A stretch of DNA of 63,936 bases, the filler included, from Octopus bimaculoides (Eukaryota): NCBI RefSeq assembly GCF_001194135.2. It is 8 parts of 7 records of this genome, joined end to end, with 100 filler letters (N's around TTAATTAATTAA, not from the genome) between each part and the next. Parts side by side here need not be neighbours in the genome. Positions count along the whole stretch, not along the records: positions 53,215 to 57,845 come from NC_068985.1; 7 more parts are not named here. One strand, 5' to 3'. Position 1 is the stretch's first letter, and the number at the start of each line of letters is the position of its first letter. The translations under genes were made by a program, and so were the position numbers. Below are positions 1 through 63,936 of the stretch, piece by piece. The notes beneath the pieces are model-generated. The model saw only the letters and a program-made list of their open reading frames with translations. It did not search any database and was not told the DNA's origin.

Positions 1-19
1 AAAGATTACATCCTTATCA

Positions 20-596
20 ATGCATGCATGTATGTATGTATGTATGTATGTATGTATGTATGTATGCATACATGTATGTATGTATGTATGTATGTATGTA
101 TGCATGCATGCATGCATGTATGTATGTATGTATGTATGTATGTATGTATGTATGAGAATACACTGCATGAAAATACAAATCTGCACAAATGTATACATAC
201 GTACAAAACTACTCTGTTGATGTTGTTGAAATTCCAATGAAGGAGCCTCGGATCTAGGTTAGAAACCAGCTCTTTCCCTATTGGCAAGAAATCTTGAAAT
301 AAATCTGAATAATGGCATACATAAATACATATACACGTACAAATTCGTACATGCACATATCTAAATATATTGGTTTCTTTCTATGAAAGATCACTTGATA
401 CGTTTAAATAGTGCATCACGTTTATTTTAGTTTCACAAAGAAAAGGTTCACAGTGACTTCCAAGTGACTTCCAATCTCATGGAGGTACTCAATCAAAACT
501 TCGAAGTCACTGTGGTAAGAATAAATACATACACGAACGCGCGCACGCACACACACACACGCACACACAAACACACACACACTCTCTCTCTCTCTT

Positions 597-629
<33 letters not shown>

Positions 630-630
630 A

Positions 631-712
<82 letters not shown>
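20..712 (+). repeat. Microsatellites (ATGT)n 20-153, (AC)n about 530-580 and (CT)n 581-712; typical of dozens of AT/AC/CT/ATGT/AGAT/AAT/AGT tracts across the window
   Basis: Direct inspection; these tracts account for most listed low-complexity ORFs. Confidence 0.95.
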
Positions 713-721
<9 letters not shown>

Positions 722-805
722 TACACACACGCACACACACACACACACACACGTATTTGTATGTGTGCGAATGTATAAGTCTAGATATGTTTTAAATTAA
801 CAGTT

Positions 806-1160
806 AGACGCAGGCATGGTTGTGTGGTAAGAAACTTGCTTCTCGACTTCATGGTCCCGGGTTCAATCCTACTGCATGGCAACTTGGGTAAGTGTCTTCT
901 ACTATAGCCTCGGACCGACCAAAGCTTTATTTATGTGTGTGTGTGTGTGTGTGAATGTGCCCCCTCCCCACTATTGCTTGACAAGCGGTGTTGGTGTGTT
1001 TACGTCCCTGTAACTTAGCAGTTCGGCAAAGAGACCGATGGAAGTTCTAGGCTTACAAAGAATAAGTCCTGGGGTTGATTTCTTCGACTAAAAACTCTTG
1101 AAGGCAGTGCTCCAGCATGGCCGCAGTTAAATGACTGAAACAAGTAAAAGAATAAAAGAA
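806..1160 (+). mobile_element. tRNA-derived SINE, family A (head gcaggcgtggctgtgtggtaag; internal (TG)n; tail gactgaaacaagtaaaag)
   Basis: A box tggttgtgtggtaag and B box gggttcaatcc. The same family recurs at about 4928-5415(+), 5425-5800(+), 7490-7915(-), 10540-10735(+), 18650-19075(-), 34290-34840(+), 42990-43375(+), 43580-43790(+), 51615-51810(-), 52885-53114(+), 57170-57325(-), 57650-57800(+) and 58135-58400(-). Confidence 0.85.
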
Positions 1161-1974
1161 AAGAAATACACACACACACACACACATGAAGTGTGATTGA
1201 GTGTGTGTGTGTGTGTGTATGAATGAATGTATGTATACATAGAAGGGGAAGAGAAGGAGATTTAACATGTATGTTTATGTGCGTATATTCTTTTCATTAT
1301 GCATATTTACAATGAGGAATCGCTAACTTCAGTATCATGAAATCAGAATGCTGCTTTACTAGCATGTCATCAGGCACCGAATAATGATGGAAACAGAAAC
1401 AAAAGCAAAACCAAACTTTTAAACTAAAACGGAAGAACACATCTTTGGTAATCTGAATTGATATCATACGCAAATAGTAAAAAATAGTTGACTTTCCAAT
1501 GAAAAGAATTGAAATTAAATAGCTAAGCGAAGCAAAGGGGAAAAACTCTATAATGTAATAGTCTCCCTTTACGTCTGGATTAACTCATTTTCTTCTATTT
1601 ATCACTAAATATTTAAATGTGCTAAATTATAAAATGAACAAAAGAAGTAAAAAGAAAATAATTGCAAACAATTTATTTGTGCAAGTGCTTACAGTCGAAA
1701 GCTCCGCATAACAAATGCTAATACGCTTGGGGGTGGGGGTGGGGGTCATCAAAATAGAGTACATAGAAGGCCCCGAAACGGTGCACGTTCTCTCCTAATG
1801 ACTCCTGAAGCCTACTGGCGCCCGTTATGCGGTACTTTCAGTTGGCAGCACTTGCACAAGTAAGCTGCCTGCAAGTCTCTATAATTTGTATATAATTATA
1901 TGTTTTAATCAATATAATGCAGATCAAAATTTTTCTGCAATTTTTAATATCAGTTTCATTATGAGATTTGATTG

Positions 1975-2188
1975 AAGGTGGCGAGCTGACAGAATCGTTA
2001 CCACGCTGGGCAAAATACTTAGCAGCGTTTCATCCGTCTTTATGTTCTGAGTTCAAACCCCACTGAAGTCGACTTTGTTCCTTCATCCTTTCGGGATCGA
2101 TAAAATAAGCACCAGTTAAGCGCCGGAGTCATTTTAAGCGAATTCTACCTCACCAAACATTGCTGGCCTTGTGCCAAAATTTAATATC
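1975..2188 (+). mobile_element. SINE family B (aaggcggcgagctggcagaatcgttagc...ctgagttcaaattcc...ggccttgtgcc)
   Basis: ~210-bp unit with B box gagttcaaa. Further copies at 2310-2512(-), 6191-6405(+), 29505-29695(+), 30828-31043(+), 35030-35233(-), 44500-44718(-) and 44808-45015(+). Confidence 0.85.
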
Positions 2189-2309
2189 AATGTCGGATTT
2201 GATTACAGTTTAAGAGATGCTGAATACACTTTAGCCAGGCTTCTGTAATTTCTACTCAAACACTCCTCATTTATTTCTTATTCTTTCGTTACCCCTATTA
2301 GTTTCAAGG

Positions 2310-2512
2310 TTTTGGCACCAGGCCAGCAATTTTGGGGTAAGTGTCAAGTCAATTACATCGACCCCAGTGTTCAACTGTTATTTATTTTATAAAGCCCTAT
2401 AGGATGAACGGCAAAATCAACCTCGCTAGAATTTGCACTCAGAACATAAAGACGGACGAAATGCCTCTAAGCATTTTCACCAGTGTGCTAACGATTCTAT
2501 CAGCTTACCGAC
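2310..2512 (-). mobile_element. SINE family B copy, inverted relative to 1975-2188
   Basis: Reverse complement of the family B body. Confidence 0.8.
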
Positions 2513-2702
2513 GTAACTTTTGTTACCTATATTGTGCCCATTTTAAGTCCTGAAAAACCCCCCGTTCTTTCTTCTCAGTCTCTAGGTTGAGGTCCTTTGA
2601 ATTTTATGGCCTGTAGTGTTTGGTGAATGAATATTCGCCAGACAGTCGAATACCTTTTTTTTTTTTATATTGAGTTTATGATGTTTGTGCATAGTAAGTA
2701 AA

Positions 2703-3030
2703 GACCCCCTTCGGTCATGAATGACCATGGGATTGCACCTAGAAAGTTCCCTTCCGAAACACAAGTCCGAGCAATGTTGTTTATGAAAGACCAGCAGTCA
2801 CACTGCACACCAGCTTCCCCTCTCCACGCCACTGTTATTCAAGGGAAAGGAAAAGGCCGATACAGCTTGGTACCAGTGATGTTGCAACTCATTTCTACAG
2901 CTGAATGAACTGGAGCAGCGTGAAATAAAGTGTCTTGCTCAAGAACACAACACAGTCCGATCCAGGAATCGAACTCACTACCTCGTGATTGTGAGCCCGA
3001 AGCTCTAACTACTGAGCCATGTGCCTTCGT
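2703..3030 (-). mobile_element. tRNA-derived SINE, family C (gcatggctcagtagttagagc...gagttcgattcc...ttcttgagcaagacactt...ggagcaacgtgaaat)
   Basis: A and B boxes on minus. Truncated relatives at 3435-3600(+), 4400-4527(-), 19675-19820(+) and 28090-28280(-). Confidence 0.8.
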
Positions 3031-3281
3031 TGCGTAGCAATAGCACCATCTCATGTATGTGAGCAGTAATTCAATATATATCTTTCTCCAGCTTAGCAGA
3101 GAATTTGGCTTTTGCGTGACGGGTTGGGATGGGAGAAGGGGCTGTACCCGAGCCCACCACCGTCACCCTGTCCACTAAATTTGTGAGGCTGACATAGTTA
3201 ATTTTAAAACAGCTGCGAGCTGATGGCTACGGTAAAAATGGAAAAGTAGCATCGGTTGTAGTAGTAGTAGTNNNNNNNNNN

Positions 3282-3326
<45 letters not shown>

Positions 3327-6300
3327 AGAAACACTGGGTCTGTAGTTCTGATTGACGTAGCTGTCAGTCGAGCAGCCTTTCTTTGGGTATGATCTTGAAT
3401 GTCTGAGTGTACAGATGGCATATATGTGAAGGTGTAGGCGTTTGGTTTAGTGGTTAGAGTGTGGCATTTATAGTTGTAAGGTTATGGTTTTCTATTCCTG
3501 GACCGGGTGGTGCTTTGTGCTTTTGAGCAAGACACTTCGTTTCACGTTGCTCTGGTCCACTCAGCGCACAAAAGTGAGTAATCCTGCGACGACACGGCGT
3601 CCTGTACATAACGGGGAATACATATGTCGCAAAATCATCTACGAAGCCGACCTTATGATCTAATAGCTCGGGAAGGATCTCTGATCTTTCTTTCTTTCCC
3701 CATCCCTGATAGACGTTGTAATCGTGAGAGACCATCAGAAATTCTAAAGCTTAACAAATCTCAATTATGTGTTAGTCATGAGTTGAGAGTGAAGTACAAT
3801 AACGTTTCTCGTGTGTAGAAACAGAGTCTTGTCTTTGTTGATAAATTTTAATGCATTCGGCATTCGAACTTTAGGGAGTATATCATGCGTGTGATTGAAA
3901 GGATAAAGAGAAATGGAGCGTGCCGTTATCGGCAAAGAAATGCATGTTTTCAGAACTTGTCACTTCTACCGGTCGTTAATGTACAGAAGAAAAAAATAAC
4001 ATTTATTATTGATGCTAATGTCATATGTACAGAGGAAATTAGTCGTCCATAACTTTCGCGGACATGTATGAGACATTAGGTCAATTTGAATGTATAGCGG
4101 AGTATAGACATTGAAAGACATTGGCATTATGAATAGAGTACTGTATTTCTTACAGATTCTTATTGGAATACGCCAGAAAGAATATAATCAACTAATGAAT
4201 CCATGTTTTTTAAGTGTGAATTGAGAAAAAATTGTCTACGTAAAACCTGCCTCGTTGGCTCTGTAGACTTGTTGCTGTTATTGTTGCTGGAACTAACCTA
4301 TGATTAAATGCGTTTTAGCGTCAATCCTTCAAACGTTTTATAGGCAATGTCTAAGCCCAAAATTTCTAATTTTTTAAAGATACAGGAACTACTCATTTTT
4401 GACAGCTAAGTGGATTGGAGCAACGTGAAATAAAGTATTCTGCTCAAGGACACAACGCACAACCGGGAATCGAACTTGCGACCTTACGATCGTGGGTCGA
4501 ATACCCTAACCATTAAGCGATGCGCCTACACACACACACAAATACATTCAAGATATTAGCATGCACATTTCATTGCGTGGGCAAAAATATATTTCAACAA
4601 TACCAATTCTCTTCAAATCATATTGTAAGGGGGACAACTCAGTTGTAAGAGTAACAACTCTGCTAAGAGTTGCGTCCCTGTACAGAACTGTTTCTCCCTC
4701 CCCATATTTTCTTAGCTTGTTCTGGATGAATTTGCATAGGCTCTTAAAATAGATTTTTCGCCGAATTAAATTTCATATCTATCATGTTTCATTCAGCACA
4801 TATTAATAAATTTCAATGTGTAACGCATCAGAATTAATCGATTGCCAATTTAAATGGTTACACATGACAATGGTGTAACTCAGTTTGTAAATAAAGATGA
4901 AGGTTCCTGCGATCGCTTTACAATATAGGTGCAAACGTGGCTGTGTGGTTGTAAACCTTGTTTCCAATTCACGTGGTGTGCTCTTGGGTTCAGTTCCACG
5001 GCGCTGCATCTTGGACAAGTGTCTTCTATAATAGCCCCGAATCGACCAATGCTTTGGGAGTGGATTTGGTGGACGGTGTGTGTGTGTATTTGCATGTGCG
5101 CGTGCGTGCGTGCGTGTATGTATGCATGNNNNNNNNNNATATATATATATATATATATATATATACATGCATACATATATGCATGTATGTATGTATATAT
5201 GTGTGTAAATATGTATGTTTGTGTGTATGCCGTTTTACAATCATCTTGGTTTGTTTACATTCCTGTAAATTAGCGGTTTGGCAAAAGAGAACCAATACAA
5301 TATTTATTAGGTTTAAAAAAGAATATCACTGGGTGTCTATTTGTTCGACTTAAACACTTGGAGGTGGTGCTCCAACATGACCGCAGGCCAATGATAGAAA
5401 CAAGTAAAAGATAGAGTTTATACGCGCAGGCGTGCATGTGTAGTAAGAAGCTAGCTTCCCAACTACATTGTTCCGGAACCTTGGGCAAGTGTTTTCTATT
5501 ATAGCCTCGGTCGACCAGCAAAATAATATAGATAACATTTGGCAGTATGAAACGTGAGAGGATTCGGTATACGGAAACTGAAAGCAGCCCGACTAATATA
5601 TATGTATGAATGCATGTATTTATCTGTGTGTGTCTCTGTGTCTGGGTTTGTCCTTCCATCGCCGCTTGACAACCGATGTTTGTGTGTTTACGTCCCTGTA
5701 ACTTAGAGGTTCGGCAAAAGAGAGCAATAGAATAAGTATTAGGATTAAAAATAATAAAATCCAGCATGGCTGCTGTCAAATGGCTGAAACAAATAAAAGA
5801 ATAAATGAATAGTGTAGCATAATGATGTATAAATTTATGTATTCAATAATTTCTTTTCTACGTGAACTAGTACAGAACATTTGATACTACCAAAAGTCAT
5901 CTATAGTATTCTGCATGTCGAGACATGTTTTCGAGGTTGAAGCTTTGAACAACTTTGTTGTATGACGTAGATGAGATAATCGAAATATTTAACAATATAA
6001 AACAAGCGCTCGTGTTACACATTTGAAGAACTTTTAAAGAAATTCTGTAACGAAACTGAAGACAATCCTTATCTTTAATGTATAGAAACATTATTACGAA
6101 GAGTTAGAAATTTACACATCAAAGCAGAAACAAGAATGTTTATAGATCGCTGAATCTTCAAGTGTCCACCTTGTAATATTTTTTTCTGCTAAGGTGGCGA
6201 GCGGGCAGAGTTGTTAGCGTTCAGGGCAAACTGCTTAGCAGCATTTCGTCCATCTTTACGCTCTGAGGTCAATTTCCGCCGAGATCGACTTTGTCTTTCA

Positions 6301-7489
6301 TACTTTTGGGGTCGTAAAATGAGTACCAGCTGAGTACTGGGTCAATGTAACAGACTCAACCGCTGCCCTGAACTTGCTGGCCTTGTGCCTGAATTTCAAA
6401 CCAATGTATCTTTGATTTTAATATTTTATATTTATCTTAATCACGTTGGGACAAGTTCCAAGATTTTTATTTTAAAATATTCTTTTTCATTTTTTTTTTC
6501 AGTTTACGATTAATTATCGTTGAACATAAATCGTTCTTTAATAAACGTTGGAAAGTGAGAATCAAAACGCTGACATGCATATTTACTCTTAATACGTTCC
6601 AGCTCATACAAACATAACCGCGACTGATTAAGCAAGCAATCGATTAGTATGTTGATTTAATAATTAATCAATTGACTGAGAAGTGAAACTGAACCAGTGC
6701 GTGTGCTTATTACTCTAAAGTTTCGCCTAATATACGATTTTCGCTACCCCTGAATTTAACTCAAAATGCTAATCTGTTTACTTTACTAAGTGTTTTAATG
6801 TTGTTTTCATAGTTTACACACATTAGATCTATAAATGCGTTAATCTATCGTCCGGCTTAACACTAACGCCTGGTCCATAGTTCAGCAGAGTCCACCTAAT
6901 TGCAAGGGGCCATATTCTTTAAATCAAGCAGCAGCTTATTTTACCCAGTTGTTTATTATCCGTATTTTGTTATACTATGCCAACGCGGTCTTCTTTTGAG
7001 ATATTAACGTGGATTAGTATCCTCCCAAGTTATATTATTAAGGAAATTACTAAAACAAGGCGAGAGTTTAATCTAGGAAAATATGTCGGAACTTGGTGTA
7101 TCAACAATAATGCTTCTGCTCACTGATAACACAATATCCTATTCATATTCTAATCCCTACAAATATATATTTTCAATAAGTTAAAATATGTACTGCTTTC
7201 TTCTTCAAGCGGCCGCAACCAAGATGTGTTTCGCCATGCAACACCAGGAATTTCTTGGGTACGTCCTCAGTTTCATGTTTCTATAACAATAGCGTCAACG
7301 TAACTGAGACGTCTTCATCCTCTGTCAGGATGCAGAAGTCTCCAAAACCAATATGGCCTGGTGCTCAGCACAATAGCAGTGGCTAGCTTTGAGTAACAAC
7401 AGTAGAGACGGACAGGGTTAATCCATTCATATATAAATCAGATGTAATACTTACCGAAATATAAGATTTGTAATTAACTTAAATCTTTT

Positions 7490-7915
7490 ATCTTTTACTT
7501 GTTTCAGTCATTAGACTTGCGGCAATGCTTGGGCACCGACTTTAAAAGTTTTAGCCCAATTTATCGACCCCGCCCCTCAGTACTTATTATTTTTTGTAAA
7601 GCCTAATACTTATTCTATCAGTTCTTTTGTCGAACTGCTAAGTTACGAGGACAAAACCGGTTGTCAAGCAGTGGTGGGGTACAAACACATTCACAACGAC
7701 GCACAGGCGCGTGCACGCGCGCTCACACACACACACACACACTCACACACACACACACATATACGACACGTTTCTTTCAGTTTCAGTCTACCAAACCCAC
7801 TCAAAAGGCTTTGGTTGGTCTGAGGCAATAGTAGAAGACAGTTGCCCAAGGTGGCACGCAGTGGGACTGAACCCAGAACCATATGGTTGGGAAGCAAGCT
7901 TCTTACCTCACAGCC
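7490..7915 (-). mobile_element. SINE family A copy
   Basis: Reverse complement of the 806-1160 family, with internal (AC)n. Confidence 0.8.
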
Positions 7916-8557
7916 TACACCTGATGATGTTTTCTATAAAAATACCATGTGAGTTCACTTTCTTACAATGGCGTATGACTGTACTGTGAGTATGTGACTA
8001 CCACATTACATACACTTCAACTTTATTGTTCTATCACTATCATCTCAAACATCAACCAACAATATCAGGCATTTCATCCAACCTTAACATATGCAACATA
8101 AACATACGAACCACAGTTACAACATTTGTTTAATTTTGAGCTTTCGTAGAAAGGCTGTTATCGTGGTTGTTATCAACCTCTCATCACACCTGATAAAGTA
8201 GAGCTGTGATCAAAGATGATCCCTGTCTTTTTTTTTCATATTTGTATGATACCATTATTTAATGCAACGTTTCCCAACCAATGTTCTCTGTAACCTTAGG
8301 GCTCCTCAAGAGATCTTTGGAGATTCTGCGCAAAATAGTTATATAAATGCAAATTGCATGCAAATGCATTTAAAAAAAAAATTAGATTAGATATTTCATT
8401 GCATACGCACGACATATTTCCCAACAAAGGGATATCCTGGCATCTATATTCTACACAGCGAATCGATGGAAAATGACCTATCAAAGAGGAACAGTTAGGA
8501 AATTAGATCTCAATGAGGTCTTGATTAAGATTAAATTTTTCTTAACTTTTTTGTAGT

Positions 8558-8598
<41 letters not shown>

Positions 8599-8768
8599 AT
8601 AGATAAACAGACAGATTGATAGACAGACAGGTAAACAGAGAGACAAATAAACAGATAAACACAGACAGACAGACAGACAGACAGACAGATAAATAGATAG
8701 ATAGGCAGACAGACAGGCAGACAGGCAGACAGACAAGCAGATAGATATATAGATAGATATATAGATAG

Positions 8769-9182
8769 ATACAATTAAACCTTGGGAGAGGCATTATGCC
8801 GGTAATAAACACACGCACTGGTTCAATCCTTTATTAATTTATATAGTTTTTTGTTAAATTATTTCATTGCACTCTTGCAATCTCTTCAGTAACTTGTCTC
8901 TCCACTTCCATTTATTTTGAATGTATGATCTGGCGTTGTTTTGGCGTTGTTTCGAAACTGTTTGGTATGAGCATGTGAGTGTGTGCAAGCTCGTATGTGT
9001 GCACGCTCATATGTGTGCACGCACTTATGTGTTCGTGCTTATATGTAAGTATGTGCGTCCATGTAAGTATGTAAGTATGTGCAATGAAATAATTTAACAA
9101 AAAACTATATAAATTAATAAAGGACTGAACCAGTGCGTGTGTTTATTACCGGCATAATGCCTCTCCCAAGGTTTAATTGTAT
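8769..9182. repeat. Foldback element: 104-bp inverted arms, 103/104 identical, with a 206-bp spacer
   Basis: 8769-8872 versus the reverse complement of 9079-9182 shows a single mismatch (ggttcaatcc/ggttcagtcc). Confidence 0.92.
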
Positions 9183-9240
9183 TTCTTTCAACACACGTAT
9201 CCACATCAAGAATCTTGCACACGAAATACACATACGAAAT

Positions 9241-9274
<34 letters not shown>

Positions 9275-9880
9275 CAATAGATAAGGAAGGAAATAACAAC
9301 AAAGGAAGATAAGAGGGGAAAGTAAACAAATAAATAAAGAGATAAACAGCCACAGGCAAGTACAGAGGTTGACAAGGAGAAGGGTGAGGAGAGAGATAGA
9401 GAGAGTACGAGATAAAGAGAATGAAAGGAATTTGACAGAGTTAACCAGAATGAAAGGTGAGGGTGAAGATGCTACAGAAACACAATGGCGTTTATACAAC
9501 ATAGACGTGTGATTGTCTATGTTGTATAAACAAATGTTGATAGTCTTAATTGCACCGTCGAAGTTTCGTGCCAACAGGAAAAAAAAAAAAGAAAAAACGA
9601 GGAAGGTTTGGGTGTACAGGCAGACACTAAAATCCGAGGAGATAATCTCTCAGCTTAGTATGATAAACGAATGGATTAACGTATTAGAGAGATTTCAATC
9701 TGGGATCATTGGGTACAATGCAATGAAAACAATCATAAGCTGCAGTGTGGATCAAGACGGGTGTGGGTGAAATAATATTGTTGATTCTTTTTTTTTTCAG
9801 TTGGGTGGAGAGAAAGGAGGTGGCTGGTTGGCTGATTTCGTGAGTAATTGGGTGCATATAAAAATAGACAAATTGATTCT

Positions 9881-9914
<34 letters not shown>

Positions 9915-10881
9915 CCATCCGTCCACCATCCATCCGTCTGTCTGTCTGCCTGCTNNNNNNNNNNNNNNNNNNNNNNNNNNNNNNNNNNNNNNNNNNNNNN
10001 NNNNNNNNNNNNNNNNNNNNNNNNNNNNNNNNNNNNNNNNNNNNNNNNNNNNNNNNNNNNNNNNNNNNNNNNNNNNNNNNNNNNNNNNNNNNNNNNNNNN
10101 NNNNNNNNNNNNNNNNNNNNNNNNNNNNNNNNNNNNNNNNNNNNNNNNNNNNNNNNNNNNNNNNNNNNNNNNNNNNNNNNNNNNNNNNNNNNNNNNNNNN
10201 NNNNNNNNNNNNNNNNNNNNNNNNNNNNNNNNNNNNNNNNNNNNNNNNNNNNNNNNNNNNNNNNNNNNNNNNNNNNNNNNNNNNNNNNNNNNNNNNNNNN
10301 NNNNNNNNNNNNNNNNNNNNNNNNNNNNNNNNNNNNNNNNNNNNNNNNNNNNNNNNNNNNNNNNNNNNNNNNNNNNNNNNNNNNNNNNNNNNNNNNNNNN
10401 NNNNNNNNNNNNNNNNNNNNNNNNNNNNNNNNNNNNNNNNNNNNNNNNNNNNNNNNNNNNNNNNNNNNNNNNNNNNNNNNNNNNNNNNNCTGTCGTATAT
10501 ATGTGTGTGTATATATATATATATGTATGTATGTGTGTCTGTGTTTGTCCCCCTAACATCGCTTGACAACCGATGCTGGTGTGTTTACGTCCCCGTAACT
10601 TAGCGGATCGGCAAAAGTGACCGATAGAATAAGTACTAGGCTTACAAAGAATAAGTCCTAGGGTCGATTTGCTCGACTAAAAGGCGGTGCTCCAGCATGG
10701 CCACAGTAAAAAATGACTGAAACAAGTAAAAGATAGATAGACTGATAGATAGATAGATTGATCACAAGCGGAACTAAGAGAAAACTGGCAATTTTAATAT
10801 AATAATCTAATAAACACGCGCACACGTATACAGACACACACGTATGTATGTATAACTGTTTCTACATACATACATACATAC

Positions 10882-10912
<31 letters not shown>

Positions 10913-10922
10913 CATACATACA

Positions 10923-11189
10923 TACTGTTTCTCCAATATCTGATGAGGAATCCTACAGATACCTGGGAGTAGATGAAAACGTATCATACGAAGGTACTTG
11001 TAACAAGGAACGTGTTACTAAGGAATACAGAAATCGGGTTAGGAAAATATGGACCCCGGAACTCTCTGCGTTCAATAAAGCAAAAGCCCACAATGTGTTT
11101 GCAGTACCAGTACTCGTACCGACATTCGGGATACTTGACTGGACGATCGATGAAATCCGAGCCCTTGATGTGAAGACCCGGAAAATACT
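10923..11189 (+). mobile_element. R4/Dong-like (RLE-type) non-LTR retrotransposon fragment, RT thumb region, open frame
   Basis: TVSPISDEESYRYLGVDENVSYEGTCNKERVTKEYRNRVRKIWTPELSAFNKAKAHNVFAVPVLVPTFGILDWTIDEIRALDVKTRKIL. It has no start codon, so it is missing from the ORF track. Ends at a gap. Confidence 0.85.
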
Positions 11190-11289
11190 NNNNNNNNNNN
11201 NNNNNNNNNNNNNNNNNNNNNNNNNNNNNNNNNTTAATTAATTAANNNNNNNNNNNNNNNNNNNNNNNNNNNNNNNNNNNNNNNNNNNN
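11190..11289. other. Assembly gap with an artificial all-frame-stop linker (44 N + TTAATTAATTAA + 44 N)
   Basis: The same 12-mer inside 100-bp N blocks recurs at 33680, 47776, 51887, 53159, 57890 and 59739. Confidence 0.95.
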
Positions 11290-11329
<40 letters not shown>

Positions 11330-11538
11330 CGTAATTTTCAAATATATTGAGTGCATTCAATTGCTGAACCTATCAAGAATCAAACTGTACAACACATACA
11401 TACATACATACATACATACATACATACATAATGCATAAATATATATATATGCATACATATGTGTGCATGTGTAAATATATATGTGTATATATAATATATA
11501 TAAGTATACATTTATTATATTGTTATACATTTACGTAC

Positions 11539-11600
<62 letters not shown>

Positions 11601-11774
11601 CGTATGTAAAATACATATGTATCCATCTATATATAATAAGATATATACGGACATACAAATATATGTATGCATGAGTATATAAATATATGCACAAATATAT
11701 ATTTGTATAAATGTATGTGTATATAATAAATGAGTGAGTGTATATATATGTATACATATATAAGTATATATATA

Positions 11775-11836
<62 letters not shown>

Positions 11837-14800
11837 NNNNNNNNNNNNNNNNNNNNNNNNNNNNNNNNNNNNNNNNNNNNNNNNNNNNNNNNNNNNNNNN
11901 NNNNNNNNNNNNNNNNNNNNNNNNNNNNNNNNNNNNNNNNNNNNNNNNNNNNNNNNNNNNNNNNNNNNNNNNNNNNNNNNNNNNNNNNNNNNNNNNNNNN
12001 NNNNNNNNNNNNNNNNNNNNNNNNNNNNNNNNNNNNNNNNNNNNNNNNNNNNNNNNNNNNNNNNNNNNNNNNNNNNNNNNNNNNNNNNNNNNNNNNNNNN
12101 NNNNNNNNNNNNNNNNNNNNNNNNNNNNNNNNNNNNNNNNNNNNNNNNNNNNNNNNNNNNNNNNNNNNNNNNNNNNNNNNNNNNNNNNNNNNNNNNNNNN
12201 NNNNNNNNNNNNNNNNNNNNNNNNNNNNNNNNNNNNNNNNNNNNNNNNNNNNNNNNNNNNNNNNNNNNNNNNNNNNNNNNNNNNNNNNNNNNNNNNNNNN
12301 NNNNNNNNNNNNNNNNNNNNNNNNNNNNNNNNNNNNNNNNNNNNNNNNNNNNNNNNNNNNNNNNNNNNNNNNNNNNNNNNNNNNNNNNNNNNNNNNNNNN
12401 NNNNNNNNNNNNNNNNNNNNNNNNNNNNNNNNNNNNNNNNNNNNNNNNNNNNNNNNNNNNNNNNNNNNNNNNNNNNNNNNNNNNNNNNNNNNNNNNNNNN
12501 NNNNNNNNNNNNNNNNNNNNNNNNNNNNNNNNNNNNNNNNNNNNNNNNNNNNNNNNNNNNNNNNNNNNNNNNNNNNNNNNNNNNNNNNNNNNNNNNNNNN
12601 NNNNNNNNNNNNNNNNNNNNNNNNNNNNNNNNNNNNNNNNNNNNNNNNNNNNNNNNNNNNNNNNNNNNNNNNNNNNNNNNNNNNNNNNNNNNNNNNNNNN
12701 NAATCAAAAATCTTTGATCATTTTGTTTTTCTTTTATAACACAAATTATTAGCATTTTTTTATATTTAAAGCAATGCTATATTAAACACATCTTTCCCTC
12801 ATTGTATACAATAAAGCATTTATACCATCATGTGTTTTTGTATCTGTGAGTAACTGACAACCAAATTTCATTTTGTCGTTTTCCTTTTCACAATCTATTT
12901 TTCCGTTTTTACAATTTATTTTTATAATGTAAACTTAATGTAAACTAATATTACACGAAACAGAAAAAGACAAAAAAAATTATTTTATGGTAAGATAAAG
13001 TTGGTCATTTTTCTTTTCATAATGGTTTTCCTGTACGGCGGTAACTCGCAGAATATCTATATTTCATTTTTGTCAAGTAATTTTTTTGCTTGCAATTTTC
13101 GCAATAATTTAAAATTGGATATTGGCCTTCATAGGAGTTAATATGATTGTTTTCGCACTTGACACTTAAATTTCAGTCCAGTGAGATATGACTATTTGTC
13201 CAATAGTTTAATAAGTTGCATGCATAAAAACTCCGTCATGCACAACACAAAAGTATTGATTTAAAGACCCTGGGAGCTTGTATATACAGAAGTCGCTGGA
13301 GAAGCTCGATACAACAGTCAAATCCATTACCACACAAAACTTTATAATGACTTTAAAATAGGTATCAATGTCTTAAATACTATGACAAGAAATCTTTATG
13401 AACTATGTTGGAACAGTGTGATTATTCACTTAATCATCTCCTCTTGTCCATAGTTCCACCCAAACAGACCTACCCTTGGGTATTCAGAAACAAGAACAAG
13501 AACAAGAACAAGAACAAGAACTCTATTACGCGTACTGTCGGTCGCACAATCACAGTCTTAGTTATATAGTGAAGCAGTGTTATTTGAAATAGCCTTGTTA
13601 TCAGTTCTGAAGTCCGTCAACTTCCAGAATACACACAGGCACACACACATATGTGTACGTATATATGTGCGTAATTATATANNNNNNNNNNNNNNNNNNN
13701 NNNNNNNNNNNNNNNNNNNNNNNNNNNNNNNNNNNNNNNNNNNNNNNNNNNNNNNNNNNNNNNNNNNNNNNNNNNNNNNNNNNNNNNNNNNNNNNNNNNN
13801 NNNNNNNNNNNNNNNNNNNNNNNNNNNNNNNNNNNNNNNNNNNNNNNNNNNNNNNNNNNNNNNNNNNNNNNNNNNNNNNNNNNNNNNNNNNNNNNNNNNN
13901 NNNNNNNNNNNNNNNNNNNNNNNNNNNNNNNNNNNNNNNNNNNNNNNNNNNNNNNNNNNNNNNNNNNNNNNNNNNNNNNNNNNNNNNNNNNNNNNNNNNN
14001 NNNNNNNNNNNNNNNNNNNNNNNNNNNNNNNNNNNNNNNNNNNNNNNNNNNNNNNNNNNNNNNNNNNNNNNNNNNNNNNNNNNNNNNNNNNNNNNNNNNN
14101 NNNNNNNNNNNNNNNNNNNNNNNNNNNNNNNNNNNNNNNNNNNNNNNNNNNNNNNNNNNNNNNNNNNNNNNNNNNNNNNNNNNNNNNTATATATATATAT
14201 ATATATAGCGAAAATTTTCGATTAATTTACTTTGATCTGTGTGTCTTCAACAACCATTTCTCTGATTAGCATCTATTTTGTCGCTTTGCATGAGAGTTGT
14301 AAAATATCGTCACAAGAAATGTAGCATTGATAACGTTTCTAATTGAATTTGACTGTATAGTATTGTGGTGCTACAGTGTGCATTCTGTGCAGTAACACAT
14401 TGCTTTAAGGTGGTAATAGCTATCCAGATACGTTGATATACAATATATGCGTATATCAGCTTCAATATCACACGTAACACGGTGAGTTTATTATGGATGT
14501 GTATGATTTATTACCTACTGTGATAATATTCACGTACTGTTGTTTGAATAACGATATCTCTCCTTAACGGTTTATTGTATTATACTGTAGTGTAGTGATA
14601 TCTTATCCAACGAAGTGAAATGCTGTATGCAACAGTGCAGTCACAAAAATTGATACAGGTGCGTGAGATATTGCATACACTGTAACAAGATGTTATCTAT
14701 ATGTATTTAAAAAAAAATCATACGCTAGAATAAAATGGATTTCCATCTGATTCGACGAGTAAGATTCTGTTGTTGGATCTACTGAATTACCTGCTCAATG

Positions 14801-15104
14801 ATTTACCGTGTGATTGAGTATTCCACGGACGCATGTACCCTTAATGTATTTCTCAGGTAGGAAAAATGTGAGCATAGTGTGTGACTGACAAGGCCGTACC
14901 TTTGAATTAAAAGGGAAAAATCCATTCGACAAGTTTCCACACAGTTTTCTTCTACTCAATTTCATTCACAAAATTTAGGTTGATTCTAGGGAATGATATA
15001 AGACATGCTATAGGTATCACGCAGTGGGATCGAATCGTGGACCTCGTGATTGCAAAGCGAGCTCCTTAATCATTCGGCTGTACTGCCTCTACAGTACAGC
15101 ACAT

Positions 15105-15480
15105 AGAAAAATCATATATGCTATACAACAATACATACAAAATACTAAGAGTATAACAGCTCTAAATATCAAATGATTGCGCACAGTACAAACAATTATC
15201 ATATGCTTGAGTACAGTAACGGATTCAAGTATCATATATTCTATAGTGCATTCAAGTTTCATATACTATAGAGTAGCATATTCCAGTATCATAAGTTACT
15301 GTACAATATATTAAATATCATATAGCTACAGTACATTCAAATATGATACGTTATTGTACAATAGGAAGATATAGGCAAATAGATTACTTCATATCACATA
15401 CTACTTAGAATATAACAGTACATGATGCCAATAATATATCGCCAAAATACAATGAAAGCTTATAAACTGAAATAGCTATA
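15105..15480 (+). repeat. Old degenerate ~27-32-bp minisatellite (tatcatatatgctacagtacattcaa-like)
   Basis: atcatat and cagtac/tgtac motifs recur at roughly 30-bp spacing. Confidence 0.55.
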
Positions 15481-16384
15481 ACAATATAGTACTCTACATT
15501 TGTGATATAAAACAGAGTACAGCAGGAAGAAACCGTCTAAAAAAGCTGTCGTAGTATCAGTTGTTACTTTTTGTTGTCCAGTAATTCTATAGAAATCAAA
15601 GAATGATACTGTTTATGATAAATGGTTGATATTCTGTCGTATTTAATGTTTCCACAAGCATTCGTTGCTAGTGGCATTGATTGAGGAGACGTATGATCAA
15701 AAACATTTCAGTCGTAACCATCCCTTCAGTTTATATTTAAGATTACATTGTCCAATGCGTCCTTCTGTTTTTTTAAAACGACAGAGTGTGAGTTGATGGA
15801 ATTTGCTGTTATTTCTAGTAAATCAAGCGACTACTTAGCTGCCTTCTCATTACTTTGTCAATATCTTAACAAGTCTACCAACTGAATGGTGTAGATTTGT
15901 ACTTTTTTCTGCTAGCATAGAGAATTAATGGGGTTATGTTGGAGATTATTGGCAATCAATTTCCTCTGATAAGTCTGGCTGTGTTGCATGTTCGATTCTT
16001 AGCCAAGTCATTTCCCTTTATTTAATATTTACTTTTTCTTTGCGAGTTCGTGCCCAGTAAAGAATGGAGCTTATGGGAATGACTTTTTAATCGAAATATT
16101 AGTTGTTCGAACGACACTTTAAGGGGTCGGGACGTATTTCATCGTTCATAGAAGCGTTGAGACGTCAAAATAGATATTAAATGAAACGAATCATTCGGTT
16201 AGGGCAGTGACGTGATGAAAAAATACCAAATCGGCAGATTACTTGGCACACATATTTCTCTACTGCGTTCTGCTAATGTTTCTTGAGTTCTTTACAGTTA
16301 TTCACAAAGATTGGTTGTTTTCGGCTTTGGGATTCAAAATTCGACAGTAGCTGCTCCGTGTAATTGATTAGAATGGACGAAGAC

Positions 16385-16424
<40 letters not shown>

Positions 16425-17302
16425 TGTTGTGAGAGAACGAGAATGTATTTATGTGTGTAAGAGGGTAAGAAAATGGAGAAAAGATTAATAAAACAAGCAA
16501 CAGACACATATATGTATCTAAGTGTATATGCATGTGCACGAATATATATATATGCATACAAGCATACATGCATATATACATACATACACNNNNNNNNNNN
16601 NNNNNNNNNNNNNNNNNNNNNNNNNNNNNNNNNNNNNNNNNNNNNNNNNNNNNNNNNNNNATATATATATATCTTTGCAAGTGAGTGGACAAACGAAAGA
16701 GAAAGGCACTCAACACAGGTAGTAAGAATTACATTATTATTTAAAACAGCTTGATTCGGCTCCATATGATTTAAAGTTTCGCTGGCTTCTAACAGAAACT
16801 TAGCTCGTTCAAGCTCAGATTACATTAATCTGTTAGAAGCCTGCGGAATTTAGGTCGCATAGAATTGAATCAAACTGTTTTAAATGAAAATAATAATGAT
16901 AATAATATCTGTCATACAAGGAAAACTTTATAACAGATTGCGTTATAAAATAATCGGAGATTGTGCAATATTCATAAATAACCCTTAAGATTTACAATGG
17001 ACTCCCGACGGTATTATGTATCAGTGGCCATGACCAAACAGTAGTTATGATCATTGATATCATAGCACTGTCTGGAGTCCATTATATACACATTTGAAAG
17101 TGTTTCACAATCTCTGATGATTTGATAATGGAACCTGCTTAAAAGGTTTTACTTATATAATAGATATTATTAATGAAATATGCGCAGGATGACAAATAAT
17201 TGACGAAAAATCTTTCATGTTTTTTCCTTCTCTCCCTCCATCTCTGTGTGTGTATGTGTGTGTATGTGCGTGTGTGTGTGTATATATGTATGTATGTGTC
17301 TA

Positions 17303-17353
<51 letters not shown>

Positions 17354-18303
17354 TTATATATATATATCCATATACAGACATACATACGCACATATATACA
17401 TAAATACATATATATATATACATGGTGCATATATCTACGTGTGGATGCTTTTAATCATCAACACAAGATTTCTTTTTTGATCGGGTTATATTTTTAGTGA
17501 GTTGTTATGACGTTGATTCCATTTTGAGGTCATAGACAACATATTATTTACAGTAGAGAAATTACGAGAGGTTATGACGTCAATATATTAACAATGGAAG
17601 TGAAGTGACTTGACTTTCATCAGCAATCACTGCTATAACATAGAGAAAGATCACCAGAAGATTACCTGTTGGTGTTTGATGGTTCTCCCACCTATATTTC
17701 AAACATTAATTACGTTTTCGGACTTGGAAAAAGTTCACATGTTGTTTACGTGAGAGGAAATTAGTTGCTGTTATGTTCAAGCTTCCGAGAAGTTTAGCGA
17801 TGCGAAGGTGGCGTGAAGTTTGCTTTACAACAAGAGGAATGAAATCTTTTCACAGATCTGGTCTATTGCTCTTCATATCAATTATCCATTATTGAAATAT
17901 TGATTCCACATGAGCAGTCAGAAAAGATGGAAAGCCATGATTTGAATTAATTTAACCATTGTACAGGAATGCTGATTTAATTGTGGCATTGTTTTTCAAT
18001 TGATTTTCAAAACTCCCGGCCAGATTCTTTCATAACGTCGCGTATTCAATTCTCCATAGTAAATAATAGTGATCGCCATGAAGTTAGAAACTATCATATT
18101 ATAATACTGGAAACAATCACCATGATCACCATCATCGTTGTCGTCATCACCTTTATCATCATCATCATCATAATCTCGATCTTGATCACATTCATCAACC
18201 GTACCATCAGCCCTCCACGCCTCGTGCGTTTCATGTCTGCTGTACTGCGGTCACCTCTCGAATTCACATGAAAAGAATGCTACTGCTGCCGTTATTGCTG
18301 CTG

Positions 18304-18340
<37 letters not shown>

Positions 18341-18350
18341 NNNNNNNNNN

Positions 18351-18395
<45 letters not shown>

Positions 18396-18649
18396 ACGTG
18401 GTGACCTAAATTACCCTATTTGTATCTATAGCTAGTGAACTGGACCGGCGAAAAATTGTTTTGACCATGAATACAACACAAAATTCGAACAACTAATCTT
18501 TTTAATTCAAACGTCTGTGCCTCTCATTATGTAGTAATATACCACTACTATACTATACTATACTATACTATACTATACTATACTATACTATACTATATAT
18601 ATATATATATATAATATAGTAGTATATATACTACTATAGTAGAAAACAT

Positions 18650-19075
18650 CTATCTTTTCATTCATCGTTTTACTTGTTTCAGTTATGCTGGGCCACTGCT
18701 TTGTAGAATTTTAGTCACACAAATTGATCTCAATACTTATGTTATAAAGCCTGGTACTGATTTTATCAGTCTTTTATGTCGAACTGCTACGTTATAGGAT
18801 CGTAAACATACCAACACTGTTGTCAAGCAATGGCGGGCGACAAACACTGGTACAAAGATACACACACTCACACATACACGTACACACACTCACACACACG
18901 TTCGCACACACATATAGAACTGTCTTTCAGATTCCGTCTACCAAATCCATTCACAAGCCTTTGGTCGCACCGACGCAATAGTGGAAGACGTTTTCCCGAG
19001 GTGCCAGGCAGTAGGACTGGACCTGGAACGATGTGGCTGGGAAGTAAACTTGTTACCACACAGCCCTGCCTGCAT
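18650..19075 (-). mobile_element. SINE family A copy
   Basis: Reverse complement of the family A head, body and tail. Confidence 0.8.
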
Positions 19076-19130
19076 GTGTATGTATGTATGTATGTATGTA
19101 TGTATGTTTGTATGTATGTATGTATGTATG

Positions 19131-19162
<32 letters not shown>

Positions 19163-21369
19163 ACGTGTATGTGTCTGTGGGTATGCCACCACTATATACA
19201 GTAGTTTTATAACACCACTTAAAATAATATATTTATTTACATTGTAATATATCTAAAGAATATTTATATTATTATCACTGTCATATAATTGAGAACTGAG
19301 TTTTTAGATTTAAATATATCAAATTTCTGGCAATATCACGTGTTATTTCCCAATGTAGGTCTTTATGAGTTGTTTGCTAAAATACTTCTTCGCTTCGAAT
19401 AAAACAGTTGCAAGTGCGAAGCGTTAACCGTCTGAATGGACAAACTATTTGTACGTCGAATATTTATTAATCTATTGTGAACGAGTTCATTACTATTCTC
19501 CATTACTTTGTATTAAGTGTTCATAATTAGTTGTTGTTATGGAGCCCTGGGATCCCTCCTGTTCAAACAAGACAAATAACATTGTGGTAGCTGATCAAAC
19601 ATCTGAGTTTGTTTACTGATCGAGCTGACTTGTTTGTTGTGTCAACAGTGACACTATTGTAATTGTTATTAATGAAGGGGCATGACCTAGTAGTTAAGGA
19701 TGTTCGGCTCATGATTATAACGTCATGGGTTCAATTCATGGGCCGGACAGCGCGTTGTATCCTTGGGCAAGGCACTTCATTTTATGTTGCTGCGGTCCAC
19801 TCAGATATAAATGAGCACTAGTCGTTTGCTGTCAGGCCCTATCTCCCTCCAGTAGTCACATCCTAGATGTTCCACCGGGTCAAGCATGACCTCACATAGG
19901 CATCTAAAACAATTAACGAAAGCATGGTACATATTACCAAGCCATAACCTGCTCTTTTTCGACACCTTGCTGTACTGGCCGACCTGTAATTTCTGTTGTT
20001 ATTAAGGGAAATAAGAGACGTAGCGATGACCCTGAAGGCACACTAACTCGTTTAGACGATACATTAAAATGTTTAGTTTTATTTCGCTTTCTGTGATCAG
20101 ATCTCACCGGAGTTGACTTGGCACATGACTACCTTGGAGGTTGTGAAATTGAATTCTACGAATATATTGGAGTTCGGTTTAATCAACTATAACGCAATTG
20201 TTTAAGACACTGTCTTGGTTATCCAATGAAAAGTGGTTTGTATCATTAATGGGAAATACTGTGGCAGTTGTAAATTACTCCATGCATTACTGTACCACGC
20301 GAAATTAGTAGACAGCGTTGCTGAGACGAACGAGAGTTCACGATACCGTTGTTGGCCTTTTTGTGGCGTGACGATATTAGGAGCGGAACAAAATGTTTGC
20401 TTGATGGGTCAAATGGGGTGATTGTATAACACGTATGAAGGAACTGATAATGATGGTTGAGGAAATACAAGATCGCTAATGTTTGATAGAAAAGTAAGTA
20501 ATTCAAACAGTAAGAAGAAACAAACGAGCGAAAATCTGGAGAATCTGAAGCATCTGCGAAGAAACATCAAATCCTTTGACTCACTAAACCACGATTCCTC
20601 ACAATTTTTCAGACTCACGCTAGACAACGATTTCTGGCATTATTTGTCATTCAGTGGTGTCACAGAGTTTGAGGAAACCTGCAGAGGTCTCTGGGTGCAT
20701 GTAAAAACTCAGTTCGCAAACACCTGGTTCTGGGATCGAGCTCTTTTGCGTAGCACCGTGGGCAAGTAGTTTCTACTATAGTTCCATTCTGTGGAATACC
20801 GTAAGCGAAAATGTGTCGAAGCATTTCCTATATATATGTAACTAGTAACCTTGATTGGCCTTCGCAGTCCGAGAATATTAAAAATAAAACTAACAGTCTC
20901 TACTCGGCTTGTCGGTCGGATGATACTAAAGATATACTTAATAACTTTCACCGGGCTTCAAGGTTGGTTCATCGGTACTAAAAATTAAAAAAACCCCCAA
21001 AACAAAAGCAAACAAAAGGATTTAATACAGCATTGAGACATATTTCAATATCAGCGGTATTAAATAATCAATGAGGCTTTTTGTGTCTTCTAGGACTGTC
21101 TTAGTACTACATGTGTCACCACGGCGGTCCTTAAACTGTAGTAAACAGCAGTTCCACCAATGTTTTGGTTGTTTATTTTATTCAATAAAACCCAAACCAG
21201 ACAGTAACAGAACACTCGTACAACATCTGATAATAATCGCAATTGACACCAGTAACTATCAATGGTAGTAGTAGCAGCAGTAGTAGTAGTAGTAGTAGCA
21301 GAAGCAGGAGCAGCAGTAATTCCCCACCCCACTCGACATGTTATTTGTCGCCCGGAACCCTTATTTATG

Positions 21370-21410
<41 letters not shown>

Positions 21411-22479
21411 GAAAATGATGATTATTAAAATTAGTAGTAGTAGTTTAAGTACTAATAGCAGAAGCAGTAACAGTAGTGGTGGCAGTAGTAGTAGCAGTAG
21501 CAGCAACAGCAGTATGTCTTCCATAGATTATGCACCATTCTCTAACTGGACTGATATTTCTCGCTATTTCGATTTGTTTCATAAGCTGTTGTTTTTGGAG
21601 GGGAATGGAGGGGTGGAGGAGATGTTGCTGTTGTGGTGAGGATGTAATCTTATTATTGCTATTGTTGTTGTTGTTGGAGAGTCAATATCAATATTTATTT
21701 TGAAGAATGTCCCGTTAATTTATTCAAACAAATCGATTCCACTGTTTCACCATTGCCTTAACGTTAAAAGAGCCGGGATATTTCTTATCATCATCTTCAT
21801 CATCATCGACATCATCATCGTTATCATCACTATCATCATCACCATCACTCCTCCTCCTTTTCCTCCGCCTCCTCCTCTTCCTCCACCTCCTTCTATTCTC
21901 CTCCTCCTGCTCCTCCTCATTATCATCACTACCAACATCAGTAGTGACATTACGCCATGAACATTTCAGTCTTTTAACATTCTTTTGTAGCATTCGTTTA
22001 TACTCTGGCGATAACATCGTTTTTCTTCTTCTTTTATATCAATTCCTCCCTTTCTATAAAAGCTCCTGTTGTTCATAGTTAGGCTTAAAACGAAAAAAGA
22101 GGTAAACAAGCCTTAAAACGGGGATTTGTTTAATCCACAATATGGAGAACACGTTGCAAGTGGGAGGTTTCAACCATCTCAGGAAACAAGCAGTTGTTTG
22201 TAACAATACTTTATAAAAATGATGTGCTCTTTAGTAACCATCACGTATGTATATTGGCGGTAAAACCATTAACTACAGCATTTCCTCTTGTCCGTCTGTC
22301 AGTTTCTCTCTCCATGCTAGCATACACACACACACATGTATATACCATAGATAATATGTACGAATGTAGATATGTATATATATATGTGTATATGCATATA
22401 TGTGTACATACTTACAGTATATATATATATATGTATGTATGTATAAATATATTGTATATATATATGTATACATATATTG

Positions 22480-22517
<38 letters not shown>

Positions 22518-23081
22518 NNNNNNNNNNNNNNNNNNNNNNNNNNNNNNNNNNNNNNNNNNNNNNNNNNNNNNNNNNNNNNNNNNNNNNNNNNNNNNNNNNN
22601 NNNNNNNNNNNNNNNNNNNNNNNNNNNNNNNNNNNNNNNNNNNNNNNNNNNNNNNNNNNNNNNNNNNNNNNNNNNNNNNNNNNNNNNNNNNNNNNNNNNN
22701 NNNNNNNNNNNNNNNNNNNNNNNNNNNNNNNNNNNNNNNNNNNNNNNNNNNNNNNNNNNNNNNNNNNNNNNNNNNNNNNNNNNNNNNNNNNNNNNNNNNN
22801 NNNNNNNNNNNNNNNNNNNNNNNNNNNNNNNNNNNNNNNNNNNNNNNNNNNNNNNNNNNNNNNNNNNNNNNNNNNNNNNNNNNNNNNNNNNNNNNNNNNN
22901 NNNNNNNNNNNNNNNNNNNNNNNNNNNNNNNNNNNNNNNNNNNNNNNNNNNNNNNNNNNNNNNNNNNNNNNNNNNNNNNNNNNNNNNNNNNNNNNNNNNN
23001 NNNNNNNNNNNNNNNNNNNNNNNNNNNNNNNNNNNNNNNNNNNNNNNNNNNNNNNNNNNNNNNNNNNNNNNNNNNNNNNNN

Positions 23082-23115
<34 letters not shown>

Positions 23116-23668
23116 CGTATAAATGTTGCTGCAGTTAAGGTAATACAACTGCTTAACTGATGATAGCTACACACGTCCACAGTTGTCGCCTTGTCCTCAG
23201 AAAATAAAACTGTCTTTTCCTTAACGGTACATCAGTTGTAGAGAATTCTTGCTTCAAGAATTATTTTCTGCCTCTTTTCGTTTGGCGCTGTTCCAATTGC
23301 AACCAAGCAATTGTTCTACCATTCATCGAAGCCAACCTAATTTCGATAAATCAAGAATACCTCTTGTATGGTATTTCACGTAACCTCATTAGACTTTGCT
23401 ATTCAAATACATAGGCCAGTCTGAGACATTTCATTTACATATCAATGCATGTATACATGTATATAAGACCTTTCTAGACTTCTCCATTTGAGGTTCCCGG
23501 GATGAACATACGCACACGATCATATAGATAACCCCACCACACTTATACATACATACATATACAAACCCCCTACACTTATACATACATATACATACATCTT
23601 TCTCTGTCAGTCGCTATCACACATACGCACACACGTACGCACACACGTACGCACACACGTACACACAC

Positions 23669-23726
<58 letters not shown>

Positions 23727-24123
23727 NNNNNNNNNNNNNNNNNNNNNNNNNNNNNNNNNNNNNNNNNNNNNNNNNNNNNNNNNNNNNNNNNNNNNNNNNN
23801 NNNNNNNNNNNNNNNNNNNNNNNNNNNNNNNNNNNNNNNNNNNNNNNNNNNNNNNNNNNNNNNNNNNNNNNNNNNNNNNNNNNNNNNNNNNNNNNNNNNN
23901 NNNNNNNNNNNNNNNNNNNNNNNNNNNNNNNNNNNNNNNNNNNNNNNNNNNNNNNNNNNNNNNNNNNNNNNNNNNNNNNNNNNNNNNNNNNNNNNNNNNN
24001 NNNNNNNNNNNNNNNNNNNNNNNNNNNNNNNNNNNNNNNNNNNNNNNNNNNNNNNNNNNNNNNNNNNNNNNNNNNNNNNNNNNNNNNNNNNNNNNNNNNN
24101 NNNNNNNNNNNNNNNNNNNNNNN

Positions 24124-24164
<41 letters not shown>

Positions 24165-24246
24165 TATATACATACAATATATTGATAGAAATGGCAAGAC
24201 AACAAAAGAATGAAAGAGACCTCGATATTACGTAAATAGAGGAATT

Positions 24247-24401
24247 TATCTGTAAAAATAATGTGACAATTATTCGGTAGGCATGATAAAACTCCGAGTT
24301 TCGGATGTCGGGGCGGAAACCCACGCCGGCATCTCTTTAGTTATCAAACTCGGAATTTTATCATGGGTACCGAATAATTGTCACATATTATATTTACAGA
24401 T
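24247..24401. repeat. Inverted repeat (~55-bp arms) flanking the 5' half of the hammerhead; resembles an inverted pLTR fragment of a Penelope-like element
   Basis: tatctgtaaaaataatgtgacaattattcggtaggcatgataaaactccgagttt (24247-24301) is the near reverse complement of aaactcggaattttatcatgggtaccgaataattgtcacatattatatttacagata (24347-24401). Confidence 0.8.
24284..24346 (-). ncRNA. Type I hammerhead ribozyme of a second family with a G5>A core mutation
   Basis: Minus strand: UGAUAA CUAAAGA GAUG(CCGG...CCGA)CAUC C GAAAC U-CGG-A GUU | UUAUCA. Stem I is 6 bp, stem III closes on GAAAC/GUU, and the core is CUAAAGA instead of CUGAAGA. Confidence 0.72.
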
Positions 24402-25685
24402 ATATATATATATATATACGATATATATGTTATATGTATATACGTTAAGAGAATATATTCTCCTTGATACGCTTGGTAGTTAAAACACCTCGAAGATATA
24501 CCTAGGTCCCATTCAGGAGCGATGGAAATCATGTTGTCTCGTGTTCGAAAAATATGTATATATATATATATATATAATGCTTTCCTCATTAAAACAGAAA
24601 CGAAATTTCATATGTGTGTGTGTGTGTGCGCGCACGCGCATATCTGAGTGTGTGTGAGAGTATAATAATAATAATGATAATAATAATAATAGTAATAATA
24701 ATAATAGTAATAATAATGATAATGAAAATGATAATAATAATAATACTATTATCATTATCGTTATATATATAATTATATATAATTATATATAATCATTATT
24801 ATGCTATAATTATTATACCTCAACAAATATTATACTTATAGATCAATAAATATTATTTATTACTTGTCTGATTGTTTTGAAAGTAATATGGGAATATAAA
24901 CTGGCTGTTTCCTACTGTCTATAACGCAACCTACGTGAAAATATAAATTGAGTCGATAATTAGATCGTTGTGTGATACATTCTCACGAGTCAAAGATTAC
25001 TTTGACAATCTGTATAAGCATAATTCCATATACTTTTACGCATTCACGCATCACGTGCACGAACATATACACTCATACACATATGTACATATATATATGT
25101 GTGTGTCTGCATATGAGCGCGCTCACACATCTATATATGCTAACGGTCACCCGTATAAACACTCACACTAACTCTCATACACATGCTCACATCCCTCATC
25201 ATTCCTCCCACAAAGAACGCCTATCTTTCTAATTACATGCTTATTCATATCAATATATGTGATGATGTCTATATATATATAAGAATATATAGACATGGTC
25301 ACAATGGGAGCAGGAAAATGTTAATGTACTTAGTGAGACTTGATCTCACATACAACATATTTCAGCCGACTGGTGTACCGCTAATATACTGGATGACTGA
25401 TTAATTCGTTAATTCATGAATCAGGTTAAGACGTATTAAACTTCTTCGATGTGTGAGGAATCTTCACTCTCTAAATAGTACTAGATAAGCAGTATATATA
25501 TATATATATATACATGTATATGTATATATGTACACACACACACGTGNNNNNNNNNNNNNNNNNNNNNNNNNNNNNNNNNNNNNNNNNNNNNNNNNNNNNN
25601 NNNNNNNNNNNNNNNNNNNNNNNNNNNNNNNNNNNNNNNNNNNNNNNNNNNNNNNNNNNNNNNNNNNNNNNNNNNNNNNNNNNNN

Positions 25686-25718
<33 letters not shown>

Positions 25719-25747
25719 TATATATACGTGTGTGCAACGTATATATA

Positions 25748-25779
<32 letters not shown>

Positions 25780-25912
25780 CATGTATATGTATATATGTAC
25801 ACACACACACGTGTGCATATGCAAAATAGCACTGAGGGGGGGAGTGTATTTACACAAATTATTGATTTTGGAATATAAATGTATAAATACTACTCACTTT
25901 ATACATACATGC

Positions 25913-25948
<36 letters not shown>

Positions 25949-26095
25949 ATATATATTCAAATATATATTATGTGCATATATATTTTCATGCATATTCATA
26001 TGTATATACATATATATGCATATGTATTTTATACAATATAAATATATATGTGTATGTATGTAGGTTTACGCTTATTACTATCATCTTTACAGAGC

Positions 26096-26403
26096 TCATA
26101 AGACGATGGTAGCGGATTGAATTCCAACTTCATTATCTTGCATATAATCGGAGTCGACTTTATCCTCGAGACCTGGAACTATTCGTACCATATCGTCCAC
26201 ATGCGCGTTGCGAAGAAGATACAGTGAGATTCCAAACACCGCCGCCATTTCCGACGTAATGAAAGAGACGCCGGCAAAGAAAAATGACCAACCATAGAAA
26301 TAGGAGAATTTTGGTTCTTCAACGCCAGCCAACTTGGCTCGGTGGCCAACTTCATCATTCACTGCAGATATATATAATATAATTCCAACAGATAGAGCCA
26401 GAC
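26096..26403 (-). CDS. CACNG5: Last coding exon of a TARP/stargazin-family protein (voltage-dependent calcium channel gamma-5/7-like; PMP22/claudin superfamily): end of TM3, extracellular loop 2, TM4 and a short C-tail
   Basis: Acceptor ttcctttctttttttcAG (AG at 26405-26404), phase 1, then (G)LALSVGIILYISAVNDEVGHRAKLAGVEEPKFSYFYGWSFFFAGVSFITSEMAAVFGISLYLLRN...QSATIVL-TGA (26098-26096). This matches the CACNG5/7 pattern GLSLVVGLVLYISSINDE...YKYGWSFAFAAISFLLTE. Gamma-5 versus gamma-7 orthology cannot be resolved from one exon. Confidence 0.9.
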
Positions 26404-26453
26404 CTGAAAAAAAGAAAGGAAGAAATTAATTATACAGGGCAAAGCAAATACAA

Positions 26454-26498
<45 letters not shown>

Positions 26499-26879
26499 TG
26501 TGTGTATAGATGTCACGAAGGACAGTAATCAGCACCATTATTCGCTAGAAGTCAGAACAACTCTATATTTATATACATATGTATTTACATACATACATAC
26601 ATGCATGCATGCACGCATACGTATATGCACACATACATACGTACATACATACATACGTACATACATACATACATACATACATGCATGCACACATACATAT
26701 ATGCACACATTCATACATACATGCATATATACATACATACATACACATATATACGTACGTATATAATACAGAATGGGACAAGGACGCAAAACATCCAGAC
26801 AGTTAGGTGATACAAGAATGGGGCAAAACATCCAGATAGAGATATAAGGAAACACGGACATGTCATTCGGAGTTTTCTT

Positions 26880-26952
26880 TCTTCAGTCGAGATCCAGATT
26901 ATCCTTGCAATTTCGGCTGGTTATTCTCGATATTGCTCCAATCTGGCCAGCC
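26880..26952 (-). ncRNA. Candidate hammerhead-like RNA with reversed strand order (pseudoknotted)
   Basis: Minus strand: GGCUGG CCAGAUUG GA GCAAU A | UCGAGA AUAA CCAGCC GAAAUUGC AAGGA UAAUCUGG A UCUCGA CUGAAGA. Stem III (GCAAU/AUUGC) and stem I (UCGAGA/UCUCGA) abut the GAAA, UH and CUGANGA cores exactly. A conventional stem II after CUGAAGA is not supported in this copy. Confidence 0.45.
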
Positions 26953-27757
26953 CCAAGGAAAAGCTAAGCTAAGAGCATTAGATTCCTTGGAAGAATGCAG
27001 CGAATGTATACAAAAACAAGGACGGAAAACAATGAACAATGTTACACAAATACAATAAAAATAATAAAACAGGACACAACAACAGTTATCTTTCGACTAA
27101 GGACGAATTAAATTAAGCTGGCGTGTGTGGAAATAAGGCCTTACAGCAGGAATACAAGATTTCACAAGCACAGTGGGGAATAACGATGTTGCACGCACAA
27201 CGGCCGGCCAAGAAAGAAAGATCAGGCTTGGCCGAACACCGGTCACGTGGGAAGAGAAGAGAGAGAGGGGTAGAGGCAGAGGGACAAAAGAATTAGGCAG
27301 GGGCGAAAAAAAATGACAGGGACACAGTGAAGTGAAAAGTGGAGGGAAAGAAGAGTACTGAATGTGAGTACTGAAATGTGAGTATCAGCGGCTAGAACAG
27401 GCAATGAAAATTAAAATTTTTTTTCATAAAAGAAGAGTATATAATTGTGAATAAATCACAATTATAACTGAGAGGGTCATAAAAACTCTTACCTGCCAGA
27501 AGAATGGATCTACTTTTGGGTCCTAACTTCGAAATTGCAATAGAGGACTAACCATTTATTTTTATTTAGATTTTGAATTTTTATGTCATGTTGCTCGTCG
27601 ACAGTTTTTATAGTTGAGAAGATATAATATGAGTAGTTATAGTGGCTTTATAGCGTTTTTGACTGCTATTTCTAGGCATGTAAGGGTTTTTAATAGCCCC
27701 TTCGTTATAATTGTGATTTGTTCAAAATTATACACTCTATGTATAAATATATGTATT

Positions 27758-27846
<89 letters not shown>

Positions 27847-28320
27847 GTGCGTACACACGCAAACACGTACAGGGATTTGCTTCCCTGCTCGCAATATCTT
27901 AGATGCAGTTGTGCATCATTAACCAGCTAGAGGAGGTGCCCTCTGGAGGTTAAAAAATCGTAGTAAAGTTCGTTTGAACAAATAGCCATGTTGAAGCGGC
28001 TACGAACATTACTTATATACTTATGTATGTATATCAAACTTTTACAAGGAAAAATTTGACAGTGACTTCAAACTTTCAGCTGTTTGTCTCTGTCAGACTT
28101 CCCCACCTGGACGGGGCGCCAGCCCGTCGTAGGATGACTCATTTTGGCAGCTGAGTGGACTGGAGCAACGTGAAATGAAGTGTTTTCCTCAAGGACACAA
28201 CGCATCGCCTAGTCCAGGAATTGAAACAACAAACTTAAGCTCATGAGTCCAACACTCTAACCACTAGGCACGCGCCTCCACAGCAGTTTTGTGGGAGTGG
28301 GGGGCTAGTCCTTGGATGTT

Positions 28321-28480
28321 TTTCTCGTCTTCTTGTCCAGTCTTTTCTCGTCTTCTTGTCCAGTCTTTCCTCGTCTTCTTGTCCAGTCTTTTCTCGTCTT
28401 CTTGTCCAGTCTTTTCTCGTCTTCTTGTCCAGTCTTTTCTCGTCTTCTTGTCCAGTCTTTTCTCGTCTTCCTGTCCAGTC
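28321..28480 (-). repeat. 23-bp minisatellite (gactggacaagaagacgagaaaa) x~7 at the broken end of the RT fragment
   Basis: Direct inspection; the unit tcttcttgtccagtcttttctcg is repeated on plus with two substitutions. Confidence 0.92.
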
Positions 28481-29400
28481 AATGATGTTCAAACTGTATT
28501 GGAGTACTAGTAGTGCCACGGTGTTAATGGCTTCGATGCGATTTTTCGAGATGAGTTCAGTCTTCAGTACAAGTCTTATACCCCTTTAGAACTCCACTCT
28601 TATTTTTTCCTTTATAGTAACATGATGTATACCATCCACTTCGTTTATCCCTCGGTATTTATAACTTTCTTGTGGGTCAAGATCCTTGATGGTAGCATCG
28701 GTATCTAATTTAATGGAAACTGTTTGTCTGAGCTTGCCTGTTACAAATATTGCTTTTATGACATTTATCGAGGCCAAAATCCAGTCATTGCTAAATTCTT
28801 TAACAATTACTAAAAGCCCTACTAGCTTTTGGTCATTCCTAGCAAACAACTTCAGATCGTCCATATAAAACTGATGGTTTATTATAGTATTAAGCATTTT
28901 GTACCCATACTTAGTGTTAATCAGTTCGTTTCAGAGCGGGATCAGTGCCATGCAAAAAATAATGGAAGGAAGGATTCACCTTGGAAGATGTCTCGTTTGA
29001 TGTTGATGTTTTGGATTGGCTCATCCCATTTCTAAGATTTGGAAAGAGACGTGTGTTCCACTTGGGATTGCTATCTTGTAAGAATTTGGAGACGACAGGA
29101 AAGATCTTGTATATCTCGAGGGCCTTGAGTAGCCATTTATGTGGGACACTATCAGACGCTTTCCTGTTGTCTATCCATGCCATATTCAGGTTCTTGTTCT
29201 TGCTCCGGCAATTCTTTACAATCAATCTATTTATGGTCTTTACACCCATAAGAATTTCGTTTACAACCCTTTTGAGCTTGTGAAGTTCTGTTCAAGGAAA
29301 GCGTATATTCTTTCAATTAGTATAGATGTGAGAATTTTGCAGGTGGTGTTGAGACGTTATTGGTCGGTAGTTCATCAGACATTTTGTATCTTCAGTTTTT
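28463..29400 (-). mobile_element. R4/Dong-like non-LTR retrotransposon RT fragment, decayed
   Basis: NYRPIT, NLNMAWIDNRKASDSVPHKWL, INHQFYMDDLKLFARND, ESYKYRGINE and VLKTELISKNRIEAINTVALLVLQYSLNIIDWT occur in the expected order, with frameshifts. Confidence 0.9.
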
Positions 29401-29408
29401 AGTAGTTG

Positions 29409-29488
<80 letters not shown>

Positions 29489-29725
29489 GTTGTTGTTGTT
29501 GTTTAAGGCAGCGAGCTGGATGGAATGCTTAGCGGTATTTCGCCCGTCGCTACGTTCTGAGTTCAAATTCCATCGAGGTCAACTTTTCTTTTCATCCTTT
29601 CAGGGTCTATAAATTAAGTACCAGTAAAACACTGGGATCGATGTAATCGACTTACCCTCCCCCAAAATGGCTGCTCTTGTGGCAAGATTTGAAACCTTTA
29701 TTATTATTATTGCATTCATTCTGGG

Positions 29726-29765
<40 letters not shown>

Positions 29766-31319
29766 GCATTCACTCAATGTTTTGTTATGTTTATCCTAAA
29801 AGGAATCTTTACATATTTTTGTCTACAATTTTGTAGATATTGATTCACAATTTAGGAGTGTAGTTTTTTTCTTTTATGATGTCCCTGCTACAGAACGGGA
29901 TCACCATTGAACGTTTGCTATTTTTTTTGTAGAAGATTCTGTTTTTCTTTTATATTAAAAAAACATGGATTCCAATGATAACATCACAATGTCCGTATGG
30001 AAGCAGTTGCGAAAGACAAGAGAAATGATGTAAAGAGAAAGAAAGAGAGAGAAAGGGAAGGAGAGAGAGAAGTAGCGAATCCACAATAATTAAAAATGAC
30101 AACAACAGTAACATGCTAACAACCACCAATGTTGCCGCCATAGCAACTAAAACCATTGACGTCACTATGAAAGCAGATGCTACCGCTATTACATTGGCGT
30201 TGCTGCAAAGACATGCTAACGAGATTTACACTGCTATTTGCAACAACAACAGCAGCAGCAACAACAACAAGAACTAGAATAGCAATAGTATTAGCAACAA
30301 CAAGAACAAAAATAGCAATAGTATTAGCAACAACATGACTATAACGATGAGATTAGAGAGCAGAGTTTATCTTTTATTTGTATAGTGAGCAAACGGACAT
30401 TCCACTGGCTCGAGGGGAAATCAGAAACTATTGAAAAATACAAGAACGACATTATACACCCTGAAAGGTGGGATATAATGTCTCCCTGGGATGCTTTGTG
30501 TGGCGGAGGTGAGCAGTACTAAAAACAAAGACTAGTCTTTACAGTTGCATCAATCGTAAAGAACGTACTTTGCAGTGTCTAACTCAAGCGCGATTAGAAA
30601 AATAGATGAAAGAGATATGGACAACAGTAGAACGTCTAACAAAAAGGAAACAGCACAGAAGGGCGGAGAATCTTTGTAAAAACGAACGAGAAGCTGGAAG
30701 AGTAGTCACAACCACATGACATCCAAGAATTTATGATGATCCAATTTTATATATAGTATCTCGGGTGACAAAAGTAAGAGACAACTATGTGCCACATAAC
30801 AGGGACCAAACCATAGTAGAGGAACACGAAGGCGGGGAGCTGACAGAAATGTTAGCACGCAGGGCAAAATGTTTAGCGGTATTTCGTCAGTCTTTACGTT
30901 CTGAGTTCAAATTCCGCCGAGGTCGACTTTGCCTTTCATCCTTTCAGGGTTGATAAATTAAGTACCATTTGCGTACTGAGTCAATCTAATCTACTGGCCC
31001 CCTCCCTAAAATTTCGGGCCTTGAGCCTAGGGTAGAAAAGAATAGTAAAGGAACACGGGTAAGTTATAGAATTTAAGTCTAATGTCAGAAAATTTGAATG
31101 GCAATGTTACTAGATTTCCAAGTGTTGGTTGCACCTAGGTATCTTCCAGATATCTCCGAATATTTTTGTTTCGAAGTGTTACATTAGTGGCAAAGTAGAT
31201 TATTACAGAGATATCTTCTCCAGTGAGGAGAAACGAGAACTGAGTGTTTCTCTCTACCACTGTTTCCGACTCACCGATTGATGAAGCTACAAAAAACTCC
31301 CCAAAAAACTACAATGCAA

Positions 31320-31590
31320 ATAGTCACAATAACAGAAACAAAACTTCTACTACAGAAACTCAATGTTATTCATGAAGAGTACTCCTAGCATAAACAAAAG
31401 TAAGGAGAAACACAAGAAGAAAAAAATATCCTCAATACCTTCCGATTCATCATATGAATCAAGAAGAACCAGATGTTCGAAATTACAAGCAAACATGAAT
31501 CCAACAGCAACAATAGGAAGAGAAGCTACAATGATCACAAACAATAGAAATAGAATCGAATGGCGTGACATTACTGTTTTGGAAAGATCT
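31320..31590 (+). mobile_element. Highly decayed LINE (RTE-like) RT fragment
   Basis: LLLQKLNVIHEEY, SINKSK and IGREA in shifting frames resemble the RT region downstream of YADD; weak. Confidence 0.35.
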
Positions 31591-32400
31591 GGATTTAGAG
31601 GTAAGTACGCTTGTCCTAGACACGGCTCTTAAGTCGGGCAATAAACTTTATATGTTGCTCTATTTAACACCAATATCTGCTCCTTGGTTGCGTTTAGTAG
31701 AATTTCCTCTATTACACACATTTCCTCTATTACACACATAACCAGGCCTCTGATTCCCTCTTTACCTACGTTTTTCCTGTGGAAATTTACCCTGTGAATG
31801 TTTTAGTTTGGCATCAGATTGCATCGATCTCACTACCCTTGGAAGACGGCCTACAAATGTTTGATTAATGAAAATAAAATTTAAAAAAGAGCAAAAAACC
31901 CCCCCCAAAAAAGGAACGTTTGATAAGATATGATTTCTTGGAATCTTTGTTCAAAGCCATTTGCAATAATATCCTTGCAAATATTCGTGCTTAAACGACA
32001 CTAGCTTTATCAAAATTTGCAAAGAAATTTTTGATTTTCCTGTTGTGAAACTTAAAGCCATAAATTTCTTTCTATAATTGTAAAATACCATAAATCTATT
32101 GTAAATGAAGATGTGTTAGGTTGGATATTAATAAAGAATGGTTCATTTATAGGGTTTGTGTAAATAACGAGAAACGGGCAACAATGGGTTTCTCATAAAT
32201 AGATCTTGTTTGAGTTTTGGATTATCTTTTGCTTGTTTGTTTCGAAAATTCCTAAGCAATATTACATTGCCTTATTTATGTTTTACAGATCCCTCAAAAG
32301 ATATGATAAATTTGCTATACAATCTACATATATCTCTTCATAGATGTCTAAAAATCCATGGGTCAGAAAATAATTACCTTATTAGTTAATAGGGTAGGCA

Positions 32401-32481
<81 letters not shown>

Positions 32482-32482
<1 letters not shown>

Positions 32483-32619
32483 GAGAGAGCAATGCATGCC
32501 AACAAAGTCAGACTGGGGTAAAATATACGAAGCCCAAAATACCCATCATGACTACCCGTCTGATAAGGGTATACCAGACACATGCATCACAACCATATGT
32601 GCATGACATGGTGATCTCA

Positions 32620-32650
<31 letters not shown>

Positions 32651-33205
32651 GAGTGAAAGAGCAGTGCAGGCCATCACAATGACGCTAAGGTTAAATATAC
32701 GAAGCCCAGTATACCCATCATGATTACCCGTCTGATAAGGGTACACGAGGCACATGCATCACAACCATATATGCGCGACGTCGTGATCTCATATCAAGAC
32801 AAACAGCGCATTACCTTGCAGGTGGGGCCCAGTTAGAATTTTCTTCAGATTGGGTAGCCCATTCTGCTCAAAAGGCTCCTGAATAAGGATTTCTTAAGGA
32901 TGTTGAACGAAACACCCATGTTTCCAGAAGTGAATTATTCAAACCACGAAGAATTCCTCTCAATACATGGCTATGATGCTCCCCCCCCCCACTACTTCTG
33001 CTCATGATCAGAGTTGCACTTATCATCAGCCACTAAGGGAAATGCTCAACTGGTTAAGGTCAAGCAACTGACAAGCAAATCTGTTGGTATTGAGCAGAAT
33101 ATTTGGTGTAGCCCATCTTTTATACCAAGAGAGAAAGCACGTACATGATAATACTTCCAATCAGTTAAGATCAAAAGCCATGAGAGCCACTGCTTGGTAC
33201 TGCAT
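32482..33205 (-). mobile_element. Unclassified dispersed repeat with a partial tandem duplication and (AAT)n tails
   Basis: The ~140-bp segment 32482-32620 is repeated at about 32655-32792; each copy is bounded on its left by (TAT)n, consistent with a retroposon 3' end on minus. Confidence 0.6.
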
Positions 33206-33209
33206 CTAT

Positions 33210-33635
33210 TATTATTATCATCATCATCATTATCATTATTACTATTGTTATTATTATTATTATTATTCAGTAGTTTTATTTTTATAACGTGCTTTCACTT
33301 CACTACCGAGCGCAGCTCTGTGCGCCTTGGGTATGTGCTGTGGTTTGCTGTGGTGCTCTTATGTTTACTGTATTGAAAGTGTTTTGCGTAGAATGTGTGC
33401 AGTACCCAGTAGTGCAATTTTCTGTATGTTATATATATTTGTAAGTCCTGGTGTTTTTGTTATGTATTTGTCTGAATATTTTTTTATTATACCTAAGGCA
33501 CCTACTATGATAGGAATTGTTTCTGTTTTTAGATTCCACATTCGAGTTATCTCTATTTCCAGGTCTTTGTATTTTGAAAGTTTTTCCATTTCTTTTAGAG
33601 AAACGTTGTCATCTGCTGGTATTGAAACATCAATT
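33210..33635 (-). mobile_element. R4/Dong-like element 3' end: RLE endonuclease C-terminus, 3' UTR and (AAT)n tail
   Basis: EKLSKYKDLEIEITRMWNLKTETIPIIVGALGIIKK...IQKIALLGTAHILRKTLSIQ*, followed by a UTR and (TAA/TGA)n. Confidence 0.88.
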
Positions 33636-34464
33636 NNNNNNNNNNNNNNNNNNNNNNNNNNNNNNNNNNNNNNNNNNNNTTAATTAATTAANNNNNNNNN
33701 NNNNNNNNNNNNNNNNNNNNNNNNNNNNNNNNNNNTATATATATATATATATATATATGTATATGTATGTATGTATGTATGTATATATGTTGGTATAAAG
33801 AAACATAATTAGAGGTATTATAGATAATGATTTAGAAGCTTTTGTAATTATCTTTTTATGTAGAAATATATATTGAAATTTAGTTTGAAATGATATATTT
33901 ATATTTAGTATTATATTTATAATATACTAACTATATTTGTTATATTTATATTTAAAGCTGTATTCAATTAACTTTTTATTCAGAGATATATATATTAGAA
34001 TTTAGTTTATGTTATATTTATAATTTTGTAGATATCTTGCATAATTAAGGTATTTCAATATTTCAATATATGATCTTATGTAATAAAACTTCAATTGTAA
34101 GAATTGAAGCACACCAACAAAAACATTAAGCAAAGTCCAAATGCAGGATTGGGTCAAACAGGAATTTTTTTGTCTAATTACTGTTGTTTACTTCCTCCGA
34201 TTTGCACAGACTGAGCAAACCAATGACCAAATGAGATTATGACCATTATGGTGATCATTACAGCCGTGTCTTTTATTCAGACATCATGCTTCGAGGCACA
34301 AGGCATGGCTGTTTGGTCAGAAGCTTGTTTCACTTCACAACCACATGGTTCTGGATTCACTCCAACTGTGAGGCACTTCTGTGCAAGTGACTTCTGCTTT
34401 AGCCCTGGGCTAACTGAAGCCTTCTAAGTGGATTTCACTGATGGAAACTGAAAGAAGCTCATCA

Positions 34465-34840
34465 GAGGCACAGATGTGGCTATCTGGTAAGAAGCTTGCT
34501 TCCCAACAACATGGTTTCAGGTTCAGTCCTACGGTGTGGTGCCTTGGGCAAGTATCTTCTACTATAACTTTGGATCAAGCAAAGCATTGTAAGCAGATTT
34601 TGTTGACAGAAACTGAAAGAAGCCTGTCATGTGTGTGTGTTTGTCCATCACCACCACTTGACAACCAGTGTTAATTGCTTATGTCTCCATAACTTGGCAG
34701 TTTGGCAAAAAGAGACTGATGTAATAAGTAGCTGGCTTAAAAGAAAAAGAAATAAGTACCAGGGCTGATTCATTTGACTAACAGTTCTTCAAGGCAGTGC
34801 TCCTGCATGGCCGCAGTCTAATGGCTGAAACAAGTAAAAG
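34465..34840 (+). mobile_element. SINE family A copy, preceded by a truncated head at 34290-34460
   Basis: Family A head, body and tail are all recognisable. Confidence 0.8.
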
Positions 34841-34847
34841 AGATAAA

Positions 34848-34883
<36 letters not shown>

Positions 34884-35254
34884 ATATGAATGTGCATATG
34901 TGTGTGTCTTCTTGTCCTGATGTCATGTGATAGTTGTAAAATGAGTGTCTCTGTCATACAAGCAATGTCATTCGTTTCCATTATTCTGCAAAAACATGTC
35001 TGGTCATGGGGAAATATTGGTCTCAAATTTTGGTAACAAGGCCAGCAAATTTGAGGCAAGGAATAAGTCAATCTCATCAATCTCAGGGTCCAACCAGTAC
35101 TTATTTTATTGACCCTGAAAGGATGAAAGGCAAAGTCAACCTTGGCAGAATTTGAACTCAGAACATAAAGACAGGCAAAATGCTGCAAAGCAACTTGCCT
35201 GGTGTGCTAATGATTCTGCCAGCTTACTGACTTAATAATAATATCATCATCATC

Positions 35255-35640
35255 ATCATCATTTAACGTCCGCTTTCCATGCTAGCATGGGTTGGACGAT
35301 TTGACTGAGGACTGGCAAACCAGATGGCTACACCAGGCTCCAATCTGATCTGGCAGAGTTTCTACAGCTGGATGCCCTTCCTAACGCCAACCACTCTGAG
35401 AGTGTAGTGGGTGCTTTTACGTGTCACCAGCACGAGGGCCAGTCACACAGTACTGGCAACGGCCACGCTCAAAATGATGTTTTTTACGTGCCACTTGCAC
35501 AGGAGTCAGTCCAGCGGCACTGGCAACAACCTCGCTCGAATGTTTTGTTCACATGCCATCTGGCACAAGTGCCAGTAAGGTGTCGCTGGTAACGATCATG
35601 CTCAAATGGTGCTTTTTACGTGTCACCGGCACGGAAGCCA
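35255..35640 (-). mobile_element. SINE family D (diagnostic ctggatgcccttcctaacgccaacc; (ATG)n tail)
   Basis: Relatives at 35690-35820(+), 36045-36200(-), 38520-38705(+), 52700-52815(-) and 57390-57635(+). Confidence 0.75.
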
Positions 35641-35819
35641 GACTGCATTTTTTCTGGTGTGTTAGCGATTCTGCCAGCTCACCGCCTTAACCATGGGGAA
35701 ATATAGTACCTTGCTTGGAAATAGGTGAGAGTAGGTTACAGGAAGGGCATGCAACCATAGAAAATTTGCTTCAATAAACTCCATCGAACCTAAGTAAGCA
35801 TGGAAAAGGGACGTTAAAA

Positions 35820-35837
35820 TCATCACCATCCTGATCG

Positions 35838-35883
<46 letters not shown>

Positions 35884-36045
35884 TGTCATCATTGTCATCA
35901 TCTTCATCGTCGTTGTCGTCGTCATCATCATCATCATCGTCATCATCATCATCACCATCATTGTCGTCATCATCATCATCGCCATCATCATCGTCATCAT
36001 CATCATTAACATCATCGTCATCGTCGTCGTCATCATCGTCATCAT
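35820..36045 (+). repeat. (ATC/GTC)n microsatellite between two family D SINE tails
   Basis: Direct inspection. Confidence 0.9.
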
Positions 36046-37414
36046 TTAACATCCATTTCTCATGCTGGCATGGGTTAGCTGGTTTGATTGGAACTAGTAA
36101 GCCGGAGAGCTGTACCAAGCTCCATTCTGGTATGGCTGGATGCCCTTCCGAACAACCAGCCACTCCAAGAGTGTAGCGGGCGCCTCTAACATGTCACTGA
36201 CACGGGTGCCTTTAATATGTCACTCACACAGGCCATGGGTTTGATTTGAAATTTCAAATGAGGATTTTGCTTTTAATGATCATTTAAAAAAGACTAGATG
36301 GTATGGTTCGAGTAAGATTTAGCTGTTATTTCTAACAGACCGAAGAATCAAGAAAAGGCTGCTTTCTTTTGCTCCTCTTTTTGTTTTATTTAATGTGAAT
36401 CAAAGCCTTAGAAAGTTTGAATCTCTATGCTGTATTAAACGGTGGCTCTATGGCAATAAGGCACAGATAGCATCAGCAATTAGCTTATCAGTTGTATTCC
36501 TTCCACAGAGGATGAAGAATATCAACTATTGTTAACAACTATTGTTGTTAACCTTATCAATGAGATTAGAAAGTTCCTGATGTTCTTTACTCAGCAATTT
36601 AGGAGAAAATACTTGACGTTTCACTAACTCAGCTTGCATTCAAAGCAACACTGCATTGTAGATAGATGCATAAATGCATACATACATACATACAAATACA
36701 CATATGCATACACACATTTATGTGATTGTATGTGTGTGTGTATGTGCTTGTGTGAATGTATATATGTATATGTGTGTGCATGCATGTGTGTCTGTGAGTG
36801 TGTGTATGTATGTATGTATGTATGTATGTATGTATGTGTGTGTGTAATTGTATGTACGTATAACTATGTATGATGGATGTATGCATATATGCATGTATAT
36901 ATGTATGTATGTGTGTGTATGTGTATAAGTGTGGTATGTACATATGTATGTATGTATGTATGAATGTATGTATGTATGTATGTATGTGCATATGTATGTA
37001 TGTATGTATGTATGAATGTATAAACAATTGCATGCAGTAGATCGGTAGATTACTGAGTGAGTTGAACACATGATAATCAGAATATTCATGAGAAGTAGAT
37101 GGATGGTAAGGATGAGGGGCGTGGATAGGTATGCAGATTGATGTATAAATGCGGACAGAGAGGTAGACAGATTAGAGAGAGAGAGGAGAGAGAGAGAGAG
37201 GGGAGAGAGAGAGAGGNNNNNNNNNNNNNNNNNNNNNNNNNNNNNNNNNNNNNNNNNNNNNNNNNNNNNNNNNNNNNNNNNNNNNNNNNNNNNNNNNNNN
37301 NNNNNNNNNNNNNNNNNNNNNNNNNNNNNNNNNNNNNNNNNNNNNNNNNNNNNNNNNNNNNNNNNNNNNNNNNNNNNNNNNNNNNATAAATGCGGACAGA
37401 GAGGTAGACAGATT

Positions 37415-37445
<31 letters not shown>

Positions 37446-37859
37446 AGAATGCTCGGTGGAAAAGTGAGTTGAATCTTATCGATAGACAAGACCTTCAATG
37501 AGAATTATAAACAATAAACCAGAAGATGAAGGGATAGTGACGGTGGTGGTAGTGGTGGTGGTGGTGGTTGTAGTGATGGTAGTGAAAGAGATGACAAAGA
37601 AGATGACAGCTGTGGCATTGGCTGTGATGATGATTATCAAGACTGGTGTCATTGTTTTCATTTAACTCCAGATTGAATTAGATTGAGTCGATCCTATGAA
37701 CGAAGGCTTTTCAGTTCTGACGATCCCCTCTCGCTTAGACCTTCTAGGACAACATTATATAAAGTATGTCCTTCCCCTTTTTTAAAAATATATTACAGTG
37801 GGTCTCAACCAAAGTCCATGTAGCCCTTGAGGGTATACATAAGATTTTGCTGTTAAATT

Positions 37860-38115
37860 TCGTTTTGGATTTTGTTTGCAAGATTCTTTTATGTGAGTTC
37901 GCGTGTTGAAGCATATTCTATTGTATCTGAGCGGAGTCATTCTCTTTTAGTGCCTTATAATTTAACACACTCACCGGTAAAATTTCCACTTATTTCTTTT
38001 TTATTTTTCTAAAATTTTCATTGCATCTTGCAACCTTTTCAATAGTTTTGGCTCAAAGTGTGTTAAATTATAAGGCACCAAAAGAGAATCACTCTCCCCA
38101 GACACAACAGAATTT
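37860..38115. mobile_element. Palindromic foldback/MITE-like element, partial
   Basis: attctcttttagtgccttataatttaacacact (about 37939-37971) is inverted at about 38056-38088. Confidence 0.65.
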
Positions 38116-39363
38116 GCTGTTAAAGTTTATCTGCAATAAATCAGTTATCCTTCTACAGTTCACTAAATATTTTACCAAATTCCTAATACATACAATTCCT
38201 AATAACATATGAATCATGTACTACCAATTTTCTCCACAAAACAGGGACAGAGGCAGCCCATTGGAGAAATGAACCTCATGAGGTGGAGTGGCTACTGCTG
38301 TGAGTGTTGCTACCATTCTTCATAGCAATGCCATCGCAGTCAATACTGCAGAGTGCTGCTGAGTGTACCACTTGTTTTAAGGTATGTGAATCATCAGCCC
38401 TCTCCCTCCGTCTTTCACTGCTTTTCCTCTTTTTTCTCCCTTTTTCTTTTCTTTTTTCATCTTTTTAAAGATTTTATAAGTACATAAAATGTTTCAAAAT
38501 AAAAAGTAAAATATAATAAGATTTTTTAAAACATCTCCTTTAAAAGCATCCAGCACACACTGTAAAGTGGTTGGTGTCAGGAAGGGCATCCGGCCATAAC
38601 ACAACCATTGCCAAATCAGACAGGAGTCTGGTGCAGCTCCCCAGCTTGCCAACTCTGGTCAAACCATCTAACTTGTGTCAGTATGGAAAACAGATGTTAA
38701 AAGCTGATGATGATGATGATGAGGAGGAGGAGGAGGAGGAGGAATGGTTATGAGGGTCCACCAGGATAAAATAGGACTCAAAGGATGTCCATAGGCAAAA
38801 GAATTCTTGAGAACTACTGAAATAGTAGGAAGATTTGACTGGTTTCTAAAAAGATGGTCAAACATGTAGAGTCTCCACCATTAGTTTATGTGTGTGGTGT
38901 GGGGGATAGAAGGTGCAGATGAAAATGGTGAAGTGGAATTGAAATATTGGAAGTGGAAAGAACAGAAAATGCAACAACAACAACAACAGCATCGTCAACA
39001 ACAACAACAAACTCCGACAATGACAACAACGATAACAAGAAAAGGAATAATCACGAAATTGGAATGGTTCCGATATTAATAACAGACTGACGTGTAAGAG
39101 TATGTCTTGGAGTATCTTACCTGGATCAATGATGGAGATGGAGACACAAGAGGAGAAGATGAAGTAGCAGCTAATCTTGTGTTCTTCGTATAAAAATCTG
39201 GAATCTACCCAACTCATTCTATACTTTTTACATAATTCTATAAAGAATTTGAAATTTCAATAAATTATTTGGATTTCTGAACAATTCATACGTAGATACA
39301 CACAAACACATGCACATTCAATCATGCACACACGCACACACACACATGTATGTATTTACATGC

Positions 39364-39419
<56 letters not shown>

Positions 39420-40051
39420 ATATGCATGTATATATATATATTATTAATATCAACAGTAATATTAATATTTATATTAATGTATATACATAATATTTACAAT
39501 GTAAGTATACATATTATCTGTGTGTGTGTGTGCGTGTGTGTACAGAATTCAGGTATAGCAACAACAAACACCTTTCCAACAAGAACAAACAACAATGCAA
39601 ACAACAACAACGACAACAATAATAATAATTGTAATGGCAACAATAATGAAAGCAAAAAGCAATCTCAACTGACATAACAACCATCAATAACAACAACACC
39701 AACATCAATATAAACATAATAATAATAATAATAATAAATAGATAAAAACAGATTAGCTATGTGACTTTTGTATATCTAGATGATGTAGGCAATGTACTGA
39801 TGATGTGAGTTTTGCAATGTAGAAGATGACAGAACGAAGAGGTGGTGGGGTGGGTTTAGAGCGGGTTGGGGGGTGTGGTGGTTTTAAATGGGGGGGGGGN
39901 NNNNNNNNNNNNNNNNNNNNGGGGGGGAACAAAAACAAATAAACTCGATGTAGAAATAAACAAACAAATTTGTTTTGTTTGCTCAAAGTGGTTTTATGTG
40001 TGTGTATATATATGTGTATGCATATGTGTGTATGTATATGTGTGGCTGTGT

Positions 40052-40091
<40 letters not shown>

Positions 40092-40373
40092 GCGTGTGCG
40101 TGTGCTTTTGAGATTTACCAAAAACTCGTCCGATCCGAGACTATGTTAAAGTTCTTGCTGGATTATGCTGATTCCAGCTTTTAATGCACCGTTTTTCAAA
40201 GAAGTCAATGCAGATCGTCTCTTGAGTAGCTTTCAGAGCTGAGTCTTAGCTCTGTCAATTATATAAACATCACAAATATAACGACGACGCCAACAACAAC
40301 AACAACATCAGTAACTATGTCTACTACAACTACTACAGCTACTACAATGACTACAGAAAACATCAGCAAGGGC

Positions 40374-40375
<2 letters not shown>

Positions 40376-40426
<51 letters not shown>

Positions 40427-41060
40427 TAGTAGCAGTAGTAGCAGCAGCAGTAGTAGTAGTAGTAGAACTTTTGTAGACTGCTTTATAGAAAAATATTTAT
40501 ACTATTCCTCTGGTGGTGGTGGTTGTAGTGGTAGTGATGATGGTATTGGTGATAGTAATGGTGGTGGTGGTGGTGGGGGTGGTAGTGGTGATGGTAGTGG
40601 TGGTAGTAATGGTGATAGTGATGGTGGTGGTGGTGGTGGTAGTAGTAGTGGTGATGATAGTGGTTGGTAGTAGTTATGGCTATAGAAATAGTAGTGACTG
40701 TGATGATGATGGCGGTGATAGTAGTGGTGGTTGTGGTGGTGGTGTGGTGGTGGTGGTGGTAGTGGTGTGGTAGTGGTGGTGGTAGTAGCGGTGATATGAC
40801 AGGGATGATAGTGGTGGGGGTGATGGTGGCAGTGGTTGTAGTTGTGGTGACAGAGGTAGTGGAGATTGTGGTGATGATGATAGTAGTGGTGGTTGTCGTG
40901 GTGGTGGCAGCAGTCATGTTTGATTATTGTGGTGGTGGTCATTGTGGTAGCAGTGTTGGTGTTGGCACTTGTGGAGGTGGTGGTGGTGGTTGTAGCAGTG
41001 TTGGTGATAATGGTAGTGGTGCTGGTAGTGGCGGTGGCTGTGATGGCAGCAGTATTTGTG
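40376..41060 (+). repeat. Compound degenerate (AGT)n/(GGT)n trinucleotide region
   Basis: Direct inspection; its Ser/Gly/Val ORFs are artefacts. Confidence 0.9.
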
Positions 41061-41304
41061 GTGCTTTTGGGGTCAGGTTATGTCTGTGGTAATTATGCTA
41101 CCTCCCAGTAGAATTAGGTGTAGCTGTAATTCAGCTGTTGAGGGCACTTTACTAATAATAGAAATGGTTAAAATGGTATCGTCGATGATAATGGTTCAAT
41201 TTTAGAAAACTGGAAGGTTATAGTACAGGTGGTAGTAGTGATTTTATGGCAGAAGCAGTATTTATGTGGAGGCATGTGGCTCTGTGGTTAGGGTGTAGCA
41301 AATT

Positions 41305-41520
41305 GCAAGGAGTCTCAGTTCCTTGTCATCTCTGTGAGGTTTAACGTCTAAAGACCCTTTCTCACCACTTCATCCAGTGTCTTCCTTCAGCAGGTTCCCT
41401 CCACATTTACAGATCAGTCCTTCTTTATGCAGCTTCCCTCATCCATATGCATCACATGACCATACCAGTGCAGTCTTCTCTCTTGCACACTACAATTTGT
41501 TCTCTGGGATCATTTACAAG
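41305..41520 (-). mobile_element. RTE-clade LINE 3' fragment
   Basis: VQERRLHWYGHVMHMDEGSCIKK...VEGT...RKTLDEVVRK matches the RTE C-terminal motif RLRWYGHV.RM...EG.R.RGRPRKTW. Confidence 0.75.
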
Positions 41521-41668
41521 CTGTCATACATGCACACTGACATTACCCATCTGGTGGACCATGCACACTGACATTACCCATCCGGTGGACCATGCTGACT
41601 TCATTTCTTTCAAGTTTATGCATTTTCTCTGTAGTCGTAATTCATCAATGATAATTCAAATCCAACAT

Positions 41669-41747
41669 GATGTGGGCTTCTGCACAGTGTCATGTTTCCC
41701 TGAGGAAAGCCTTTCTTCAGGGAAGACACTGTGCAAAAACCCACATC
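41669..41747. repeat. 79-nt hairpin with a 4-nt bulge
   Basis: gatgtgggcttctgcacagtgtc-atgt-ttccctgaggaaag C ctttcttcagggaa-gacactgtgcaaaaacccacatc. Confidence 0.8.
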
Positions 41748-42155
41748 TTGCATCAATCAGATCCTGACCTGGAACCTTCAAGGAAAATAGGCATCCCAAA
41801 ATCAAGGGATCTTTCTGATTTGGCAGACACCATTTGTTTTCTACTGAAACACTTTCAAACTTGGGACACTGGTAGAATGTGTCATATAAAACATCTTTTA
41901 CTCTTAGTGTTGTTGAGAAAAGTTTATCCTTTTAAAGTTATTTCATGTTAAATTTGTCGTATTTCGGTAATTTCAACCAATCACTGACGTCTATTGAGGT
42001 GAAAAAAATTACTGCTGTGAATTGTGAACACCACATGTTGTGCTGTGTAATAGGATCTTTTCCCTTGAATAAAATTAGTGCCGTTGTTTGTCAAAACAAC
42101 TATCGGCAGTACCGTTATTTATGACATCGTTCGTGCGTTTGTTCTGGTTTTAGCT

Positions 42156-42989
42156 TTAGGGTTTTAGGGTTAGGGTTAGGGTTTTAGAGTTAGGGTTAGG
42201 GTTAAGGCTAGGGTTAGGGTTAGGGTTAGGGTTTTAGAGTTAGGGTTAGGGTTAGGGCTAGAGTTTTAGAGTTAGGGTTAGGGTTAGGGCTAGGGTTAGG
42301 GTTAGGGTTAGGGTTTTAGAGTTAGGGTTAGGGCTAGGGTTAGGGTTAGGGTTAGGGTTAGGGTTTTAGAGTTAGGGCTAGGGTTAGGGTTATGAGTATT
42401 TTTGCCAAATTTGGTGAAAAATTTGTGGCGGTGTATTGAAGNNNNNNNNNNNNNNNNNNNNNNNNNNNNNNNNNNNNNNNNNNNNNNNNNNNNNNNNNNN
42501 NNNNNNNNNNNNNNNNNNNNNNNNNNNNNNNNNNNNNNNNNNNNNNNNNNNNNNNNNNNNNNNNNNNNNNNNNNNNNNNNNNNNNNNNNNNNNNNNNNNN
42601 NNNNNNNNNNNNNNNNNNNNNNNNNNNNNNNNNNNNNNNNNNNNNNNNNNNNNNNNNNNNNNNNNNNNNNNNNNNNNNNNNNNNNCGTTATTTATGACAT
42701 CGTTCGTGCGTTTGTTCTGGTTTTAGCTTTAGGGTTTTAGGGTTAGGGTTAGGGTTTTAGAGTTAGGGTTAGGGTTAAGGCTAGGGTTAGGGTTAGGGTT
42801 AGGGTTTTAGAGTTAGGGTTAGGGCTAGGGTTAGGGTTAGGGTTAGGGTTAGGGTTTTAGAGTTAGGGCTAGGGTTAGGGTTATGAGTATTTTTGCCAAA
42901 TTTGGTGAAAAATTTGTGGCGGTGTATTGAAGAGATTTTCACCAAATTTGGCAAAAATAATCATAACCCTAATCGTAACCCTAACCCTA
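42156..42989 (+). repeat. Interstitial telomeric-like (TTAGGG)n tract with TTTTAGAG/CTAGGG variants, duplicated across a gap, ending in a palindrome and inverted (CCCTAA) units
   Basis: Arrays at 42156-42389 and about 42729-42880; 37-bp inverted arms at 42875-42911 and 42936-42972; ccctaa units continue to 42989. Confidence 0.9.
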
Positions 42990-43375
42990 GGCGTGGTTGC
43001 ATGGTAAGCAGCTTGCTTCTCAATTACATGGTTCTGGGTTCAGTCTTATTGTGTGGCACCTTGAGCAAGTGTCTTCTACTATAACCTCAGGCAAACTGAA
43101 GCCTCATGAATGGATTTGGTAGAGAGAAACTGAAAGAAGCCCGTATATATATGTATATATCTATGTGTGTGTGTCATTGTGTCTGTGTTTGTTTCCACCA
43201 TCACTACTTGACAACTGGTGTTGGTGTGTTTACATCTCCTGTAACTTAGTGGTTCAGCAAAAGAGACTGATAGAATAAGTACAAAGCTTAAAAAAGAGTG
43301 CTGGGTTTTATTTTTTTAACTAAAACCCCTCTAGGTGGTGCTCCAGCATGGCCACAATCAAATGATTGAAACATA
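42990..43375 (+). mobile_element. SINE family A copy inserted at the end of the telomeric-repeat element
   Basis: ggcgtggttgcatggtaagcagcttgcttc begins directly after ccctaaccctag. Confidence 0.8.
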
Positions 43376-43884
43376 ATATCGACCACATATGCATGTGTAA
43401 ATACCTTATTTGTTTGCTGGCAAACTGCAATTTAGCCTTCAAAGAAGCCAGGTGTTAAAACACCTGAAAGTCACAGACAGATGAGACAACTCACCTCAAA
43501 TCCCATTCAGAAGCAATGGACATCGATGTTTCACCATTTTTGTGGTTTATTAATGAGTATATATCTGCATATATGTGTGTGTATCTTTGTGTTTGTGTTT
43601 GTCCTTCACCTCAACTAGGTAACCAGTGTTGGTTGGTTTATATCCTTGTAACTTAGCAGTTGGGAAAACAGACTGCTAGAGTAAGTACCGGTTTTAAAAA
43701 ATCAGTACTGGGGTTGATTTGTTTGACTAAACCCTTGAAGGAAGTGATCCAGCATGGCTGCAGTCAAATGACTGAAACAAGTTAAAGATTTTTAAAAATA
43801 AGCAATAAAGATGTATTTAACATATAATTATAATATTTATCTATGTGAAGATGTAAGGCTCTGTCTGTCTGTCTCTCTCTTTCT

Positions 43885-43931
<47 letters not shown>

Positions 43932-44499
43932 AAATGCTAACTGTTTCTGCTCATGACACATTTGTATAGCCTAGATTTTACCTCTTGCCCTATCTACTTG
44001 CCTCTTGCTGTGAGACACAAAGAAAAATATTAGAAACAAAGGAATAAAAAAAAATCTACAGACAAACTGGATTAACTCAAAAATGCACACAACACACACG
44101 CACACACACAAACTGTTGTGATAATTAATTATGATTGCAGCATAATAAATTGGAAATTTAGTGAACTGGAAAAGAAGAGTAATAAAAAAAAAAAAGAAAA
44201 AAAAGGACAAAAAAAAATGCAAGATTGCTTGGTAAACAAGAAAATTTGTAACAAGATTTAGTATTCAGCAGTGAAAATCTGATATTGACAGAACATATTT
44301 GGGATGCATTGATGGAGAAAGGAATTGCTCCAAAAAGAAGATTATGATAAAGTAACTACAATAGGATTAAAAAAAAGCAGTCTTACTGTGGAAAATTGGC
44401 AAATTTGTTGGAGCACTGGACAAAATTCCTTGCAGTATTATCACTAGATCTCTACACTATGAGTTCAAATCCTACTAATATTACCTCTGAAGTAATTTC

Positions 44500-45015
44500 T
44501 TTACTGCCCACAAGGGGCTACATACAGAGGGGGAAAACAAGGACAGACAAACGGATTAAGTCGATTATATCGACCCCAGTGCGTAATTGGTACTTAATTT
44601 ATCGACCCCGAAAGGATGAAAGGCAAAGTTGACCTTGGTGGAATTTGAACTCAGAATGTAGCAGCAGACGAAATACCGCTAAGCATTTCGCCCGGCGTGC
44701 TAACGTTTCTGCCAGCTCTTTAGAGTTCAATGGGAGTGTTGTGGCAGTGTTGTGGGATTGCTGTAAGAATTCTGTGGGAGTTCATTGAGAATGTTGTCTC
44801 TAAAGTGACAAGTTGGCAGAATCATTTGCACACCGGGCAAAATGCTTAGCAGTATTTCATATGTCTTTACACTCTGAGTTCAAATTCCACCAAGGTCAAC
44901 TTTACCTTTCATCCCTTTGGAGTTAATAGAATAAGTACCAGTTGAGTACTGGGGTTAGTATAATTGACTTATCCCCTTCCTCAAAGTTGCTGGCTTTGTG
45001 CCAAAATTTTAAATT
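44500..45015. mobile_element. Two SINE family B copies head-to-head (44500-44718 minus; 44808-45015 plus)
   Basis: Mutually reverse-complementary ~200-bp copies about 90 bp apart. Confidence 0.8.
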
Positions 45016-45966
45016 AATACTGACTCTATCTGTCACCCTTCCAGGGTCAATAGTAAAGTACCAGTCAAGTACTGGAGAAAATCACCATTTATTCTTTCCC
45101 TTTAAGAATTGACTGGAAGCAAGTAGAAGCTAGTATCATTCTAGTTTATGCACCAAAAACCAGCCTCTGTTGAACTTGGCCTTCAAGAGAATGCATGGAA
45201 GTGTATGTCATTGGACCAAACAACACTCTTGTAGTACACTAATAACACTCTTGCAGTGCTCTCTCAGTACACTCCTAAAATTTTCATTGCACTCTAATAA
45301 CACTCTCACATCACTTTCACAATACTCTAACAGTACTTTCTCAACACTCTCCCAATATACTCTCTGAACTCTGTCAACATTCTTGGCATTCATGTATGCA
45401 TGAATGTATGTACAAATGTAGAAAAGTTTGGAAACAATTGCAGTTGACAAGGCACCATGTAAAAGGTATACATTTAATGCATCTATTAATGTGGAATATA
45501 ATTGAATTAAATATGCAAAATTTAAATGAAATGAAAAGAAAAGAAACCCTATGGGCATCAATAGTCATTTCCAATGTTCAGCCTTGTAATGGAATTTGTC
45601 TTTCTAATATTAGTAATTCACTCACAAACACATGAACTAAAATTAGCTAATAATAAGTCTTTGCCACCTGAAAGAACATGTCTGCTAATTATGTAATAAA
45701 TGTTGTATTCCTATTAGTGGTCTGAAGGACACATATCTGTAGACAATGTGAATTGACATGATACTGCATTGCATTTAACTGAGAAGAGACATTAATGTAA
45801 AGGCTATGTGAAACACTGCAAATCATCAGCTTGGCGAAAGAGTCATCTTTGCTTTGCGATTCATTAATAAGCAATGGCTATACTCATTAATTGAGTCAAC
45901 TTCTATCATCCTGTATGTGTGTATGTGCGTGTGTGTTATATATGTATGAATGTATATATGTATGTA

Positions 45967-46030
<64 letters not shown>

Positions 46031-46679
46031 TATGCATGTATGTATGTATGCATGTATATATGTATGTACGTATACACATGTTTTGCATGGATGAATGGAT
46101 GTATATATATATATATATATATGTACATATCTGCGTGTAGATGTGTGACTGTATATGCATGTGTATATGTATATACCTCTATGTGAGTGGGTATGAGTGC
46201 ATGTGTGAGGGGAAATCTGTGTGTATATATAAGTATGCAAAACTGCAAATGTGTTTGTATGCTTGTGTGTATGTTTAAATATCTGTCTATCAGTGTGTTT
46301 TCTGTCAATGTATGTATGCACACATGTGCAACTATATGTGTGCATGCACGTATGCTGTATGCATGTGTATGTTTATGTGCATAATTAAGTGTATTATTTA
46401 TTCATTTAAATTATGATTGGAAAACCCAAATTATATTATTATATTAATATTAATGTAACATCATAATTAATATTTTTTATCAAGGCAGTATTATAAATTA
46501 AAAGGAAATTAAACAAGAAAACAAATAAAAACAAAATAATGGTAAAAAAAGAAAACGGGTGAATTTTAAAATTTAAAAAGATTTAAAGGCAAAAACATGA
46601 TTTTTATATAGAAGAAACATCAACAATAAGAACAAACACATGAAGAAAAACCATCAACTTTATTGTTGCAATAACCGCA

Positions 46680-47301
46680 GCTACAACCACAACCAGACCA
46701 CCAGCGCTACCACCACCACCACCACCACCACCAAATAATGTTTTACTATGACTGCTGTTTCTAATTAAAATCAAATAAAAATGTAGCTTTTATTGTTGTT
46801 GCAGTTGGTGTGGTGATGGTTGCAGTGAGGACGGTGGTAGTGGCGGTGGTGGAGAGGTTAATGGTATTAGTGGTGGTGTTAGTGAGGATGAAAAGTTATT
46901 CTGGCAGAAGCACAGTGATAGTGATAGTGATAATGATGGTGGTGGTGGTGGTGGAGATGATGGTAGTGGTGTTGATGATGGCAGTGATGATGGTTGTGAT
47001 GATAATAATGGTGGTTGTATTGATGATGACGATGATGATGGTGGTGATGATGATGATGATGATGATGATAATTTCTTCATTTAACAAAAAACAAAAATCA
47101 AAATAATTTCACTACAACCACCATCACACCTTCACCACTACCACCACCACTGCTGCTGCTGCTGCTGCTGCTGCTGTTACTGCTGCTGCTGTTTCATATT
47201 TCTTATTATTGCCAAGGCCATGCTGGAGCGCAGGCCACTATTACTGCAATTACTTCATTTCGAACATCAAAAAAGATATTGGTAATAAAGGTACAACAAC
47301 A

Positions 47302-47339
<38 letters not shown>

Positions 47340-47347
47340 CACTACTA

Positions 47348-47416
<69 letters not shown>

Positions 47417-47432
47417 NNNNNNNNNNCTACTA

Positions 47433-47483
<51 letters not shown>

Positions 47484-47484
47484 C

Positions 47485-47528
<44 letters not shown>

Positions 47529-47600
47529 TTGATGATGATGATAGCATCAACTACAACAACAATAACAACAGCAACAAAAATAATAATTATTATTATTATT
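46680..47600. repeat. Compound trinucleotide repeats (ACC, GGT/GAT, CTG, CTA, AAT)
   Basis: Direct inspection. Confidence 0.9.
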
Positions 47601-47831
47601 AACAACCATAAAAATGCAAGATTTAATTTGAAGAAATGGACTTTAATTAATAGATTTTGGGCAAATTTTCAACAATTTCTATGAAACACAAAGACCAACT
47701 TTAACATTTCTGAGGGGAAGATTATTTTTTTNNNNNNNNNNNNNNNNNNNNNNNNNNNNNNNNNNNNNNNNNNNNTTAATTAATTAANNNNNNNNNNNNN
47801 NNNNNNNNNNNNNNNNNNNNNNNNNNNNNNN

Positions 47832-48315
47832 GATGCTCCAATGTGTAATAGCACGTGCATGATAATCAAAATTTATACTCCCGAGTTTTACAAGCAACCG
47901 TCTTGAATGGACCGACCGCTGGTCAAGATGTTCTTATAACTCCAATGTCCCCCTCCCTCCGATACGATCTACAAGTTCAAGCGTCTTCAATTTCCTATCA
48001 AACTTGCCTTTGCAATGTCAATAAATAAGGCACAGGGTCAATCATTGCAAATGATTGGTTTAAATCTCGCAGAGCAAGTGTTCTCCCACGGTCAACATTA
48101 CGTTGGATGCTCCTGTGTTGGCAGGACACAAAGTCTATACATTTGTGCATCAGAAGGGAAAACGAGAAACGTTGCCTACAAAGAAGCGCTCCACTGAAAA
48201 GACGGCATTTCTTCACATCTTCCAAATCACTCCACCCATCTGCCGTCTCAAAAGCTTCGTACTTGCCGCGCTAACGTAAGTCAATGTTTACACAACTTCA
48301 CTCATTCACTCTTTC

Positions 48316-48347
<32 letters not shown>

Positions 48348-48713
48348 GTCCATTTCATATATCTTTCGATTTCAGCTCTCTTCAAATAAAATATTTACAG
48401 ATACAACTGCTTACAAAATTTGGGATTAATGTAAGATTTCTTTCTATGTTCATAATTAAATGTTTTAATGATAATACAGACGTCCAATAGAATAACTCCC
48501 AGAAACAGACTACGTACAAATTCTTTCTTCAGAACCCCTGAAGCCATTTTCTGACTGGAGGTTGATGAAATCTTCAAACAGCTAGAGGCTCCAATCAAAA
48601 CAGGGGACCCGAAATGATAAGGTTGAGAAACGCTGTTATAGATTATGCCTAACCGAAAACGATTACAGCCACATCATCCAAACAAGCCGGGTGAAACCGT
48701 GTTTAGCTGCTAG
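47832..48713 (+). mobile_element. Helitron 3' fragment: PIF1-like helicase C-terminus and 3' terminus
   Basis: LQATVLNGPTAGQDVLI...YKFKRLQFPIKLAFAMSINKAQGQSLQMIGLNLAEQVFSHGQHYVGCSCVG...KTRNVAYKEALH* (stop at 48197). Short GC hairpin ccgggtgaaaccg, then CTAG|T at 48710-48714. Confidence 0.9.
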
Positions 48714-49658
48714 TACAATATAAAAATGGTATCACGTGGTGTTGCGAATAAGGAGTTCAGCTCCCTTTAATGAGATCGTCGATTCAAGGACCGGACCGAA
48801 CGGCAGATTTTGTCCTTGTGCAAAGTGCATCATTTCACATTGCTAAAGTTTGTTCAGCTGAAAATAAGTCTCCTCGTGCCGGTGCAGTCTCCAGTTGTCG
48901 CATCTTTGATATTCCGTCCGGTCATGGATGTGGGGGGGGGGGTCGAGACAGTGTCTGTTTTTGTTCGCGATTACAAAGGAACCTAAAACAATTAGTGAAA
49001 AAGTAGTACATACTGCCGGGTCATTTTCGCTTGCCGAGGGATAGCAGCTAAGCATGAAGATGAGGGACTTTTTGTTCCGTCATTCAGCTTGCTAATAATA
49101 TATCGTTTAAAACAGTTCGGTAGCGTTTGTTGTACATATGGGTCAATCAAATCTACCTGAAATCCCACATTGTCCTCAATAACGAATAAACTATGTAACC
49201 CATTACTTATCAAAAAAAATGAGATGGTCGTGATTAAAATTATTTCGATTATTGATCAGCTAGATCAGGGCTTGCCTGAGATTTAAAAACAAACATCATT
49301 CTAAACAATTGCTTAACACAAAAACCGCCAAAAGTAAGTATCTTATCTGTCGCTAATCCTGTATTGAGTACAATAAAACAAAACTAAAATATCCAATATG
49401 TGAAAATGAGAAGGGAGTTCAGTGAAGATGCATCTACCCTGCTATACTTTTCAAATTACTCCTCAATAACTCTAGTGTAACAAACATGCAAACAAGAGTG
49501 GCATCTATAAAATCTATTTAGCATTTCGCTAGCAACACCAACCAATGTTACATTTGACACAATAAATATCTAATACATACAAAGACACAATATTAAGAAC
49601 TACATTTCTACAAGATTCCTAACAAATACAGAAAAAAGCAGACATCTATAAAATGGTG

Positions 49659-49726
49659 CACAGACATCTTTTAGGTCACACAGACATCTTTTAGGTCACA
49701 CAGACATCTTTTAGGTCACACAGACA
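49659..49726 (+). repeat. 20-bp tandem repeat (cacagacatcttttaggtca) x3+
   Basis: Three perfect copies plus a partial one. Confidence 0.92.
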
Positions 49727-50569
49727 CCGTATGAGCCTAAAACAAACAGTATTTTGCGTCTATCATGACTTGTGATTTCAATATCTGAACCAAAAGTCAA
49801 AATAAAAGATGCTATTACAGATAGACTTATATTCTAATAATTGTAATGGCCATACATTTTATTCTCTTGAAATATTTAGTTCTTGTCATTTCTTGATAAA
49901 TGAGATCATCACAGCTGCAAGATTCTTGTAATTCTCACCTGGCATCTTAGGTTGTATTGTAAGTCCGTTCTGTGAGAAGCTTCTTCATAATATTTAAACT
50001 ATGTATACTATATGTTCGCAGCCTGTATAGACTTGCTGTGTTTGTTTTGTCTTGCCGTTAGCTCGGCGGTTAAGTTATAAAGAAAACACTAAAAAAAGCC
50101 TACAAATTGTTATTCTTCTGCTGTTAACACTTCAAACTGTAAGAAGGTATTTCCCAGATATGGCGAACATCAGCTGCATAATAATTGTTTTTATTTCTCC
50201 AAGAATCGAAGTTAGTTATAGTTTGGGCTGGGATGTTTAGTTCATATGTAATAACCACAATAATAACGGATATAGAATATTAAAAGTCTATATATTTTAT
50301 ATTCTTGATTTTTAAACTTTGAATGTCCTTCTTGCAATTTTCCCACATTAACATCAAACGGGAGAAATTATTTCCATAATGGTGGTACTTTTTTACACCC
50401 AAACAAGTTTGGACACCGTTTTTATTTTCAGGTTTCACAAATACGTATTAAATTTCGTATCTTCGTCTTAATATTTTTATTCGTGATTTTGTTTCTTCTA
50501 AGGACATGTTATATCAATCTTTTACGTGACAAAAACTTGAACAATATTCAGAGCAGTAGAAAAAAAGAT

Positions 50570-50860
50570 AAATGCCTTTGAGATGTAAATCTGTAGAAGA
50601 TTGAACAAAATAAGCTTAAAAGACAAGGTAATAAATGCTGCGGTTCTAGAAAAGTTGAAAGTTCAAAGACACCTATTGTTGAGAATCAAGTCCACAAAAC
50701 TATCACATTTTGGACATAAAATGTGTCACGAGTCATTGCCTAAGACCATTCTGTCAGGAGTTGTGAAAGAGAAGAGAGTAATAGTCCGTCAAAAGACGTT
50801 TGTAGACTGATGACATCAAAGACTGGACTGGAAACAAGAGCCTGACTGACACAGAGAGAA
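50570..50860 (+). mobile_element. RTE-clade LINE C-terminal fragment
   Basis: KISLKDKVINAAVLEKLKVQRHLLLRIKSTKLSHFGHKMCHESLPKTILSGVVKEKR follows the ISW..R.TN..VL....L...KL.YFGH..R...L.K.I..G.V.G.R pattern. Confidence 0.75.
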
Positions 50861-51942
50861 CTGGAGAGCGTTGGCAAGTGAACTCCTTTGGACACAAGGA
50901 GGATATCTGCCGAGTGGCTGATGACGATACTGCGAAGATATTGTCTCATAGTTAGCAATAATATGCCTTATATCTCCACCCTTCATTTGATGTTAGATCA
51001 ATTCTTTGTGTGTCTATATATAATACCTACTTAAGATTCCTTGCTGTTCGAGTGCGTGTCCTTGACCTTCAAGGTGAGTTATGGATTTATCGCTACACCA
51101 TGGTAGACTTTAGATGTGCTTATTCCCACCATGGTCTCTATTTACGGTTAGAGTCCCCACCTACTACTCCCTCACTGAATTGGTATTCTATTTGTTTTTC
51201 TTGACGTCTTATACAAGATATTCCACTGTACCTGAGGGAGAAGCCGTTGTCAGTTTTCATTCAATGTTTCTCCGTAATTTTATTAATTATCCTAACAAGT
51301 TTATTTTTTTATCACTTTCATGTTTGAGTAAAATTAGTCACCGAGATCTCTCCTCAGCTGGAGATGTTGCTTTATTGTAACAATCTCTGATTAATATTAT
51401 GTTACGACAGACTTCGTGCCTCGCTCACCTCCCTTGCGTAGGAAATATAATCTGTTTGCACCGCCATTGGCGATGAAAGAGTTTTCTTTTGGCTTAGTAT
51501 TCGTTAGTTTAATGAGAACCTGCAATTTAGCTCGGGTAAAATACTTCAGGGAAATGCAATATACTGAGATTATCCATGCAATTAGTTGAAAAACACTCCC
51601 TCTAAGCAGTATCTTATCTTTTACTTGTTTCAGTCATTGCACCGCAACCATGATGGGATACCGTTTTGAAGAGATTTAGCCGAACGAACAAATCTGCCCC
51701 AGTACTTATAGTCTTAACTTGGTACGTACTCTATCGGTATTTCTGCCGAACCGCTAAGCGACGAGGACATAAACACACCAACACCCGTTGACAAGCAGTG
51801 GGGGGAACAAGTACACACACACACATATATATATATATATATNNNNNNNNNNNNNNNNNNNNNNNNNNNNNNNNNNNNNNNNNNNNTTAATTAATTAANN
51901 NNNNNNNNNNNNNNNNNNNNNNNNNNNNNNNNNNNNNNNNNN

Positions 51943-51991
<49 letters not shown>

Positions 51992-52441
51992 TACATATGT
52001 TGAATCATTAATCCATTCACATTTTTTTCTCTCTCCATTTTCTTTTAGTTGTCTCACTATTTTTTCCCTCTCCACCCTTTCTGTGGAAGAGCCTAGGCTT
52101 GAAACATCAAAGACTTTTCTATTTTTCTCAAGTGTCAAACTAATACACCTGCTTGTTGTTTCCTGTAAATTTGGCCCCAAAGGTCCCGGTCGCCCATCAT
52201 TGCCTCTGTGATTTTACCAACTCCATTCCCTAAATTTGGATTTTTATTTGCATACATAGCAACCTTAGTTGCTAACCGTGAACTATGAAATAACTTTTTT
52301 GAGTTTATCAGACTTCAATATGGGAAAAATTTACAGCCTTCTATGCCAATAAACCATTGTTGTTCTTGGAAGTTGTTTTTATACCTTCTACAGACTTCTC
52401 AAAATTTATTCACTTCCCTCACCAGGATCCTTGGATCTTAC

Positions 52442-52477
<36 letters not shown>

Positions 52478-52564
52478 TAATGTTTGCTTTTATGTTCGGT
52501 TATGATAGAAACAATTTTATATTAATCTGATTGGTTGCTCTTATACTTTTGCAGAGTACAAATT

Positions 52565-52683
52565 TATTATTCTTATGCAAGAACATTGTTGACAGTGACT
52601 TCAAAGGTTACGCAGTCTAACAATGGTTTACAAGGCCAAAACTTTGAAGTCAGTGTCAACAACATTTTTGTATAAGAATAATA
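52565..52683. repeat. Imperfect ~42-bp inverted repeat (MITE-like hairpin)
   Basis: tattattcttatgcaagaacattgttgacagtgacttcaaag versus ctttgaagtcagtgtcaacaacatttttgtataagaataata. The core tgacagtgacttcaaa also occurs at about 28057. Confidence 0.75.
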
Positions 52684-53214
52684 TAATATCATCATCATCA
52701 TTGTTTAACGTCTGCCCTCCATGCAAGCATGGGTTAATGTAGGAGCCTGCCAGGCAGGAGCTTACACCAGATTTCTGCAGTTTTTACAGCTGGGTGCCGT
52801 TCCTAACACCAACATATGGACAAAATATATAAATGTATGAGGTTTCACCAAGATCTCATACATATATATCTATATATATATATATATGGTTCTGGGTTCC
52901 GGGTTCTGTCCCACTGCAGGGCACCTTGGGCAAGTGTCTTCTACTATAGCCTCGGGCCGACCAAAACCTTGTGAGTGGATTTGGTAGATGGAAACTGAAA
53001 GAAGCCTGTTGTATATATGTATTTTTATATATGTATATGTATGTGTGTGTATGTCTGTCCCCCCAACATCGCTTGACAACTGATGCTGGTGTGTTTACGT
53101 CCCCGTAATATAGCNNNNNNNNNNNNNNNNNNNNNNNNNNNNNNNNNNNNNNNNNNNNTTAATTAATTAANNNNNNNNNNNNNNNNNNNNNNNNNNNNNN
53201 NNNNNNNNNNNNNN

Positions 53215-53468
53215 GGAGGCGACGGAAGGCCCGTAGGATCCTCCGACGAAGGGGTAGGGTGGCAGGGTGGAAACGGAGTGGGAAGGGGGTATGGTTAGGG
53301 GATTGATGTGGGGGAGGAGAGAGGGCGGTGATGCGGTCGATTCGACGAGCGCGGGCAAGGGCGGATTGGACAAGGTGGGTGGGGTATCCTCGATGCATGA
53401 ACAGACGAGCAAGATACTGGGACTGGGTCTCGAATTCCTGGTCCAGGCTGCACAAATGTTAGAGGCGG
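53215..53468 (-). mobile_element. Penelope-like element RT thumb/linker fragment, GC-rich
   Basis: CSLDQEFETQSQYLARLFMHRGYPTHLVQSALARARRIDRITAL...PFPLRFHP matches the PLE pattern ICS..EF...L...F..RGYP...I..A..KA...R..LL...PFV..YHP. Truncated by a gap. Confidence 0.8.
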
Positions 53469-53515
53469 AGGAGAGAGAGAGAGAAAGAGCGAGAGAGAAA
53501 AAGAGCGAGAGAGAA

Positions 53516-53554
<39 letters not shown>

Positions 53555-53984
53555 AAGAAAGAGAGATGTATATGTTTACATATAGATGTATATGTACACG
53601 TATATGTATAGATATAGATATAGATCTATATGCATACATGTATATGTATATATATATAGATGTACATGTAATATGTACACATATATACATATATATACAT
53701 GCATACAGATATCTATNNNNNNNNNNNNNNNNNNNNNNNNNNNNNNNNNNNNNNNNNNNNNNNNNNNNNNNNNNNNNNNNNNNNNNNNNNNNNNNNNNNN
53801 NNNNNNNNNNNNNNNNNNNNNNNNNNNNNNNNNNNNNNNNNNNNNNNNNNNNNNNNNNNNNNNNNNNNNNNNNNNNNNNNNNNNNNNNNNNNNNNNCTTA
53901 CAGCTGTGCCTGTCACCTGTATGGTGAGGAATCCTACATTGGGGAGTAGTAACGACTAGGCTAGGGTAGCTGACTGATTATCAT

Positions 53985-54882
53985 GATCATTCGTTTTTGG
54001 CTTTCCTGTAGCTTTGCTCTCTTTTACAAACCCAGTGAACATACATATATTTCCTATTTCAAAGAAATTCAGACAATACATATTACACACAAGTTAAAAA
54101 GATTCCCAACAATTCAACTTCTCTGCTTGACATTAATATACCCACCCCCAATAGGGGCCTTAACTCCCACATTTTAGAGCTCCATTTTTCAGGAGCAAAA
54201 TCCTTTTGGGTCCATGTAGTGTCTTAGACCAAAAAAATTTTTAACTTCTTGCATAGTTCGAGCCCACAATAATATCATATCTCCTCCACTATTTCAGTAT
54301 TACGTGTCAAAAGCGAAACAATAACATCACTCTACTGTAATGTCAGATATTTTCACTTTAACACTGAAACTATTCCACTATTTCAGTATTACCTGTCAAA
54401 AGTGAAACAGTAACATATCGCTACTGTAAATTCAAATACTTTCACTTTAATACTTTCAATTTCATACTGAAACTATAAAAGTGAGACTATACTCTCACAT
54501 ATATACAAGCATACTATAAGACCCAAGTTAAAAACATTCCCAATAATTCAATTTCTGTGGCTGACATTAACACCCCCACCCCCAATAGGGGCCTTCATTC
54601 CTACATTTTAGAGCTCCTTGAGCTCCATTTTTCAGGAGCAAAATCCTTTTTACAGGTTCCAGAAGACTGAAATTTTGGAATATGCGCATAAAGATCAATA
54701 GTATGGGATACATGTCTCATGATTAGAGTTTTTTTAGGGTGTGTAAAAGAGGGAAAGAACCCTTATGTGCAATTTTCATGAAATTCGAATCATATGTATT
54801 CCAGTTCCTTACAGAAAATATAACACAAAATTCTCATTCTTCAATTGCATGTAACACGGGCAACGCCGGGTATCTCTGCTAG
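53985..54882 (+). mobile_element. Non-autonomous Helitron-like element with internal direct repeats
   Basis: 3' end acacgggcaacgccgggtatctctgCTAG|T (CTAG at 54879-54882). Internal ~120-bp direct repeat (about 54088-54207 and 54520-54650) and 89-bp tandem (ccactatttcagtattac at 54286 and 54375). The 5' boundary is approximate. Confidence 0.6.
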
Positions 54883-54883
54883 T

Positions 54884-55029
54884 TATCATTATCATTGTTC
54901 AGGTCACTGCTTGCTATCCAATATACGGAATCTTGGGGTTAAGAGCATGGGCTACTAACCCCAAGATTCCAAGTTCAATTCCAAGCAGTGACCTGAACAA
55001 TAATAATAATAATGATAATAATAATAATG

Positions 55030-55072
<43 letters not shown>

Positions 55073-55226
55073 GAACAACAACAACATCGAAAAATACCTT
55101 AGGAACAAGAACCCAGGTTCGAAATTTCCCCAAGACACCTGATGAAGCCGAAACGGTGTGTTAACAACAAACAAGATGAGGACAAATATCTGTCAAATGT
55201 AAATAATGTACATAATTCCTCATCTC
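54884..55226 (+). mobile_element. Non-autonomous element with a palindromic tRNA-like head, (AAT)n spacer and HHR relic; probably related to a Penelope-like pLTR
   Basis: Perfect 20-bp (54894-54913/54982-55001) and 15-bp (54927-54941/54956-54970) inverted arms; A/B-box-like ggttaagagc...agttcaattcc; HHR relic at 55134; terminal tacataattcctcatctc is also found at 61106-61123. Confidence 0.55.
55134..55162 (+). pseudogene. Relic minimal hammerhead with stem II deleted
   Basis: GACAC CUGAUGA AGCC GAAAC GGU GUGUU: stem I gacac/gtgtt and both cores are present, but only 4 nt separate the cores and position 16.1 is G. Confidence 0.55.
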
Positions 55227-55234
55227 CAGTAGAA

Positions 55235-55650
55235 CCCATTTATTATCACCACTCACTATTCAGTCCAAAAAAAGTTCATTCGTGATACGTAACAGCAAAG
55301 AAGAGCACACATTCATTTTCTGCACATGATTAGACTTGGAAAGTATGTGAGGAAACCACTGACCCAATTTGTTCTTTTTTCCAATGGTATGCCGGTGTCG
55401 ATGAATGGTTGAATGACCACATCCAAGCTTTTCTGCAAGTTCCTCAACAGTTACAATGGGATTTAGTTCCATCAGGAGATCCTCATCAAGCTCTACAGAT
55501 CTTCCAGTATTGTCTTCTAGACTGTAGTTTCCGGCTCAGAATTTCTGGAACCACTATTGACACTGGCTTATGCTTATTGTCCGATCCCCATATACTGCAT
55601 TAATATTCCTCCCACTTTCCATTGCATCGTTGCTTTTATTGAATTCATAA
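55235..55650 (-). mobile_element. Mariner transposase N-terminal fragment (pseudogene)
   Basis: GRNINAVYGDRTISISQCQ*WFQKF*AGNYSLED...GRSVELDEDLLMELNPIVTVEELAEKLGCGHSTIHRH...KLGQWFPHILS...VCSSLLLRITNELFLD contains the two HTH motifs and a WVPHEL-like motif, with in-frame stops. Confidence 0.9.
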
Positions 55651-55932
55651 AGTAAAATATACCAAATATGCTCCTTTGCCACTTCCATTATAGCTTTGAA
55701 AAAATAACTTAAAATCGAACTGCACTCTTAAAAAATTGCACTAAGAGTAAGGACAAGGTAAAATTACTACCTACTTTAAGAGCAAGTTGATACAGGTAGT
55801 CTATCCCATCCCCCTCCAACTTTTAGTTCATGCAATTGAAAAATCTGCTAAAATGCTATAATTAATGCACATGAATGAAAATGTATACACCAACAGGGAC
55901 CATAATTGTCTGAAAAATACCAACAGAGAATT

Positions 55933-55984
55933 CTAAAGACTGATGCGTCAGTTTTGGCAATTTCTGTTGCCACCATCAGTTAAG
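55933..55984 (-). ncRNA. Mutated copy of the same type I hammerhead, probably inactive
   Basis: Minus strand reads CUUAA CUGAUGG U GGCAA-CAGAAA-UUGCC AAAAC UGA-CGCA-UCA GUC UUUAG, with A9>G, G12>A and one stem I mismatch. Stem II is perfect. Confidence 0.8.
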
Positions 55985-56290
55985 TCACCTTGGTGTTCAG
56001 CTATTTCCAGGCCTGTTTCTCAAATAGTATATATATTTTTGTCATCCAAATTAATGGATGATTTAGTGATTCACTAATATGTATACACAAAATTAATGAA
56101 AACAGCAAGTTGCAATGTTTCACCAAAAAGGAGAATTATAATTGTCATTAAATGTGACTAGGGTGTTAAAAAACACCTACATTGCTAGAAAAAAGAACAT
56201 TAACAAATCGCTAAATCATCCATGAATTTGGAAGATGAAAACATATATGTTAATAGAGAAAGGTCCGGAAATAGCCAAACACCGAGCTGG

Positions 56291-56342
56291 CTTAACTGAT
56301 GATGGCAAAGGAAATTGCTGAAACTGATGCGTCAGTCTTAAG
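56291..56342 (+). ncRNA. Type I hammerhead ribozyme, near-canonical
   Basis: CUUAA (stem I 5') CUGAUGA U GGCAA-AGGAAA-UUGCU (stem II, G.U closing pair) GAAAC UGA-UGCG-UCA GUC | UUAAG (stem I 3'). All core nucleotides are present; predicted cleavage is after C56337. Confidence 0.88.
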
Positions 56343-56765
56343 AATTCCCAATCTGTATTTTTCAGACAATTATGGTCCTTGTTAGTGTATATGTTTTCAT
56401 TCATGTGCATTAACTACAGCATTAAAGCATTTTAGTTCTTATTTCTAGCAATGTGCTTTTTAACACCCTAGTCACATTCAGTGACAATTATAATTCTTTT
56501 TGTTGAAACATTGCAGCCTGCTGTTTACACTAATTTTGTGTATATACATTTGTGAATTGCTAAATCATCCAGTAATTTCTGATGCGTCAGTCTTAAGAAT
56601 TCCTAATCAGTATTTTTCAGACAATTATGGTCCTTGTTAGTGTATGTGTTTTCATTCATGTGCATCAACTACAGCATTAGAGCAATGTATGTATTTTTTA
56701 ACACCCTAGTCACATTTAGTGACAATTATAATTATTTTTTTGGTGAAACAGTGCAAACCTGCCTG

Positions 56766-56837
<72 letters not shown>

Positions 56838-57133
56838 NNNNNNNNNNNNNNNNNNNNNNNNNNNNNNNNNNNNNNNNNNNNNNNNNNNNNNNNNNNNNNN
56901 NNNNNNNNNNNNNNNNNNNNNNNNNNNNNNNNNNNNNNNNNNNNNNNNNNNNNNNNNNNNNNNNNNNNNNNNNNNNNNNNNNNNNNNNNNNNNNNNNNNN
57001 NNNNNNNNNNNNNNNNNNNNNNNNNNNNNNNNNNNNNNNNNNNNNNNNNNNNNNNNNNNNNNNNNNNNNNNNNNNNNNNNNNNNNNNNNNNNNNNNNNNN
57101 NNNNNNNNNNNNNNNNNNNNNNNNNNNNNNNNN

Positions 57134-57173
<40 letters not shown>

Positions 57174-57798
57174 GATGGGCTTCTTTCAGTTTCCATCTAC
57201 CAAATCCACTCACAAGGCTTTGGTTGGCCCAAGGCCATAGTGGAAGACACTTGCCCAAGGTGCCACATAGTGGAACTGAACCCAGAACCATGTGGTAGGG
57301 AAGCAAGCTTCTTATTGCACAGCTGCTTCTGCACATATATTTGCATGTGTGTATATGTATATGAATGTATGTGCATATATATACATCAACAGCAATATCA
57401 AAATCAAGTCAAATGGAAATTGTAGTTGTGACCCCCATACCGGTAGCATGTAAAAAGCACCATCCAAATATGGTCGATGCCAGCTCCTCTGGCCCCTGTG
57501 CTGGTGGCACGTAAAAAATACCCACTACACTCTCAGAGTGCCAGATTAGATTTGGGCCTGGTGCAGCCTCCTGGCTTCCTAGACCCCAGTCGAACCATCC
57601 AACCCATGCCAGCATGGAAAACGGACGTATGATGATGATATATATATATAGGTGCAAGAGTGGGTGTGTGGTAAGTAACTTGCTTACCAACCACATGGTT
57701 GCGTGGCAACTTGGGCAAGTGTCTTCTATTATAGCCTCGGGCCAACCAAAGCTTTGTGAGTGGATTTGGTAAACAGAAACTGAAAGAAGCCCGTCGTA

Positions 57799-57845
<47 letters not shown>

Positions 57846-57945
57846 NNNNNNNNNNNNNNNNNNNNNNNNNNNNNNNNNNNNNNNNNNNNTTAATTAATTA
57901 ANNNNNNNNNNNNNNNNNNNNNNNNNNNNNNNNNNNNNNNNNNNN

Positions 57946-58017
<72 letters not shown>

Positions 58018-58385
58018 TTGTGTGTCTGTGTGTCTGTGTATGCTTGCATGTATGCATCTACAAAGACACACTTCCATACACACATACACACACTCGTACG
58101 CGAAAGCAGGGGATAATTTAATTACAACTACAATCTATGTGACGGGCTTTCATATAGTTTCCGTCAAATCAATTTTGTTCTCATATATCGGTCGACCCAA
58201 GCCCCTAACACACATATATAAGATATACATATAGACTCATAAGCGCTGGAAAATCATATGTAAATACAAACGCATTAATACATATGAAATACAAAAACAC
58301 ACGCTCACAAAATATATATGTATATATATATGACTCTAACCCGAACCGCAAAGTTACGGGGACGTAAACACACAAACATCGGTTG

Positions 58386-59404
58386 TCAAGCGATGGTGGG
58401 GACTTTTTGCATTGTACTCCTATCTTTATTTCTATATCTAGGGCAAATACCAGAGATTTCATTACATATGATGTTATCTAACTTCTTTCTAGGACCCCTG
58501 CATAGCCGAATCCTATCTTTATGATCATATCCAGAGAATTGCATGCGGTGCATGAAGTTCTGTACATGTTTCTTTGTTTCATAGGGTTTGCATAGTGGGG
58601 ACACGTTGTTCATTATCTGCTGTCAGCACGTTGATTTTCATGTTGTGTGACAAAGCTGAGTGCTTGTGAACAACGTATTTCAAAGCTATGGGTTTCATGT
58701 AATAGAAGTGGAGTAGCTGCATTCTGTTGTTCACAATTTTTAACCAAAGTTCAGTATCAAGGACGAGGAGTCTATTGTTAGCGTGCCTAGTGGGGTAATC
58801 TATAGTTACCTTGATACTTTGGAGGATGGAGTTAGCTACATACTGGATGCTCTCCATCATGTGCCTCTCGCTTTCTGCATTGCATTACCGTTAATAGAGT
58901 TGGTCGAACTAGAATATTAATGTCATCTACGTACCGACAGTAATGCAAAAGAGTTATGGATTGTTCTGCTAAGGATTAAGTTTTCTGTTCCACCAAGTCA
59001 TAATGAGGCCGGCCACATCTCCACCTACACCAACAACGATGGTTGCACCTTGTACCTGCATGTACAGTTTCCTGTTAAACTTTACTATGTGGTTCTTCAA
59101 GGTGGTTCCTATGCCAGCCCCTATTGCATGTGCAATCATTGTTTTCACCTGGTTTTTGTTCTCAGGGTCTTGAGTGGGGTACGTTCCAGCCACTCCAGCG
59201 CTCTGCGGTGGTTTTTTTCACTGTCGAGGTGATGGTGGGTGCTCTTTCCCTCTGTAACCCGGTGGAGCAGAATCTACCAAGCTTATGATTGTCTAGATAG
59301 TTACAGTCATAGCTTAGTTTAAGGTGGAGGTTCAGTTCTCTCGTGTTGACTTCACGGAACTCTACATCACTCACACATAATCTCAATGCATTTTTCCACA
59401 TCAA
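58386..59404 (-). mobile_element. Penelope-like element (PLE) reverse transcriptase fragment, decayed
   Basis: Frameshifted peptides GIGTTLKNHIVKFNRKLYMQVQGATIVVGVGGDVAGLIMTWWN, YVDDI (gtacgtagatgacatt on minus near 58935-58920), NSILQSIKVTIDYPTRHANNRLLVLDTELW and FYYMKPIALKYVVHKHSALSHNMKINVL follow the PLE RT motif order. Confidence 0.82.
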
Positions 59405-59609
59405 AATCTAGGTCTATAGATGTGTAGAGTGAATTTACATCCATACTACAAATTACACAACCTGTGAAGTCGTTGGAGTGGTTGCAACTACTGATTCTAC
59501 TGAGGAGATCATCCGTTCTCACATACACCTGTCTTCGTCTTTTGTTTTTCTGTAAATTTCAAATATATATGTGTGTGTGTGTGTGTGTGCGTATGTATAT
59601 GTATGTATG

Positions 59610-59641
<32 letters not shown>

Positions 59642-59794
59642 TGCATGTATGTATGTATATATGCATGTATGTAAGTATTTATATCTATCTATCTNNNNNN
59701 NNNNNNNNNNNNNNNNNNNNNNNNNNNNNNNNNNNNNNTTAATTAATTAANNNNNNNNNNNNNNNNNNNNNNNNNNNNNNNNNNNNNNNNNNNN

Positions 59795-60215
59795 AAGATC
59801 TTGAAATAGAAATTAGCAAAATGTGGAATCTGAAGACGAAAACAATACCTATTGTCATAGGTGCCCTGGGAATGACAGCGAAACGGGCTGATTACTACCT
59901 AGCTCAGATACCAGAAACCCCAAAATGGCTGAAGTTCAAAAGATAGTGCTCATGGGAACTGCCCATATCCTACGTAAAATACTGTCTATGTGATCTCAAA
60001 TTTTAAAGCAAACACATAATTTTCTTATGGTTTCTTAAACATTCACTTGAACAAAACTGTACAAATCCAAATATATGGTACCCTAGGCATAACACCTACA
60101 TGAACTTCTAACTTGTTGTCTCTTGAGGTCTCTGGGTGAGACTTGGATCCAACTTGTACAAATGCAAAACAAAAGTCAAACATAAAATGATAATAATAAT
60201 TTTAATAATAATAAT
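59795..60215 (+). mobile_element. R4/Dong-like element 3' end (second subfamily)
   Basis: KDLEIEISKMWNLKTKTIPIVIGALGM...(frameshift)...VQKIVLMGTAHILRKILSM*, then a UTR and (TAA)n. Confidence 0.85.
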
Positions 60216-60510
60216 AATCATTAAAGTTGTTCGCAAAAACAGAGCCTGAAATGGAGAGGCGGGCTGAGACTGTGCAAATGTGTTGCAAGGATATAGGGAC
60301 GGCATTCGGTATCTCGAAGAGTGCGGTGCTTAGTTTGAAGCGAGGGAAAAGGAGTAAATTGTAGGGGCATAGAATTGCCAAACGGAGAGAGAATGGAAAA
60401 CCCGGATGATGATGGGTACAAGAACCTTAGGATCCTGGAGCTGGACAATATCTTGCACGGAGAAATGAAAGACAAGGTCATCACTGCATATTTCAGGCGC
60501 CTCAAATCAT
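60216..60510 (+). mobile_element. R4/Dong-like RT fragment
   Basis: LKLFAKTEPEMERRAETVQMCCKDIGTAFGISKSAVLSLKRGK...ELPNGERMENPDDDGYKNLRILELDNILHGEMKDKVITAYFRRLK. Confidence 0.8.
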
Positions 60511-61033
60511 GCATAGTCTTCTGCTCATACAGACTCATCCTTTCATCTGATGATGCGTTGCGATAGAGTCATGCAACTTCTTTGGGCATGTTATCAGACA
60601 CAGTGTTGCTGAACGAACTGCCTTCCAAGTCTTATGATGTTACCAGTCTCATGTATGCACATTTGGTCAAGGGATACACTTCGACGCTGTATGTATGTAT
60701 GTATGTATGTATGTATGTATGTATGTATGTATGTATGCATGCATGCATGTATGTATGCATGTGTGTATGCATGTGTGTATGTATGTATGTATGCATGTAT
60801 GTATGTATGTATGTATGTATGTATTGCTCGATGTATGTACCTATTCATTGCTCGATGTTTTAGGCACTGAGCAGTCCCTCTCTTTACACTGTATGGATGG
60901 TGGGAGTTGAAGTTGTGGTATCGTCCAGTGAATGTCGGCTTGCAGTATACGGATGTCCTGAATCCATACTTGGTGCGTTATTAATACATCCAGGAATGCT
61001 AGCTGATTGTCTTATTCTTTTTCCATTGTGTAC

Positions 61034-61109
61034 TGTATGGATGGCTCTATTGAATTCACATGATCTGACATTTGTTAGATCATGTGAACTCAATAGAGCC
61101 ATCCATACA
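61034..61109. repeat. 76-nt near-perfect hairpin (37-bp arms, 2 substitutions, 2-nt centre)
   Basis: tgtatggatggctctattgaattcacatgatctgaca TT tgttagatcatgtgaactcaatagagccatccataca. Confidence 0.9.
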
Positions 61110-63837
61110 TAATTCCTCATCTCTTAAATATAGAACTGAATATACGTGAGTTTTCTTCGTAAGAATACCCAATGGCGGCGTAAAATTTGGCAACAGATAA
61201 CCATGTCTCTTAAGGAATTGTCCTAACATACAAAATCTTGTTGTCTATAAATCTAGAAACTATATATTTAGTAGAGTGAAATAAATCTGACCGATTGTAG
61301 CCTAATTCAAAAAAATGCATATAGAATTAGCATGTATAGGAACAAATATATACATAAAAATAATTTCTTTATTTTTCAAAATTTCATTAGGTAGCTGGGA
61401 GTAAATGAAAAATATATTTATATATCTACATCAGTTCGTCATTTCGAATGAATATGTATTTTCCTTTTAAAATATAATTTTAAATAAATGCAAGAATACT
61501 GATATTTTATAGAAAATAAAAAGAAATTTACATTTACTATGAATCTTGCACTTCACTAATGCATAATAAATATTAATTACTACGATCAAACTTGTTATCA
61601 TCAAACATATATTAATTATTATCATCAAATTTTTATCCTAAAGCATATATTAATCATCAACACCAAATTACTATCGTCAAACATATATTATTATCATCCA
61701 TATTATCTGCACACTTTTCTTGTATCATCAAGCAATACTACAAATCTCTTCTTTAAGAAACTTGATCAAACTCTGGCATTTTATTATTTTTCCTTCATAT
61801 ACTTTGCTTTATAAGATGGTACTGTTTGCTTGATTGGTAACTGAGTTATATCGTAATTTTGAAGTTTTCTAATATTGAGAGTAACTTGCCTAAAATGGAA
61901 AATTACAATGATGTTATGGATTATAACTTTCTCTTTTATGATATTTTATTCTATTTATTAATTTCAATATATTGTACACTTTTAACTGATGAAGCTTACA
62001 CTGCTACTTATCGCCCCTCAGTCGCAGTGATATTACTGGATTTGAATGATTTACCAATAATCACACGAGCAATGCTTACGTTGCAAGAGAATGAAATGTC
62101 TAAATCAGTAAAACAATCCTTTCATTCTTCTAAATAATTATATAAGGAATAATTACTTTGATTCATTTTAACAGTCTATCAAACACGTCACGAAATAACG
62201 TAGTCAAGCACGTCACAGCTTATCAAACACGCCACGAAATATCCACCATGTCAGATATTGATTTGGGCGAATGCGTTCACCAATTGTTTTCTAACCTGAT
62301 TTCAAGGAAATGTCATACTTTATTCCATGAATAAACTCGAAATTTGCGACGAAACTACAGATGAATCCCCCCACACACACCATCATTTTCTCCTTCCAGT
62401 ACCGTAGAATTCCTCAAATCTAGAATCTGATCCAAATAGAGTAATATCATACAGACTTTTCACTTACCTTTTTGCACAACTGTACGCGTCCCACAAGTAT
62501 TTACCTTCATGTAAAAAAATATTTCTTTCTCTAAATTATTACATGGATTCAGAGCACTACTCCGAGTCACCATACTAACGCAAGTCCAACATGGAAAATA
62601 CACAGTACCATTTTATCTTCCATCGACTTAGATTTTTGACTCGTTTCCCGTACAAAAAGAACACACAAAACCGAGTTAAGAAAAAGTACACGGTATTGCC
62701 TAAAAATTTCATATCTGGAATTAATCAGCGTGGTGAAATTCTTGTATCTAAATGGAATATGTGACATGTCTGCAACGCACAAGTTGAATTTCTAAGAGCC
62801 TTTAATAAATGGCTTGGATTTCTCCACGATTCTCCACTTAATTGTACTTGGTGGGGAGTTGGTCTTCAAACTTCATACGTGCCAACCAACTTAATGACAT
62901 TACTTTTCTTGATGTGTCGGAAAGAAGATAGGCGGTTTGCATAACGTTTTCTTTTCCTTTTGAAATCACTTAACATTACCTGATGTAATTTTTCTTTTCT
63001 GTTTGGCTATCCTGAAGCGTTGCTGTTCATTCTACGTACACGACGGAATTTATCATACACTCCTGGCCAAGTGGACGAGTTTCAGGGTCTCGACAGTTAC
63101 AATTGAGAGTAGTCGCTTAGTAATGTTTACGAGCTATAATGTTTTTCATATTGAAGCAGCGACTGTATGATATTTTAGTAGAACATATGTTTAAAACTCT
63201 TCCTGTATATGTGATTTATTGAGTAATGTTTATCTACAAGAGACAAGATTTTCTTGCTTATGCTAGTTTTATCATTTAGGAAGAAAGGGCAGAACGAACC
63301 AAATTATTTTCCTAGGTTTGTTTTTACATCTATTTTTATGATACATTTATTTACTTAAAGGTCTGTATTATAACTTTTATTTAAAGCCACTGTTAGCTAG
63401 GGCTTTTTATAGTAGGTGGCTGCCTTATTGAAATAGTTCTTTAAAAGAAGAGAAATTTGATGTCATATTACTAATGTTAGCTATCAGGTTTTTAAACACT
63501 AAAATGGGGTGACGGACCGTTTATGTATGGAGGAGAGTTTCTCGTTTGGGTTATGGGACGGTTTATAAGAGCGGGAGTTTAGATCTAGGAAAACATCTAA
63601 AAATCGACTTTTGACAGATTAGTAGTAGCAGTGATTCTGAGGCACAATTGACTAGAGGCATCAATGATTTGTATTCCTAAATTTGTCAAGAGTGTCGCCA
63701 TCACCCCCACGAAATATTCCTAACCCTTGGTCTCGGTATAGATCAACATCGTTGGATAGGAACGTCGATCTCAGTGCATATAATCCAAAGATTACAAGCA
63801 AGGGATAAGATAAATGATTTATTTAACCACTTGAATC

Positions 63838-63911
<74 letters not shown>

Positions 63912-63936
63912 TACATACATACATATATATATATAT

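What the first reader, a model, noticed from the sequence alone, without database searches (positions are those of the whole stretch)
55847..56763. Hammerhead-ribozyme 'retrozyme': ~350-nt non-coding monomers in a head-to-head tandem array with one near-canonical HHR
Seen: a 349-bp unit is repeated on plus (56206-56763), and about one unit lies inverted on minus (56198-55847). The unit contains a complete type I hammerhead at 56291-56342 with a 5-bp stem I, CUGAUGA-U, a 5-bp stem II, GAAAC, a 5-bp stem III and a GUC site. Combining the two full-length HHR copies gives a fully canonical ribozyme: the plus copy has a G.U at 10.1-11.1, while the minus copy has A9G and G12A but a perfect stem II. 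Established: metazoan non-LTR retrozymes are tandem monomers of a few hundred nt with type I HHRs that yield circular RNAs, and Penelope-like elements carry HHRs in their pLTRs. Inference: this is a non-autonomous, circRNA-producing family mobilised by PLEs, and PLE RT relics lie 2-3 kb away on both sides. I cannot tell whether this family has been described.
Basis: partly seen in the sequence, partly recalled or inferred. Interest (0 to 1): 0.9.

Follow-up and report, generated by a model that had tools for sequence, protein, structure and literature searches.

The report
Decayed hammerhead-ribozyme repeat in octopus-like DNA
A 349-base non-coding repeat, present as one inverted and about two direct copies, carries what is most likely a genuine but now decayed self-cleaving hammerhead ribozyme of the kind linked to Penelope-like retroelements; it is probably a new member of a known class, and this copy is a fossil.

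Summary
A 349-nt, 33% GC, non-coding unit occurs as one exact inverted monomer (55849-56198, minus), one full direct unit (56197-56545) and one direct unit with deletions (56546-~56770). The array ends in (TATC)n(TA)n. A complete type I hammerhead motif lies at 56291-56342.

Rfam's hammerhead models do not detect it. A field-style descriptor does, and so does a covariance model I built from four experimentally validated retrozyme ribozymes (16.2 bits, E~0.0015, top hit). Nothing in 82-103 kb of octopus-like control DNA matches as well.

Complementary CpG decay (TG in one copy, CA in the other) places C11.1-G12 and a palindromic CGCG loop 3 in the common ancestor. Together with the unpaired U after A9 and a 5-bp helix I, these are published hallmarks of Penelope-type hammerheads that my search did not require.

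The layout (partial tandem, adjacent inverted copy, microsatellite at the 3' end, junction inside a truncated mariner end) matches Penelope-type insertions.

This locus is dead. Only one intact ribozyme exists per strand, so no unit-length circle can form. I could retrieve no other copies, found no covariation, and found no RT in the piece. Verdict: probable relic of a retrozyme-like element; new member of a known kind; modest interest.

The parts
55849..56198 (-). Inverted complete monomer of the 349-nt unit (unit positions 239-349 then 1-238); 85% identical to unit A. Its 3' end points outward and is joined to a truncated mariner end at 55848/55849.
55933..55984 (-). Decayed hammerhead copy. 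A9G is at 55973 and G12A at 55955; stem I has a U.U mismatch; stem II is perfect with G10.1-C11.1; loop 3 is CGCA; the would-be C17 is 55938.
   Evidence: (5.2 bits, E 3.4)
56197..56545 (+). Direct unit A, 349 nt, 33.5% GC. It is the only unit with a complete hammerhead.
56291..56342 (+). Type I hammerhead motif. Stem I 56291-95 with 56338-42; CUGAUGA 56296-302; unpaired U 56303; stem II 56304-08 with 56315-19 (G.U closing pair); loop 2 56309-14; GAAA 56320-23; stem III 56323-27 with 56332-36; loop 3 UGCG 56328-31. Predicted cleavage is after C56337.
   Evidence: (16.2 bits, E 0.0015, top hit)
56546..56770 (+). Direct unit B. It lacks 94 nt (equivalent to 56230-56323 of unit A: stem I 5' strand, core, stem II, GAAA) and a further 17-21 nt between two AGCA repeats. 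It ends at about unit position 325, in the microsatellite.
56579..56597 (+). Orphan 3' part of the ribozyme in unit B: stem III hairpin, GUC and UUAAG, with no catalytic core upstream.
   Evidence: (D11)
56763..56837 (.). (TATC)n then (TA)n microsatellite at the 3' end of the direct array, followed by the assembly gap 56838-57133. (TA)n is a published preferred target of Naiad PLE insertions, and canonical PLEs show a general microsatellite bias.
55344..55848 (-). Flanking Mos1-type mariner relic (HTH_48 domain at about 55527-55676). Its 5' inverted terminal repeat is cut about 24 nt short exactly where the inverted monomer begins, which marks an insertion or rearrangement junction.

Best explanation
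This locus is a dead, CpG-decayed insertion of a roughly 349-nt non-autonomous, non-coding retroelement of the retrozyme / Penelope-like element (PLE) derivative kind. The unit carried a self-cleaving type I hammerhead.

How the family most likely works (inferred from published models). Multimeric transcripts are cut by the hammerhead after GUC. The inferred palindromic helix III suggests two neighbouring ribozymes act as a dimer. Unit-length RNAs can then be ligated into circles and copied by a PLE reverse transcriptase / GIY-YIG endonuclease at a nicked target.

How this locus most likely arose (inferred). Two opposed cDNAs were primed from the two sides of a staggered break, next to a (TA)n/(TATC)n microsatellite and inside an older mariner end. 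The left cDNA ran for exactly one unit. The right cDNA ran for about 1.9 units. They met head-to-head at 56197-56200.

What is shown. The anatomy, the motif and its rarity in control DNA, the PLE-type hallmarks, the CpG-decay reconstruction at two sites, the truncated mariner junction, and the absence of coding capacity.

What is inferred. Self-cleavage, circular RNA, mobilisation by PLEs and twin priming.

The locus itself is now inert. The minus copy has lethal core changes, unit B has lost the core, and unit A has a G.U pair at 10.1-11.1.
For: 1. Motif. It has a complete CUGAUGA / GAAAC / GUC core with three helices in type I topology.
- It is the top hit of a covariance model built only from four experimentally validated retrozyme hammerheads: 16.2 bits, E~0.0015 (sequences).
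- In 82.5 kb of octopus-like control DNA the best scores were 14.9 and 14.0 bits, both with broken cores.
- The descriptor gave 0 hits in 103 kb of control DNA and 11 hits in 20000 simulated pieces.

2. Features not demanded by my search that the literature lists as marks of real PLE-type hammerheads.
- Both copies have an unpaired nucleotide between A9 and 10.1. A U at this position raised the trans-cleavage rate 3-4-fold relative to the natural extra A in a viroid hammerhead.
- Helix I is 5 bp with no obvious loop 1.
- The minus copy has G10.1-C11.1.
- Loop 3 is inferred to have been palindromic.

3. CpG decay.
- Unit A and the minus copy differ by 38 transitions and 14 transversions.
- There are 5 aligned TG/CA pairs, 5 CG/TG or CG/CA pairs, and no conserved CpG.
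- One TG/CA pair falls on positions 11.1-12, so the ancestor had the canonical C11.1-G12.
- Loop 3 (UGCG versus CGCA) goes back to CGCG. That makes ACUGACGCGUCAGU a perfect palindrome able to form a 14-bp intermolecular helix III.

4. Unit properties. The unit is 349 nt, 33.5% GC and non-coding. The longest ORF is 64 aa, with no homologues and no Pfam domain. This fits the roughly 300-bp, under-45%-GC retrozyme description.

5. Periodicity. The same unit-to-unit junction is present in the direct array and inside the inverted copy. The template therefore had a 349-nt period, either multimeric or circular.

6. Architecture. The locus has a partial tandem, an immediately adjacent inverted copy at its 5' end, and a (TA)n microsatellite at the 3' end. 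It also has two hammerheads about 300 bp apart on opposite strands. These match published PLE insertion structures.

7. Left junction. The left end of the array lies inside a mariner terminal repeat that six related copies show to be about 24 nt longer.
Against: - Rfam 15 reports no hammerhead family at E<=10, even in a 96-nt search. It gives only weak C/D-snoRNA-like hits.
- My own model's score is modest, only 1.3 bits above the best control hit. At that score, hundreds of chance hits are expected across a genome of a few gigabases.
- Only two full motif copies exist. There is no compensatory change, and the motif is no better conserved (44/52, 85%) than the unit as a whole (85%).
- The predicted lowest-energy fold of the 52-mer pairs the CUGAUG core with CGUCAG (-9.9 kcal/mol) rather than forming the ribozyme (-6.0).
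- The circular monomer of unit A is not unusually self-paired (z = -1.1; the minus copy gives -3.0).
- No other copy was found. This covers 123 kb of octopus-like DNA, a 21-mer scan of JGI metagenome contigs that include octopus-like contigs, viral and prokaryotic collections, and a six-frame protein-database search.
- The two outward 3' ends lie at different unit positions (238 and about 325). Neither lies at the ribozyme cleavage site.
- The right-hand target flank is hidden by the microsatellite and a gap, and the missing mariner tip was not found.
- Helix II is 5 bp, not the 7-8 bp of typical PLE minimal hammerheads. Helix III is longer than in either minimal or canonical metazoan type I motifs.
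- The PLEs documented for Octopus in the literature I read are Naiads, which lack hammerheads.
Confidence: 0.65

Rival explanations
1. The repeats are fragments of an autonomous Penelope-like element: solo or truncated pseudo-LTR pieces produced by heavy 5' truncation. On this view there is no independent non-autonomous retrozyme family.
For: - The hammerhead has PLE-type hallmarks: an extra nucleotide after A9, a short helix I and G10.1-C11.1.
- Most PLE-type hammerheads occur as single or opposed motifs attributed to truncated PLEs, including pairs 100-700 bp apart on opposite strands.
- The inverted-plus-tandem layout and the microsatellite association are PLE features.
Against: - The unit-to-unit junction recurs with a 349-nt period in the direct array and inside the inverted copy. 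The repeating template was therefore 349 nt long, not 3-4 kb.
- No RT or GIY-YIG remnant exists in any frame of the piece.
- Non-LTR retrozymes are now argued to be pLTR derivatives anyway, so the two readings overlap.
Confidence: 0.15
2. The motif is a chance hammerhead look-alike inside an ordinary AT-rich short repeat, such as a small satellite or a locally duplicated and inverted segment, with no ribozyme history.
For: - Rfam hammerhead models are silent.
- The custom-model score is only 16.2 bits, against 14.9 for the best control hit.
- At roughly 5e-4 hits per 4 kb, hundreds of chance descriptor hits are expected in a genome of a few gigabases.
- There is no covariation and no extra conservation of the motif.
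- An 8-nt direct repeat AACUGAUG (56294-301 and 56322-329) supplies both the core and part of stem III, and supports a competing fold.
- A review warns that relaxed hammerhead searches mostly give false positives.
Against: - The hit falls inside a 349-nt tandem/inverted, low-GC, non-coding unit, which is the known habitat of metazoan type I hammerheads.
- It carries features that were not searched for: the extra U, G10.1-C11.1, and a loop 3 that CpG-decay logic restores to a palindrome (about 1 in 16 by chance).
- Both CpG-decay sites resolve to the ribozyme-compatible state.
- The control DNA gave no descriptor hit.
Confidence: 0.12
3. The unit is a DNA-level foldback or MITE-type element, or a small RNA gene such as a C/D box snoRNA. 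On this view the UGAUGA and CUGA boxes are what was noticed, and the inverted arrangement reflects terminal inverted repeats.
For: - There are weak C/D-snoRNA model hits over 56294-56342 (15.9 and 12.4 bits).
- The locus contains long inverted arms (I14-I21).
- A genuine foldback element lies nearby at 57134-57835.
Against: - The snoRNA scores are far below the gathering thresholds (40-50 bits), and the box spacing and terminal stem do not fit.
- The inverted arms are whole permuted units, not terminal repeats around a distinct core. The direct array continues through a unit junction.
- No target-site duplication or transposase link was found.
Confidence: 0.04

Closest known systems
Metazoan non-LTR retrozymes (Cervera & de la Pena 2020, PMC7229834), for example the 350-390-bp mussel repeats; also axolotl/newt satellite 2, Schistosoma Sm-alpha and coral repeats
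   Same: - Short (about 350 bp), low-GC, non-coding unit in head-to-tail copies.
- One type I hammerhead per unit with the CUGANGA / GAAAY / RUH core.
- A palindromic loop 3 (inferred ancestor), which suggests dimeric action.
- A mollusc host.
   Different: - Only about 2.6 units are present and only one intact ribozyme. The locus fails the criterion of two consecutive complete hammerheads.
- Helix I is 5 bp with no recognisable loop 1, rather than 6 bp with loop-loop contacts.
- There is an unpaired U after A9.
- Helix III is 4-5 bp rather than 1-2 bp.
- Circular RNA, copy number and self-cleavage are untested.
- The circular monomer of unit A is not markedly self-paired.
Hammerheads of Penelope-like elements (min-HHRs in pLTRs; Cervera & de la Pena 2014, PMC4209133)
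   Same: [quoted passage not shown]
- G10.1-C11.1 (minus copy and inferred ancestor).
[quoted passage not shown]
- Palindromic 15.2-16.2 and loop 3.
- Opposed motif pairs a few hundred bp apart.
   Different: - Helix II is 5 bp, not 7-8 bp.
- Helix III is a real 4-5-bp stem, whereas min-HHRs essentially lack it.
- No RT/GIY-YIG ORF is associated within the piece.
- The repeat period is 349 nt, not about 3 kb.
Penelope-like element insertion architecture (Craig et al. 2021, bioRxiv 10.1101/2021.04.23.441226)
   Same: - A partial tandem in which a 5'-truncated copy precedes the next copy.
[quoted passage not shown]
- A microsatellite at the insertion, with (TA)n on the 3' side.
[quoted passage not shown]
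   Different: - The two outward 3' ends are at different unit positions.
- The 30-40-bp 'tail' could not be assessed.
- The PLEs named there for Octopus (Naiads) lack hammerheads.
L1 twin priming (target-primed reverse transcription from both nicks, giving inversions); recalled from my own knowledge, not checked here
   Same: Two opposed segments have their 3' ends outward and their 5' ends joined internally with a 2-4-nt overlap.
   Different: - It is described for LINE-1 with poly(A) ends.
- Here there is no poly(A), and the template appears periodic or circular.

Membership tests
Hammerhead ribozyme, type I | Conserved catalytic core: C3 U4 G5 A6 N7 G8 A9, G12 A13 A14, A15.1-U16.1, H17 | tested here: met
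   All positions are canonical in the plus copy at 56296-302, 56320-23, 56336 and 56337. The minus copy has A9G and G12A.
Hammerhead ribozyme, type I | Three helices around the core, with helix I open and helices II and III closed by loops | tested here: met
   There are three 5-bp helices; 96.7% of the 30 pair cells form standard pairs across the two copies. However, the ribozyme fold (-6.0 kcal/mol) is not the predicted lowest-energy fold (-9.9).
Hammerhead ribozyme, type I | Recognition by curated Rfam hammerhead covariance models | tested here: not met
   No hammerhead family appears at E<=10 in searches of 4631, 931 or 96 nt.
Hammerhead ribozyme, type I | Similarity in sequence and structure to experimentally validated retrozyme hammerheads | tested here: inconclusive
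   Custom model R1 (4 seed sequences) scores 16.2 bits with a rough E of 0.0015, and the motif is the top hit of the piece. The best control hits in 82.5 kb scored 14.9 and 14.0 bits, so the margin is small.
Hammerhead ribozyme, type I | Helix-preserving covariation among copies | tested here: inconclusive
   Only two copies are available. There are 0 compensatory changes, 1 one-sided change (G-C versus G.U) and 1 broken pair.
Hammerhead ribozyme, type I | Self-cleavage after H17 in Mg2+ | not testable with these tools
   This needs in vitro transcription of the monomer and the dimer.
PLE-type hammerhead (Cervera & de la Pena 2014) | Unpaired nucleotide between A9 and 10.1 | tested here: met
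   U56303 in the plus copy and the equivalent U in the minus copy.
PLE-type hammerhead (Cervera & de la Pena 2014) | Highly conserved G10.1-C11.1 pair | tested here: met
   G-C in the minus copy. The plus copy has G.U. The TG/CA pair at positions 11.1-12 places CG in the ancestor.
PLE-type hammerhead (Cervera & de la Pena 2014) | Short helix I (4-5 bp) and large helix II (7-8 bp) | tested here: inconclusive
   Helix I is 5 bp, which fits. Helix II is 5 bp, which does not.
PLE-type hammerhead (Cervera & de la Pena 2014) | Minimal or absent helix III, with palindromic 15.2-16.2 and loop 3 | tested here: inconclusive
   Helix III is a real 4-5-bp stem, so it is not minimal. Loop 3 is UGCG or CGCA today, and is palindromic CGCG only in the ancestor inferred from CpG decay.
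PLE-type hammerhead (Cervera & de la Pena 2014) | Location in the terminal repeat of an element that encodes RT and GIY-YIG endonuclease | tested here: not met
   No RT or GIY-YIG domain appears in any of the six frames of the piece. The sequence beyond the piece is not genome.
Non-LTR retrozyme (Cervera & de la Pena 2020; Li et al. 2026) | Tandem unit of 150-450 bp, GC below 45%, non-coding | tested here: met
   The period is 349 nt and GC is 33.5%. The longest ORF is 64 aa, with no homologue or domain.
Non-LTR retrozyme (Cervera & de la Pena 2020; Li et al. 2026) | [quoted passage not shown] | tested here: not met
   Unit A is complete. Unit B has lost 94 nt including the core. The third copy is on the other strand and is mutated.
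Non-LTR retrozyme (Cervera & de la Pena 2020; Li et al. 2026) | Many dispersed genomic copies (dimers to multimers) | not testable with these tools
   No eukaryotic genome search is available. There were 0 copies in 123 kb of octopus-like DNA and none in the other collections. That sample is too small to set a useful bound.
Non-LTR retrozyme (Cervera & de la Pena 2020; Li et al. 2026) | Highly self-paired monomer RNA; abundant circular RNA | tested here: inconclusive
   Circular folds are 54-58% paired, with z = -1.1 (unit A) and -3.0 (minus copy). Expression cannot be tested.
PLE-type insertion architecture | Partial tandem with an adjacent inverted copy at the 5' end; microsatellite target | tested here: met
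   The order along the locus is inverted monomer, 5'-truncated direct unit, next unit, then (TATC)n(TA)n. This was compared with the published descriptions.
C/D box snoRNA | C and D boxes brought together by a terminal stem; score above the Rfam gathering threshold | tested here: not met
   The best hits are 15.9 bits (threshold 40) and 12.4 bits (threshold 50).

The most novel reading that the evidence does not exclude
Cephalopods harbour a live family of about 350-nt retrozyme-like elements. Their hammerhead is a hybrid between the canonical retrozyme type and the Penelope minimal type: an extra U after A9, a short helix I, and a long palindromic helix III that acts as a dimer. The family yields abundant ribozyme-made circular RNAs in octopus tissues. 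The exact one-unit inverted copy here would then be the footprint of a single round of target-primed reverse transcription on a circular RNA, with twin priming. That would be direct structural support for the circular-template, PLE-mobilised model of retrozyme spread.
Probability: 0.25. Interest if true: 0.5.

Novelty: new member of a known kind. Interest (0 to 1): 0.3.

Why it matters
If confirmed genome-wide, this would add cephalopods to the animals that carry hammerhead-bearing non-autonomous retroelements. In the 8.3 million papers searched, none pairs hammerhead ribozymes or retrozymes with cephalopods beyond a passing mention.

It would also supply a motif intermediate between retrozyme and Penelope-type hammerheads. 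That bears on the recent proposal that retrozymes derive from Penelope terminal repeats.

The locus shows an insertion anatomy that fits reverse transcription of a periodic or circular template: an exact monomer in inverted orientation, a head-to-head join, a microsatellite, and a junction inside an older transposon.

The locus itself is an inert fossil, and the class is already known in molluscs. The finding is therefore incremental rather than surprising.

Tried and rejected
- **Rfam, three scales**. No hammerhead was reported. The miRNA hits in the piece are low-complexity TA/TG artefacts, and the C/D snoRNA hits are far below threshold.

- **Finding other copies.**
  - A 21-mer scan of metagenome contigs gave one chance bacterial hit, L001.
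  - Viral and prokaryotic genome scans gave nothing.
  - A protein search with the 64-aa ORF gave nothing. A concatenated six-frame translation of unit A and its junction (56197-56600) also gave nothing.
  - I used the neighbouring mariner relic to pull 123 kb of octopus-like DNA (Octopus sinensis CM016864.1 and JGI samples 3300002938 and 3300002931). It held no copy of the unit.

- **An idea I rejected: the mariner inserted at a TA at the end of the inverted monomer.** Six related mariner copies show the terminal repeat continues about 24 nt further. In the piece the mariner is therefore truncated, not bounded by its own target duplication. The missing tip is not elsewhere in the window.

- **A second deletion in unit B as an element boundary.** It is more simply slippage between two AGCA repeats.

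- **A possible 7-nt target duplication** (GTCTATC at about 55799 and 56764). It is too weak to use.

- **CUGAUGA-AGCC-GAAAC at 55141-55156.** There is no room for helix II, and it scores 5.3 bits. It is not a ribozyme.

- **Tandem Repeats Finder** does not see the 349 period because of the deletions.

- **tRNA scan.** It found none.

- **PLE coding relics in the piece.** There are none.
Full report
**1. What is in the sequence**

The piece (53215-57845) is a mosaic of repeats and microsatellites with two assembly gaps. Between 55849 and about 56770 a 349-nt unit occurs three times.

- Unit A, 56197-56545 on the plus strand, is complete.
- Unit B follows directly at 56546. It lacks 94 nt (equivalent to 56230-56323 of unit A) and a further 17-21 nt lying between two AGCA repeats. 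It runs into (TATC)n(TA)n at about 56763-56770, followed by the gap at 56838-57133.
- The third copy is inverted, from 56198 down to 55849. It is 85% identical to unit A.
  - It covers unit positions 239-349 and then 1-238. That is exactly one unit in a permuted register.
  - It therefore contains the same unit-to-unit junction as the direct array.

The unit is 33.5% GC. Its longest ORF is 64 aa. That ORF and a concatenated six-frame translation of unit A have no homologues in a 5.8-billion-protein collection. No frame of the piece carries a Pfam domain except a mariner HTH_48 domain outside the repeat.

**2. The hammerhead motif**

At 56291-56342 the plus strand reads CUUAA-CUGAUGA-U-GGCAA-AGGAAA-UUGCU-GAAA-CUGA-UGCG-UCAG-U-C-UUAAG.

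- This gives three 5-bp helices in type I topology, a fully canonical core and a GUC cleavage site, with C17 at 56337.
- The inverted copy (reverse complement of 55933-55984) keeps all helices except one U.U mismatch in helix I. It has A9G and G12A.
- Unit B retains only stem III, GUC and UUAAG, at 56579-56597.

**3. Is the motif more than chance?**

- My descriptor hit 11 of 20000 Markov-1 simulated pieces of the same size and composition.
- A looser descriptor using the field's criteria (CUGANGA / GAAAY / RUH) recovered the validated coral and mussel ribozymes. It missed both axolotl ones, gave no hit in 103 kb of octopus-like control DNA, and gave one hit in the piece.
- Rfam's curated hammerhead models report nothing at E<=10, even when given only 96 nt.
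- I therefore built a covariance model from the four retrozyme hammerheads whose self-cleavage was shown experimentally: coral, mussel and two axolotl (sequences).
  - The candidate is the top hit of the piece at 16.2 bits, with a rough E of 0.0015.
  - In 82.5 kb of control DNA the best scores were 14.9 and 14.0 bits, both with defective cores.
- The motif is thus rare but not overwhelming. On motif strength alone, a genome of a few gigabases would hold hundreds of such hits.

**4. Features I did not search for**

Cervera and de la Pena (PMC4209133) argued that their Penelope-element hammerheads are real because they share features outside the descriptor. [quoted passage not shown]

- Both copies here have the extra nucleotide (U). 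In a viroid hammerhead, changing the natural extra A to U at this position raised the trans-cleavage rate 3-4-fold.
- Helix I is 5 bp.
- The inverted copy has G10.1-C11.1.

The remaining differences are explained by CpG decay.

- Over the whole unit the two copies differ by 38 transitions and 14 transversions.
- There are five aligned TG/CA dinucleotide pairs, five CG/TG or CG/CA pairs and no shared CpG. This is the classic signature of methylated CpGs decaying independently in each copy.
- One TG/CA pair is UUGCUGAAAC versus UUGCCAAAAC. The ancestor therefore had CG at positions 11.1-12, which is the canonical C11.1 and G12.
- Loop 3 (UGCG versus CGCA) resolves to CGCG by the same logic. That makes ACUGACGCGUCAGU a perfect palindrome able to form a 14-bp intermolecular helix III, the dimeric mode typical of metazoan type I hammerheads.

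Only position 9 (A or G) stays unresolved. These points raise my belief that the ribozyme was once real to roughly 0.8.

**5. Evidence against a functioning or selected ribozyme**

- There is no compensatory change.
- The motif is no better conserved than the rest of the unit: 44 of 52 positions, 85% in both cases.
- The lowest-energy fold pairs the CUGAUG core with CGUCAG (-9.9 kcal/mol) instead of forming the ribozyme (-6.0). The cause is an 8-nt direct repeat, AACUGAUG.
- Helix II (5 bp) and helix III (4-5 bp) fit neither the minimal Penelope type nor the canonical retrozyme type exactly.
- The circular monomer of unit A is not unusually structured (z = -1.1; the inverted copy gives -3.0).

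**6. Architecture and surroundings**

The left end of the inverted monomer abuts a Mos1-type mariner relic at 55344-55848 on the minus strand. I retrieved six related mariner copies from Octopus sinensis chromosome CM016864.1 and from two JGI samples. They show that the family's terminal repeat continues about 24 nt beyond the point where it stops in the piece. The repeat array is therefore joined inside an older mariner end. This is an insertion or rearrangement junction, not the mariner's own target duplication, which was an idea I first held and then dropped. The missing tip is not elsewhere in the window.

Both arms have their 3' ends pointing outward: one into the mariner, the other into the microsatellite. 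Their 5' ends meet at 56197-56200 with a 2-4-nt overlap.

Published Penelope-like element (PLE) insertions look the same. They are heavily 5'-truncated partial tandems, often with an inverted copy immediately at the 5' end, and they show an insertion bias for microsatellites; (TA)n is the preferred target reported for Naiads. [quoted passage not shown] Penelope-type hammerheads also occur as opposed pairs 100-700 bp apart; here the two motifs are about 300 bp apart.

My reading, which is inference, is that two opposed cDNAs were primed from the two sides of a staggered break on a 349-nt periodic or circular RNA. The left cDNA stopped after exactly one turn.

Weak points in this reading:
- The two 3' ends lie at different unit positions (238 and about 325), and neither is the cleavage site.
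- The right-hand flank is hidden by the microsatellite and the gap.

**7. What it is and what it is not**

The best fit is a relic insertion of a non-autonomous, retrozyme-like derivative of Penelope-type elements. Retrozymes are defined as short, low-GC tandem units each carrying a type I hammerhead. They are transcribed, self-cleaved, circularised and presumably copied by PLE enzymes. A 2026 preprint derives them from Penelope terminal repeats.

The locus meets the criteria for size, composition and non-coding nature. It fails the working criterion of two consecutive complete hammerheads, so it cannot release a unit-length RNA today. Copy number, expression and cleavage could not be tested.

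The host is octopus-like. The foldback element at 57134-57835 and the mariner both have multiple 75-86% identical relatives in Octopus sinensis DNA.

**8. Novelty and score**

Retrozyme-like repeats are reported in mussels and in many invertebrate phyla. In the paper library searched, no paper connects hammerheads or retrozymes with cephalopods beyond a passing mention. The Octopus PLEs named there (Naiads) lack hammerheads. If the family proves real genome-wide, it is a new member of a known kind with a somewhat intermediate ribozyme architecture. Interest is 0.3.

Confidence:
- Relic of a retrozyme-like, PLE-derived element: 0.65.
- Truncated terminal repeats of an autonomous PLE: 0.15.
- Chance motif in an ordinary repeat: 0.12.
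- Foldback element or small-RNA gene: 0.04.

Noticed in passing
55344-55848 (minus strand); HTH_48 at about 55527-55676: A Mos1-type mariner relic whose reading frame holds two in-frame stops. Its 5' terminal repeat is about 24 nt short compared with six related copies, one in Octopus sinensis CM016864.1 and five in JGI contigs. All six alignments also stop at 55344-55356.
   Followed up: yes
55135-55159 (plus strand): A small hairpin, ACACC-UGAUGAAGCCGAAAC-GGUGU, contains CUGAUGA and GAAAC only 4 nt apart. It looks hammerhead-like but has no room for helix II, and the custom model scores it at 5.3 bits (E 3.1). It lies just downstream of a GGTTCGAAA, T-arm-like stretch.
   Followed up: partly
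54895-55075: Nested perfect inverted repeats: 19 nt (TTGTTCAGGTCACTGCTTG with CAAGCAGTGACCTGAACAA) enclosing a 13-nt hairpin (ATCTTGGGGTTAG-like with CTAACCCCAAGAT). A long (AAT)n microsatellite follows. This could be a MITE or a hairpin-RNA-like element. ARAGORN finds no tRNA.
   Followed up: no
57134-57835: A foldback element with 133-nt terminal inverted repeats (90% complementary), flanked on both sides by (TA)n. Many 69-86% identical fragments occur in 21 kb of Octopus sinensis DNA (L002), so it belongs to a very abundant cephalopod repeat family.
   Followed up: partly
54081-54617: Local direct repeats of another element: 54081-54183 with 54515-54617 (85%), 54177-54207 with 54620-54650 (100%), and 54285-54365 with 54374-54454 (86%, spacing 89).
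   Followed up: no
53560-53716, 57320-57400, 57790-57845: All the 'significant' Rfam miRNA hits (mir-1277, mir-297, mir-466, mir-3149) fall on TA/TG-rich low-complexity DNA and are far below the gathering scores. They are artefacts of base composition.
   Followed up: partly
L003-L007 (JGI samples 3300002938 and 3300002931): Two JGI 'metagenome' samples hold contigs of up to 58 kb that carry octopus-type mariner relics. They are probably host (cephalopod-like) DNA inside metagenome data. L005 and L006 appear to be the same locus from the two samples.
   Followed up: partly
56294-56301 and 56322-56329 (plus strand): An 8-nt direct repeat, AACTGATG, supplies both the CUGAUGA core and the 5' arm of stem III. 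It lets CGUCAG pair with either copy, which gives a competing fold 3.9 kcal/mol more stable than the ribozyme fold.
   Followed up: yes
55849-56545 (inverted copy versus unit A): There is strong CpG depletion (observed/expected 0.11-0.41). The two copies share five TG/CA aligned pairs and no CpG, which implies that this repeat was methylated in the germline for a long time.
   Followed up: yes
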